This document shows positions 1-64,000 of a stretch of 64,000 nt of DNA, piece after piece. Position numbers and translations under genes: made by a program. The notes beneath the pieces are model-generated. The model did no database searches. It was not told the origin of the DNA and worked only from the letters and a program-made list of their open reading frames with translations. This stretch comes from Octopus vulgaris (Eukaryota), in the NCBI GenBank assembly GCA_951406725.2, contig OX597820.1:30008001-30072000 (forward strand), read 5' to 3'. Position 1 is the first letter of the stretch. Every line of letters begins with the position of its first letter.

Positions 1-1
1 A

Positions 2-34
<33 letters not shown>

Positions 35-854
35 TGGTTTTATGTATGTATGTATGTATGTATGTATGTATGTATGTATTTTTTGTATGTGTGCATATAT
101 GAATATATATATGAATATATTTATATTTATATTTACATGTGCATATCTGGCAATGTTTACATCTACACAATGAGAGCGCTCAGCAACCATCTTGGCAGGC
201 AGTCTAACCGTTTAACAATACCTTACAAAATGGCGTTGCATTTCTCGCCTCATAATTACCGTTCGGTAATCAACTGCTGAAAACGTCCCCAAGAATAAAA
301 CAAGAAAGACATTTTAAGCGGCATTTTCATCGTCATGATCATAATTTATTTAGAAATCTAGTGTGTGTGTGTTATATAGGGAGTAATATGAAAACGTATG
401 TGTGTTCGAAAATATTTGCTGCATTTCAAGCTTGAAATGTAGAATTGCGCTAAAGATAATATGACGAATTTGCTCTAATGTTAAAATAGCGTTAACTGTG
501 CTGTTGTTATTGATGTATGATATTTACACACGGTTACTTTGTTAGAGATAAAAGAATCTTATGTTGCTCTAATTAACAGCATGGAAAATATGTTGGGTCG
601 CATTTGCACCAGTCAGCAAACAGTTTGGTGTAGCGTAAACCTTTCATGTATAGCGCATGGTGACATAGACCAAAACATATGTTTGTTAAACATCTGTGTT
701 GTTCTATTAGATAATAAAAGATACTGACAATTCTGAAATAACAACGAAAAGTATCTCTCCATATATGGCGAACTCTCAGAAATCAGGGTACACACACAAG
801 GTTCCACTAATTTCATTTATAATATTTATAAGTTAGGGGATTATTTTTAACGCT

Positions 855-1265
855 AGAACTTGAAGAAGATAAAGCTATAAATAATAGCGTGCAGAATATT
901 GGGTTAAAAATAATACAACTTCTTTGGAAAGAAGCCGAAGGTAGCCCATGAGATTCGAACCCTACTTCTTCAAGTATGCGAAAATAATATACCGAATCCT
1001 TTTCATCCATTTTCGAAGCTTTGTTCTTACAAGTGAACATTGTAATGTAATTTGAAGTTTTAAAATTTCGAAACTCTGAGGGAATTGAAGCATTTAGTGG
1101 TTGTTGTTTTTTGTTTTTGTTTTTTTTTTTCTTTTGTAAGGAGTGGAGTTCGAAGGAAATAAAGCTATAAATTATAGTATGTAGAATATTGGGTTAAAAA
1201 ACTTGGATAGAAAAAGAAAAATTAATCGTAGGCTGCCCATGGGACACGAACTTACAACCTCTCTA
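855..1265. repeat. Diverged direct duplication (about 295 bp period)
   Basis: ataaagctataaat..ag..tg.agaatattgggttaaaaa...gcccatg.ga..cgaac occurs at about 869 and about 1159. Confidence 0.65.
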
Positions 1266-1426
1266 AACTTACAAAGCATACAAACCATTTTACCAAAGCA
1301 AAACTAGGAATTTGCCCAACTACTTTAGAAATGTGTGTGTGTGTGTGTGTGTGTGTTTATGTGTGTGTGTGTGTTTATGTGTGTGTGTGTGTGTATGTGT
1401 GTGTGTGTGTGTTTATGTGTGTGTGT

Positions 1427-1460
<34 letters not shown>

Positions 1461-1921
1461 TGACGCGCGTGGCTTAGTGATTGGGCTGTTGCACTCATGG
1501 TGGTATTAGAGTACGGTTTTGCTTCCAGTACACAGCGATGCGTTATGTTCTTGAGCAAAACACTGCATTTCAAGTTTCTCCAGTTCCACTCAGCTGGCAA
1601 AAATGAGTAATCCTGCGACGGACTGGCATCCCATCAAAGAAGGATTCTTGGGTATGTACATCGACAGCTCACCAACACACCAGCTCATCCACATATTTAC
1701 AAACACCGGGAACTCTCTTAACTCCAAAGATCTTGTTGCTTTGTTAGCGACCAGCTTGAAATCTCCTAAGAAGCCTTAAATAAAGCTCAAAGAAAAATAC
1801 ATACATACTTACATACATACGTGCATGTATGCATGCATGCATACATACATACATACATACATACATACATACATACATACATACATACATACATACATAC
1901 ATACATACATACATTATATAT

Positions 1922-2110
1922 AAAGGCGGCGAGATGGTTGGATTGTTAGCGAGTCGGACAAAATTCTTAGCGACATTTCCTCCACCATGTTCTGAGTTCA
2001 AATCCGGTCAACGTCAGCTTTGCCTGACATCTCCACGGGGTCTATAAAATAATAACCAGCCAAGCACATGTGTTAATGTAATCGACTTGCCTTCTACACC
2101 TACAATTGCA
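1922..2110 (+). mobile_element. tRNA-derived SINE family B, old copy
   Basis: ggcggcgag..gg...gttagc head and ttctgagttcaaat B-box-like motif, shared with many copies in the window. Confidence 0.7.
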
Positions 2111-2531
2111 AATGACAGCACCCCAGCATGGCCACAGCCTCTGACTCAAACCGATTATAGAATACATGATTACCTATTTTGTTACCGCGACAGAAGTGTT
2201 ATTTTATGCACCGTTGGAAACCTTTTTATGCTCGCCAAATCAACAATTACATTGTGAGGAGAACCATTTTGGTTATCTAGAAATACAAACACAAACCATC
2301 AAATTCCTGTTTCATATATTTCGTCACACTTCTGTGACCTGGTAACTGACTTGATTTCTTGAAATCGTGGTTGGTAGAAATTGTTAGTAAGCAAGGAAAT
2401 ATTCAAATTATGTAAAGTAGATATCGATCAATTCAGCTTCACGGATCGATGAATTAAGTGCAAAAACTCACTGATTGAATACAAGAGATTTAAAAAATCA
2501 ACACACGCTCACGTACGTGTGCGTATATGCG

Positions 2532-2591
<60 letters not shown>

Positions 2592-3026
2592 GGAGCTTCT
2601 TCTATACAGAAGCTCCTTCTATAAAATAAATAATTTAAAAAAATAAAAGAAATTAATAAAATAAAATAAATTAATTTACTCTGATATGTATTGAGTACCT
2701 TATTTACTGTGGTTAACCCGGGACCTACATAAAATACATATGTATATATATAAATATATATACATATGTATGTATGTATGTATTTATGTATGTGGCAAAT
2801 GAAAGACGAAGGATGGAATATACGAGAATACGTATTTATTTTCCCGAGCGTCAAACTAATACACTTGTTTTTTGTTCATACACCTGTCTTCGTCTTTTGT
2901 TTTCTTTAAATCTACACTAAATCTATAAATATTCCAACTTTCGGGCGAAGGACGCCAAGGATCCTATTTTATAAAGGCGGTGCTCCAGCATGGTCGCAGT
3001 CAAATGACTGAAGCAAATAAAAGTAA

Positions 3027-3091
<65 letters not shown>

Positions 3092-3767
3092 TGTATGTAT
3101 GTATGTATGTATATATGTACATATATATATGTATGTGTATGTTTGTGTATATATATATGTACACACACATGTATGTGTGTATCTATATATGTATTATATA
3201 TTTGAATGTGTATGTGTGCGCGTGTGTGTATGTGTCTGTAGCAAACAGTACATTGCGTTTTGTAGCACATAGAAGTGACTGAAGAAACTGGAAAATGGAT
3301 AGCTGTAAAGAGAAAAATAGTATTAAGAACACTTGTACTTTTAGTGTACTTAGAAGACAAGACAATGTGTGTATGTGTGTGTGTGTATGTGTGTGTATGT
3401 GTGTGTGCGCGTGTGAGTGTAGAATCAGACCTGATTCAACTTGCCTGCCAAAATGGCCGATGCTTTGCTTCAACGTTTATACTTATACATATATACATCC
3501 ATTATATATATAATTATATATATATATATATAATTATATATATAATGGATGTATATACAGATACATGTGTGTGTATGTGTGTGTGTGTGTGTGTATGTGT
3601 GTGTATGTGGGTGTGCGAGCGCGGCCCGCTGCTCTAAAGTCAGTAGAATGTAATTTGATTGAGATGAGGCTATAATTTTCACTATATTGAGCAATAACCT
3701 CGAGCGTCCTTGATTCTCTTGGTAAACGGTGGGCTTGCTGGGACGAAATAACGGCAGCGGCAGCAGC

Positions 3768-3823
<56 letters not shown>

Positions 3824-3919
3824 CAACAGCAGCAGCAGCAGCAGCAGAATAGTCAATTAGTTGTAAGATCAGTTACCGTTAGGATTTATTTTATTGACCA
3901 CAGCCTTTGGAGACAGTAT

Positions 3920-4246
3920 TCTTTTACATTTTTAATTTATTTAACTGTGGCCATGCTGCAGCACCACCCTGAAGATTTTTAGTCGAAGAAATAGATCCCA
4001 GGAATTATTTCTTAAGCCTACTAAGATACGGGAACGTCAACACACCATCACTGGTTGCCAAGCAGTGATGGGGATGGACAGACATAGACACAATGACACA
4101 TACACATAGATTCACACACACACACACATACACACACACATACACACACACATACATACATACATACATACATACATACATACATACATACATACATACA
4201 TACATACACACACATATATTTATACAACGGGTTTCTTTCGGTTTCC
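3920..4246 (-). mobile_element. SINE family A (internal microsatellite), partial
   Basis: Reverse complement of the family A 3' half plus an internal (CA)n/(CATA)n tract. Confidence 0.75.
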
Positions 4247-4259
4247 GATTATAAGAACA

Positions 4260-4790
4260 TTTTAGACAGATTAGCGCAGCTTGGCTAGTCTTTTCCAAAT
4301 TGCTTTCAGCCTAGGGACTTACGGATACTCTCCAGAAGTCCCCAGTCTGGCCGTCATAGATACTGGGAGGCATTGTTGAATGTGCCGTCAGTTGAGCCTA
4401 CCCGAGATACGCACTTGTTCAGTGTGCGCGTGTTGTTAATCTTTGGCGTTTTGTTCAACAGCTACGATCGCTTGGAGGACCAACCCTCACTGTTGTCTTG
4501 GTCTATCGCGATGATCAACCGGCCGCTCTTTCTCGAAGCTGGGAGGGTAAGCAGTTTTCCTCTGTCTTGATTGCTATGGCGAAAGCGGTTATGTGATAGC
4601 AAATCTAACAAGACTTAAGACCTGACACTTGCCCCTTCAACCTTTCAAGTTCCGCTTGGAAAGAAAGATGAAGGTGAAGAGGGAGCAGCTTCCCCGCCCC
4701 ACCTCTTCCACGGTAGATTTATTGAAACATGGCTGGGAGCAGCGAATATGACGCGAGAAAACGGACCTAGCCAGAACATGTCTGTAGGCC
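4260..4790 (+). mobile_element. Decayed L1/Tx1-like LINE ORF2 C-terminal fragment
   Basis: Broken frames give a CCHC-like remnant (..ALVQCARVVNLWRFVQQL), VFLCLIAMAKAV and KFRLERKMKVKREQL..RFIETW. More GC-rich than the flanks. Confidence 0.55.
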
Positions 4791-4919
4791 AGAAAACGAT
4801 AAATGAGAGAGGGCACTTGTCTTTCGTGGACAAGTTAATCTAGGTGTTGTAGGATTTCCTTGATTGGTCCAAAATAGCTGTAAGTAAGAAGAAAAATAAG
4901 CGAAAATGCACATTGGAAA

Positions 4920-6782
4920 TAAAAAAAAGTAAAGGCATTTTATGAAAAGTAACGATAGCTATATACAATTAGATGAACTGAGGTAGGAATAAAAGTAATA
5001 AACGTCATTATTGTGAATTGTTAAAGAGATTCAAAGGCATACCGGTTTCGTAAAATTACTGATCACTGCTTTGAATGCGCACCGATTACTGAACGGTGTC
5101 GGGTCTACTAGTCCCTGAGTAAAAAGATTATGTGTAAGGGAGGTAAGTAGTTCTGGATTTCGTGCAATTAGGGTAGATATAAATCTGTAATGTGAATGGT
5201 GTATGAGATGTGTGGGGGCTAGTGGTATTAATTGAAAGGTTAGTAGTGTTCTGTATTATGTTATGTGTTCATTTTGAGTTGTGGAAGATATTTATTGATG
5301 AAAGTTGCCTCTTTATTCATTCATTGCTGTACTGGGGTGTTCTGTGAACATTGATAGATGGGGAAAATTAGGAAATTAGGATTAAGGTTTCTAGCACACC
5401 TTTCTATGTGTTCACTGGCCTGTATCTGTCCGCATTGTGGGTGGCGGATTTGTTCTTTGTAGAGAGTGGTTCTTCGACGGAGTGTTATTCCTGTTTGGCC
5501 AGTATAATGATTACCGCACCCTAAGCATGTCATGGCCTAGATTAAGTTTTCCGAGGCACAGGTGAAATTTGATTTGATCTTAAATATTTCACCTTATTTA
5601 AAGTGGAATTCTGAACCCTCCAAAAGGTGGGGGCATGTACCACAGGTCGACCACATTTTTGCCCTTTTGGTTCCGTTGTTAATGGATATAGTCTTGCGCA
5701 GGTTAATATTTTTTTCAATGATTTCGGTTGCATTTTGGTTTGGATAATTTTGTGTGAGCCTAAAATTTTGTTCATTGTTTTATCTCCTGTGAGGATGGGT
5801 AGATTTTGGATGATAATGTTGAAGGCTTCATTGTTTCTAGGGTTATATGTGGAGATGTATGGGAATATTCTTAAGTCTGGTGTAGTATTACGGTTGACTT
5901 CCCTTAATGTTCGTATGTCTATTTCCTTTGCTCGTTTAATCCCGTAATTTATTAATGATATTGGGTAATGTCTTTTGATTAGTATTGATCTGAGTTCAAG
6001 GAGTCTTCGTTTACGAGAATATGTGTCCGAAACTATGGTACAGATTCTTTTCGCTAGATTATAAGGTATATTAATTTTTATGTGTTTGGGGTGGCATGAG
6101 CTGAATAATAGGTATTGTTTAGAATCTGTGGGTTTATAGAAGATATCTGTTTCGATGTGGTTATTGACTATTTAAATTAGGATGTCAAGAAAAGTGAGTT
6201 GTTTACTGATGTGCTCCATGGTGAATTGTATGTTGCTATTAATATTGTTAAGCATTATTTTGAAATCGAGGAGTTTGTCCATGCTATCTTTCCAAAGTAT
6301 AAAGTAATCGTCCAAATACCTCTTCCAGTTCTTTAAATAGCAATGAAATAAGGTGCCATATTTTTGTAGGGAAGATTGGTATATTTTAAGTTCTAGGTAA
6401 CCCATTACAAGGTTTGCAATCACTGGAGCAGCTCGGGTTCCCATTGCAATTCCACATTCTTGTCGATACTAAACTGTATCGAACATGAAATAGTTGTTCA
6501 GTAGGATGAATTTGAGTGCTGCGATTATGAATCTATGGTTGATGCATCCTGGGATCTCTTCTGGGTATTTTTCTAACCAGAAGGTGATTGCTTTAATACC
6601 ATAATCGTGTGGGATATTGGTGTATAGATTCACCACATCGAATGATACTAACAGGGTTCTTTCAACTATTGTCTTCGGGAGGTAGTTAAGCATGTCTAAG
6701 TCATCTCTGATGAAGCTTTTCACATATTTTACAAGCAGTTTGAATAAGATGTCGAGGAAGTTGCTCAAACGGTAGGTTTCAT
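4920..6782 (-). mobile_element. Penelope-like retroelement (Neptune-type), 5'-truncated, with frameshifted RT and GIY-YIG endonuclease
   Basis: RT motifs LVSFDVVNLYTNIPH (ORF 6469-6768) and MGTRAAPVIANLVMGYLE / WKRYLDDYFILW / IQFTME / LTFLDILI (ORF 6172-6444). Thumb region reads TDIFYKPTDSKQYLLFSSCHPKH. Cys-containing linker KCGRP..TCP. GIY-YIG domain AMTCLGCGNHYTGQT...LRRR...EH (5321-5533). Multiple stops and frameshifts. Confidence 0.93.
5029..5076 (-). ncRNA. Minimal type-I hammerhead ribozyme motif with G3:C8 core variant, in the 3' region of the Penelope element
   Basis: Minus strand reads attcaaagca-GTGATCA-gtaa tt ttac-GAAA-ccgg-TA-tgcctttgaat. Stem I is about 10 bp with one bulge, stem II is gtaa/ttac, and stem III is the palindrome ACCGGT. 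Confidence 0.75.
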
Positions 6783-6819
6783 GATCATGAAATTAGCATT
6801 AGCTTGTCTCACTCTTTCT

Positions 6820-6885
6820 CGAGGAACCCCTAGGAACCTTTTGCGGAATCCTAAGGTTCCAGGGAATCCCGGTTGAGGAACGCTG
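6820..6885. mobile_element. hAT(Charlie)-like MITE terminal remnant
   Basis: Repeated ggaaccc/ggttcc subterminal motifs ending ..ggttgaggaacgctg, resembling hAT MITE ends. Confidence 0.4.
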
Positions 6886-7262
6886 GATTGGAGGATGACA
6901 ACTATGAGAGAACACTTTTGTGGTCAGGGTGATCGTGGTTTCTATGAGGTTTCCACGAGTAGGCCCTTGCAGGTTTCCCCACTCTACTTTTCAGTTTTTG
7001 GGGTTTTTTAGCAGCCTCCATGATTTTGCCAGTCATTCGATGTTAATAAAGAGAGAAAAAAAATACTTATTATCTCGCAGAATCGTTAGAGCCGTTAGTG
7101 CGTCGTACGAAAAAATGCTTAGCGGTATTTCTTCAGATTCTTTACGTTCCGAGATCAAATTCTGCCGATTGTCGACCTTGTCATGAATCCTTTCGGAGTC
7201 GGGAAAATAAAGTACCAGTCAAGTACTTCAAAATTGCTGACCTAGTTTCAAAATTTGAAAGT

Positions 7263-7294
<32 letters not shown>

Positions 7295-7996
7295 GAGGAG
7301 AAGGAGGAGGAAGAGGAGGGGGAGGGGCAGCAGCAGTAGCAGTAGCAGGAGCAAGGGGTGGGAGTAGATATATAGGTGAGAGCAAAGGTAATTGTAAAAC
7401 TGCTACTGCTACTGCTACTACTGCTACCACTACTACTACTTTTCTAAGTTTGGCACAAGGCCAGCAATTTTGTGGGGAAGGCTCAAGTCAATTTGATCGG
7501 CCACAGTATTTAACTGCTATTTATTTTCATTGAACCTGAAAAGGTAAACGGCTAAACCGACCTCTGCTGAATTTGTGGTGGCGGTGGTGGTGGTGGCGGT
7601 GGTGGTGGTGGTGGTGATGTCGGTGAAGAAGATTACAATGATAACGATGATGATGATGATGATGATGATGACGACGACGACGATACTGGTGATGGTGGTA
7701 GTGGTAGAGATGGCAGCAGTGACTATGTATTTGTTTTGTTTGTTTTTTTAATTTCCTTTTTTCGGGGATGCCGGTGGTATAATGGTGGTGGTGGTGGTGG
7801 TGGTGGTGGTTGCTCTGATGGTGAGAGTGGTTGAGGGTGATTGCTCTGATGGTTGTGATTTTATTAAGTGGTGGCGTTGGTTGCAGGTATTATTGTTGTA
7901 GTTGTTGTAGCTGTTGTTATTTAAACACAGCTCAACACTGATCGAGCAAACTGAAGATAAAAAGCCAATTCCATCCGTGACCATCCTGTTTATATC

Positions 7997-8655
7997 GTAT
8001 TCTTTTATTCTTTTACTTGTTTCAGTCATTTGCCTGCAGCCATGCTGGAGCACCGCCATTAAGGTTTTTTTAGTCGAACAAATCGACCCCTGGACTTACT
8101 CTTTGTAAGCCTAGTACTTATTCTACCGGACTGTTTTGCCGAACTGCTAAGTTACAGTGACGTAAACACACCAACACCGGTTGTCAAGCGATAGTTGGGG
8201 AGGGGGGTAAACACAGACACAAACACACTCTCTCTCTCACACACACACACACATATATATAAGACGGGCTTCTTTCAGTTTCCGTCTACCAAGTCCACTC
8301 ACAAGGCTTTAGTCAACCCGAGGCTATACTGGCGAGCTGGCAGAAACGTTAGCACGCCGGGCGAAATGCGTAGCCGTATTTCGTCTGTCGTTACGTTCTG
8401 AGTTCAAACTCCGCCAAGGTCGACTTTGCCTTTCATCCTTTCGGGGTCGATAAATTAAGTACCAGTTACGCACTGGGGTCGATGTAAACGACTTGATCCC
8501 TTTGTCTGTCCGTGTTTGTCCCCTCTATGTTTAGCCCCTTGTGGGCAATAAAGAAATATATACTAGAAGACACTTGGCCAAGGTACCACGCTGTGGGACT
8601 GAACCCGAAACCACGTGGTTGAGAAGCAAGCTTCTTACCACACAGCCACGCCCCT
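7997..8655 (-). mobile_element. SINE family A, full length, interrupted by a family B SINE
   Basis: Reverse complement of the family A consensus, split at 8330-8558. Confidence 0.85.
8330..8558 (+). mobile_element. SINE family B, young copy nested in a family A SINE
   Basis: ggcgagctggcagaaacgttagc...gtcgactttgcctttcatcctttcggggtcgataaattaagtacc...gggcaataaagaaata. Flanked by a short duplication tatact. Confidence 0.9.
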
Positions 8656-8829
8656 ACGTGCAAAAAACCCTTTTATCTCATGTCCTCGTATTTATTTTGT
8701 TTCTGATGGTAAGATATAAATTATGGAAGATTTCGCTGTTATTTCTAGCATATCGAGGGATCATGTTGAGATTACTGATAACAATGGCGGTGGTGGATGA
8801 CAGCAATGACGCTTTTGATGCTTTTTGTT

Positions 8830-9450
8830 GTTGTTTAACCCCAGGTCACTCCTAATCGAGTAGACCTATAATCAAAAGCATTCCAGCCATGGCAGTTCTG
8901 TCATTTTAGGGGAGGTCAGGCAGTCTTTATCTGCGCGGTAGCCATAATCTATCTAATGTATCCTTTTTCTCAAATTAGGAGGGCGAGATTTGAGGAAGCT
9001 TGGCTGCTATTTCTAGCAGGTGCAGCAACCATGACTAGACCTCGCTGTTAACACGTCAGCAGTGTTGTTGTTGTTGTTGTTTAACTCCAGGCCAGTCCCT
9101 GAGTGAGCTGACCTATGATCAAAAGACATTCCAGCCATGACAACTCCATATTTTATTTTCAAAGATTGCATAATCGAAATGTGCCCTTCCGTTTTTAATG
9201 ATGGAAGGCCTGATTCCAGGTAGAGATTTGGCTACTATTTCTAACAGATCGAGTGTTGTTGCTTATGTTACCTGACCCCCCAGGTTGACACTGAACGAGT
9301 CGAGCAATGATCAAAGACAGTCCAATCATGACCACATTATGCAAAATCTCATTTTTTGTTTTTTTTAAAAGGTAACGAAGAGGGTTCTGATCAGAGAGAT
9401 TTTTGGCTGCTATTTCTAGCAAGCCGGGCGACCACGCAAAGGCTCCAGTT
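8830..9450 (-). mobile_element. Three tandem copies of an old (CAA)n-tailed interspersed repeat
   Basis: Unit cccaggtca..ctga.cgag.agacctat.atcaaa..cattccagccatg...atttggctgctatttctagc is repeated three times. Other copies at about 12010-12690, 13515-14115, 17720-18170, 40760-41040, 44430-44515 and 56570-56640. Confidence 0.75.
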
Positions 9451-10656
9451 GTTGTTGTTGGTGGTGGTGGTGGTGGTGGGGACGATGGTGATAGCAATGT
9501 TAACAGTGGTGATGGTGGTGGCGGCTGCAGCAGTACTAGTAGTAGTAGTAGTAGTAGTAGCAGCAGTGATGGCGGTGGTTGCGATCAGAAGTTGTCTCTT
9601 GTTTGTGACTGTTGTGATGTTGTTGTGTAGCCCGGTCAACACTCATCCTTGTTGTTGTTGTTCTTGTAATTATAGATGCGCTTATGTTAATATTTACCTA
9701 GTGTTGTTGTTGTTGTTGTTGTTATCGTTATAAGCTCGGTCAACTTTTGTTCCAAGTTGTTGTTGTTTGTTGTTGCTGTGTTGGTAACAACACTGTGGCG
9801 GTGGTGGTGGTGGTGGTGGCGGCGGTGGTTGTGGCGGTGATGGCGACGGCGGTAGAAGTGATCGTAGCTGTGACTGTTGTTGTTATTGTTATTGTTGCTG
9901 TGGTGATGGTGCTGGTGGTGGTGGCGGTGGTGTTTGTGATAGTCGTGGTTGCGGTGGTAAACTTGTAATGCTGGTTGTACGGTGGTTGTATTTGTTGTTT
10001 GTATTGTTTGTTTGTTTATGTATTTGTTTATTTATTTTTATTTATTTATTTGTTTTTATCTATTTATTTTTTATTTTTATTTATTTATTTTTTTATCACT
10101 TTTGGCAGGTTAGGTCGATAGTTCAAACTACTCATTCTCCTCGCTTCTTGTTATTCGTGATGATGACGACGACGACGGCGGCGGCGATATAGATGATGAT
10201 GATGATGATGATGACGATGATGTTGATGGAGTATTAGTAGTAAGAAAATGACAGAGAGAGAGAGAGAGAAAAGGAGAGAGAAGCGGCGGCAGAATTGATT
10301 AATGATGGTGGTGGTGTTGATGGCGATGATCATGGTGGTTGTGATGATGATGATGATGAGGAGGAGGAGGAGGATGACGGTGCTGACGGCAGTGGTGGTG
10401 GCGAAGCAATGGTGGTTGCTTAAGTGGTTGTGATGATGACGATGACGATTATAATGACGACGACGACGACGACGATGATGATGATAATGATGGTGATGAT
10501 GATGATGATGATGGAGGTGGAGATGGTGGTGGTAGTGGTGGAGATCTGCTTAATCTTGAGAATCTGGGTTGGGTAGGGCTGTGGGGAAGTGCAGAGGGGT
10601 GCTACAGCAACTCTTGCTGCTGCTGTTGTTGTTGTTACTGCTGCTGCTGCTGTTGT

Positions 10657-10691
<35 letters not shown>

Positions 10692-11029
10692 TTACTACTA
10701 CTACTACTACTATTACTGCTGCTGCTGCTGCTGATGATGATGATGTGGTGTGATAATGGTGGTGACGGTGGTATCGGTGGCGGTGGTATTGTGGCGGCGC
10801 CTGCTGCTGTTAAAGCGACCAGCTTGTCGTCATAGTACGTCCCGAGGTTATTGGAGAATTTTACCTTATATGGGCATGTGAGGGATGCGGCAGTAGAGAC
10901 CTCGATGTGTGTATATGTATGTGGTTGTGTGTGTGTATACATATATATATATATATTTGTATATATGATACATATGTATAAACATGTGTGTGTGCTTATT
11001 AATTAGTAAAAGCGTTGTATTTTGATACA

Positions 11030-11077
<48 letters not shown>

Positions 11078-11362
11078 GTGTGTGTGTGTGTGTATGTATA
11101 TATACATGTATGTATATATATATGTGTATGTATGTATATATATATATACTTTACAAATGTGCATATATTAAACATACATAACTTCTATATATATTTGTAG
11201 GTCTGTCTGTGCGTGTATGAATATATTTTGAATTTGTGCATTTGATTGTATAGATATATATATGTATATATATTATATACATATATACATACATGCACAC
11301 ACACACACACATGTGTATATACATGCATAACACGCACGCATTTTATACTAACAACTTCTGCA

Positions 11363-11419
11363 TGCGTTTATAAGACAGCGTGCGTATATAAGACAGCGTG
11401 CGTTTATAAGACAGCGTGC
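11363..11419. repeat. 18-bp minisatellite, 3 copies (tgcgtttataagacagcg)
   Basis: Three near-identical tandem units read directly. Confidence 0.9.
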
Positions 11420-11551
11420 AAGTGTGTATATATGTTATGTATATATTTTATACATACTTTGAAAGTGTTCATATACACCCAAAAACTTTTATATCTTTAA
11501 AGGGGTGTGCAAATATATGGTGCGTATTAATACTTACAACATGGGCGCTGG

Positions 11552-11587
<36 letters not shown>

Positions 11588-11722
11588 TATATGTATATAT
11601 ATAGTATATATATATATATACACATATATGTGTGTATTTGCAAGTATGCATCTTATATATTTGTGATGTCTGTGTATTTATAAGTGTGTGTGTGTGTGCA
11701 CGCGCGTTTGTATATACGCTTG

Positions 11723-11753
<31 letters not shown>

Positions 11754-13452
11754 GTGTTTGAATGTACATATAGGCATAAGTACGTATATATATGCATACA
11801 CACATGTATATATACGAAAGTAGATGCATATATATATACATACATACATATATACATACATACATACGCACACACACATATATATATATATATGTATGTA
11901 TGTGTGTATATATATGCAGCGGTGTGTCTATCGTAGCGTGTGAACTATCAAATTGCGTGTGTGCTGTGCTGCGCTGCACACACGCACACGCATTCAGCAC
12001 ACACGCTTCCACTGTGCAAGGTGTCCGTTTCTTTCTCAAGATGGTAGCCTTAATTAAGGTAGATTTAGCTGCTATTTCTAGCATGTCGAGAGACTACAAA
12101 GTGGCAAGCTTCTTCATTTTTGCACGTACACGTCGATGCGAGCATGCATGCTTGAGTGTGCATGTATGTATAATAATGATGTATGTATGTATGTATGTAT
12201 ATAGCCGGCTATTTCTAGTGTCTGCATGTGTATGTATACGCACACACACACACGAGTTTGCAGCGATATCTTGTATAATTCCATGACAACCCTTAATCGA
12301 CTAGACATATGATCAAAGATATTCTAGTCGTGACCATCACATCGAATTTTATAGACTATCTATGTCTACATTATTCACACTGACCCTTGCTATCTAAACC
12401 GGTAGACTAGCAGAATTGTTAAGGGCATCAGACCATTATTTATTTGAAACCGGCATTTTTCTCTTTGTATTTTTGCCTTCTGAGTTCAAATTCTACCGAG
12501 GTAAACTTTGCATTTAGTTTATTCTGTGGGTCGAAAAAATAATTTATTAGGCAACTATTGTTTTAAAGCAGCATCCTAGACGTTATTTGAATCATTGTAG
12601 AATAAATATAAAGGTAGGGATGTTGCTGGAAATTTGGCTGCTATTTCTAGCAGGTCGACCGACCACGTTGGCAGAAGTTCTCGCCTTTGTACTGCGTGTG
12701 TGTAGTTGTATGTATGTTGAAGACCATGCATTGGATATAAGCTTTATTTGTTTGTGTAAATATGTGTAAACGTATGTTTGTATATACCCCTAATGGTGTA
12801 GAACTTTAATTGTACGAAATATTTTTTTCCATTGGAAATTAAATGTGTGCGTTTGTGTGTGCATATGTGTGTGTGTGTTTGTGTATTTGAGTGTGTAAAT
12901 GTATTTGCACGCATTTGTGCATGTGTATGTATGTTTGCGAGTGTGAGTTTCTCTGTGCATGTGTGTGATGTGTGCGTAAGCATGTGTGCACGTGTGTGTT
13001 TGCGTGTGTGTGTGTGTATGTTGGCGTGTGTATATGATGCATCTGGACTTAAATCATGGCCGAATGCGTAAGATGTTCTCTTCACGTTCACGAGATCCAG
13101 GGTTCGATTCCATGGCGTGGTTTCCTGAGCAAGATCAAAACCAAAACTTTGGGATTGAAACTAGCTGGACGGAAATTGTGCCAAAACTCATCGGTTGCCC
13201 ATAACCGGTTAATAATTCAAACGGGTCCTGCTTAGTCACTATGATGCACTGATTTTTGTATGAGAATCATATTAAGAATATACGTGTCTACGGAGTACAC
13301 AACCACTTTCTCTATATAATGCAATCAGCTGACGGCTCATTAGATAGATTAACTTAATGAAATACATCGCGCAATTGACGGAGATCCACTTCGCAATCCT
13401 TTTTTACCCCTTTTGTTTTATATGCATGCATGTTTATGAGAGCACATAGGTA

Positions 13453-13511
<59 letters not shown>

Positions 13512-13738
13512 CTTTGCCCCTGGTCAGTGGTTCCAAACGAGTAAACTGATGATCAAAGGCATTTCACACGTGACCACCACGCCTCACATCCCGACTGCAA
13601 TATCAAATGCAACTTTACACACGCACACAAACACACACACACACACACACACACATGCATGCACATACACACACACACACACAAACGCACGCACGCACAC
13701 ACACAAATATATATATATATATACATACATACACACAC

Positions 13739-13771
<33 letters not shown>

Positions 13772-14158
13772 CGTATATACATATAAATATGCGTGTATAC
13801 ACACACGCATACACACACCTGTGCGTATATATATATGTGTATGTATGCATGTATGTATATGTATGTATGTATGTATCTCGTTGCATGTGTTGTCGCCCCT
13901 GGTCAACCATGAACCGGAAGACCTATAATCAGAAACATCCCTGTCATGACCATCCCGTCCTTTATTTAAGCATAATGCTCCATAATGCACCCAAGACTAC
14001 ATCATCAAATGTGTCGTTCTTTTCAATACGGTAAGTATATTTATAAATGAAGAAGGGAGATTTGGCTGCTATTTCTAGCAAATCGAGCGATCTCATAGAG
14101 GCTCCTTCGTTGTTCCGTTGCATGTGCTTGTGTGTGAATCGTGTGTTAGTGCCAGTGG

Positions 14159-14211
<53 letters not shown>

Positions 14212-14665
14212 TGTGTGTGTGAGTGCGTACGTGCGCGCGCACGTGCGTATATATGTGTGAGTGAGCCCTAGTAAGTTGAATATGTTATGTGAGCTTAGGT
14301 TCTGAAAAAGGATGTAGATGTGTGTGTATGCATGTGTGTGTGCGTGTGTGTATGTACATACAGTTGTATGTGAGTGTATATATTGAGTTGTATGTATTGA
14401 TATATGTGTCTGTATGAATGTTTAATAAGAGTGAATAAAAAAATGCGTGTGTGCAAACATGTACAATAGTTCAAATATATGAATATACACGTGCGCATGT
14501 GTGTGTGTGTGTATGTGTGTGTATGCGTGCGTGTGTGTGTACATGTCTAAGCGTACTAATAAATGTATGTGAATACGTTTGCAGACGAGTATTATGTGTG
14601 TAATTAATGTATACGCTTGTTTATTTGTTTGAAACTCTGTGTGTGTGTGTGTGTGTCCAGGTGCT

Positions 14666-14697
<32 letters not shown>

Positions 14698-14939
14698 TGT
14701 ATGTATGTATGTATGTATGGTGGGGTGGTTTTAATGGCAAGCAGCTGACAAGATATAGAACAATGAACAAGAAAGCTAGTTTGACGAAAAAAATAAAAAT
14801 TTCTCATGTGATAATTATACATACATTCACTATGGTATGTTTTATATACGTCTACACCTCTCCCTACACACACATACTCACACACACACGCACATGCGCA
14901 CGCAAATTTTACGTATGCTTCTATCTATCTATCTATCTA

Positions 14940-15415
<476 letters not shown>

Positions 15416-15426
15416 ATCTATATCTA

Positions 15427-15469
<43 letters not shown>

Positions 15470-15538
15470 TTAATAAGGGTGAGAGAATTAGATACTAATT
15501 TAATAGTATATCTATTCAACATATATATATATATATAG

Positions 15539-15591
<53 letters not shown>

Positions 15592-16072
15592 GATATAGAT
15601 ATGTGAGTGTGTGTATGTGTGTGTGTGTGTGTGTGCATTGTTTTTAGGAACGGTGAATCTCGAAGCAAATGACAGCGTTAAAAATCTCTGGATAGAAAAA
15701 GTCGAAGGTTACATTCATAAATATATAACAATGAATATTAACTGAATCGAAGGCTCCATGCATGTTTTTGATATGTATAAATTTATTGACGATAACTTCA
15801 CTGAACAAGCCACGGCCAGTGATAGGTGTGCGTGCGTGCGTGCGTGCGTGCGTGCGTGTGTGTGTGTGTGTTTAATATATGATTGTGCATAAAGACCATT
15901 CGAACATCTAATTGGAATGGCACTTAATGCATTTTCTCACAAAGAAAAGCTTGAAAGTTTTCGCCGGTGGTTGAGCCGACCAACCACCGGTGATAGCTTC
16001 CCCATCACTTTCATTGTACACACACACACACGTGTATGTGCTTCTATATCTGTATGTATATATGTGAATGCA

Positions 16073-16161
<89 letters not shown>

Positions 16162-16271
16162 CCATGAGTGTATGTATGCAAATATATATATAGATATATA
16201 CACAGGTAGATAGACACATATATAGATAGACAGACAACGAAATGCTTGAGACTTCGAAAGTTTCGAATATG

Positions 16272-16339
<68 letters not shown>

Positions 16340-16446
16340 GGAAAATACTTAATTCATTAACATATAACTACGATTAAGAATATTTTTTGCATAGTTGTTT
16401 ATTCTGAGCTTCATTTTAGGGCACTCTTCGATAAATATATTATGGG

Positions 16447-16671
16447 CCTAGGCGTGGCTATGTGGTAAGAAGCTTGTTTCCCAACCACATGGTTCCAGGT
16501 CCAGTCCCACTGCGTGGTACCTTGGGCAAGTGTCTTCTACAATAGCATCAGGCCTGCCAAAGCCTTGAGACGGAAACTGAAAGAAGCCCCTCGTATATAT
16601 ATATATATGTAATATATATATATATATATATATATATGTACGTACACACACACACATATATATATATGTAT

Positions 16672-16724
<53 letters not shown>

Positions 16725-16950
16725 TTTGCGTGTGTGTGTCTGTATTTGTCCCACCACCACCACCATCGCTTGACAACCGATATTGGTGTGTTTATGTCCC
16801 TGTAACTTAGCCGTTTGGCAAAAGGCACCGATAGAATAAGTACCAGGCTTACAAAGAATAAGTCCTGGGGGTCGATTTCTTCGACTAAAAAAAAACCCCT
16901 TTAAGGCTGTGCTCCAGTATGGTCGCAGTCAAATGATTGAAACAAGTAAC
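16447..16950 (+). mobile_element. SINE family A
   Basis: Same head, core (accttgggcaagtgtcttctac), internal TA/CA microsatellite and tail. Confidence 0.88.
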
Positions 16951-16952
16951 AA

Positions 16953-16991
<39 letters not shown>

Positions 16992-18383
16992 GAGAGAGAT
17001 TATATATTATATATATATGCGTGTGTGTGCGTGTACGGGCGCGGTTCTTTAACTTCATATGGGTTTCAGCCGGTAGCTTGATCAGGCCGCAGAGAACTTA
17101 GTGCCATATGTATGTATGTACAAGCATGGGTGTAGATGTATGATAATCTGTATTTGCATGTATGTGTGTGTGTGTGTTTGGAAGTTCGTGGAGAGACAAA
17201 AATCTAAAAAGTAAAGCTACACACACACATATGTACATATAAGGTTAGTCTCGTACAGGCATGTCATTGTAGTGAAATAAATGACAGGGTGAGAGTTAGG
17301 TTGGGGGTGTTTAGTGTTGACGGGCTGTAGACTTTGTGGTGGTGAGGAGTGTCAGACAGAAAAAAGAGGAAGAAACAGGGAGAGTGAAGGAGGTGAAGTT
17401 AGACACAGAGAAAGAGAATTATATAAAGAGGTATTGGAAAGAAGAGAAAGAGGGAGAATGAGCGGCAGTTATAGCGAGAGAAAGGGAGGAAGCGAGAGAA
17501 AGAGAGGAAATTAGTAAGATTTAAGTTAATGTGAATATGAGAGAGAGCGAGAGGGAAAGAGATAACTTAACGAAGGAGAAAAACACAGAGGAAGTAAGAG
17601 AGACTGATGTGAGAAAGAGAAGAAGTGAAAGACAGAGAGAGAGAGTGCAAGAGCGGGAAGAGTAAGGCTGTGAGAGCCAAACAGTAACATGTTTAAAATG
17701 TTATAATGACGAGTCAACGAGGAAGTCCTCTATGTGGTCGCTTGACATGCTAGAAATAATAGTTAATTTCTCCATTTCCCTACATGCGCTCAACACTGAA
17801 TTAAAGTCTGTATATTGGTGGATTAGATAAATATAGTTAATCCTAAATACTCTTTAAAAACTGGATGGCCACAGCTGGAATGTCTTTTATCACAAGTTTG
17901 CTAAACAACATAATTGTATTTAAACTTCATGACAGTTTAGTTAACGAGACAACTTCAACGCGGTAACAAGCTCTGCTAGAAACAACAGACAAATCTTCCT
18001 CAAACTACACTCTACAGTCCTTTAAAGAAAGAAAAGAGAGAGAGAAAACGAAGAGCACATTGGATAACGTAGTCATAGAGATAACATGTTTGTTTCAGAC
18101 GTAATAGTCACGGCTGGAACTTCTTAGATCATAGGTCTGCTTGAACTAGACCTGACCGTAGCCAAATAACAAACAACCCGCGATGGTCTTGTCTTTCTCG
18201 GTAATAAATTTCATAAACTTCAATAAAGAGTTCATGTGATGTGATAAAGAAGTGGATTTTGATGTTCCTGGCAAGGTTCCTCCTTGGTGGGAACTCACTT
18301 CTCACGGTAAACCAGTTTGTATCATTTTAGATCGAGCGACAGATACATACATACATACATACATACATACATACATACATACA

Positions 18384-18415
<32 letters not shown>

Positions 18416-18484
18416 CATACATAGACAGACAGACAGATAGACAGACCGACAGTTAGACAGATAGATAAATAGACAGACAGACAC

Positions 18485-18529
<45 letters not shown>

Positions 18530-18542
18530 TAGACATACATAC

Positions 18543-18681
<139 letters not shown>

Positions 18682-18779
18682 CAGAGAGACAGACAGATAG
18701 ATAGATAGACAGACAGACAGGTAAGAAAGTGAGATAACAAAGGAATATATGTGCGCGCACGTGTGTAATGAAGTTCATT

Positions 18780-18860
18780 AGCTTACAGCTGTTTCTGCTG
18801 TAGGATACAGAGGATTCATAGTTGCGTGCTTGAGTAACACCGTAGAGCTTCATCAGAACC
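18780..18860 (-). ncRNA. Hammerhead ribozyme motif in a short element between (GATA)n tracts
   Basis: Minus strand reads ggtt-CTGATGA-agctctacgg...cctacagca-GAAA-cagctg-TA-agct. Stem III is the palindrome ACAGCTGT; stem II is partly decayed. Confidence 0.65.
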
Positions 18861-18898
18861 TCGAATATAGATAGACAGACAAACAGACAGACAGATAG

Positions 18899-18939
<41 letters not shown>

Positions 18940-19075
18940 TGGTGTTGTTTAGTCCCAGGTTAGTCTAGATCAAAAGCATTTCCGTTCTTTTCAAACTCAT
19001 GTATTTCGGACTAGATTATTCAATATACTCTTTGCTTTTTAAAGACACACACACATACATGCATGCACTCACACA

Positions 19076-19121
<46 letters not shown>

Positions 19122-19148
19122 TAAACAAACACACACAGAGACGCGCAC

Positions 19149-19179
<31 letters not shown>

Positions 19180-19304
19180 TGTATGTATGTATGCATGTTA
19201 TGTATGTTATGTATGTATGTGTGCGTGTGCATGTGTCTACACATGTGTACATCTGTATGTATATATATATATATATATATACATACTTATATATAAGTAT
19301 ATAA

Positions 19305-19342
<38 letters not shown>

Positions 19343-19344
<2 letters not shown>

Positions 19345-19711
19345 CCAACCACATGGTTCCGGGTTCAGTCCCACTGCGTGGCACTCTGGGCAAGTGTCTT
19401 CTACTATAGCCTCAGGCCGACCAAAGCCTTGTGAGTGGATTTGGTAGACGGAAACTGAAAGAAGCCCGTCGTATATATGTATATATATATGCGTGTGTGT
19501 GTTTGTGTGTCTGTGTTTGTCCCCTAGCATTGCTTGACAACCGATGCTGGTGTGTTTATGTCACCGTTACTTAGCGGTTCGGCAAAAGAGACCGATAGAA
19601 TAAGTACTGGGCTTACAAAAGAATAAGTCCCGGGGTCGATTTGCTCGACTAAAGGCGGTGCTCCAGCATGGCCGCAGTCAAATGACTGAAACAAGTAAAA
19701 GAGTAAAAGAG
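19343..19711 (+). mobile_element. SINE family A, slightly 5'-truncated
   Basis: Near-consensus copy. Confidence 0.9.
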
Positions 19712-21048
19712 TATATCATACATATAACATAGAGAGAGAGAAAGACGGAGTGCGAGGGAGAGTAAGAGAGAGAGAGAAAGAGAAGGAAGGACAGAGAAAT
19801 AGAAAGTAAGAGTATAAAATCAGGCCGACAGTAGCGTATGAGGTGATTTGGTGATCGGTACAGAAAGAGCAAATTTGTCGAATAACCGAATACGTGACTC
19901 AGTAGTTTCCAGGACAGAGTTTCTATACACGATTATTACTGAATATGACAATGTATGAAAGCCACAACTCGAACTTTCCTCTACGTGAATTATCATTAGC
20001 TGATTATCGATTAATAGATACCTCAAACCAGGCAGGAAAAAATGAGTAAATGCGATTGATTCTACCGTGTTATTTATTATGTAGGACAAAACTTCTATTC
20101 TTTTATAGTTAAATGTCGCACAGAGAGAAAGGAGAAGAAGGGAGACTATGCATATATGCATGTGTATGCGCGCGTGTGTGTGCGTGCGTGAGACAATGGG
20201 AAAGCGAATGGAGAGAAAGAGGAAGTGATTAAAGAGACTAGGGACAGAGAGAGAGAGAGAGAGATAAGAAGAGAGAGCGGGGAGATGCACAATCGGCTGT
20301 TACGGAAAGAGGAAAGGAAAGCAAGATAGATTACACCGCCATATATAATAGAACAATAACATCCATGAATGTAGAGCAAAAAATGTATGTACTACTTAAA
20401 AAAAAAAACGAGAATAATAGAATAGATAGAGGAATAGATTGTTAGATTAGATCGCCGATTTTTAAATAAGCTTAGGGATGAGGCACTAGACGTTGTAGGC
20501 AAACGAAATGTTAATTAATTTAAAATGTCTCCTCTTAAGTGACAAAAGAAAATTAGAACCTAGCGGTAATTATTAACGACTCTCAAAAAGGTGGGAGGTG
20601 GGGGGGGGGTTTAACTCGCAAAGTTAATTTATCGAATGAAAACATGATCATTGTTTGGAGGTAAGGGAGACAACTGCGGCCTTGTTTCACTCTTGTTTTA
20701 CCTCATCAGCGTAGCTTAACGATGGATGCAGGTTATTCAAAAGATATTTATATGTAGAAAAGAGTTACGAATAATTCTTGGCCAGAATAATTTGCATAAT
20801 TAAAAAAAAAATAATATGAGCCAACGGCATAACTCAAATGGGCATATAAAATGAATTTTGATTACATTAGGTTACTAATTAAAGTTATAAACGCTCATAC
20901 ATACACATCCTTACATGCATGCATACACATTATGATCAAACAGAAGTACCTATTGCTTTCATATTTTCAAGGCTGGCTGTTTTTAGTAAGACGAAGTGAT
21001 ACAGTATGGCTTACTCGTTGGCTTGAGATATACATATATACATACATA

Positions 21049-21206
21049 CGCAGGAGTGGCTGTGTGGTAAGTAGCTTGTTTACCAACCACATGGTTCCGG
21101 GTTCAGTCCCGCTGTGTGGCACCTTGGGCAAGTGTCTTCTACTATAGCCTCGGGCCAACCAAAGCCTTGTGAGTGGATTTGGTAGACGGAAACTGAAAAG
21201 AAGCCC

Positions 21207-21250
<44 letters not shown>

Positions 21251-21269
21251 GTATATATGTATGTATGTA

Positions 21270-21334
<65 letters not shown>

Positions 21335-21335
21335 G

Positions 21336-21367
<32 letters not shown>

Positions 21368-21595
21368 TGTATGTATGTATGTTATATTTTTGTGTGTGTC
21401 TGTGTTTGTCCCCCAACATCGACTGACAACCGATGCTGGTGTGTTTACGTCCCTGTAACTTAGCGGTTCCGCAAAATAGAACCGATAGAATAAGTACTTG
21501 GTTTACAAAGAATAAGTCCTGGGGGCGATTTGCTCGACTAAAGGCGGTGCTCCAGCGTAGCCACAGTCAAATGACTGAAACAAGTAAAAGAGTAG
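21049..21595 (+). mobile_element. SINE family A
   Basis: Near-consensus copy with an expanded internal (TA)n(TGTA)n tract. Confidence 0.9.
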
Positions 21596-21608
21596 ACACA
21601 CACATACG

Positions 21609-21715
<107 letters not shown>

Positions 21716-22117
21716 CCCTTTTACGATCCCTTTTGATCGAAAACCTACACCACCTTTTTTTTTTGTTTTTGTTTCTTTTGTATTTTATTTTTTATTTTTT
21801 TCATCCCCAAAAAGAAAAGCTCTACCTTGTAACTTGTCCCATCTGTGTGCAGCCCTGTGTGGCCAATAAAGAAACTTATCTATCTATCTGTGTGTGTTTG
21901 TGTCTGTGTGTGTGTGCGTGTGCATGTTGATAGTACACTGTGCGTTGCATGCTATCATGCTAGCATAGCAGTACAGTGTACTAAATTATGCATGGTTACC
22001 TATGTTACTACGTTAACAGCGTATTTGCTAGCATGTTAATTGTGCATGAATGCGCATAACGTATAATATGTACATGAATGGTTGTGGCGTTTAGAGATTC
22101 ACTTCACAACTTCGCAA

Positions 22118-22335
22118 CTGTTGTTGCATAATTCTTGCAGGTCTTTTTCAACAAATTTTATTCAACAAAAACAATAACAACATGTAACAAAAACATCTTT
22201 AAGTGATTATTCCGGAGCATAGTCACCACCTGCTTCAATTACTGCTTCCCATTTGTTTGTTAAGTATCGTTATTGCTTTTGTTGAATAAAATTTGTTGAA
22301 GAAGAAAAAGCCGCAATAATTATGCACCAACCCAA
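22118..22335. mobile_element. Mariner-derived MITE with a degenerate left end
   Basis: Right TIR gccgcaataattatgcaccaacccaa|ta. Homologous to the copies at 45080-45328 and 60445-60701. Confidence 0.8.
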
Positions 22336-22479
22336 TATATGTATTCGGTTTCAATTCTACTGTACCACACTATGAACAAAATAGTATTTTCTACTGATAA
22401 GGACAAGACAGTATTGGTACCCATTTTCTCTCTCTCTCTCTCTGACTCTCTCTGTCTCTCTCCCTCTCTTTCTCTCTCT

Positions 22480-22511
<32 letters not shown>

Positions 22512-22589
22512 CGTCGGATGTAATCAATTGAACCACACGCGTATTTATCGTTATGGTAAAATCTGGCGTGTGATTGAGTGGATTTCATC

Positions 22590-22685
22590 CAGATAGTTTT
22601 GGCTGAAGAGCTACAAGTGGATTTTATTGTAAGTAAAATTACATTTAATTCATTAATAGCGAAACAATTGTCCCAAAATAATCTG
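22590..22685 (+). ncRNA. Intact type-I hammerhead ribozyme motif within a ~300 bp element (22511-22818) flanked by (TA)n
   Basis: ttttgg-CTGAAGA-gcta...tagc-GAAA-caattg-TC-ccaaaa. Stem I is a perfect 6 bp plus a distal cagat/atctg helix, stem III is the palindrome ACAATTGT, and the cleavage triplet is GUC. Confidence 0.85.
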
Positions 22686-22846
22686 TATTTGTTATTTTTT
22701 ATTTGCCCTGTCCGTGTGAGCTAACAATCGTACTGACTTTCATGGGAAACATGTATTTTTGTGGTTGAAACCTTTTGGATTAACTGGTGCTAGAGTGAGC
22801 CATATAGTGACCACTCTCTTATATATATATATATATATATATATAT

Positions 22847-23033
22847 ACTCTTTTACTTGTTTCAGTCATTTGATTGCGGCCATGCTGGAGCACCGCCTTT
22901 AGTCGAGCAAATCGACCCCAGGACTTATTCTTTGTAAGCCAAGTACTTATTCTATCGGTTCTCTTTTGCCGAACCGCTAAGTTACGGGGACGTAAACACA
23001 CCAGCATCGGTTGTCAAGCGAGGACAAACACAA

Positions 23034-23129
<96 letters not shown>

Positions 23130-23292
23130 GGCGGGCTTCTTTCAGTTTCCGTCTACCAAATTCACTCACAAGGCTTTGGTGGGCCCGAGGCTATAGTAGA
23201 AGACACTTGCCCAGGTACCACGCAGTGAGACTGAACCCCGAATCATGTGGTTAGTAAGCAAGCTACTTACCACACAGCCACTCTTACGCCTA
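22847..23292 (-). mobile_element. SINE family A
   Basis: Full reverse-complement copy. Confidence 0.9.
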
Positions 23293-23299
23293 TATATAT

Positions 23300-23551
23300 A
23301 TTCTTTTAGTCATTCACTTGTTTCAGTCATTAGACTATGGCCATGCTAGGGCACCGCCTTGAGGAATTTTTGTTGAATTAATCGACCCCAGTACTTGTTG
23401 TTTGAAGGCTGGTTCTTAGTCTATCGGACTCTTAATGTTGAACGGGTAAGTTACGGGGACGTAAACACACTGTTCACCGGTTGTTAATCGGTGGTGGTGG
23501 TGGTGGACAATCACAGACACAAACACACACATACATTCATATACATGCACA

Positions 23552-23596
<45 letters not shown>

Positions 23597-23800
23597 ACAT
23601 GTATATATATACACACACACGCGCACATATAGATACACACACACACACATATGGCGGAGGCTACTTTCGGCTTCCGTCCACCAAATCCATTCCCAAGGCT
23701 TTGGTCGCCCTGAAGCCATAGTAGAAGACACTTGCCCAAGACGCCATCCAGGTGTACTGAACCCAGAACCATGTGGTTAAGGTGCAAAATTCTTACACAC
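23300..23800 (-). mobile_element. SINE family A, older copy in tandem with the previous one
   Basis: Diverged reverse-complement copy. Confidence 0.8.
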
Positions 23801-24595
23801 AGAGAAGCCTGGTTGTGGTGTGTGTGTGTGTGTGCGTGCGTCTACACGCAACGCACGCATGATTTTGCACAAGCATATTATAGGTATGTGAGTGTGTTGC
23901 TGTTATTTTGCTAATGTATATCGGTGAAGGATACACACGTCAGTGAGAAAGCTAACGAAGCGGTGCTCTACGAAAATAGTCCGTGAGATGTTTGTAATGT
24001 AATTGAGGTACAGCTCTTCTCTGTCTGCCTTTCCTACACTCCCCCTCTCTCTGTTTCACTTTCATTCACTCTTCTCATCTCTTTCTTTCTGTCTTTCTCT
24101 CTCTCTTGCCTTTAGAAATTCATTGAACCAGTGACCTCTCCGCAAGATAGTTATAATCACCGACAGTATTCTTCACCTGTTGTTATATAAACAGATTAAA
24201 TGCATAAGCAGGAATTATTTAGATCATTTTATCTCACAATACTTTACTGATAACAATAAGCAGAGGATATAACAATATCCTGTGTTCGAGATTTACTCAT
24301 CTTGATAACTTAGACCCGTTGGACAACGTTATAAGCGATTATAATCATGTTAACGAAATAGCATATAGAGAGATGTTCTATGATTCTGTAATAAGTAAAC
24401 AACTGGCTTTCCGCCAAAGGACACGGTCTGACTGAAAATCTCACTGAACGGCGAGTGTTGTTGTTGAAAATGAATATACGAAGGGCAGATAACTAGGTTG
24501 TGATTGCGAAAATTTCGGTCTCCTTCAAATAAATTTCAGTCAGAGGTTGTCGAACCAACGAGAAATCATGTGTGTATGTGTGTGCGTGCGTTTGT

Positions 24596-24634
<39 letters not shown>

Positions 24635-24645
24635 CGTGCGTGTGA

Positions 24646-24683
<38 letters not shown>

Positions 24684-25327
24684 TGTGGTAAGAAGCATGC
24701 TTCCCAACTATATGGCTCTGGGTTCAGTCCCACAGTGTGACACCTTCGATAAGTGTCTTCTACTATAGCCTTGGGCCGACCAAAGCCTTGTGTGTGTGTA
24801 TATATATGACAACCGGTGTTGTTGTGTTTACGTTCCCGTAACATAGCGGTTCGGCAAAAGACACGGATAGAATGCGAAGTATGCTAGTAATTTTTTACTT
24901 ACTTATTTATTTATTTATTTATCTATTTATTCATTAATTTATTTTGATGAATGGGACATGGTCTCAACTTCGCTATAGACCCCTCCCTAATCAAAGTACC
25001 TTGGAGTCGCTACATGCCGAATTACAATATGCGTAAATCAGCATTGTATTTCCCACCCCTATCTAGAGTCGTGGGGATTCCTGGTAATTTCTCAGTATTC
25101 CCATGCTTCAAGTCCGTTCTGGAAACATGTAATGAATGAAATGAATTAGGAACTAGGGGTACGCTAAGGTTCAAGAAGCAGATGTTGAAAAACGGGGACT
25201 AAACGCTATAAGCTATCCCACTCTATGAGCTGAAAAGTAGGGAAACGCTATACTCCTGGGTACCTCGTTTCCCAAATTTCCATCGTTAGTGACATAGTGC
25301 TAAAAGAATTAAGAACCACTGGCTTAA

Positions 25328-25607
25328 ATTTGTTCCTTTTCGAGCCATGCCTTGCTCATAAGGGCCGGTTTCTCGGTTTCCTTGACGTATAGGTTCCCCA
25401 CCTGGACGGGACGCCGGTGAGCTGCAAGAGAAAAGAGTGAGAGAAAGTTGTGGCAAAAGAGTCAGCAGAAATTCGCCATTACCTTCTGCCAGAGCCGCGT
25501 AAAGCTTATGTGTTTCGCTCATAAACACACATCGCCCGGTCTGAGGTTCGAACCCCCGGTCCCTCGACCGCGAGTCCGCTGCTCCAACCACTAGGCCATA
25601 TGCCTCC
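25328..25607 (-). mobile_element. tRNA-derived SINE family C (tRNA-Arg-like head)
   Basis: Head tggaggcatatggcctagtggttggagcagcggactcgcggtcg..ggttcgaac. Flanking duplication cactggcttaa. Other copies at 47090-47380, 48010-48303 and 51860-52057. Confidence 0.85.
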
Positions 25608-26069
25608 ATCACTGGCTTAAGCAAATTATTTGAGACTAAATGTTCTCAAATAAGAAATATTTCAAAAGCATAAGACATGAGGCTGACGGTCCCAAAGTGA
25701 GAGCACTCTCTTGCCTTAGGTGTTTTCGGTTTTTTTTTTTTTTTTTCGTTACTGGCTTTCCGTCAGTTACAACGACGAACGATCCAATTGATTCGATCAA
25801 CGAAACAGCCTGCTCGTGAAATAAACGTACAAGTGGTTGAACACTCCACAGACATGCGTACTCTTAACGTAGTTCCCAGGAAGACTCAGAGTGACACAGG
25901 ATGTGACAAGGTTGGCTCTTTGAAATACAAGTGCTACTCATTTTTGCCAGCTGAGTGGACTGGAGCAATGTTAAAGTGTCTTGCTCTAGAACACAACGCA
26001 CCGCCGAGGGTGATAATGCTGATGTTTTGAAATTTTCTGGAAAGTGTCAAGAACTGTAAAAGAAGGGTA

Positions 26070-26362
26070 AAGACTCCCTTCGATCATGAATGAGCATGGA
26101 ATTGCACAGAGAAAGTTCCCCTCTGAGACACAAGTCTGGGCAGGGCTGTTTGCAGAAGACCAGCAGTTGCCCATTCATACCAGTCTCCCCCACTTCACGC
26201 CACCAGTGATGTTGTAACTCATTTTACAGCTGAGTGAACTGGAGCAGCGTGAAATAAAGAGTCTTGCTCAAGAATACAACACACAGCCCAGTCCAGGAAT
26301 CGAACTCACTACTTTACGGTTGTAAGCCCGACACTCTACTTACTGAACCATGCGCCTTCACC
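26070..26362 (-). mobile_element. tRNA-derived SINE family D
   Basis: Homologous to the plus-strand copy at 60912-61228. Confidence 0.75.
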
Positions 26363-26479
26363 AAGAGCCATAAGCGTCATTAAAGAGGTCTGCGAGTTTG
26401 GCAATACCATTGTCTTCTCACGTGTTATTGTATTTGTCCCCAGAGCCTTACCTTTCTCGTCTTCTTGTTCCACCTCAGA

Positions 26480-26700
26480 GTTTGAAATCTTTGGTCCATA
26501 AAATTCTGATATACAATGCGCCATGAGTCATTGCCCAGGATCATCCTGACCGGAAGTGTGAACAGGAAAAGAACGAGGAGCCGTCAAAAGACGTTTGTGG
26601 ACAGAATACCTCAAAGAATGAACTGGAAATAAGATCCAGGCTGATTATATACATGCAGCACAACGTTGAGGGAGCTGAAATGTCTTGGCAAACCGACCTC
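26480..26700 (+). mobile_element. RTE-like LINE 3' fragment
   Basis: SLPRIILTGSVNRKRTRSRQK..WTEYLKE*TG resembles the RTE RT C-terminal G.R.RGR...W motif. Confidence 0.5.
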
Positions 26701-27478
26701 TGGACACAGGGAGGGCACCTGGTCGATGATTCTCAAATAATATTCAGTGGTGGGGGGTGTTGGCGGTAGAGATGACTTCCTCTAGTTGTTGTACACAGTG
26801 TTGTTTGCCTCTTTTGACCGGTTAGTAAAGACAGGGTAGAGGCGTTCCGAGGTGGTGTGTTGTGTGTTATGGGTTGGTGAAGTATATTGCCTTAAATAAG
26901 TAGTGATCAAGTGATCCGATAGTTGAAGAGAATGCTCACCTAAGAAAGTTTCATAAGAGCTAAACATGACCACAGTTGTCTCCCGTGCTACCAGAAAGGA
27001 CTAAAATAATATTAGTTAATAAGCTAATGTTTGCTCTCACCGCAATAATTTTTCAATTAAATTTTTAACTATTCACCACAGTAAACATGTTAACACTAGC
27101 TTAATTATTGTTTTTTCATGAAGAGAACAACTCTGCGTAATTAATCATAGTGCAATATACTTTCATCAAAGCCAAATTGAGACACACTAGGGAGTTTTGC
27201 TCTCACGTCCGTGATGCTGCTACGGTTGCTGCTTTTCTTGCCTCTGCTCTTTTTGCTGCTCTAATTTGCTGATACACTCACAAGCGTTTTAGGCCACATC
27301 CAAAGCAAAGCATTTTGAATAATTAATCTCTGACATGCAAACTTGTTGTCTCCTCTCTCGGCTTTTATAAAATAGAATCTAAAGAGACTATTGTTGGTCG
27401 GCGTCGGTGAGTCGTTTATTATTTAGGAGAAAAAAAATCAACTAAAACTGTGCGAGGAAATTGTCGTAGGAAGTCGAA

Positions 27479-27514
27479 TATCCAACGTTTCGGACAGAGT
27501 CCTTCTTCAGAGAA
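27479..27514 (-). ncRNA. Minimal hammerhead ribozyme motif
   Basis: Minus strand reads tct-CTGAAGA-a ggac tct gtcc-GAAA-cg-TT-gga, with an ACGT palindrome as stem III. A stem II-deleted inverted relic lies at about 27618-27647. Confidence 0.6.
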
Positions 27515-28324
27515 AAGATGACAGAAGTTAAATTAAAGAGTGATAACAATGCTAAACATCCGGTTCTGAGTTAGGAAGTAAAATTCTGCGGTCCCTCTCT
27601 ACTTTCATTCTCGACAACTTTTCCCCGAAGAAACGTTAGATATTTCCAATATCACGGTAAGTTCACTGTGTTCTTTTTCTCGATTTTATTATTTTGATTA
27701 TTTTGAAGCATTAGAAGGTAATTATATTACAGATGACCAAATAGTTTGTACGTAGGAGAAGAAATACCTTGTAGTATTTCTACAAGGTATCCTTCCGTTC
27801 TGAGTTCACTTCCTGCTGAGATTAATATTGTCTTTCATGCTTTTGGATTCAATAAAACAGAGTACCAGTCAAGTACCAGGATTAATGGTGTCGGCAACTA
27901 CACTCCACAGAATTGCTGGCCTTGTGCCCAAATTAGAAACAATTATTAAGTAAAATGAATGTAAAATGAATATATATATATATATATACATGCATATATG
28001 GGTACAGGACGTCACAAACAGCAAACAACATGAAGTACGAAAACAAATGAGTTATATACGCAAACAACGAGAGTAAAAGATGGAAAACAGGACAAGTAAC
28101 ACAAAGACCAACCCTTCATCAGTGGTCGACTGTCTATCTACTCCTCATTTCGAGCATTCAACGACAATATGAGTCTTCGAAGACAGCTGCTTCCATAAAT
28201 ACCAAAACATAATTTTGGATTTATGGAGAGTCAAAGCCGGGAACAAAAACAGGACAGTGGAGACACACAAGGAAACCGAACGAAAATAAACATGGAGGGT
28301 CGTTAGACCAGAACGAGAGGGTAT

Positions 28325-28373
<49 letters not shown>

Positions 28374-28398
28374 TATATACATATATATATAAATATAT

Positions 28399-28467
<69 letters not shown>

Positions 28468-28600
28468 TATATATAGAGAGAGAGAGCAATAAGAAAATGG
28501 AGGGGATCAATATGTGGTTCGTCAACTTTTAGACATTATATTATGTCAATTTATTTATTTATTTATTTACTAAAATGACAATTACAAGAATATACATACA

Positions 28601-29236
28601 CTAGCAGTATCGCCCGGCGTTGCTCGGGTTTGTAAGGGAAATAACTATATAAGCATTTTTAGAGAGTTATAGCCAAAAAATAGCAAAAAATGCATTAAAA
28701 ATGGAAAAAATATGATGGTAAATTTTTTTTAAAATCGTTGACTCATCGTAGACATTTTTAGAGAGTTACTTCCCTTATATAATAGCGAAAAAATGCATTA
28801 AAATGGAAAAAAAACGATGGTAATTTTTTTTTAAATCGTAGACTCATGTAGACGCTTTCTTAGCCATTTCTGTTTTGGTGTCTTCAAGCCATGAAGTCGT
28901 TGTTCTAAAAGAACACTGGTCTCCTTGACAACGCATTACGACGTTGATTTCCTTACACTCCCTTCCCCACAGGTGCAGGTGTGAGCGTGGACGCCAACTC
29001 CGCCGCCATCGACACACGAAAAATTATGCATTAAAATGGAATAAAAAATGATGTTAAATTATTTTTAAAATCGTAGACTCATCGTAGACGCGCGCTAATA
29101 TTCAGACGGGCTCGATATGAATCACGACTATAAGCTACCCGAATTTGGTTAAACTGTACTGCAAAATGTGGGAGTAGTTAGGAATCTAAATCGAAGGGGA
29201 CAGACACTCACACAACTACAGTTTTATATATATAGA
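28601..29236 (-). mobile_element. Non-autonomous Helitron (inner unit)
   Basis: Minus strand 5' end A|TCTATATATATAAAAC. 3' end has a hairpin cccgagc-aac-gccggg followed by CTAG|T. Internal ~100 bp tandem repeats. Confidence 0.85.
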
Positions 29237-29305
29237 TATACATAGCGCAGTAGTGGTGAGATATGACAGCAAAGAAAAGCATACATTCACTCTCTGCATG
29301 CAATT

Positions 29306-29610
29306 AGACTCGGAAAGTTCGTGAGGAACCCATTGACCCAATTTGCTGACTTTTCCGATAGCACACAGGTGTCAATGAATGGTTGAATGACCAAATCCAA
29401 GCTTCTCTGCTAGTTCCTCAACAGTTACGATGATATTTTGTTCCACCAGGGTTTTCAGGATGTCCTTGTCGAGTTCTACAGATCTTTCAGGATGAGGCTC
29501 GTCTTCTAGGCTGTAGTTTATGGCTCGGGATTTCTGGAACCACCATTGACACTGCCTTACGCTTATTGTCCAATCCCCATATACTGCATTAATATTTCTT
29601 GTACTTTGCA
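29306..29610 (-). pseudogene. Mariner transposase N-terminal fragment
   Basis: VYGDWTISVRQCQWWFQK..SLEDEPH...TVEELAEKLG...STIH...GKVSKLGQWVPHELS, containing the WVPHEL motif. Confidence 0.9.
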
Positions 29611-29832
29611 CACATTTATATTCTGTTATTCTTTTATATGTTTCAGCCTTGAGGTTGTGGCCATGCTGGATCATGTGTGTGTGTGTGTGTCTATCTGTCT
29701 GTCTGTCTGTATGTATATATGTATATGTATGTGTGTGAACAATAATATTTTCAACAGATGTGTTGCAAATGTATCTGATTGTTCTCAAGCTTCAATACTG
29801 TGTGTGTGTGTATGTGTGTGTGTGTATGTATG

Positions 29833-29864
<32 letters not shown>

Positions 29865-30863
29865 TGTGTGTGTATGTATGTATGTGTGTGTGTATGTATG
29901 TGTGTGTATGTGTGTGTGTGTATGTATGTATGTATGTATGTATGTATGTATGTATGTATGTATGTATGTATGTATGTATGTATGTATGTATGTATGTATG
30001 TATGTATGCATGTTTACTTTATTACTAATTACTCTCTTCCAAGAACATTTTCACTCACTCTTAGCTCTTAGCTTCCCATACATTTTACTCATGTATCTAT
30101 CAGCGTCGTAGACAGAATACTTTCACTTTAGTCTTCCTCAAATCACTCTGTCGCTATTTACTTTCATTTTATTCGTTGCCCACTGTGTGTGTGCGTTTGC
30201 GTGTGGTGTAAACCAGACTAAGAAAAGCATTTGACACACACACCAGAATGTGAGTTTTCTGTAAATTTTGCTTAATTGGAGTTTAAATTTTAAAAACTGG
30301 ACCTGGCATGACGCGATGCATTGTACTCTTAAAACTGCTAGGTAAATTGTAATTGAAGAAATCCTATATTGTAGATTTGTATAACTCCCAAAGGGAGGCA
30401 GATAAAATCTGCCTTTTATAATAAGAGATGTATAACATATTATGTTTTACATATAAAATACATAAAGACACTAGTAATTATTAAAATATATAACATACAG
30501 GAATAGTTTAATAATTACTAGTATCTTTATATATTTCATATGTAAAGTATAATCTTATACATGTATGTATATTCTGGTAATTGCCATTTTAGTAAATAAA
30601 TAAGTAAATTGACATAATATAATATAATGTCTAAAAGTTGATGAACCACCTATTGATCCCCTCCATTTTCATATTATTCTATAAATTAATGGTAAAATAA
30701 CTCTTTACCTTCACCCATTTATTACATTAAGTAATGTAATTGCAATGCAATAAAAAACACTTGTGTATTAATAATTGGGTATTCTACCAGCAGTATATTG
30801 GATACATATTATCCCTTAGTGGGTTGGATTCACAACCTCTAACTTTCTAGGAATATATATATA

Positions 30864-31243
30864 CACTTGCGTCAGAAATTAATTAGCACTTCTCAAATTT
30901 CTACATTAAATAGGTTAAATCAATTAACCTATGAGCTGTTCAAAACGTCTTACGCGATGAGAAAATTTAGTATGGTGTGATTTCGGTCCTTGCGAGGCGC
31001 TACCTATATCTATTAAACAAAGGAAGATTTGTCTGCATCCGCACTCCAAGTTGTTGTTGCACTGCTATGTCAACATCATAAGGCTGTAGACTTTCAAACT
31101 GCTCTGCAAACAAAGTTACGTCATCGTTCTGCGCAACAGTGAACTCGCAACAAAGCAATAGTTCGAGATATGGCCACTAGGTGACAGCACATACCTTGAG
31201 TGAAGAGCAAATCAAGGGTGCTAATTAATTTCTGACGGTAGTG
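30864..31243. mobile_element. Tc1/mariner-type MITE, 380 bp
   Basis: TIRs cacttgcgtcagaaattaattagcac and gtgctaattaatttctgacggtagtg, each flanked by TA. Confidence 0.9.
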
Positions 31244-31282
31244 TATATATATATATATATATATATATACATACATACATAT

Positions 31283-31330
31283 CCCTGCGCAAGGATGACA
31301 CGCAAATTCGTGAAGCGTTCCATATTTTTT
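31283..31330 (+). pseudogene. U6: U6 snRNA 3'-half fragment (retrocopy)
   Basis: CCCTGCGCAAGGATGACACGCAAATTCGTGAAGCGTTCCATATTTTTT matches the conserved metazoan U6 3' half. The 5' half, including the ACAGAGA box, is absent. Confidence 0.93.
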
Positions 31331-31337
31331 ATAATTG

Positions 31338-31745
31338 GGCGCAGGAGTGGCTGTGTGGTAAGTAGCTTGCTAACCAACCACATGGTTCCGGGTTCAGTCC
31401 CACTGCGTGGCATCTTGGGCAAGTGTCTTCTCCTATAGCCCCGGGCTGACCAATGTCTTGTGAGTGGATTTGGTAGACGGAAACTGAAAGAAGCCTGTCG
31501 TATATATGTATATATATATGTGTATGTGTGTGTGTTTGTGTGTCTGTGTTTGTCCCCCTAGCATTGCTTGACAACCGATGCTAGTGTGTTTACGTCCCCG
31601 TCACTTAGCGGTTCGGCAAAAGAGACCGATAGAATAAGTACTGGGCTTACAAAGAATAAGTCTTGGGGTCGAGTTGCTCGATTAAAGGCGGTGCTCCAGC
31701 ATGGCCGCAGTCAAATGACTGAAACAAGTAAAAGAGTAAAGAGTA
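31338..31745 (+). mobile_element. SINE family A, full length
   Basis: Near-consensus copy starting 7 nt after the U6 T-tract. Confidence 0.92.
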
Positions 31746-32021
31746 TATACTGATTGTGAGTCCGACGCTCTAACTACTGAGCCATACACACACACACACA
31801 CGTGTGTGTGTATGAAAGAGGATGACCGTCACTACAAATTTCCGCCAGACAACTTGACAACTTGACGAAACCACGATAGGCGAAACTTCGTAGTCACTAA
31901 CAAAAATTGGGAGGAGGGGTGTAAAATATGTTTAGTACTTTACTTAAATGTAATTAGTGAGCTTTTAATTAATGTTTGACTGTTTTTATACATAATTATA
32001 TAGAAAAACAAATATTAGTGT

Positions 32022-32083
<62 letters not shown>

Positions 32084-33574
32084 GTGTGTGTGTATAGATA
32101 TGTGTGTGGTTATGTGTGTGTGCGTGTTGTGTTTGCACATTATTGTAATTTTTGTTTAGGCCCAGGTCAGACTTGACAAACCATACTTACTATCGAAGAG
32201 GACAATCCAGCCATGACTATTCCCTCTTTGCCCCCCGACAATGCATGTAGAACTCACAGTTTTTTAATGTTCTTTTATGTTGATTTTTTAAAACCCAAAA
32301 TCTGTCAAAAAATATTTGTTTTCTAGGTTTTAGCAGTTTAGTGCCTGTCGTAAAGAGTCCATCTTGTACGCAGGATGTGTGTGCATACGAATATATATCC
32401 GTGTTTGCCGAACCGCTAAGTTACGGGGACGTAAATACACCAACATCGGTTGTCAAGTGATGGTGGGGGAACAAACACAGACACACAAATACATACACAC
32501 ACACAAACACACACACACACACACATGCACAAACACATGCACATACACTCACACGCAAATTCAAAAACTAGGTATTTCATTCTTTCTCATCAAGCCGAGT
32601 GTAACTATCTAGAATGTAGAGTGGAACTCCTTATACTCCTCTCTCTCTCTCTCTCTTTCTCTCTCGCCCTCTCTCTATTCCATTCTCATTTTTACTCCAC
32701 CTCTCTCTCTCTTTCTCTATCTCTTCATATCTCTTTCTCTCTCTCTCCCTTTCTCCCCTTCTGCATCTCTCTCACGATTTAGTTTTACCATTTACATTAT
32801 ACATTTCTTATCCTATTGATCATAGAAATATGCTGACTTAAAAAGAAGAGAAAATATATATTAATGGGTGTTTTTGTGTTTGTTGTTTGTTGTTTTAGCC
32901 TTTTTTTTTGTTCTTTTTCTAGTCCTGAGTCATTTTTCTTTGATTCTATTATATTCACCACCCTCCCGTTTCAAAAAAAAAGTATGTCTTTCATTTCTAG
33001 AGAATTGTCGAATCATTACCAGAACGTTCCAGCAAATTAATTATATGTTCAGTCACAGTGTTTGGCACCAAGAAACGGGGGCCCCCATTTTCAATCGGGT
33101 GGGGTCGGTGTTTTGAAAGGATTCCCGATTATTCGGTTCTGTTTGTGGTTGGTGTAAATTGAAAAATGAAACTTCTCTCCTTTCACACCATTTCTACTTA
33201 TTTTATTTATTTTTTTGTATGCGATTACGAAATGCCCCACCTATCATCGTACACTCACACACAAACACACACACGCAGACACATACACGCACACTCACAC
33301 ACAAACACACACACGCACACGCATGTACATATGCACATATAAACACTCATAGGTAATTCTATGACCTGCGATCAGCCGGTTCATTTGTACTTTAACGTAC
33401 CAGTCTACCTAGAATTAGAATATATTAAACGATTATCGTACAAACAGAATACACCAAGGTCGACATTGCCTTTCACCCTTCCGGGGTTGGTAAAATAAAT
33501 ACAATCTGGGTACTGGAAGAAATATAATCGACTTACTAACTCTTCCGAAATTGCTGGCCCTGTGCCAAAATTTG

Positions 33575-36095
<2,521 letters not shown>

Positions 36096-36160
36096 AATAA
36101 TAATCCTTTCTACAATAGGCACAAGGCCTGAAATTTGGGGTAGGGGACTATGCATGTATG

Positions 36161-36194
<34 letters not shown>

Positions 36195-36791
36195 TGTATG
36201 TATGTGTGTATGTATGCATGTGTATGTATGTATGTAAGTATGCATGTGTGTATGCATTATGTGTGTGTGTTCATAAATATATAAGTATGAATGTGTGTAT
36301 ATTTGTATGTATGTATTGTGTATATTCATAAAAACACACAAACACAGACACGCAAACATTTGAACATGCAGAATACATACATACATACATACATACATAC
36401 ATACATACATACATACATACATACATACATACATTCATGCATGCATGCATAGGCACACACACACACACACTATCCCACACACATGCGCACAAACAAACAA
36501 AAAAGAACGCAGTGTGAATAACGGACAGAGTCAAAACTATTGAAAAGATTCTAAGACGCAACGAAAATTTTAGAAAAATAAAGAAAGAAATGAGTGGAAA
36601 TTTTACCGGTGAGTGTGTTAAATTATAAGTCACTAAAAGAGAATGATTCTCCCCAGACACAACAGAATATATAATATATATATATATATATATAATTTAA
36701 TGATATGGCTTCATAAGAATCAGAGTACATCAACCCATAGAACGCCAGAAATAGCTAGTTTAGGTAAAAAAAAACACCATTTAAATTCCTT

Positions 36792-36892
<101 letters not shown>

Positions 36893-37325
36893 TGTATGTA
36901 TGTATGTATGTATGTATGTATGTATGTATGTATGTATGTATGTATGTATGAATGTATACAGAGATAATATCATTTATTTGTGTATGTGTTCGTTTGAATA
37001 CGTATACGTATACATACATTCAATAATGCATACAGACAGTAAAAAAAATGACAGCTCTTTCAATTTTCTTCTTTTTTTGAACTTATGGTTAAAAGATTCT
37101 TCGTTATTTTTCTTGTCTTCTTACTCCAAAAACGTCAGTGAATTCTGTCTTGTTGAAAAGAAAGATTGCGTACTTATAGAGAAAATATGAAATGCTTTAT
37201 AGATTATGGATCAAAGATTAAATTAGTGTGTGCGAATGTGTACATATAAATAGTTATACATACATGCATACATGCGTACGTGCGTGCGTGCGTACATACA
37301 TACATAAATGCATACATACATACAT

Positions 37326-37527
37326 AAAGGAGAATCTGGATAAACTGGGATTTTCAGAAGGAGAAATCGACCGGCTAATTTGTACATTGCAAGTCCAATC
37401 TGTGAGTGGAACAGTAGAAATATGTAAAACTTTTCTCAAGTTCCCAATGTGAATTTATCTGTGTTAACTACATCCTAAACATGGAGCCTTGTATCTTTGT
37501 TAGAAACCGGTACCCTCCTCAGAAGAG
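37326..37527 (+). mobile_element. RLE-LINE extreme 3' fragment embedded in (TACA)n
   Basis: NLDKLGFSEGEIDRLICTLQVQSVSGTVEICKTFLKF, similar to the C-terminus of the element at 62045-62500. Confidence 0.65.
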
Positions 37528-38697
37528 ACATACATACATACATACATACATACATACATACATACATACATACATACATACATACATACATACATACATA
37601 CATACGTATGTATGCATGTGTTTAACAATATATGATTTTGGAGGTTTCGTATGTATAATGTAAAACATTGCTCATGGGAAAATTTGGAAACAATAGAGAT
37701 ATAATCAGGCCATTTAGTCATCCGTGAATAATATTCCTTCTCTTGCTTATTGATCAGTAATATTACTTTCAAAGTTAATTCAGGGACAAATCAAAACAAG
37801 CACAACGGAATTCTACAAACATTGCGATTTTGTTTTCGACAGCTTAAAGATATTCATTTTCATGTATACTTGTATGAGTAAATGTAGATATTTATGCAAT
37901 CAAAAGGGCCTAGACACAAAAAATAGGCACAGGAACGTAAATTCCCAGACTTGATACGAAGACTAATGTGCAATGATCTGGACACAATGACTTCGTTTCA
38001 AGGAATCAGGCGCAAGAGCTTGTAAACAAGGATCTAGATTTACGGACTTAGGTATAAAAACTTAAACATAAGATCCTATACGCGCGCGCACAGACGCGCG
38101 CACGCACACACACACACACACAACACTTATATGTGCATGTGTATGTGTATATGTGTGTGTATATACATATATACATACATACATACATGTATGTATATAT
38201 ATATATATATTAGAAGAAATGAGGTAATCAGAAGATCGGATGGTTCATGTTTATAGATATTTATTTATATATTACATTTTTTACATATCTGTATCATATC
38301 ATTCAGATCATATCATTCAGATTATTAGCGCTTTGTCCCATTCCAGTGGGGTTTTCATATATACATACATACATACATACATACATACATACATACATAC
38401 ATACATACATACATACATACGTACGTACATACATACATACATACATACATACATACATACATACATACGTACATACATACATACATACATACATACATAC
38501 ATACATACATACATACATAGTTACACACGCGTGTACATATACATACAAACACACACACACACACACACACATATATATGTCTATACATATGTAAACATAT
38601 ATACATACAATACACTCATACATGCACATACACGCGTATATATACCCATGCACCATCATTAAGTTCATATGCATATCTTTATACACACATGCACATA

Positions 38698-39063
38698 CAT
38701 ATTTATGCAGCACGTAGTATAAACATGCTACATACTTATACATCCTAGTTTTTTTCAAATCCACCGCGCAAGAGCAGTTGCATTCGGCAGCAAATAATTA
38801 TAAAAAAATTAAAACTGCGTATCAAAGGGCTTCAAAACTACGAAAATTTTACTATGAAAATAGTAAGGGTAGAAAATTTAGAGAAATTTTCTACCGGTGG
38901 CCAGCATGCGTAATAAAGTCAATAGTTAACATATTTTTCATATAAAGTAGTGTACGTATTTATACACATAAGAAGTGACCTTTAACTGCGCTTGCGCTGT
39001 GGATTTGAAAAACTAGAATGTATAAGTATGTAGCACGTGTATCCTCCGTGCTGCATAAATATG
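38698..39063. mobile_element. Fold-back element/MITE, 366 bp
   Basis: About 80 bp imperfect TIRs (catatttatgcagcacg.../...cgtgctgcataaatatg) and a central perfect hairpin ggtagaaaattt-agag-aaattttctacc on the same axis. Confidence 0.85.
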
Positions 39064-39077
39064 CATTAATCTTAGCG

Positions 39078-39146
39078 CCCTAACTGAAGAAACACGGATA
39101 GCAAATTAATTTATTTGCACATTAATGCAGAAACTCGAATCTAGGG
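39078..39146 (+). ncRNA. Hammerhead ribozyme motif, partly decayed
   Basis: ccctaa-CTGAAGA-...-GAAA-ctcgaa-TC-taggg. Stem III is near-palindromic (ACTCGA[A]T); the base of stem II is decayed. Confidence 0.5.
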
Positions 39147-39705
39147 GAAAATGTGTGAAAACACATTGGGCTATGAATGACGTCCTTTTGCGTTTCTGCA
39201 TCGTTGCGCGCCGACATAGGAACTTTCACATGAGCACTTAGATTAGATATATAGACATAAACGATGGACTTAGACAGACACTAGCTTCTATACAATGACT
39301 CTTAGTTAAGCACAATAACCCTATCTCTAAATGGTGATACTAAATTCAAAAGAAGCACTAGCTTGGTGTGCAATCGGTTCACATCGACTCGTATTTATTT
39401 TATCAACCCTGGAGAACAGAAAAGTGAGGGTTTTAACTTAGAATGTAAAAGAACAGAACTAAAGACCAACTAAAGTTATTTGGTCCGGTGCTCTACCAAC
39501 TCTGCTGATACACTTCAATTCTATGAATGAATATCCTTTCTACTATAGGCTCAAGGCCTGAAATTTTGTGGGAGAGGGATTGTCGATTACATTGACCTCA
39601 GTGTTCAGCTGGTACTCATCGACCTCGAAGGGATGAGAAGCAAAGTCGACCTCGGCGAAATTTGTACTCAGAACCCTAAAGACGGACGAAATGCCGCTAC
39701 GTAAT

Positions 39706-39908
39706 GCTAAGAGCATTAGATTCCTTGGAAGAAAGCATCGAACGTATACGAAAACAAGGACGAAAAAACAGACAATGTTACACAAATATAAATACAAAAT
39801 AAATATAATAAAAATAATACTACTAATAATAATAATCATTGTCTATTTTTCCGTCCTTGTTTTCGTATACATTCGATGCTTTCTTCCAAGGAATCTAATC
39901 TTCTTAGC
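39706..39908. repeat. Long inverted repeat (about 70 bp arms) at one end of an interspersed element that extends to about 40160
   Basis: attagattccttggaagaaagcatcgaa.gtatacgaaaacaaggacg.. recurs as its reverse complement. Confidence 0.9.
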
Positions 39909-40155
39909 TTAGTTTTTTCCTTGGGGCTGGCTAGATTGGAGCAATCTCAAGATTAATCAGCCAAAATTGCGAGGATGATCTGGTTCTTGACTGAGGATAG
40001 AAAGCTTCGAATGACCCGTCCTTGTTTTTTTTTTTTTGTATCGTCTATCTGGATGTTTTGTTGTCCCTTTTTGTATCACCTAATTGTCCGGATGTTTTGC
40101 GTTCTTGTCCCATTTTGTATTTTACATATGTAGCGGCATACGTATACTTTGTTCT

Positions 40156-40228
<73 letters not shown>

Positions 40229-40305
40229 AATAATACTTTAATTGTTCCACGTCCTGCGTTGCTGTGTTTTTTTCTCTTTTTTTCTGTGTTTTCTCGTTTG
40301 GATTA

Positions 40306-40352
<47 letters not shown>

Positions 40353-40394
40353 GTCTATAAATTCATGAGTCAGAAAATAAACAAAGTACAACAG

Positions 40395-40459
40395 CCATTT
40401 TATCAATTGGTTTCATTCCAGAGAGCTGGGTAAGCAACCCTGACAATCGTCAGAAATAG
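40395..40459 (-). ncRNA. Hammerhead ribozyme motif
   Basis: Minus strand reads ctattt-CTGACGA-ttgtcagggttgcttacccagctctctggaat-GAAA-ccaattga-TA-aaatgg. Stem I is 6 bp and stem III is near-palindromic. Confidence 0.7.
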
Positions 40460-41273
40460 CTGAAAGGAATAGTATAGTTTTTTGCCACTGGAAGTCTGCA
40501 GACATTTTCAGTGACTGTGTGTGTAAAATTATAACAGCGGCTGCATTATCAGCTTGTAGCATAAGTTATGAAGTAGAAGCTGCTTATTCTGATCACTGTG
40601 GGACGAAGCCTTTCAGATCAAAGTGTCCAGTTTATAACATTAAGCGGAGTATATAACAATATCCTGAATTTGTTTGGGACCTAATAATTTTGATAACAAT
40701 AACCGTTTGATAACATTAACCATGACTGTAATGAGCGGCTTTCGTTGAACAAAGTCAAGATAAAGGATGAAATGGCTAGAGGAAGAACGTCTTTGATCAT
40801 ATGTCTGTTCATTCAGGGTTGACCTTGAGCTAAACAGCAACAACGACAGCAACAACAATTATCGCCTACTAACATTATTACATGTAGCATTGTAACCACT
40901 ACTACTACCAACACCACCACTACTACCAACACCACCACTACTACAATCAACACTACTACTACCACCACTCATTTGAAGTAGTTTCTACGTGGTCACACGA
41001 CCTGCTAGAAACAGCCGTTTGTTTTCCATCAAATCACACATTAGTTCAAATTTTGGCGCAAGGGCAGCAATTTGGGGTGGGGAGGATCGAGTCGATTACG
41101 TAGACTCCAGTGCTCAACTATCATTTGTTTTATTGACCCCCAAAACGATGAAAGGCAAAGTCAACCGCGGTAGCATTCGAACTCAACGTAAAGCCGGAAG
41201 AAATACCGCTGAGAATTTTGTCCATCATACTAACGATTCACCCATCTCGCCACATTCTAACGTCTTAAATAAT

Positions 41274-41663
41274 CTTTGCTACTCTAGGCAAAAGGCCCGA
41301 AATTTTGGGGGAGGGGCCAACCGATTATATCGACCCCAGTTCGCAACTGGTACTTAATTTATCGACCGCGAAAGGATGAAAGGCAAAGTCGACCTCGGCG
41401 GAATTTGAACTCAGAACATTAAAAAAATACCTATTTTTTTACTACCCACAGGAACTAAACACAGAGGGGACACACAAGGACAGACAAACGGATTAAGTCG
41501 ATTATATCGACCCCAGTGCGTAATTGGTACTTATTTAATCGACCCCGAAAGAATGAAAGGCAAAGTCAGCCTCGGCGGAATTTTAACTCAGAACGTAGAG
41601 ACAGACGAAATACCGCTAAGTATTTCGCCCGGCGTGCTAACGTTTCTGCCAGCTCGCTGCCTT
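41274..41663 (-). mobile_element. Dimeric family B SINE with a 16-bp TSD
   Basis: TSD taacgtcttaaataat at 41258-41273 and 41664-41679 encloses two tandem core domains. Confidence 0.88.
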
Positions 41664-42018
41664 TAACGTCTTAAATAATGAAAGAACAAACTAAATCATT
41701 GGTTATTAAACCCCATTTTTCTTTTGTAACACCCCTTTTTAAATAGTTCTTATCCCTAACGCCCACCTAAGTGGCGAGTGAGGCAAACAAACTAAGCATG
41801 GGGGATAATTTATAAATCTTACTCAGAAAATAGATTATTATTTTACTTGTTTCAGCCATGCTGGACTGCGGCCTTAAAGGATTTTCTAGTCGAAGAAATC
41901 GACACCAAGACTTATTCTTTATAAGCCTAATACTTATTCTATCGTTCTCTTTTGCCGAGCCGCTAAGTTACGGGGATGTAAACACACCAACATCGGATGT
42001 CAAGTGCTGGTGAAGGAA

Positions 42019-42094
<76 letters not shown>

Positions 42095-42097
<3 letters not shown>

Positions 42098-42305
42098 ATA
42101 TTCCAAATAGTAACCACATGTGGACTGTTGGCGGCTTTTTCCCCTCCGTCTTCCTTTTTGTCTCCTGTTTCTGAAGAAAAGTTTTGCTCGAAACGTAAAA
42201 CACACTTTCTTTCTTTCTCTGAGCATCTTATTAATAATTTACATTACCACGTCCTCGCGTTGCTGGTTTTTTCTTGTTTTCTTTTTCTCCGTTTTCTTGT
42301 TATTA
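42095..42305 (+). mobile_element. Short non-coding HHR-bearing element (HHR at 42166-42202)
   Basis: tgttt-CTGAAGA-aaagttttgctc-GAAA-cg-TA-aaaca, with a perfect 5-bp stem I. A homologous inverted copy lies at 43100-43315. Confidence 0.7.
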
Positions 42306-42309
42306 AGGC

Positions 42310-42469
42310 TTAGGCGTAGTTGTGTGGTAAGAAACTTGTTTCCCAACTACATGGTTCCGGGTTCAGTCCCACTTCATGGCACCTTGGGCTAGTGTCTTCG
42401 ACTATAACCTCGGGCCGACCAAAAGCCTTGTGAGTAGATTTGGTAGACGGAAACTGAAAGAAGCCCGTC

Positions 42470-42543
<74 letters not shown>

Positions 42544-42548
42544 GTATT

Positions 42549-42581
<33 letters not shown>

Positions 42582-42800
42582 CTGTGTGCGTGTGTTTATC
42601 CCGCCACCATCGTTTTACAACCGATGTTGGTGTGTTTATGTCCCCGTAAGTTAGCGGTTCGACAAAATTGATCGATAGAATAAGTACTAGGCTTACAAAG
42701 AATTAGTCCTATGGTCGATTTCTTCGACTAAAATGCCCTTTAAGACTGTGCTCCAGCATGGCCGCTGTCAAATGTCTGATACAAGTACAAGAATAAAAGA
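42310..42800 (+). mobile_element. SINE family A
   Basis: Consensus head, core, microsatellite and tail. Confidence 0.88.
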
Positions 42801-42805
42801 ATATA

Positions 42806-42846
<41 letters not shown>

Positions 42847-43099
42847 TAATTAAATATATATATATATATGTATACAATTATATTAAGGGAGCAAGGGCGA
42901 AAAAACTCCAACGAAAAATCTCCAACGTGCTTGAAAATGCCGAGGCATTCAGAAACTACCGAAAAACTCCCAGAATATACACAGACTGTAGACGAGCGAG
43001 TGAAAAATCATTAAAAAGATTTCACTTTAATTTTCAATTAGGTGCAATTTCTAGATTAAAGCCGTGAACACACCAACATCGGTCTTTTTAATGTTTATA

Positions 43100-43315
43100 T
43101 AGTCAATTCAAATAAATACACAAACACAGAAAAAAAAAAAGAAATAACGAAAGCGAGGACGTGCACAAGAAAAATAATAAATTGACACTCGGTGAAGAGA
43201 GAGAGTTGTTGTTAAAGTTCCGAGCATAGCTCTTCGTCGGAAATAGGAAAGTCCAAAGAGAAAGAAAGAAAAGTAAGGAAAAATCGCCAACAGTCCACGT
43301 GCAGTTACATTTCTG
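43100..43315 (-). mobile_element. Second copy of the short HHR-bearing element, core decayed
   Basis: Minus strand reads gtggactgttggcg..tattt-CCGACGA-agagctatgctc-GGAA-ctttaacaac..cacgtcctcgc. Confidence 0.7.
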
Positions 43316-43438
43316 AAGTGACCGGAAGTGGAAGGAGAAAGAGGAAGTGGTTTCTGGGACAGGAAGATGGTCGGTATGCGCGTGAGTGTGTATGTGTGTG
43401 TGGTAGCGTGTGTGCGTGTGGTAATAACTGTGTGTGTG

Positions 43439-43493
<55 letters not shown>

Positions 43494-43887
43494 TTATTAC
43501 AGTTTTTTTTAGTTTCTGTCTACCAAATCCACTCACAAGGCTTTGGTCGGCCCGAGGCTATAGTAGAAGACACTTGCCCAAGGTGCCACGCAAGCTTTTA
43601 ACAGCGAAATGATTAAAAAATTTGATAAAGACAAAAATTGTAAGTTTACTTCATACATTGAAAGTTAATGACTTCCGTGTGCCTGATGAGATTTTGCTAC
43701 ATTTTCTATATCAAGTTTAGTGGTAGTCAAAAGAAGTCGTAAGTCTCCTCTAAGACTTATTACAAATTTATATTGTTGCTTAGTCAGCAACTGTGACACC
43801 GCGGTGAATCCTATCTCTATTAAATATGAAGACGGAAAAGCAATGGAGAATAATTTAATTTCTTGCCAAAGTAATTAAATTATTCTC

Positions 43888-44045
43888 CAGGAGTGGCTGT
43901 ATGGTAAGTACCTTGCTTGCCAACCACATGGTTCCGGGTTCAGTCCCACTGCGTGGAAACTTGCGCAAGTGTCTTCTACTATAGCCTCGGGCCGACCAAA
44001 GCCTTGTGAGTGGATTTGGTAGACGGAAAATGAAGGAAGCCCGTC

Positions 44046-44099
<54 letters not shown>

Positions 44100-44300
44100 G
44101 TTTGTCACCCCCTCCCCAACATTGCTTGACAACCGATGCTGGTATGTTTACGTTCCCGTCACTAAGCCTTTCGACAAGAGAAACCGATAGAGTAGTACTA
44201 GGCTTAAAAAGAATAAGTCATGGGCTCGATTTGCTCGACTAAAGGCGGTGCTCCAGCATGGCCACAGTCAAATGACTGAAACAAATAAAAAAATAAAAGA
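43888..44300 (+). mobile_element. SINE family A
   Basis: Near-consensus copy. Confidence 0.88.
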
Positions 44301-45079
44301 AAACGCTGAAAATACTTGCTTTGCATTCTGGGCCAGTATAATTAGGTATGTTACTTCACCGCTCCCTCCCCCGAAAGCCTAACGCGTCCTTCGACTGCCC
44401 ACTCTGAGAACCTCTGTACTAGATGATAACTTTAAAAATAGGTAGTTAGTCATGGCTGGAATGCCTTTGATCACAGGTCTGCTAAACCAGAAGTTACCCG
44501 GGGGCTAAACAACAATAAGAACAGCTAAAACAACATTTCCTCAATTTTCTACTTTAATCACACAACCGCCCACTTTTTCACCCCTCATCGCTTCCACTAC
44601 CACTAACACCACTACGTCCACCACCGCAGCCTCAAACGACGACGCCGTATAACACTAACGACAAAGCTAGTAACATAACTAACCCTAACCCTCGACTCCA
44701 TTTTTTCCCTTCAATTTGAGTTGCTAATCTTCACAAAATCCAGACGATCTTCTTTACATTTTATTTATTTTTATTGTTGTTTTATAATCTCAACCGGTAC
44801 AGAACACAAGGCAGGTTGTCAGAAACCGAGGCCAAGCGAGGCCAAGTGTACATATGATATCTTTCCTGTATTGTGGGCCTGACATTTCCCAATGTCACAC
44901 CTGACAATTCAGTGAAAAAACAGGTATTAAATTCTCCTGGAATGTCAGCTATTTTCACCTATCGTTCAAGTAGTTTATATACCTTTTGCTATATATACAT
45001 ATGTGCGTGTGAATGTGTATGTGTGTAATATAATATATATACGTATTTTTGTATATATGAATACATTCATATATATGTA

Positions 45080-45328
45080 TAGGGTTGGTGCATAATTATT
45101 GCGGCTTTTTCAACAAATTTTATTCCACAAACACAATAACAATATTTAACAAAAACATCTTTAAGTGACGGTCTGACCGCCTGCCAAGCAAATGGGAAGA
45201 AATAATTGAAGTAGATGGTGAATATGCTCTGGAAGAATCCTTTAAAGATGTTTTTGTTACATGTTGTTATTGTATTTGTTGAATAAAATTTGTTGAAAAA
45301 AAGCCGCAATAATTACGCACCATCCCAA
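45080..45328. mobile_element. Mariner-derived MITE with long TIRs
   Basis: TA|tagggttggtgcataattattgcggc ... gccgcaataattacgcaccatcccaa|TA. The interior encodes the transposase C-terminus DRLPSKWEEIIEVDGEY. Confidence 0.9.
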
Positions 45329-46049
45329 TATATATGTATGTGTGTACATATATATGCATATAGTAAGTATGTATGTATATATGTATGTATATATACGTGT
45401 ACATACATACATACATACCTACATACACCTTGTTTGTATGTATTGTCAGTCACTCTTACATACCTGATTAAGACAGATAATAAAAATATATACAAAAGAA
45501 TAGAATATTTCTCTCTAATCTGTTAGAGTGTGGGAGTTTTACTTGTTACCAGGAATGTTTAAATGTTTTTAAATACCTTTATAAAATATTTTACTTACTA
45601 ATTTTTCTCCTCTCAACAAAGATGACGCCCCTTTATATTATATTGGGACCAACAAAGCTTAATCTAGTCTATGTAAACTAGTCTATCCTTGTATATAGGA
45701 AGCATATCAGATGAAGCAGAGGTCAAATTCAGGCTTTATTCCTTCAACGCCAATCGTTAGAATGAGAACATCTTTCGGGATTTATTCTGGGATTTTGCGC
45801 TCTGAGTTCAAATACCGTCCGGATCAACTCTGCTTTTTACTTTTCATTCCCTCGAGGCCGATAGCACGCAAACAGTACCATTTAATTACTGGGTGCCAAT
45901 GGCATCGAACAACATTCTCCCCTCAAAATTGCTGGCCTTGTGCCAAAATCGGAAATCATTCTTTCGAAGTCGAGCAGGTTACGAAATTGCAGAATCGTTA
46001 GAGCGAGAGAGAAATGCTTTGAGGTTCTGGCGTTCTGAGTTCAAATACC

Positions 46050-46281
46050 TATTTCTTTGCTACCCACAAGGGGCTAAACACAGAGGACAAACAAGGACAG
46101 ACAAACGGATTAAATCGATTATATCGATCCCAGTGCGTAACTGGTTTTTATTTAATCGACCCCGAAAGGATGAAAGGCAAAGTCGACCTCGGCAGAATTT
46201 GAACTCAGAACGTAACGGCAGACGAAATACGGCTACGCATTTCGCCCGGCGTGCTAACATTTCTGCCAGCTCGCCGCCTTG
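46050..46281 (-). mobile_element. Family B SINE inserted into another family B SINE
   Basis: 16-bp TSD tctgagttcaaatacc at 46034-46049 and 46282-46297. Confidence 0.9.
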
Positions 46282-48835
46282 TCTGAGTTCAAATACCGTT
46301 GAGGTCAACTTTGCTTTCATCCCTCTAGGGTCAATGAAATAAGCTACCAGTCAAGTACTCGGTAAGATGGTTTACGCAAATAAATCTTCTCGATAAACTA
46401 CTGGCACTCTGTCGAGTACAACGACGGGTGTCCCAATTGATCCGATTAATGGAACTGCCTGCTCGGGAAATTAGCATGCAAGTGGCTGAGTACTCCGCAG
46501 ATATACATACCTTTAACGCAGTTTCCAAGAAGATTCAGCGTGACACAGAATGTGACAAGGCTGGCCCTTTTGCTAAGGGACGCACCGCGCCGCCGTGTAT
46601 CGAACTTACAACCTTACGATCGTGAGCCAAATACCCCTAACCATCAAGCCACGCCCCTTCATTCCCGATAAAATAAAGTAGCAATTAAGTACTAACTTCT
46701 ACCCTCAAATTCTAAATTTAGGCTTTGTGCTCATACTGGAAACCATTATTAAAGATAGTGGGTTCAAATCCCGTCATAGTGAACATCGAGAACGATGAGG
46801 TAAAGTACCAATCAAAGACGATTTAATCAACGAACTACTTCCTCCGTTTTTGCGACCTATAGTAGAAAGGATTATTGGTAAATTTTGGCACAAGGCCAGC
46901 AATTTCGGAGTAGGAGTTAAGTTGACCCCAGTGCTCAAAAAGTATTCATTTTATCCCTCTCGATAAGATAAAAGGCAAAGTCGACCTCGGAATGTCAAGA
47001 CTGACGAAACGCCGCTGAGCATTTTGCCCGGCATGCTAACAATTTTGCCAGTTCGCTACCTTATTTTATTTATTATTAATTATTTATGCGCCCTTTTCAA
47101 GCCTAGCCAGGCTCATGGGCCCGGTTTCTCGGTTTCTATGGCGTATGTGTTCTCCCAGCTGGACGGGACGCCAGTCGATCGCAGCGTTACTCAAGAAACA
47201 GTGAGAGAAATTTGGGGCGAAAGAGTACAACAGGGGTCACCACCACCCGCTGCCGGAGCCTCGTGGAACTTTTTAGGTGTTTTCGCTCAATAAACACACA
47301 CAACACCTGGTCTGGGAATCGAAACTGCGATCCTCCGACCGCAAGTCCGCTGCCCTAACCACTGGGCCATTGCGCCTCCACTGCAACCTTATTAGATATT
47401 ATTATTAAGAGTAGTAGAAGAGTAGTGGATTGGCAGAATCGTCAGAGCGCCGGGCAAAATACCTTGCGTAATTTTTTCCGTTTCTTTACATCTTAAGTTC
47501 AAACCCTGCTAAGACCCACTTCGCCTTTCATCCATCCAGTGTTGATAGAATAGTGTATTACTCTAGTACTGGGGTCGATAGTATTAATTAATACCCTCCT
47601 CTCAAAATTCAAGTTGTTAAATTATAAACCTTTATTATTAAAGTCGTGTGCTAGCAGAATCGTTAGCATGCCGAACCAAATACTCAATGGTGTTTCGTCC
47701 GTCTTTACGTTCTGAGTTCAAATTCCACTGCGTCTTTCATCCTTTTGGGAATGATAAAATGAGTACCAGGTGAACAATGGGATCGGTGTAATCGACTAGC
47801 CCCCAACAATTTCAAGCCTCGTGCCTATAGTAGAAAGGATTATTATAGAGATAAAAAATCCCTTCGAGATTGACATTTTCTAGGGAAAAGCATTACAGCT
47901 TTCTGGGGATTGCTGAAATAAAGTAACATTTAAGAACTGAGGCCGACTTAACTGACTCCACTCGCCAAATTCGTAGCCCTGTATCTTTATACCAAAATTT
48001 ATTTTGTTCCGACTCGAGCCACGCCTGGCTCATTAGGGACGGTTTCCCGGTTTCCTTGGCGTATAGTTCCCTCCTGTACTGGACGCTGGTCCGTCGCAGG
48101 TGAGCTGCATGATGCAGGAGGAAAGAGTGAGAGAAAGTTGTGGCGAAAGAGTCAGCAGAAGTTCGTCATTACCTTCTGCCGGAGCCGCGTGGAGCATAGG
48201 TGCTTCGCTCATAAACATACACAGATCGCCCGCTCTGAGATTCGAACCCGCGATCCCTCGACCGCGAGTCCACTGCTCTAACCACTAGGCCATGTGCCTC
48301 CACACCAAAATTTATACCTTGTACAAAATTATTATTAAAGGCAGCAGAGACGAGAAATGTAGTGTAGATAGATAAACTCCCTGTGAGCTGAAACTGAGAG
48401 CTGAGGTTCTATTTCTGAGTTAGTTTATTTCAATTCACTTACGTCATTTGTATACTTAGGAATGTTATTGTAATATTATAAAGACTTATCAGGTGTTGCA
48501 TACACGGCATCACTTTCAGGGCTTTTCATTTTACATTTTTAAGCCAACACCCAAACAGTAGACACCACTTCAAGTTTCTTTCAAGGCTGTAGACATTGTT
48601 GAATGGACACTGGGCGTTTCTTCCATTACTTAATAGAATCGTACAATACGTTACATTTATTTCATGACAAACAAAAAAAAAGCATGAAAAATATACATTT
48701 TATTGCATATATTTGATATGTTGCTTTTCAATATTGATATATATTCTTCTGAGTTCTTCAAAATCAAGAGTGGTTAAAATTTTCTCTATCAAGAATGTGA
48801 ATTCGGCAGCTTGTGGTATATATGGCCAGGATCTC

Positions 48836-49145
48836 CGTTGGTAACGATGACGAGTGTTCCAATTGATCCGATCAACGGAACAGCCTGCACGTAAGATTAA
48901 CGTACAAGTGGCTGAGCACTTCACAGACACGCGTACCCGTAACATAGTTCTCAAGGAGCTTCAGCATGACACAGAATGTGACAAAGCTGGCCCCTTTGAT
49001 TTTCAGGTACTAATTATTTTTGCCAGCTAAATGGACTGGAGCATTGTAAAATAAAGTGTCTTGCTTAAGGTCAGAACGCATCGCCGGGAATCGAAATCAC
49101 GACCTCACGATCGTGAGCCGAATACCCTAACTACTAAACGAAGCG
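48836..49145 (-). mobile_element. tRNA-derived SINE family E
   Basis: tRNA-like head plus body gaacagcctgc.cgt..attaacgtacaagtggctgagcact. Other copies at about 25750-26005 and 46420-46660. Confidence 0.75.
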
Positions 49146-49331
49146 CTTTTACGAGGCGATTTTGTGGTAGGTAAAAGTTAAAGGATGGAATAGATAGATT
49201 AGAAGACTATAAATTTGTGGTTTGTAAGATCTTGTAATGAGGCGCAGAAGAGACGGGTAGTAAAGTGTGGGTAGTAAAGAAATAGGTACACATATCTGTG
49301 GAGCGCTCAGCCACTTTCTTGCTAAGAGGAG

Positions 49332-49473
49332 AGGTAAGTAGTTTGCTTACCAACCACATGGTTCCGGGTTCAGTCCCACTGTTTGGCACCTTGGGCAAGT
49401 GTCTTCTACTATAGCCTCGGGCCGATTAAAGCCTTGAGTGGATTTGGTGGACAGAAACTGAAAGAAGCCCGTC

Positions 49474-49506
<33 letters not shown>

Positions 49507-49805
49507 AAATGAGAAAATGGAGAAAAATACCTAAATCAATCATCAACCATCAGATAATGCCCAATCAATACTTTATTAAACCATTACACAACAGCAATGA
49601 TATTACACCTAATATATTACAAATATAACAAGACATAGAAATAGAAATAGAAAATACATTTATATTGTAGCTGACAGCTGTTTCGGCCGTGAAGACAGGT
49701 ATGTCCCATTTAACCTATTAGCTATATAAAGCAGGTATAAATGAGACATTAACAAGAATGTCTCACGGCCTCTTCAGAGAATTTAATGTAAGTATGAAAA
49801 AAATT

Positions 49806-49875
<70 letters not shown>

Positions 49876-50082
49876 TGTATCTGTATTTGTCCCCTCAACA
49901 TCGCTTGACAACCGATGCTGCTGTGTTTGCGTCCCCGTAACTTAGCGGTTCGGCAAAAAGAGACCGATAGAATAAGTACTAGGCTTACAAAGAATAAGTC
50001 CTGGGGTCGATTTGCTCGACTAAAGGCGGTGCTCCAGCATGGCCACAGTCAAATGACTTAAACAAGTAAAAGAGTAAAGAGA
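49332..50082 (+). mobile_element. SINE family A interrupted in its (TA)n by an HHR element (about 49505-49805)
   Basis: The head half ends at ..gcccgtcg(TA)n and the tail half resumes after about 49810. Confidence 0.88.
49668..49781 (-). ncRNA. Hammerhead ribozyme motif with an extended, branched stem II
   Basis: Minus strand reads ct-CTGAAGA-ggccgtga...tcacggcc-GAAA-cagctg-TC-ag. The base of stem II is a perfect 8 bp, stem III is ACAGCTGT and the triplet is GUC. Confidence 0.82.
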
Positions 50083-50559
50083 ATGGGTACCCCTTTAAGA
50101 GGAGTTGGAAGTCTGTTGGTCGTCTGTTCGAATATGGAGGGGTGGAGCATCGGACATATGAAACTATGAACCTGAACAGTTTAGTTTTCTGTTTCTGCTG
50201 ACCTTGAAATAACTATTTCATTTCTCTGCTTGCCTGCCAAATCAAGTGACTTCATGTCCGAGCGGGTTCCCTTCTTAGCGCTGTTGTCAGTGTGTTGGTG
50301 ATGATGATGATGACGACGACGACGACGGCGACGATGATGATGATGATGAGGAGGAGGAGGATGACAACGACGACTATGATGATGACGACGATGATTGCGG
50401 AATCTTGTTAGCGTGATGACAACGACGATGAGGATGTCGCTGCTACTGCTGCCATTGATGATGATGATAATGATGATGATGAGGAGGAGGAGGAGGATGT
50501 GTCATTGTAATGACGACAATGTTGACAATCACGTTGATAATGAGGGGTCTGCCCGGCCT

Positions 50560-51460
50560 TTAAAGATAGCGTCCTCTCAGACCGATTTCTGCTTACTTTA
50601 TTCAGACCTTGTTTTAGTTCCTATCTACGTGAATGACTGGCCCTATGCATTTTAAGAAAATTGCCGACCTTGTAATCCTCGATGCATATCTGTTTGGCTT
50701 GAAACTCCGAGTTTCAAACTGACCGACTTTTTCTGCTTAACGTATCCGTCACCTACCTCTTCATTTTCCGTCAATATGGTACCATCCACCTCTGTTCCTG
50801 TGGTCAATGCCGTTGTCAGTGTTTACTGATGCGGTGCTTCTCCGTCCTTGCTCAAGCAAAATGCTTCTCGTTACCTCCAGCTTCTGCAGTACTGCCTCAA
50901 GCGAAATACGTACGTGAGCTACGAGAGAAGATATGGTTGATGGACCAAGCTTATGATTTGAAATGGTTCCACTAGTTGGCAATTTCGTTTAGTCTAACCA
51001 TCGAGGAGTACCTATGTACAATGAAGGGATTCAGCCCTTGAAGAAAGATCAAACACGACTGCACTGAAGTCAGATGCTAAATAAACATGATTGGCCCAAT
51101 TGGAAGGTCTTAATTGGATAAGATTGGGCCAATTGGAAGATCTTGATTGGCCCAATTGAAAGGTCTTGATTGGCCCAATTGGAAGGTCTTGATTGGCTCT
51201 ACCTGGATCAGAACCTCACCAAAGTCACTTTTTTCTATTCACAATTTTTTACGACGTACCACATTAGGTGGAAGTTGTTGTGGATAGACGTGCCAGAAAT
51301 GACTCGAGTCGCCCTCTCCTGGTCAGACTGCTGAGAACAAACGTCAGCCTTTTCGTGAGTAACTTGGCCAAAATTTTAAACGTTTCGTTCGGCAGGATCA
51401 TGGACCGAAACTTATCGGTGATGTTTTCTCTACTTTCATAACTTAATGTCAAAGAGATCG
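50560..51460 (-). mobile_element. Decayed L1/Tx1-like RT fragment
   Basis: RSMILPNETFKILAKLLTKRL resembles the RPI.LLN..YKILAK motif. Downstream remnants of the R.LSLKGRA motif are also visible. Confidence 0.55.
51089..51197. repeat. 23-bp minisatellite, 4 copies (gattggcccaattggaaggtctt)
   Basis: Read directly; it lies inside the LINE remnant. Confidence 0.9.
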
Positions 51461-53089
51461 TTGTCTTAGCTCTAAGCTCTCTTCAAAAAGATCTGCTTGG
51501 CGATTCACTTAACGATCGCCTAATCAATTCCTGCTAAACTAGTCCAGTTGCTGTCTTCTTCTTCTTCTTCTTCTTCTTCCAATCAGGACTCACGCCTTTA
51601 GCCACAAAGAATAATCTCTAATTCGAGCCTACTCTAAGCTACTAAGAATGCGTGCGGCAACTTGAGGGTCCACCCACCACACGCGATAGACTTGCGGTTG
51701 TACGGGCGCGGAAGCTACGTTGTTATCCTCATTCCGTAAATGGTGGCTTTTAACGGGTGGAGAGCTGAACTATCCTGGGGTACAGAGGATTCGCAATCTA
51801 GACTAGGGTCTGAAAGTTTACTACACCATAGAGAGTTACACCATGGTTCCTCTGCTTTGTGGCAGAAGTAGGAAGAAAGAGTGAGAGAAAGTTGTGGTGA
51901 AAGTGTACAGCGGGATTCATGACCACCCCCGCTGGAGCCTCGTGGAGCTTAGGTGTTTTTGCTCAATAAACACTCATAATGCCCGGACCGGGAATCGAAA
52001 CCACGTTCTTACGACCGCGAGTCCGCTGCTCTAACCACTGGGCCATTGCGCCTCCACTCCGGATGCTGTTGGCTATTCGCGCCGATAACGACGTCTTTAG
52101 CTTCCAGTGATTGAGTTCCTACCTATTCGTCCTATCCAAGCTGACCACAGATTACATCTTTGTGGTTTGTATAGTCGACCAACCCAAATTTTGGTCACCC
52201 GAAACCATCATTATCTACTGACCTAAATGAATTATAAATCGTTCTGGGGAACCAGATGCGATTTATCCAAGTCCACATCAGAAGATTCGAGAAGTTCAAC
52301 CAGGACCAATCAGACAATTAAAACCTCCTGAGTAGGTCTGGGAGACTTCTGTATTCCTTTCCTAAAAATATATATATTGATTTCAATCCTTTAATTATTT
52401 CCACGTTTAGAATTCCCTCCTTTCTTCATACTCTTCGTAGCCAAATCCGCAACAACTACAGCAAAAACATCAACGAAATCATAACCAATAACAAAGAACA
52501 CCAACAACAGGGAAAACACAGCTCCAACAACAACCATGGAAAAAAGAAGTTTATTCCAAAAATAAAAAAAAAGTGATAAATAAATCGAAGCCAATACGCC
52601 AGTTCTCCCTATAAGTTATGGTTAAAATAGTCTCAGTTGGAAGCTAAATGAACTAGCAAGACTATACATAAAAAAGCAAGTAAAATAATGACTGCATTTA
52701 GAATAAACAACCCAAAATCAGTCATAGAATGATAATATTCGCAGCAAATACAGAGAGCTAGGAACCTTCTGCAATTTGAAAATTATGATAGAATATACAC
52801 AGTAGTACTGAAAATGTATATTGTAGAGAGAAAAAGGAAAACTAATAGAAATAGCTACAGAACATGATCTAAGTGAAAAAAATCTTTTTTTTTTTTTTTT
52901 TGTCTTCAAGGAAGTCAACAGATGAAAAATAGAGTGAAATGACAGACAGTTATTAGAAGAAAAGGAGAAAGAATAGCAGAAATTGTGAAAATTTTAGAAA
53001 ATAAGTTAAAAATTTGGTGAAAGAATCTCAGGGAATAGCAAAATATCAAACTCTGGGACATGCCAAGGCACAAAGAGAAGAGAATGAGG

Positions 53090-53625
53090 TTATAGAATAC
53101 CAAAGTCTCGAGGAATGATAAAATAACAATACTTTGAGATATTCCAATACACAAAGAGAGTAGGGGAAATGGGGCTTGACGAATCGACCATACTTTGGGG
53201 GTATACCATTAGACATGCATAAATTAAGTCAAGGATCGTCAGGAAAAGAAATGCCCTGTAAACGAAGCAACAGTCCCCAAACAGACGAAAATTATCTCTG
53301 AAAAGACTTGAAGGATTATCTAAATATAAAGATCTGGAAATAGAGACAACCTGAATGTGGGAAAACTGAGAACAGAAACAACTTCTGTAATGACAGATGC
53401 AGTTGGAATGTAGAAAAATAAGCAACGAAGGGCGTAGGGCTTACAAATGTCCGCAACATAGAGAACATAGCTTAACTAGGCGCGACATACATATTACGTA
53501 AAGTACTTTCAATACAATAGAAAATATAACAAAAATACAAAACAATTATACATATCCCAAGGCCCACAGATCTATGCTAAGTAGTGTAGTGAAAGCATGT
53601 CATAAAAATTTAAACCCTTGAAGTA
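53090..53625 (+). mobile_element. R4/Dong-like LINE 3' fragment, heavily decayed
   Basis: Remnants of IL*DIPIHK, LSKYKDLEIE..MW and LGATYILRKVLSI. Confidence 0.65.
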
Positions 53626-53759
53626 ATGATAATCCGTTCTTTAGTCATCATCGTCATCAGCAGCAGCAGCATCATCATAGTCGTCGTCGTCGTCGTCGTC
53701 GTTGTCGTCGTAGTCGTCGCTGTTGTTGTTGTTGTTGTTGTTGTTATCTTGATTATTAT

Positions 53760-53928
53760 TATTTATTGTCTTTGCACAGCTTCTAACGCTGGAGATGTAA
53801 TGCGGTGCCGGCTGTTCACTACCAGTGAACTAAGGTTACACTCCTTATTTTTCGAGCACCATTCGGAGTAGTCGAGCGGTTCCAAGCAATGCTGTTTTCT
53901 GCAAGTGCTCCACCTTTATTTCAGCCCC

Positions 53929-53929
<1 letters not shown>
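53760..53929 (-). mobile_element. R4/Dong-like LINE extreme 3' end next to (TAA)n
   Basis: IGAEIKVEHLQKTALLGTARLLRMVLEK* followed by a short 3' UTR and a TAA tail. Confidence 0.7.
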
Positions 53930-53992
<63 letters not shown>

Positions 53993-54502
53993 GAGTGAGG
54001 GTACAAACATACGAAGCCGGATATACCCATCATGACTACCTGTCCGATAAAGGTACACCAGGCACATGCATTACAACCATATGTACACGACATGGTGATA
54101 AACAGCGCATGACTTTGTAGGTGGGGGCCTAGTTAGAATTTTCTTCAGGACGAATAGCCCACCCTGCTCAAAAGGTCTTTGAATAAGGATTGTTTAAGGA
54201 TGATGAACTAAACACCTACGTTTCTAGGGTGAATTATTCAAACCTTCGAAAATCCCTCTCAACACAGCCATGATGCTCCCCCACTACCACTACTCGTGAT
54301 CAGGGATGCATATCGTCAGCCACTAAGGGGTATGCTCAAACATGATTATGGTCAAACAACTGACAAGCAAATCTGTGGTATTGAGCAGAATATTTGCTGT
54401 AGCCCATCTTTTACACCAGGACAAAACGTGTACATGGTAACACTTCCAATCATTTAAGATCAGAAGCCATGAGAGCTACTGCCTGGTATTGCATCAGGAC
54501 AT
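53993..54502. mobile_element. ~510 bp non-coding interspersed element bounded by (TTA)n on both sides
   Basis: Complex sequence island between two long TTA tracts, with no ORF. Confidence 0.5.
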
Positions 54503-54545
54503 ATTATTATTATTATTATTTATAAATTTATTATTATTATTATTA

Positions 54546-54577
<32 letters not shown>

Positions 54578-54582
54578 TATAA

Positions 54583-54724
<142 letters not shown>

Positions 54725-55871
54725 TAATCATTTCCTTTTAACCAGGGGGCCTGTCGTGCATGCAACAAAACTTCAAAAAGGGGAGTTAAGAACTCGTAAC
54801 AATGTGAATACATAGCTATATAAGAATTATTGTTGAGACAAGGATATTATTCAACTGTACTGGATTGCCAAAACTGTTTTAAATTAACACAAAAGCACGT
54901 AAATATATAAAATTAAAGCATAAAGTATATAAATAAAATTGTAAAGCAAATAAGGACGACCCGCCGACATATCAATGAAAAAGGCACCGTTTGGGTTTGA
55001 TCGGGTAACCCCATGACTTCAGTTCTAAAGATTCCTGTGAGTAACGGAACAGTCGGAGTAGATGAGAAAGGGCTCGAGTCTACATGGAATCTAACAGTTC
55101 ATAGACTTTGGGAGTGGGTTTTCATTAATAGTCCATTGCTGAACTTTATTTCCTCCACAATGTTTTTATATTTCTCCTTCGTCTTTATTCATGTCATTCA
55201 AAATGTCTACCAGTCACACGCTGGCTATTCGAAGGACTGTCAACTCCAGGCAGTTCAGTATAGGAAGATGGAATCCTTTATGCATGACTTACTCTCATTC
55301 TGCTCGAAAGTTTTGCATTTTTATTTTTATTCATTCATTTATTTATTTCCTTATATTTTAGATGGAGAGGGACTTTCATCTCTTCCTTTTCCTTTTCCCA
55401 CCGACAGTTTGCCGCCCCGCTTCATCCATCGCTCATCTCCTTTTCTTGCACCGCTAGGGTTTCTACCATTGCTCCGATTGTGACTATGAGAGCAGGTCGC
55501 CGGATCCTGACACCAAGGACGGAGACGATTTCCTCCGTTATTCTCATAGTTGCCATCGATGGTGGTCGTGATGAAGTTGGAAACAGCAGTTTCTTTGACC
55601 CGTTACAAAAGCAGACAAAGCAGACAACCTCTGCTGCTGTCCCCTTACTCTGCTGTTATAACGCCTCCGGGCAGAAACATACCAAGTAGCTGTGTCTGCC
55701 AGGTTTTTAACAAGAGTATAATGAAGCAGTAGATAGGCTTAATGCAACATATACCTTGCGCATCCGTCCATATATGGTACCGTGCAATACAAGAATGACA
55801 ATTAGTGACATTAGCAGGAGCATTGACGCCTGGTTCAAGGCTACCTTTATTGAGTATATGAGCAAGTTGTA

Positions 55872-56294
55872 ACGCGGTGAGCTGGCAGAAACGTTAGCAC
55901 GCCGGGCGAAATGCTTAGCAGTATTTCGTCTGCCGCTACGTTCGGAGTTCAAATTCCGCCGAGGTCGACTTTGCCTTTCATCCTTTCGGGGTCGATAAAT
56001 TAAGTACCAGTTACGCACTGGGGTCGATCTAATCTTGTCTGTCCTTGTTTGTCCCCTCTATGTTTAGCCCCTTGTGGACAATAAAGAAATAAGAAACGTT
56101 TGCACGCCCGGCGAAATACTTAGTGGTATTTCGTCTGTGTTTACGTTCTGAGTTCAAATTCCGCCGAGGTCGACTTTGCCTTTCATCTTTTCGGAATCGA
56201 TAAATTAAGTACCAGCTGCATACTGAGATCGATCTAATTGACTTCCCCCCGCAAAAAAAAAATTGGGGTGCTTTGTGCCTAGAGTAGAAAAGAA
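55872..56294 (+). mobile_element. Dimeric family B SINE with an imperfect TSD
   Basis: Two core domains flanked by atatgagcaagttgt and atatgagcagcttgt. Confidence 0.85.
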
Positions 56295-56639
56295 TATGAG
56301 CAGCTTGTGAATACCTAGATCACAAGAAATGACATGGAGTGGAAAGGAATTTGTAAGGGCTTGCAAGTCTTAATGAGTCCCCAAAAGAACATTCAAAAGG
56401 GCTGTTCCAGAACTGCGCCATGTCTTAGGGACAAGGATGAAAGCAATGAGACTACCAGTGCAAAAGAGAGAACCTGTCTGTTGCACTGATGGCAATAGAA
56501 ACCATGAGGGCTTTCGGCTTCTGTGGAACTCAAACTATAAAACACTTATAGTGATAAAAAGACAGAGAGGACGGGGCTAAAAGACATTTCATCATAGGAC
56601 TGATTGATTGATCAGGGCTGACCTGGGGCTAAACAAGAA

Positions 56640-56704
56640 CATTATGTCATCACCATCACTATCACCATTGTTTCATCCATTATCATCATCATCATCATCA
56701 TCGC

Positions 56705-56735
<31 letters not shown>

Positions 56736-56873
56736 ATCATCATCATCATCATTATCATCACTACCACCGCCAGTACCGGCATCACCATCACCGCTACTAC
56801 CATCATCTCCATCATCATCTCCCTCATAAGCACCCCTATTACCACCACCACCACCACCACCGTCGTCGTCATC

Positions 56874-56917
<44 letters not shown>

Positions 56918-57235
56918 AATCATCATCATCATCATCATTACACCCCCCACCGTTGCCGCAAACGCCGCCGCCAATACCACCACCACCATCACCGCCGCCG
57001 CCGCCACCACCACCACCACCACCACCACCACCACCACCACCACCACCACCACCACCACCACCATCACTACAAACATCAATATCATTACCATCATCATTAG
57101 CAGCAGCATCATCATCAGCAGCATCATCATCAGCAGCAGCAGCATCTTCAGCATCATCATCAGCATCATCGTCATCACCATCATCGTCGCAATCACAGTC
57201 AACATCATCGTCACCATCATCGTCAACATCGACAT
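56640..57235. repeat. Compound trinucleotide low-complexity tract (CAT/CAC/CGC/CAG)n
   Basis: Read directly. Similar tracts lie at 7570-7920, 9450-10800 and 50290-50540. Confidence 0.9.
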
Positions 57236-57567
57236 GTTCTCTCAAACGCACACACTTCATCGATCTGCATAAATTTAATTCCTCATTTCAGCCTGTGTGA
57301 TTTACAGAGAAGCAAATTGCCATATATGGACATCTACGTGCGTGTAAATAAAGGAAAGAAGTGTCTGTATTCTAGATGAGTAAGCAAACACAGATACACA
57401 GATACACACAAGTGTAATGTTAATCATATCTATTGAGTTGTTTGTTTTCTTTTCTCTCTACAAGGAGGATCTTTTCTCTAATACTATTGGTTCCCAGTTT
57501 CCAGAACCATCCATCACTTGATGTCTCAATTGTTACATCACGAATGTTATTATATGTGTATGTATAT

Positions 57568-57641
<74 letters not shown>

Positions 57642-57732
57642 ATATATATATATGTTTATATATATATATATATATTTACATGTATGTATGCATATGCATG
57701 TATATATATGTGTGTGTTTATATGTATGTATG

Positions 57733-57856
<124 letters not shown>

Positions 57857-57968
57857 TGCATATATATATATGTATATATATTTGCATATTTGTATACACA
57901 TATATACATATATGTATATATATATAAGTATTTGTATCTATGTATATATGTACATGTGTGTATATATG

Positions 57969-58017
<49 letters not shown>

Positions 58018-58176
58018 ATATGCATACATATATACATATAATTTGTGTGTTTGTGTGTGTGTGTGTTTGAGTGTGTGTAGTATATCATACAGGTATAAAG
58101 CATATTTAGAGTAATGCGTAATATATGTGTGTATATATATATGCATCTGAGTGTCTACATATGTAGTATGGTTCAT

Positions 58177-58245
<69 letters not shown>

Positions 58246-58820
58246 CGTGTGTGTGTGTGGTATAAATCCACATCTGTTCGTGAATGACCAGTATGCTTTC
58301 ACAATTGGAGAAACAACGGAAGTGACGAAATTTCATAAACGTAAAACACCAGCGACATCTCACCCGACGCTATGACAGCGGCCACTTTTGGAAGGTTCAT
58401 TCTTTACAGGTACTCCTTGGTATTCCAGGGAGTACCTGTTAATGGAATTGAATATAAAGAGTCAATAGTGCACAGAAATACATTACTTGGATGATAGAAC
58501 GGATTTCCTGCAAGTGTCCCAACATTGAATGAGACACACCGTAGCTCTACGATGCAGTTTTTACAACAGAGTTACCTTCTCCTGGTTTGATGTTCTGACA
58601 AGATCTTGAAAGTTTTCACTTGTAAACTGGTCTTTCACTAAAGCGCTCGTTCACTATCTGCAGCATTGCAATTTGTGTCGCGGGATAATTATTGACCCTG
58701 CTTTGGGTTCATCTGTTCTTTAAAGAAGTTTTATTATTTGATTCTAATAACCTTTATTTAGGCATACATTCATATAGGCATGCATACGCACATCTGTGTA
58801 TGTATGTGTATATGTCGTAC

Positions 58821-58864
<44 letters not shown>

Positions 58865-58937
58865 AGACTTTAGCTCTCATTTCTAAACAGGTTGATGCTC
58901 ACTGCATCATTAAGGCTTCGTGCTAATTATATACATA

Positions 58938-59000
<63 letters not shown>

Positions 59001-59191
59001 AATCTCTGAGTGAGGTATAAACAGTAACAGCACGATATTGTGAAGTATATTTGCCACTTAAATGTGGCTAACCCACACACAAACACATACATACATATAT
59101 ATAAATGTAAATATGTCGTACAGGTATAAACTTAGATAAACTTAGATATGTTTCGACCAGAGATTGGTCCAGGCCATGTCTAACTTAATAG

Positions 59192-59228
<37 letters not shown>

Positions 59229-59274
59229 ATATATATATATATCTGTGTGTGTGTGTGTGTGTGTATGTGTGTGT

Positions 59275-59311
<37 letters not shown>

Positions 59312-59880
59312 CATGCATTCGCTTGACAACCGGTGTGGTTTGTTTAGATACTTGGAATTCAGCGGTTAGGCAAAAGAGACTGATAGAATAAGTACGAAAG
59401 TATATATACGTGCATCCATATATGTATATATGCATTCGTACATGCGTACGTATATGATGTAACTTTAATAACCTATGAACACAACTCTCCAGTTTTGTTT
59501 AGCTTTCTGTATGTATTCTCTGAACTATCCGACTGCAGAATTCAACCAAATGAAACTCTGGTTATTACACAAATCTTCCAAACAGTTTGCCTTTAGATAT
59601 AAACGTATCCACATGGAGTGTAAATACTGGTTATTTGTTGTAAAATTCAAATGTAAAAATGTTAAATTCAAATTTAAATCGCTATTTTTAAAATCCTTAT
59701 AAAATCCTTATATATAACTTATATAAATTATAAAGTTATTTTACATAAATAATAAAGTTAACGTTTGTCATCCAAGTTTTATGGTAATCCGTAAGCAGCA
59801 TTTAGTAGCATCTTAATGCATCTTTTTTTTATCAGTACCCGTCAAAACATTTATTGTAATTATTTATTGTTATCATTACA

Positions 59881-59912
<32 letters not shown>

Positions 59913-59920
59913 CATTATTA

Positions 59921-60046
<126 letters not shown>

Positions 60047-60070
60047 GAGTATAAAGTAGAAAAGGATAGA

Positions 60071-60348
60071 TTTCACATACAGCTCATAATTTAATTGTAC
60101 TAAACAGATGTTTCAGTGGCATACACCATCATCATTTATATAATTACATAATCAAAATGCATAATTAATAAATATATCAATTTAAAAGCGATATTTCATC
60201 CATATTGCTGGGATTTTTCTCCTGATGATATGTGTAACATCACTTTTAAATCAATTAATTATTTTAATTAAGTACTTTTTTTAATAATGAGGTTTTATGA
60301 CATTAAAACACCTGTTGAATATAATTAAATCATGAACTATATTTGAAA
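60071..60348. repeat. Degenerate fold-back with hammerhead relics in both arms
   Basis: Arms tttcacatacagctcataatttaatt.. and ..aattaaatcatgaactatatttgaaa. The minus strand has TGATGA-tggtgtatgccact-GAAA-catctg-TT. Confidence 0.6.
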
Positions 60349-60444
60349 GTTAGGCTTTTATTCTTTTTAACTTGAAACTTAAACTCTCAACGATTGTTTT
60401 AGGTGATGCCATATATACATACACCTATGTTATTACCGATTGTA

Positions 60445-60701
60445 ATGGGTTGGTGCATAATTATTGCGACTTTTTGTCAACAAATTTTATCCAACAAAAT
60501 CAGTAACAATATGTAACAAAAACATCTTTAAATTATTATTCCGGAGTATATTCACCATCTTCTTCATTTGCTGCTTCCCAGCAATTGCTTGGCAGACGGT
60601 CAGACCGTCATTTAAAGATACTTTCGTTAAATATTGTTATTGTATTTGTCGAATAAAATTTGTTGAAAAAAAAAATCGCAATGACTTATACACCAACCCA
60701 A
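60445..60701. mobile_element. Mariner-derived MITE
   Basis: Same TIRs as 45080-45328, TA-flanked. Confidence 0.88.
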
Positions 60702-60818
60702 TAATAACGTAATAGTTTTCTATGTATGTGTGTATGTATGTATGTATGTATGTATGTATGTATATGTGTATGTATGTATATATGTATGTATGTATGTATG
60801 TATATATATATATGTGTG

Positions 60819-60866
<48 letters not shown>

Positions 60867-60911
60867 CATATGTATGCATGCTTGTATGTATGTACACATG
60901 TATGTATTTTG

Positions 60912-61228
60912 TGAAGGCGCATGGCTCAGTGGTTAGAGCGTCGAGCTTACGATCGTGAGGTTGTGAGCTCAAACACCGGACCGGGCAAGACACTTTATTT
61001 CACGTTGCTCCAGTTCACTCAGCTGTAGAAATGAGTTGCGACATCACTGGTGCCAAGCTGTATTGGCCTTTGCCTTTCCCTTGGATAACATTAGTGGCGT
61101 GGAGAGGGGAGGCCGATATGCATGGGTGACTGCTGGTCTTCCATAAACAACCTTGCCCGGACTTGTGCCTGGGAGGGTAACTTTCTAGGCGCAATCTATG
61201 GTCTGTGTCGTGACCGAAGGGGGTTTCA
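60912..61228 (+). mobile_element. tRNA-derived SINE family D
   Basis: gaaggcgcatggctcagtggttagagcg A-box head and gggcaagacactttatttcacgttgctccagttcactcagctg core. Confidence 0.8.
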
Positions 61229-62044
61229 GATGTATGTATGTATGTACGTTATGTCGGGTCGTTCTTGGGCGCTACTGGTAACATGTAACCCAGCACAACC
61301 TGTTGCATGGTCGGGTCGTCGACGACTAAACTGGTAACCCCATCAAGCTTACTTGGTGAAGAGGGTGATTGTTGCACACCCTACGGGACGAAAAATAAGA
61401 CATGAGCAGTCAACGGCCATCCAACAATATTTGTACATATATATGTATGCGTGTATGTATGCACGGGGAAGTGGAAATACTTGGGTTGGTGTTCAGGCGC
61501 GCGGTTGGCCTACTGGGAATGGAAGGCCCCTCTGTTGTTGTTCTCACTAGGAGAAGGAAGCTCTGAGAGAAGGCCTGTGACACTGACAGTATTCGATGAT
61601 GTAGACTAGTCCTTCTTTTCGAGTGTATGTTGTCCATGTCCAGAGAGTGGGATTGAATTTGTGCAAATCCCTTCTCCACTATAAAAAAACCATCATGTAC
61701 AGGCATCACTTGAAAAATGGCAGGTCGTAGTAGCCTTCGCATATGTGGGACTTTCGATCAGGTGATGGTAAAACTCGAACATGAGTTTGCAGCCATCATC
61801 TATGTGTGTGTATGTGTATGTGTGTTTGTGTGTGTGTGTGTGGTGTATTATATTTCTTGTCATTGAAGAAAGCCGTTTTCTCAGTTAGATCGTCATTGAA
61901 ATTTCAACACCAACAGAATAGTTGCGCATGTATGTGAGTATATGTAAAAGTATTTGGAGTCAATATCTATAGATTTCTATGTTTTGTTTTATGCATAATA
62001 ACTATTGTCTAGACATGCAGCAATACGTATACATATAGTTTCAC

Positions 62045-62500
62045 GTCTAGACATATGCTCATGCATCTATTTACATGCTAAACTTCTGGAAAGTTTTACA
62101 TAACTTGACTGTTCCATTGATGTCTAGTAGTCTTCCAATTAGCTATCTCCCTTCTGGTTTTCCGAACCATAATTTCTCAAGATTAGTATGGAGGCAGTTT
62201 GTTCATATACCAGTACCTCAATAATTACGAGTATAAATCTGAACGTGTATTCTGGGTTGTGTAGCTGTAAATTTCTTAATGATTTAGTGTAGGTGTTTTC
62301 GCTTTCACTAATCTTTAGCTTTCTGTTGACATCTGCAGGGCAATTGATTTCCAATACTCCATATAGTTTCTCTTTTCTGCACCAGATCAGTGTGTCTGGT
62401 CTATTATGTTTGCATTTTATTGAGGTTTTTACAGAGACATTCCACCAGTAATCTTTGGTATTATGAATTGTTATGGTCTCTGCCACACTGGGTTCTTATA
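62045..62500 (-). mobile_element. RLE-LINE 3' fragment, apparently continuing at 63741-63800 beyond the mariner
   Basis: YWWNVSVKTSIKCKHNRPDTLIW...LEINCPADVN carries the PD-(D/E) RLE motif. C-terminus GTVKLCKTFQKF. Confidence 0.75.
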
Positions 62501-62502
62501 TA

Positions 62503-63738
62503 CACGGTCTGACAAAAAATATTTGGACTAATGCAATAAAAAGAAAACTGCAACAGACATCAATTTTGCATTTAGTCTCCTTTGAAGTGGTCCCCTTCTG
62601 AAGCCGCACACTTTATTCAGCATCGTTTCCATTGATAGAAGAATTTCTGGAACTCCTTTTTGGGAAGAGGAAAAATTCGCAAGGGACGAGATCTGGTGAA
62701 TATCGTGGTTGATAGATCTGGGGAATGTTGTGCTTGGCCCAAAACTGCTGCACAAACTGCGCTGAATGGGCAGGTGCGTTGTCATGATGGAGATACCTCT
62801 GACCGGACGCATGCAATTCTGTCCTTTTCCGAAGAACAGTATCTCGCAAACGTCGCAAAACGTCGCGGTAGTACTTCTTGTTCACTGTTTGGCCAGGTGA
62901 AGCATACTCATGATGAACTATCCATTCTAGGCGAAAAAGGGTATCTACAGTGTCTTCACATTTCTTCGACTCATTCGTGCTTTCTTTTTCGCGAAGAGGT
63001 CGGGGTCTTCCATTGAGCCATGGTTTTAGTGTCATAACCATAGATCCACGATTCATCACCTGTTATGACCATTTTTTAAAAGTTTTTTTTTCCTCAACAC
63101 AGTCAAAGAGATCTTGTACAGCTGAAACCCGATCTTCTTTTTGGCCAGTCGAAAGCAGATTTGGCACAAACTTGGCAGACACACGTCTCATACCCAAATC
63201 TTCAGTGAGAATGAACTGAACTGAACTGTAACTAATATTCACATTCTTCGACAACTCACGCACAGTGATTCGACGGTCGTTCCGAACAGCTTCTCACACA
63301 TTTGCAATGTTTTCTTCAGTTCCGCTGGTCTCTGAAAACGTGCGTCACTGTCGACATTTTGTCGGCCATCTTAGAAATGTTTGAACCACTCGTACACTCG
63401 TGTCTGGCTCAGACACACCTCTCCATATACTTTCCGCAACTTTGCGTCGGTCTCTGCGCATATATCACCAAGCTTTTGGCAAAATTTTATACAGATTGTC
63501 TGCTCAGTTTTCTCTGCTATGGTCTCTGATGGAACCTCTGTGGTGTTCTGAAACAGCCACACTCTACACTCTTTACTTCCAAGCACTGCTGCAAACAACG
63601 GAAGTAAGTGAGAACTTTATAACTTTGTGTGTATGCGCTACAGAGTTCAAGGTGTATCTCTGTGCGAAGCGGCTTCATTCTGTCTACTTTAACTCCGTTA
63701 CCATAGCAACAGTCCCGATATTTTTTTATCAGACCTCG
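62503..63738 (-). mobile_element. Full-length decayed mariner transposon
   Basis: TIRs ta|cacggtctgacaaaaaatat and atatttttttatcagacctcg. Transposase remnants ICIKFCQKLG..VYEWFKHF, LGMRRVSAKFVP, ITGDESWIYGYD, HHDNAPAH and YSPDLVPCEFFLFPK, with frameshifts. Confidence 0.93.
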
Positions 63739-64000
63739 TGTTTGATCATAGTATTATCCTTCAAGAGGAACTCATTGTACATTTTCGGAGATATGTTGTA
63801 CGTAAGCATGTATGTATAATGTATGTACATGTATGTACGTACGTATGTATGTATATATGATCCAATGACGTCATTCAAAGTCCAATGGTGTGTTTTCAGG
63901 CAAAATATGTTTCAGAATTTTCCCCCTCCGATTATTTCCGCATCGAAAAGTTTTCCCATGTTCATGTGTGCACGAGCATGTTAAATACATTTGTAGGTAC

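What the first reader, a model, noticed from the sequence alone, without database searches (positions are those of the whole stretch)
5029..5076. Penelope-associated hammerhead ribozyme with a compensatory G3:C8 core swap (GUGAUCA instead of CUGANGA)
Seen: about 250 nt downstream of the GIY-YIG ORF, in the element's sense, lies a complete type-I hammerhead fold. It has a 10-bp bulged stem I, stem II gtaa/ttac, GAAA, palindromic stem III ACCGGT and a GUA cleavage triplet. The only core deviations are C3->G and G8->C. Established: positions 3 and 8 form a Watson-Crick pair in the active hammerhead, and engineered G3/C8 double swaps rescue much of the activity lost by single mutants. Penelope-like elements carry minimal hammerheads that are thought to act as dimers. 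Inference: two changes that exactly preserve this tertiary pair suggest a functional natural variant of this family, invisible to CUGANGA-based motif searches.
Basis: partly seen in the sequence, partly recalled or inferred. Interest (0 to 1): 0.8.

Follow-up and report, generated by a model that had tools for sequence, protein, structure and literature searches.

The report
Retroelement hammerheads with flipped core pair
The end of a dead Penelope-like jumping gene carries a hammerhead self-cutting RNA motif whose hidden core base pair is swapped (G-C instead of C-G); related elements in this genome have changed both partners of that pair together several times, which suggests the ribozyme fold was kept under selection, although cutting is untested.

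Summary
The motif is real (5029-5076, minus strand) and is not a private double mutant. It lies in the 3' pLTR of a broken Neptune-type Penelope-like element (PLE). Of 49 exact family matches, 36 read A3:U8, 8 read G3:C8 and none C3:G8. A tree built without the two columns makes G3:C8 the older state of several sister subfamilies. A3:U8 is one derived clade, and positions 3 and 8 are 2 of the 8 columns that separate it. Genome-wide, 7,001 hammerhead-like motifs with this stem III give U3:A8 5,129, A3:U8 1,203, G3:C8 114 and C3:G8 105 (the last nearly all in tandem retrozyme-like repeats); 94% are Watson-Crick. Against strict function: U3.G8 and C3.A8 subfamilies also amplified, copies decay neutrally, and no read ends or insertion ends fall at the cut site. 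Rfam misses the motif. Natural U3:A8 is published; I found no natural G3:C8 or A3:U8 in the searchable papers, but the largest PLE-hammerhead survey was unreadable. The scan noted G3-C8 PLE motifs before in other genomes (unchecked). Verdict: new variant of a known kind; cleavage not shown.

The parts
5029..5076 (-). Minimal type-I hammerhead motif with G3:C8 core
   Evidence: family copies
5060..5066 (-). Core strand GUGAUCA; G3 = 5066, C8 = 5061
   Evidence: covariation
5067..5076 (-). Stem I 5' arm
5029..5039 (-). Stem I 3' arm, one bulged C at 5036; predicted cut between 5040 and 5039
   Evidence: cut site inferred from the NUH rule (established knowledge)
5050..5059 (-). Stem-loop II (3 bp plus 4-nt loop; only 1-3 bp across the clade)
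5040..5049 (-). GAAA, palindromic ACCGGU (predicted intermolecular stem III) and A17
4882..5088 (-). pLTR of the element. The 5' edge is inferred from where short and inverted copies begin (5072-5088). This copy loses homology at 4882, where other copies continue with a shared tail of about 30 nt
5261..6780 (-). 5'-truncated, broken Neptune-type PLE ORF (RT, CX2-5CxxC linker, GIY-YIG endonuclease); 5 in-frame stops and one frameshift
   Evidence: (tblastn to P0003 residues 251-751, 61% and 50% identity)

Best explanation
The motif is a minimal type-I hammerhead inherited in the pLTR of an extinct Neptune-type PLE lineage, and its G3:C8 pair is one step in a series of compensatory swaps of the 3:8 tertiary pair that were likely selected in the transposing master elements. 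Shown: G3:C8 is shared by several sister subfamilies, and one derived subfamily switched both bases to A3:U8. Neighbouring clades use U3:A8 and A3:U8, and a retrozyme-like repeat uses C3:G8. Inferred: the pair forms only in the catalytically competent fold, so the ribozyme was likely active but slow. It would have worked as a double hammerhead in tandem-element transcripts, two palindromic ACCGGU loops forming a 6-bp stem III, with cleavage after GUA. Selection would have acted during retrotransposition rather than on host copies. This window copy is an inert fossil with no partner in cis.
For: Exact family pattern: A3:U8 36, G3:C8 8, G3.U8 2, A3.C8 1, U3.C8 1, A3.G8 1, C3:G8 0, of 49. In 55 aligned pLTR copies (AT 34, GC 17, others 4) no other column of about 220 separates the groups fully. 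DNA tree of 50 copies with columns 3 and 8 removed: G3:C8 is the older grade, A3:U8 is one clade (94/89), 1 change. The two groups differ at 8 of 1,006 columns and two of these are 3 and 8 (P 5.5e-5 for the named pair, about 9e-4 allowing 17 pairs). Census: 6,551 of 7,001 motifs are Watson-Crick, against 12 hits for the reversed-pattern control. Protein trees give four starred clades (SH-aLRT 99-100): U3:A8, U3:A8/U3.G8, A3:U8 and G3:C8/A3:U8. Contigs of organisms C and D show the A3 and U8 letters in 50-72% of depth, the rest mostly the window's letters. Double-hammerhead dimer -20.5 kcal/mol (cofold MFE -22.3) against -0.1 for the monomer with stem III. Engineered C3G/G8C partly rescues a PLE hammerhead (PMC11167929, passages) and was the only rescuing swap in a full pairwise scan (PMC9901934, passages).
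Against: No cleavage data. A young subfamily carries a U3.G8 wobble (92 of the first 100 of 237 G8 non-C3 hits) with a near-intact ORF (L218), and most of its copies lack one base at the stem I junction. A C3.A8 mismatch subfamily of the retrozyme-like repeat is amplified, some copies in tandem (23 identical of the first 100 of 115). Copies decay in the core at 2.8% against 3.5-4.5% elsewhere, i.e. roughly neutrally. RNA runs of organism E (143 and 118 reads) show no pile-up of ends. None of 13 unselected secondary copies begins at the cut site; 6 begin 37-49 nt upstream of it. Stem II is weak (72% of cells paired). In the monomer an equal-energy misfold pairs A6-U7-C8 with GGU. The A3:U8 clade has bootstrap 94, just under the starred level, and both protein trees are quick trees. 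In vitro, PLE insertion does not need hammerhead cleavage (PMC11167929).
Confidence: 0.62

Rival explanations
1. The hammerhead-shaped fold was selected, but for a non-cleaving role, such as a protein-bound or 5'-end structure of the pLTR transcript. Cleavage is negligible, and any 3:8 pair, even a wobble, suffices.
For: The lab-poor pairs U3:A8 and A3:U8 dominate (6,332 of 7,001), and only G:C rescued in the pairwise scan. Wobble and mismatch subfamilies amplified. Insert 5' ends cluster at the 5' edge of the motif, not at the cut site. PAc insertion uses unprocessed RNA, and its hammerhead cleaves only with protein present.
Against: The 3:8 pair is a feature of the active conformation (PMC3884650, passages). 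The rest of the catalytic core and NUH are invariant in the 12 clade representatives. Minimal PLE hammerheads cleave weakly as dimers (PMC4209133).
Confidence: 0.24
2. The motif is a decaying relic, and the matched changes at 3 and 8 are chance substitutions that hitchhiked with successful master elements.
For: Copy counts are not independent; there are only about 4-5 pair switches on the trees. G-to-A and C-to-T are common transitions. Non-paired subfamilies exist.
Against: 2 of 8 diagnostic columns in 1,006 hit this one pair. Further double switches separate the other clades. In the complete lists of C8 non-G3 (37) and U8 non-A3 (61), mismatches are scattered decay with no fixed family.
Confidence: 0.12
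3. This copy is a private double mutant of a canonical CUGAUGA family, or an assembly artefact.
For: None found.
Against: 0 of 49 exact matches are canonical. 17 G3:C8 copies lie among 55 aligned and 114 G3:C8 motifs genome-wide. The window's letters also occur in two other organisms.
Confidence: 0.01

Closest known systems
Minimal type-I hammerheads of Penelope-like elements (Cervera & de la Pena 2014, PMC4209133)
   Same: Located in the pLTR; type I; palindromic reduced stem III predicted to work as a dimer; G10.1-C11.1 kept; many solo copies.
   Different: Their consensus is CUGANGAH. The alignment part read (Fig. S3) shows only C3:G8, U3:A8 and one U3.G8, and no cephalopod. Here the core is G3:C8 or A3:U8, there is no extra base after A9, and stem II is only 1-3 bp.
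Natural U3-A8 core covariants (Perreault et al. 2011, PMC3088659; Schistosoma Cercyon PLEs, PMC4209133)
   Same: Natural compensatory change at the same 3:8 pair; U3:A8 is also the commonest state in this genome.
   Different: Those keep pyrimidine-3/purine-8. Here the polarity is reversed (G3:C8, A3:U8), and the switch can be followed on a tree.
Engineered C3G/G8C hammerheads (PAc PLE, PMC11167929; pairwise scan, PMC9901934)
   Same: Identical base swap, with partial rescue in vitro.
   Different: Those are laboratory mutants of tested ribozymes; this one is natural and untested.
Small PLE-associated hammerhead variants that cleave as dimers (Lunse, Weinberg & Breaker 2017)
   Same: By its title and as cited in review PMC6765202: PLE-linked, short stem III, dimer cleavage.
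   Different: The paper is not held, so whether it already lists G3:C8 or A3:U8 is unknown.
Non-LTR retrozymes (bioRxiv 10.64898/2026.07.22.740005; abstract and passages)
   Same: The genome's C3:G8 motifs of this class lie mostly in a tandem unit of about 359 nt, 86% similar to a dispersed U3:A8 copy; one U3:A8 relative lies beside a PLE endonuclease remnant.
   Different: The window motif belongs to an autonomous-type element remnant, not to a tandem array.

Membership tests
Hammerhead ribozyme (type I) | Three-way junction with stems I and II and the 5'/3' ends in stem I | tested here: met
   (85% of cells paired against 25-47% for slid controls); stem II weak
Hammerhead ribozyme (type I) | Core U4 G5 A6 A9 G12 A13 A14, A15.1-U16.1, NUH triplet | tested here: met
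   invariant in 12 clade representatives
Hammerhead ribozyme (type I) | Canonical C3 and G8 identity (CUGANGA) | tested here: not met
   G3/C8 here; 0 of 49 canonical; no Rfam hit
Hammerhead ribozyme (type I) | Watson-Crick pair between positions 3 and 8 | tested here: met
   covariation; census 6,551 of 7,001
Hammerhead ribozyme (type I) | Site-specific self-cleavage after H17 | not testable with these tools
   no end pile-up in 143 and 118 RNA reads of a related organism; depth too low to decide
PLE minimal (dimeric) hammerhead | Palindromic reduced stem III; dimer more stable than monomer | tested here: met
   ACCGGU; -20.5 against -0.1 kcal/mol, predicted only
PLE minimal (dimeric) hammerhead | Located in the pLTR of a PLE, in sense with the ORF | tested here: met
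PLE minimal (dimeric) hammerhead | Second copy in tandem to allow dimerisation in cis | tested here: not met
   only one copy in the window; direct tandems exist elsewhere in the family (L213) and in sister clades (L218, L222)
C-terminal EN+ PLE, Neptune/Nematis type | RT followed by CX2-5CxxC linker and C-terminal GIY-YIG with CCHH (PMC8557442) | tested here: met
   linker cysteines in 21-23 of 30 clade copies, H1 in 27 of 30; the window copy has private H-to-Y and stop changes
Neptune clade specifically | RT phylogeny groups with named Neptune references rather than Nematis | not tested
   no named reference elements were in the trees

The most novel reading that the evidence does not exclude
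In this animal's PLEs the hammerhead 3:8 tertiary pair has passed through all four Watson-Crick identities by repeated compensatory flips. G3:C8 and A3:U8 would be the first natural, lineage-fixed purine-3 cores, and they are active ribozymes. This would be evolutionary evidence that PLE master elements are selected for the catalytic fold, and it would mean CUGANGA searches miss nearly all hammerheads of this class (6,446 of 6,551 paired motifs).
Probability: 0.45. Interest if true: 0.72.

Novelty: new variant of a known kind. Interest (0 to 1): 0.57.

Why it matters
Whether PLE hammerheads do anything is still open: they are weak in vitro, dispensable for insertion in the one reconstituted system, and absent from Naiads. 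A tertiary pair that flips by double substitution on a datable master-element tree is comparative evidence of selection on the active fold. It also supplies a ready natural series (C:G, U:A, A:U, G:C, U.G, C.A) for one cleavage experiment. Finally, it shows that motif and Rfam searches undercount animal hammerheads by thousands in such a genome.

Tried and rejected
Rfam: no hammerhead among the 150 listed of 179 hits for window 1-15000, and no hit at all for 4882-5260. The window repeat search returned microsatellites only. Pfam gave a weak RVT_1 match only. No RNA holder was listed; the laid RNA comes from organism E by species label and is shallow. The metagenome scan gave 2 loci, one with a canonical C3:G8 hammerhead behind a relative 46% identical to P0005 (L181); it is the only outgroup with a known 3:8 state and sits on a long branch. 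L227 first looked like a young A3:U8 element, but its ORF falls in the U3:A8 clade and ends 946 nt from the motif, so I treat it as a nested insertion and do not use it. The careful protein tree did not finish and the quick tree is used; it does not resolve order among three clades or inside ours. One search was swamped by microsatellites and was redone. Avoidance of a 3-17 trap pair was considered: 0 of 30 G3:C8 loci have C17, but U3/A17 families are common, so it is not a general rule. Palindromic self-pairing of UGAUCA was rejected as the cause, because the A7 and A3:U8 subfamilies lack it. Papers not held: Lunse 2017, Przybilski 2007, Martick 2006. 'Not in print' rests on full-text searches of the open library only. 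Supplement file 1 of PMC4209133 was not searchable, and bioRxiv supplements are closed.

Full report
Observation. The minus strand of 5029-5076 holds a complete minimal type-I hammerhead whose only core departures are G3 (5066) and C8 (5061). A relaxed scan finds 2 such motifs in the window against 0.06 on average in shuffles. Rfam finds nothing there. The motif begins 184 nt after the stop codon of a 5'-truncated, broken RT-linker-GIY-YIG ORF at 6780-5261. That ORF has the linker and CCHH features of Neptune/Nematis-type PLEs (definitions from PMC8557442, passages). The window lies in a 2.8-Gb animal genome. That it is an octopus is my inference from the repeat landscape and a named Octopus homolog at 54%; it was not shown.

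The family. A DNA search gave 1,546 candidates, of which 40 were scored at 92-100% identity. An exact 35-base pattern with positions 3 and 8 free gave 49 hits: A3:U8 36, G3:C8 8, five others, C3:G8 0. A core-blind pattern gave 218 hits (control 7); the first 100 listed were mostly ATGATTA and none was CTGATGA. In 55 aligned pLTR copies from 54 distinct loci, no other column separates the G3:C8 and A3:U8 groups fully. Short and inverted copies start at 5072-5088, a typical PLE arrangement.

Order of events. The DNA tree used 50 copies with at least 330 aligned bases (shorter ones left out) and dropped columns 3 and 8. It puts G3:C8 in an older grade that includes sister families 75-91% identical to the window, and A3:U8 in one derived clade (94/89), with one change. 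The root rests on the most divergent sister families, and the protein tree places two of these (L210, L216) outside the rest of the clade. The A3:U8 clade differs from its nearest G3:C8 relatives at 8 of 1,006 columns, two of which are 3 and 8 (P 5.5e-5; about 9e-4 over 17 pairs). Terminal branches have a median of 0.044, all ten extended clade copies checked lack a long intact ORF, and core decay is about neutral. The clade is therefore dead, and any selection acted on master elements.

Genome census. A general pattern (N3-UGA-N-N8-AG, 6-14 nt, CGAAACCGGU) gave 7,000 hits against 12 for the reversed control. Split by class it gives U3:A8 5,129, A3:U8 1,203, G3:C8 114, C3:G8 105, G8 non-C3 237, A8 non-U3 115, U8 non-A3 61 and C8 non-G3 37. 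The sum is 7,001, of which 93.6% are Watson-Crick. The census covers only the ACCGGU class with intact CpGs; a canonical motif of another class lies at 27510 in the window. Copies are not independent events. Sampled loci of the three non-canonical classes often lie just downstream of sense PLE ORF remnants. The 30 sampled C3:G8 loci are a retrozyme-like repeat of about 359 nt, with a PLE hit near only one. Quick protein trees give four well-supported clades (U3:A8; U3:A8/U3.G8; A3:U8; G3:C8/A3:U8) with U3:A8 basal, implying at least three double switches. One metagenome outgroup has C3:G8. An intact 784-aa ORF sits before a U3:A8 motif (L221). Contigs of organisms C and D carry both letters at each position.

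Mechanism. The 3:8 pair marks the active conformation (PMC3884650, passages). The monomer cannot form stem III (-0.1 kcal/mol; MFE -6.4), whereas the double hammerhead scores -20.5, near the cofold MFE of -22.3. I infer a slow, dimer-dependent ribozyme acting in tandem transcripts and cutting between 5040 and 5039. G3:C8 is the swap best supported in the laboratory (PMC11167929; PMC9901934). This copy has no partner in the window and is likely inert.

Against. Subfamilies with U3.G8 (near-intact L218) and C3.A8 also amplified, so strict pairing is not required for spread. RNA reads from organism E were few (143 and 118), mostly A3:U8, and without end pile-ups. None of 13 unselected secondary copies starts at the cut site, and 6 start 37-49 nt upstream. 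This fits uncleaved templates or a transcription start just before the motif; the sample is small. Stem II is weak, and stem covariation in 12 representatives is modest.

Literature. Natural U3:A8 is published (PMC3088659, passages; PMC4209133, parts 1-2 of 4 and supplement 2 part 2). Searches found no natural G3:C8 or A3:U8, but Lunse 2017 and two biochemical papers were not held. Earlier notes of this scan report G3-C8 motifs behind PLE-like RTs and in phages of other genomes; I did not check them.

Verdict. This is a new variant of a known kind. The genome-wide, tree-resolved flipping of the pair is more interesting than the single copy. Interest 0.57.

Noticed in passing
window 27477-27516, minus strand: A second, canonical minimal hammerhead (CUGAAGA, extra base after A9, 4-bp stem II, palindromic ACGU, short stem I) with no hit to the PLE protein P0003 nearby; probably a solo pLTR of another PLE family.
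   Followed up: partly
G000:C1:20002279-20004541 (L151-L157) and similar arrays: Young tandem retrozyme-like repeat of about 359 nt with a C3:G8 core. Dispersed relatives (L148, L233, L234) carry U3:A8, and a subfamily carries a C3.A8 mismatch (e.g. C4:80857199-80857948), a possible intermediate.
   Followed up: partly
L218 (G000:C1:70847000-70854500), L188-L202: Young, near-intact PLE subfamily in direct tandem (3,977-nt unit) with a U3.G8 wobble and one base missing at the stem I junction in most copies; the best candidate for testing whether cleavage is dispensable.
   Followed up: partly
L221 (G000:C1:26208500-26215000): Intact 784-aa PLE ORF with a U3:A8 hammerhead and an inverted upstream pLTR.
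   Followed up: no
window 5072-5088 and equivalent places in sister families: 5' ends of short and inverted copies cluster 29-55 nt upstream of the predicted cut, at the 5' edge of the hammerhead: a possible transcription start or RT template-switch hotspot.
   Followed up: partly
window 4882: The copy loses family homology here, while other copies continue with a shared tail of about 30 nt; the window copy is 3'-clipped or interrupted.
   Followed up: no
L061-L090: None of 30 G3:C8 loci has C17, which would be able to pair with G3; PMC3884650 mentions lower G3-C8 activity in a C17 context (data not shown there). One clade only, so not independent.
   Followed up: partly
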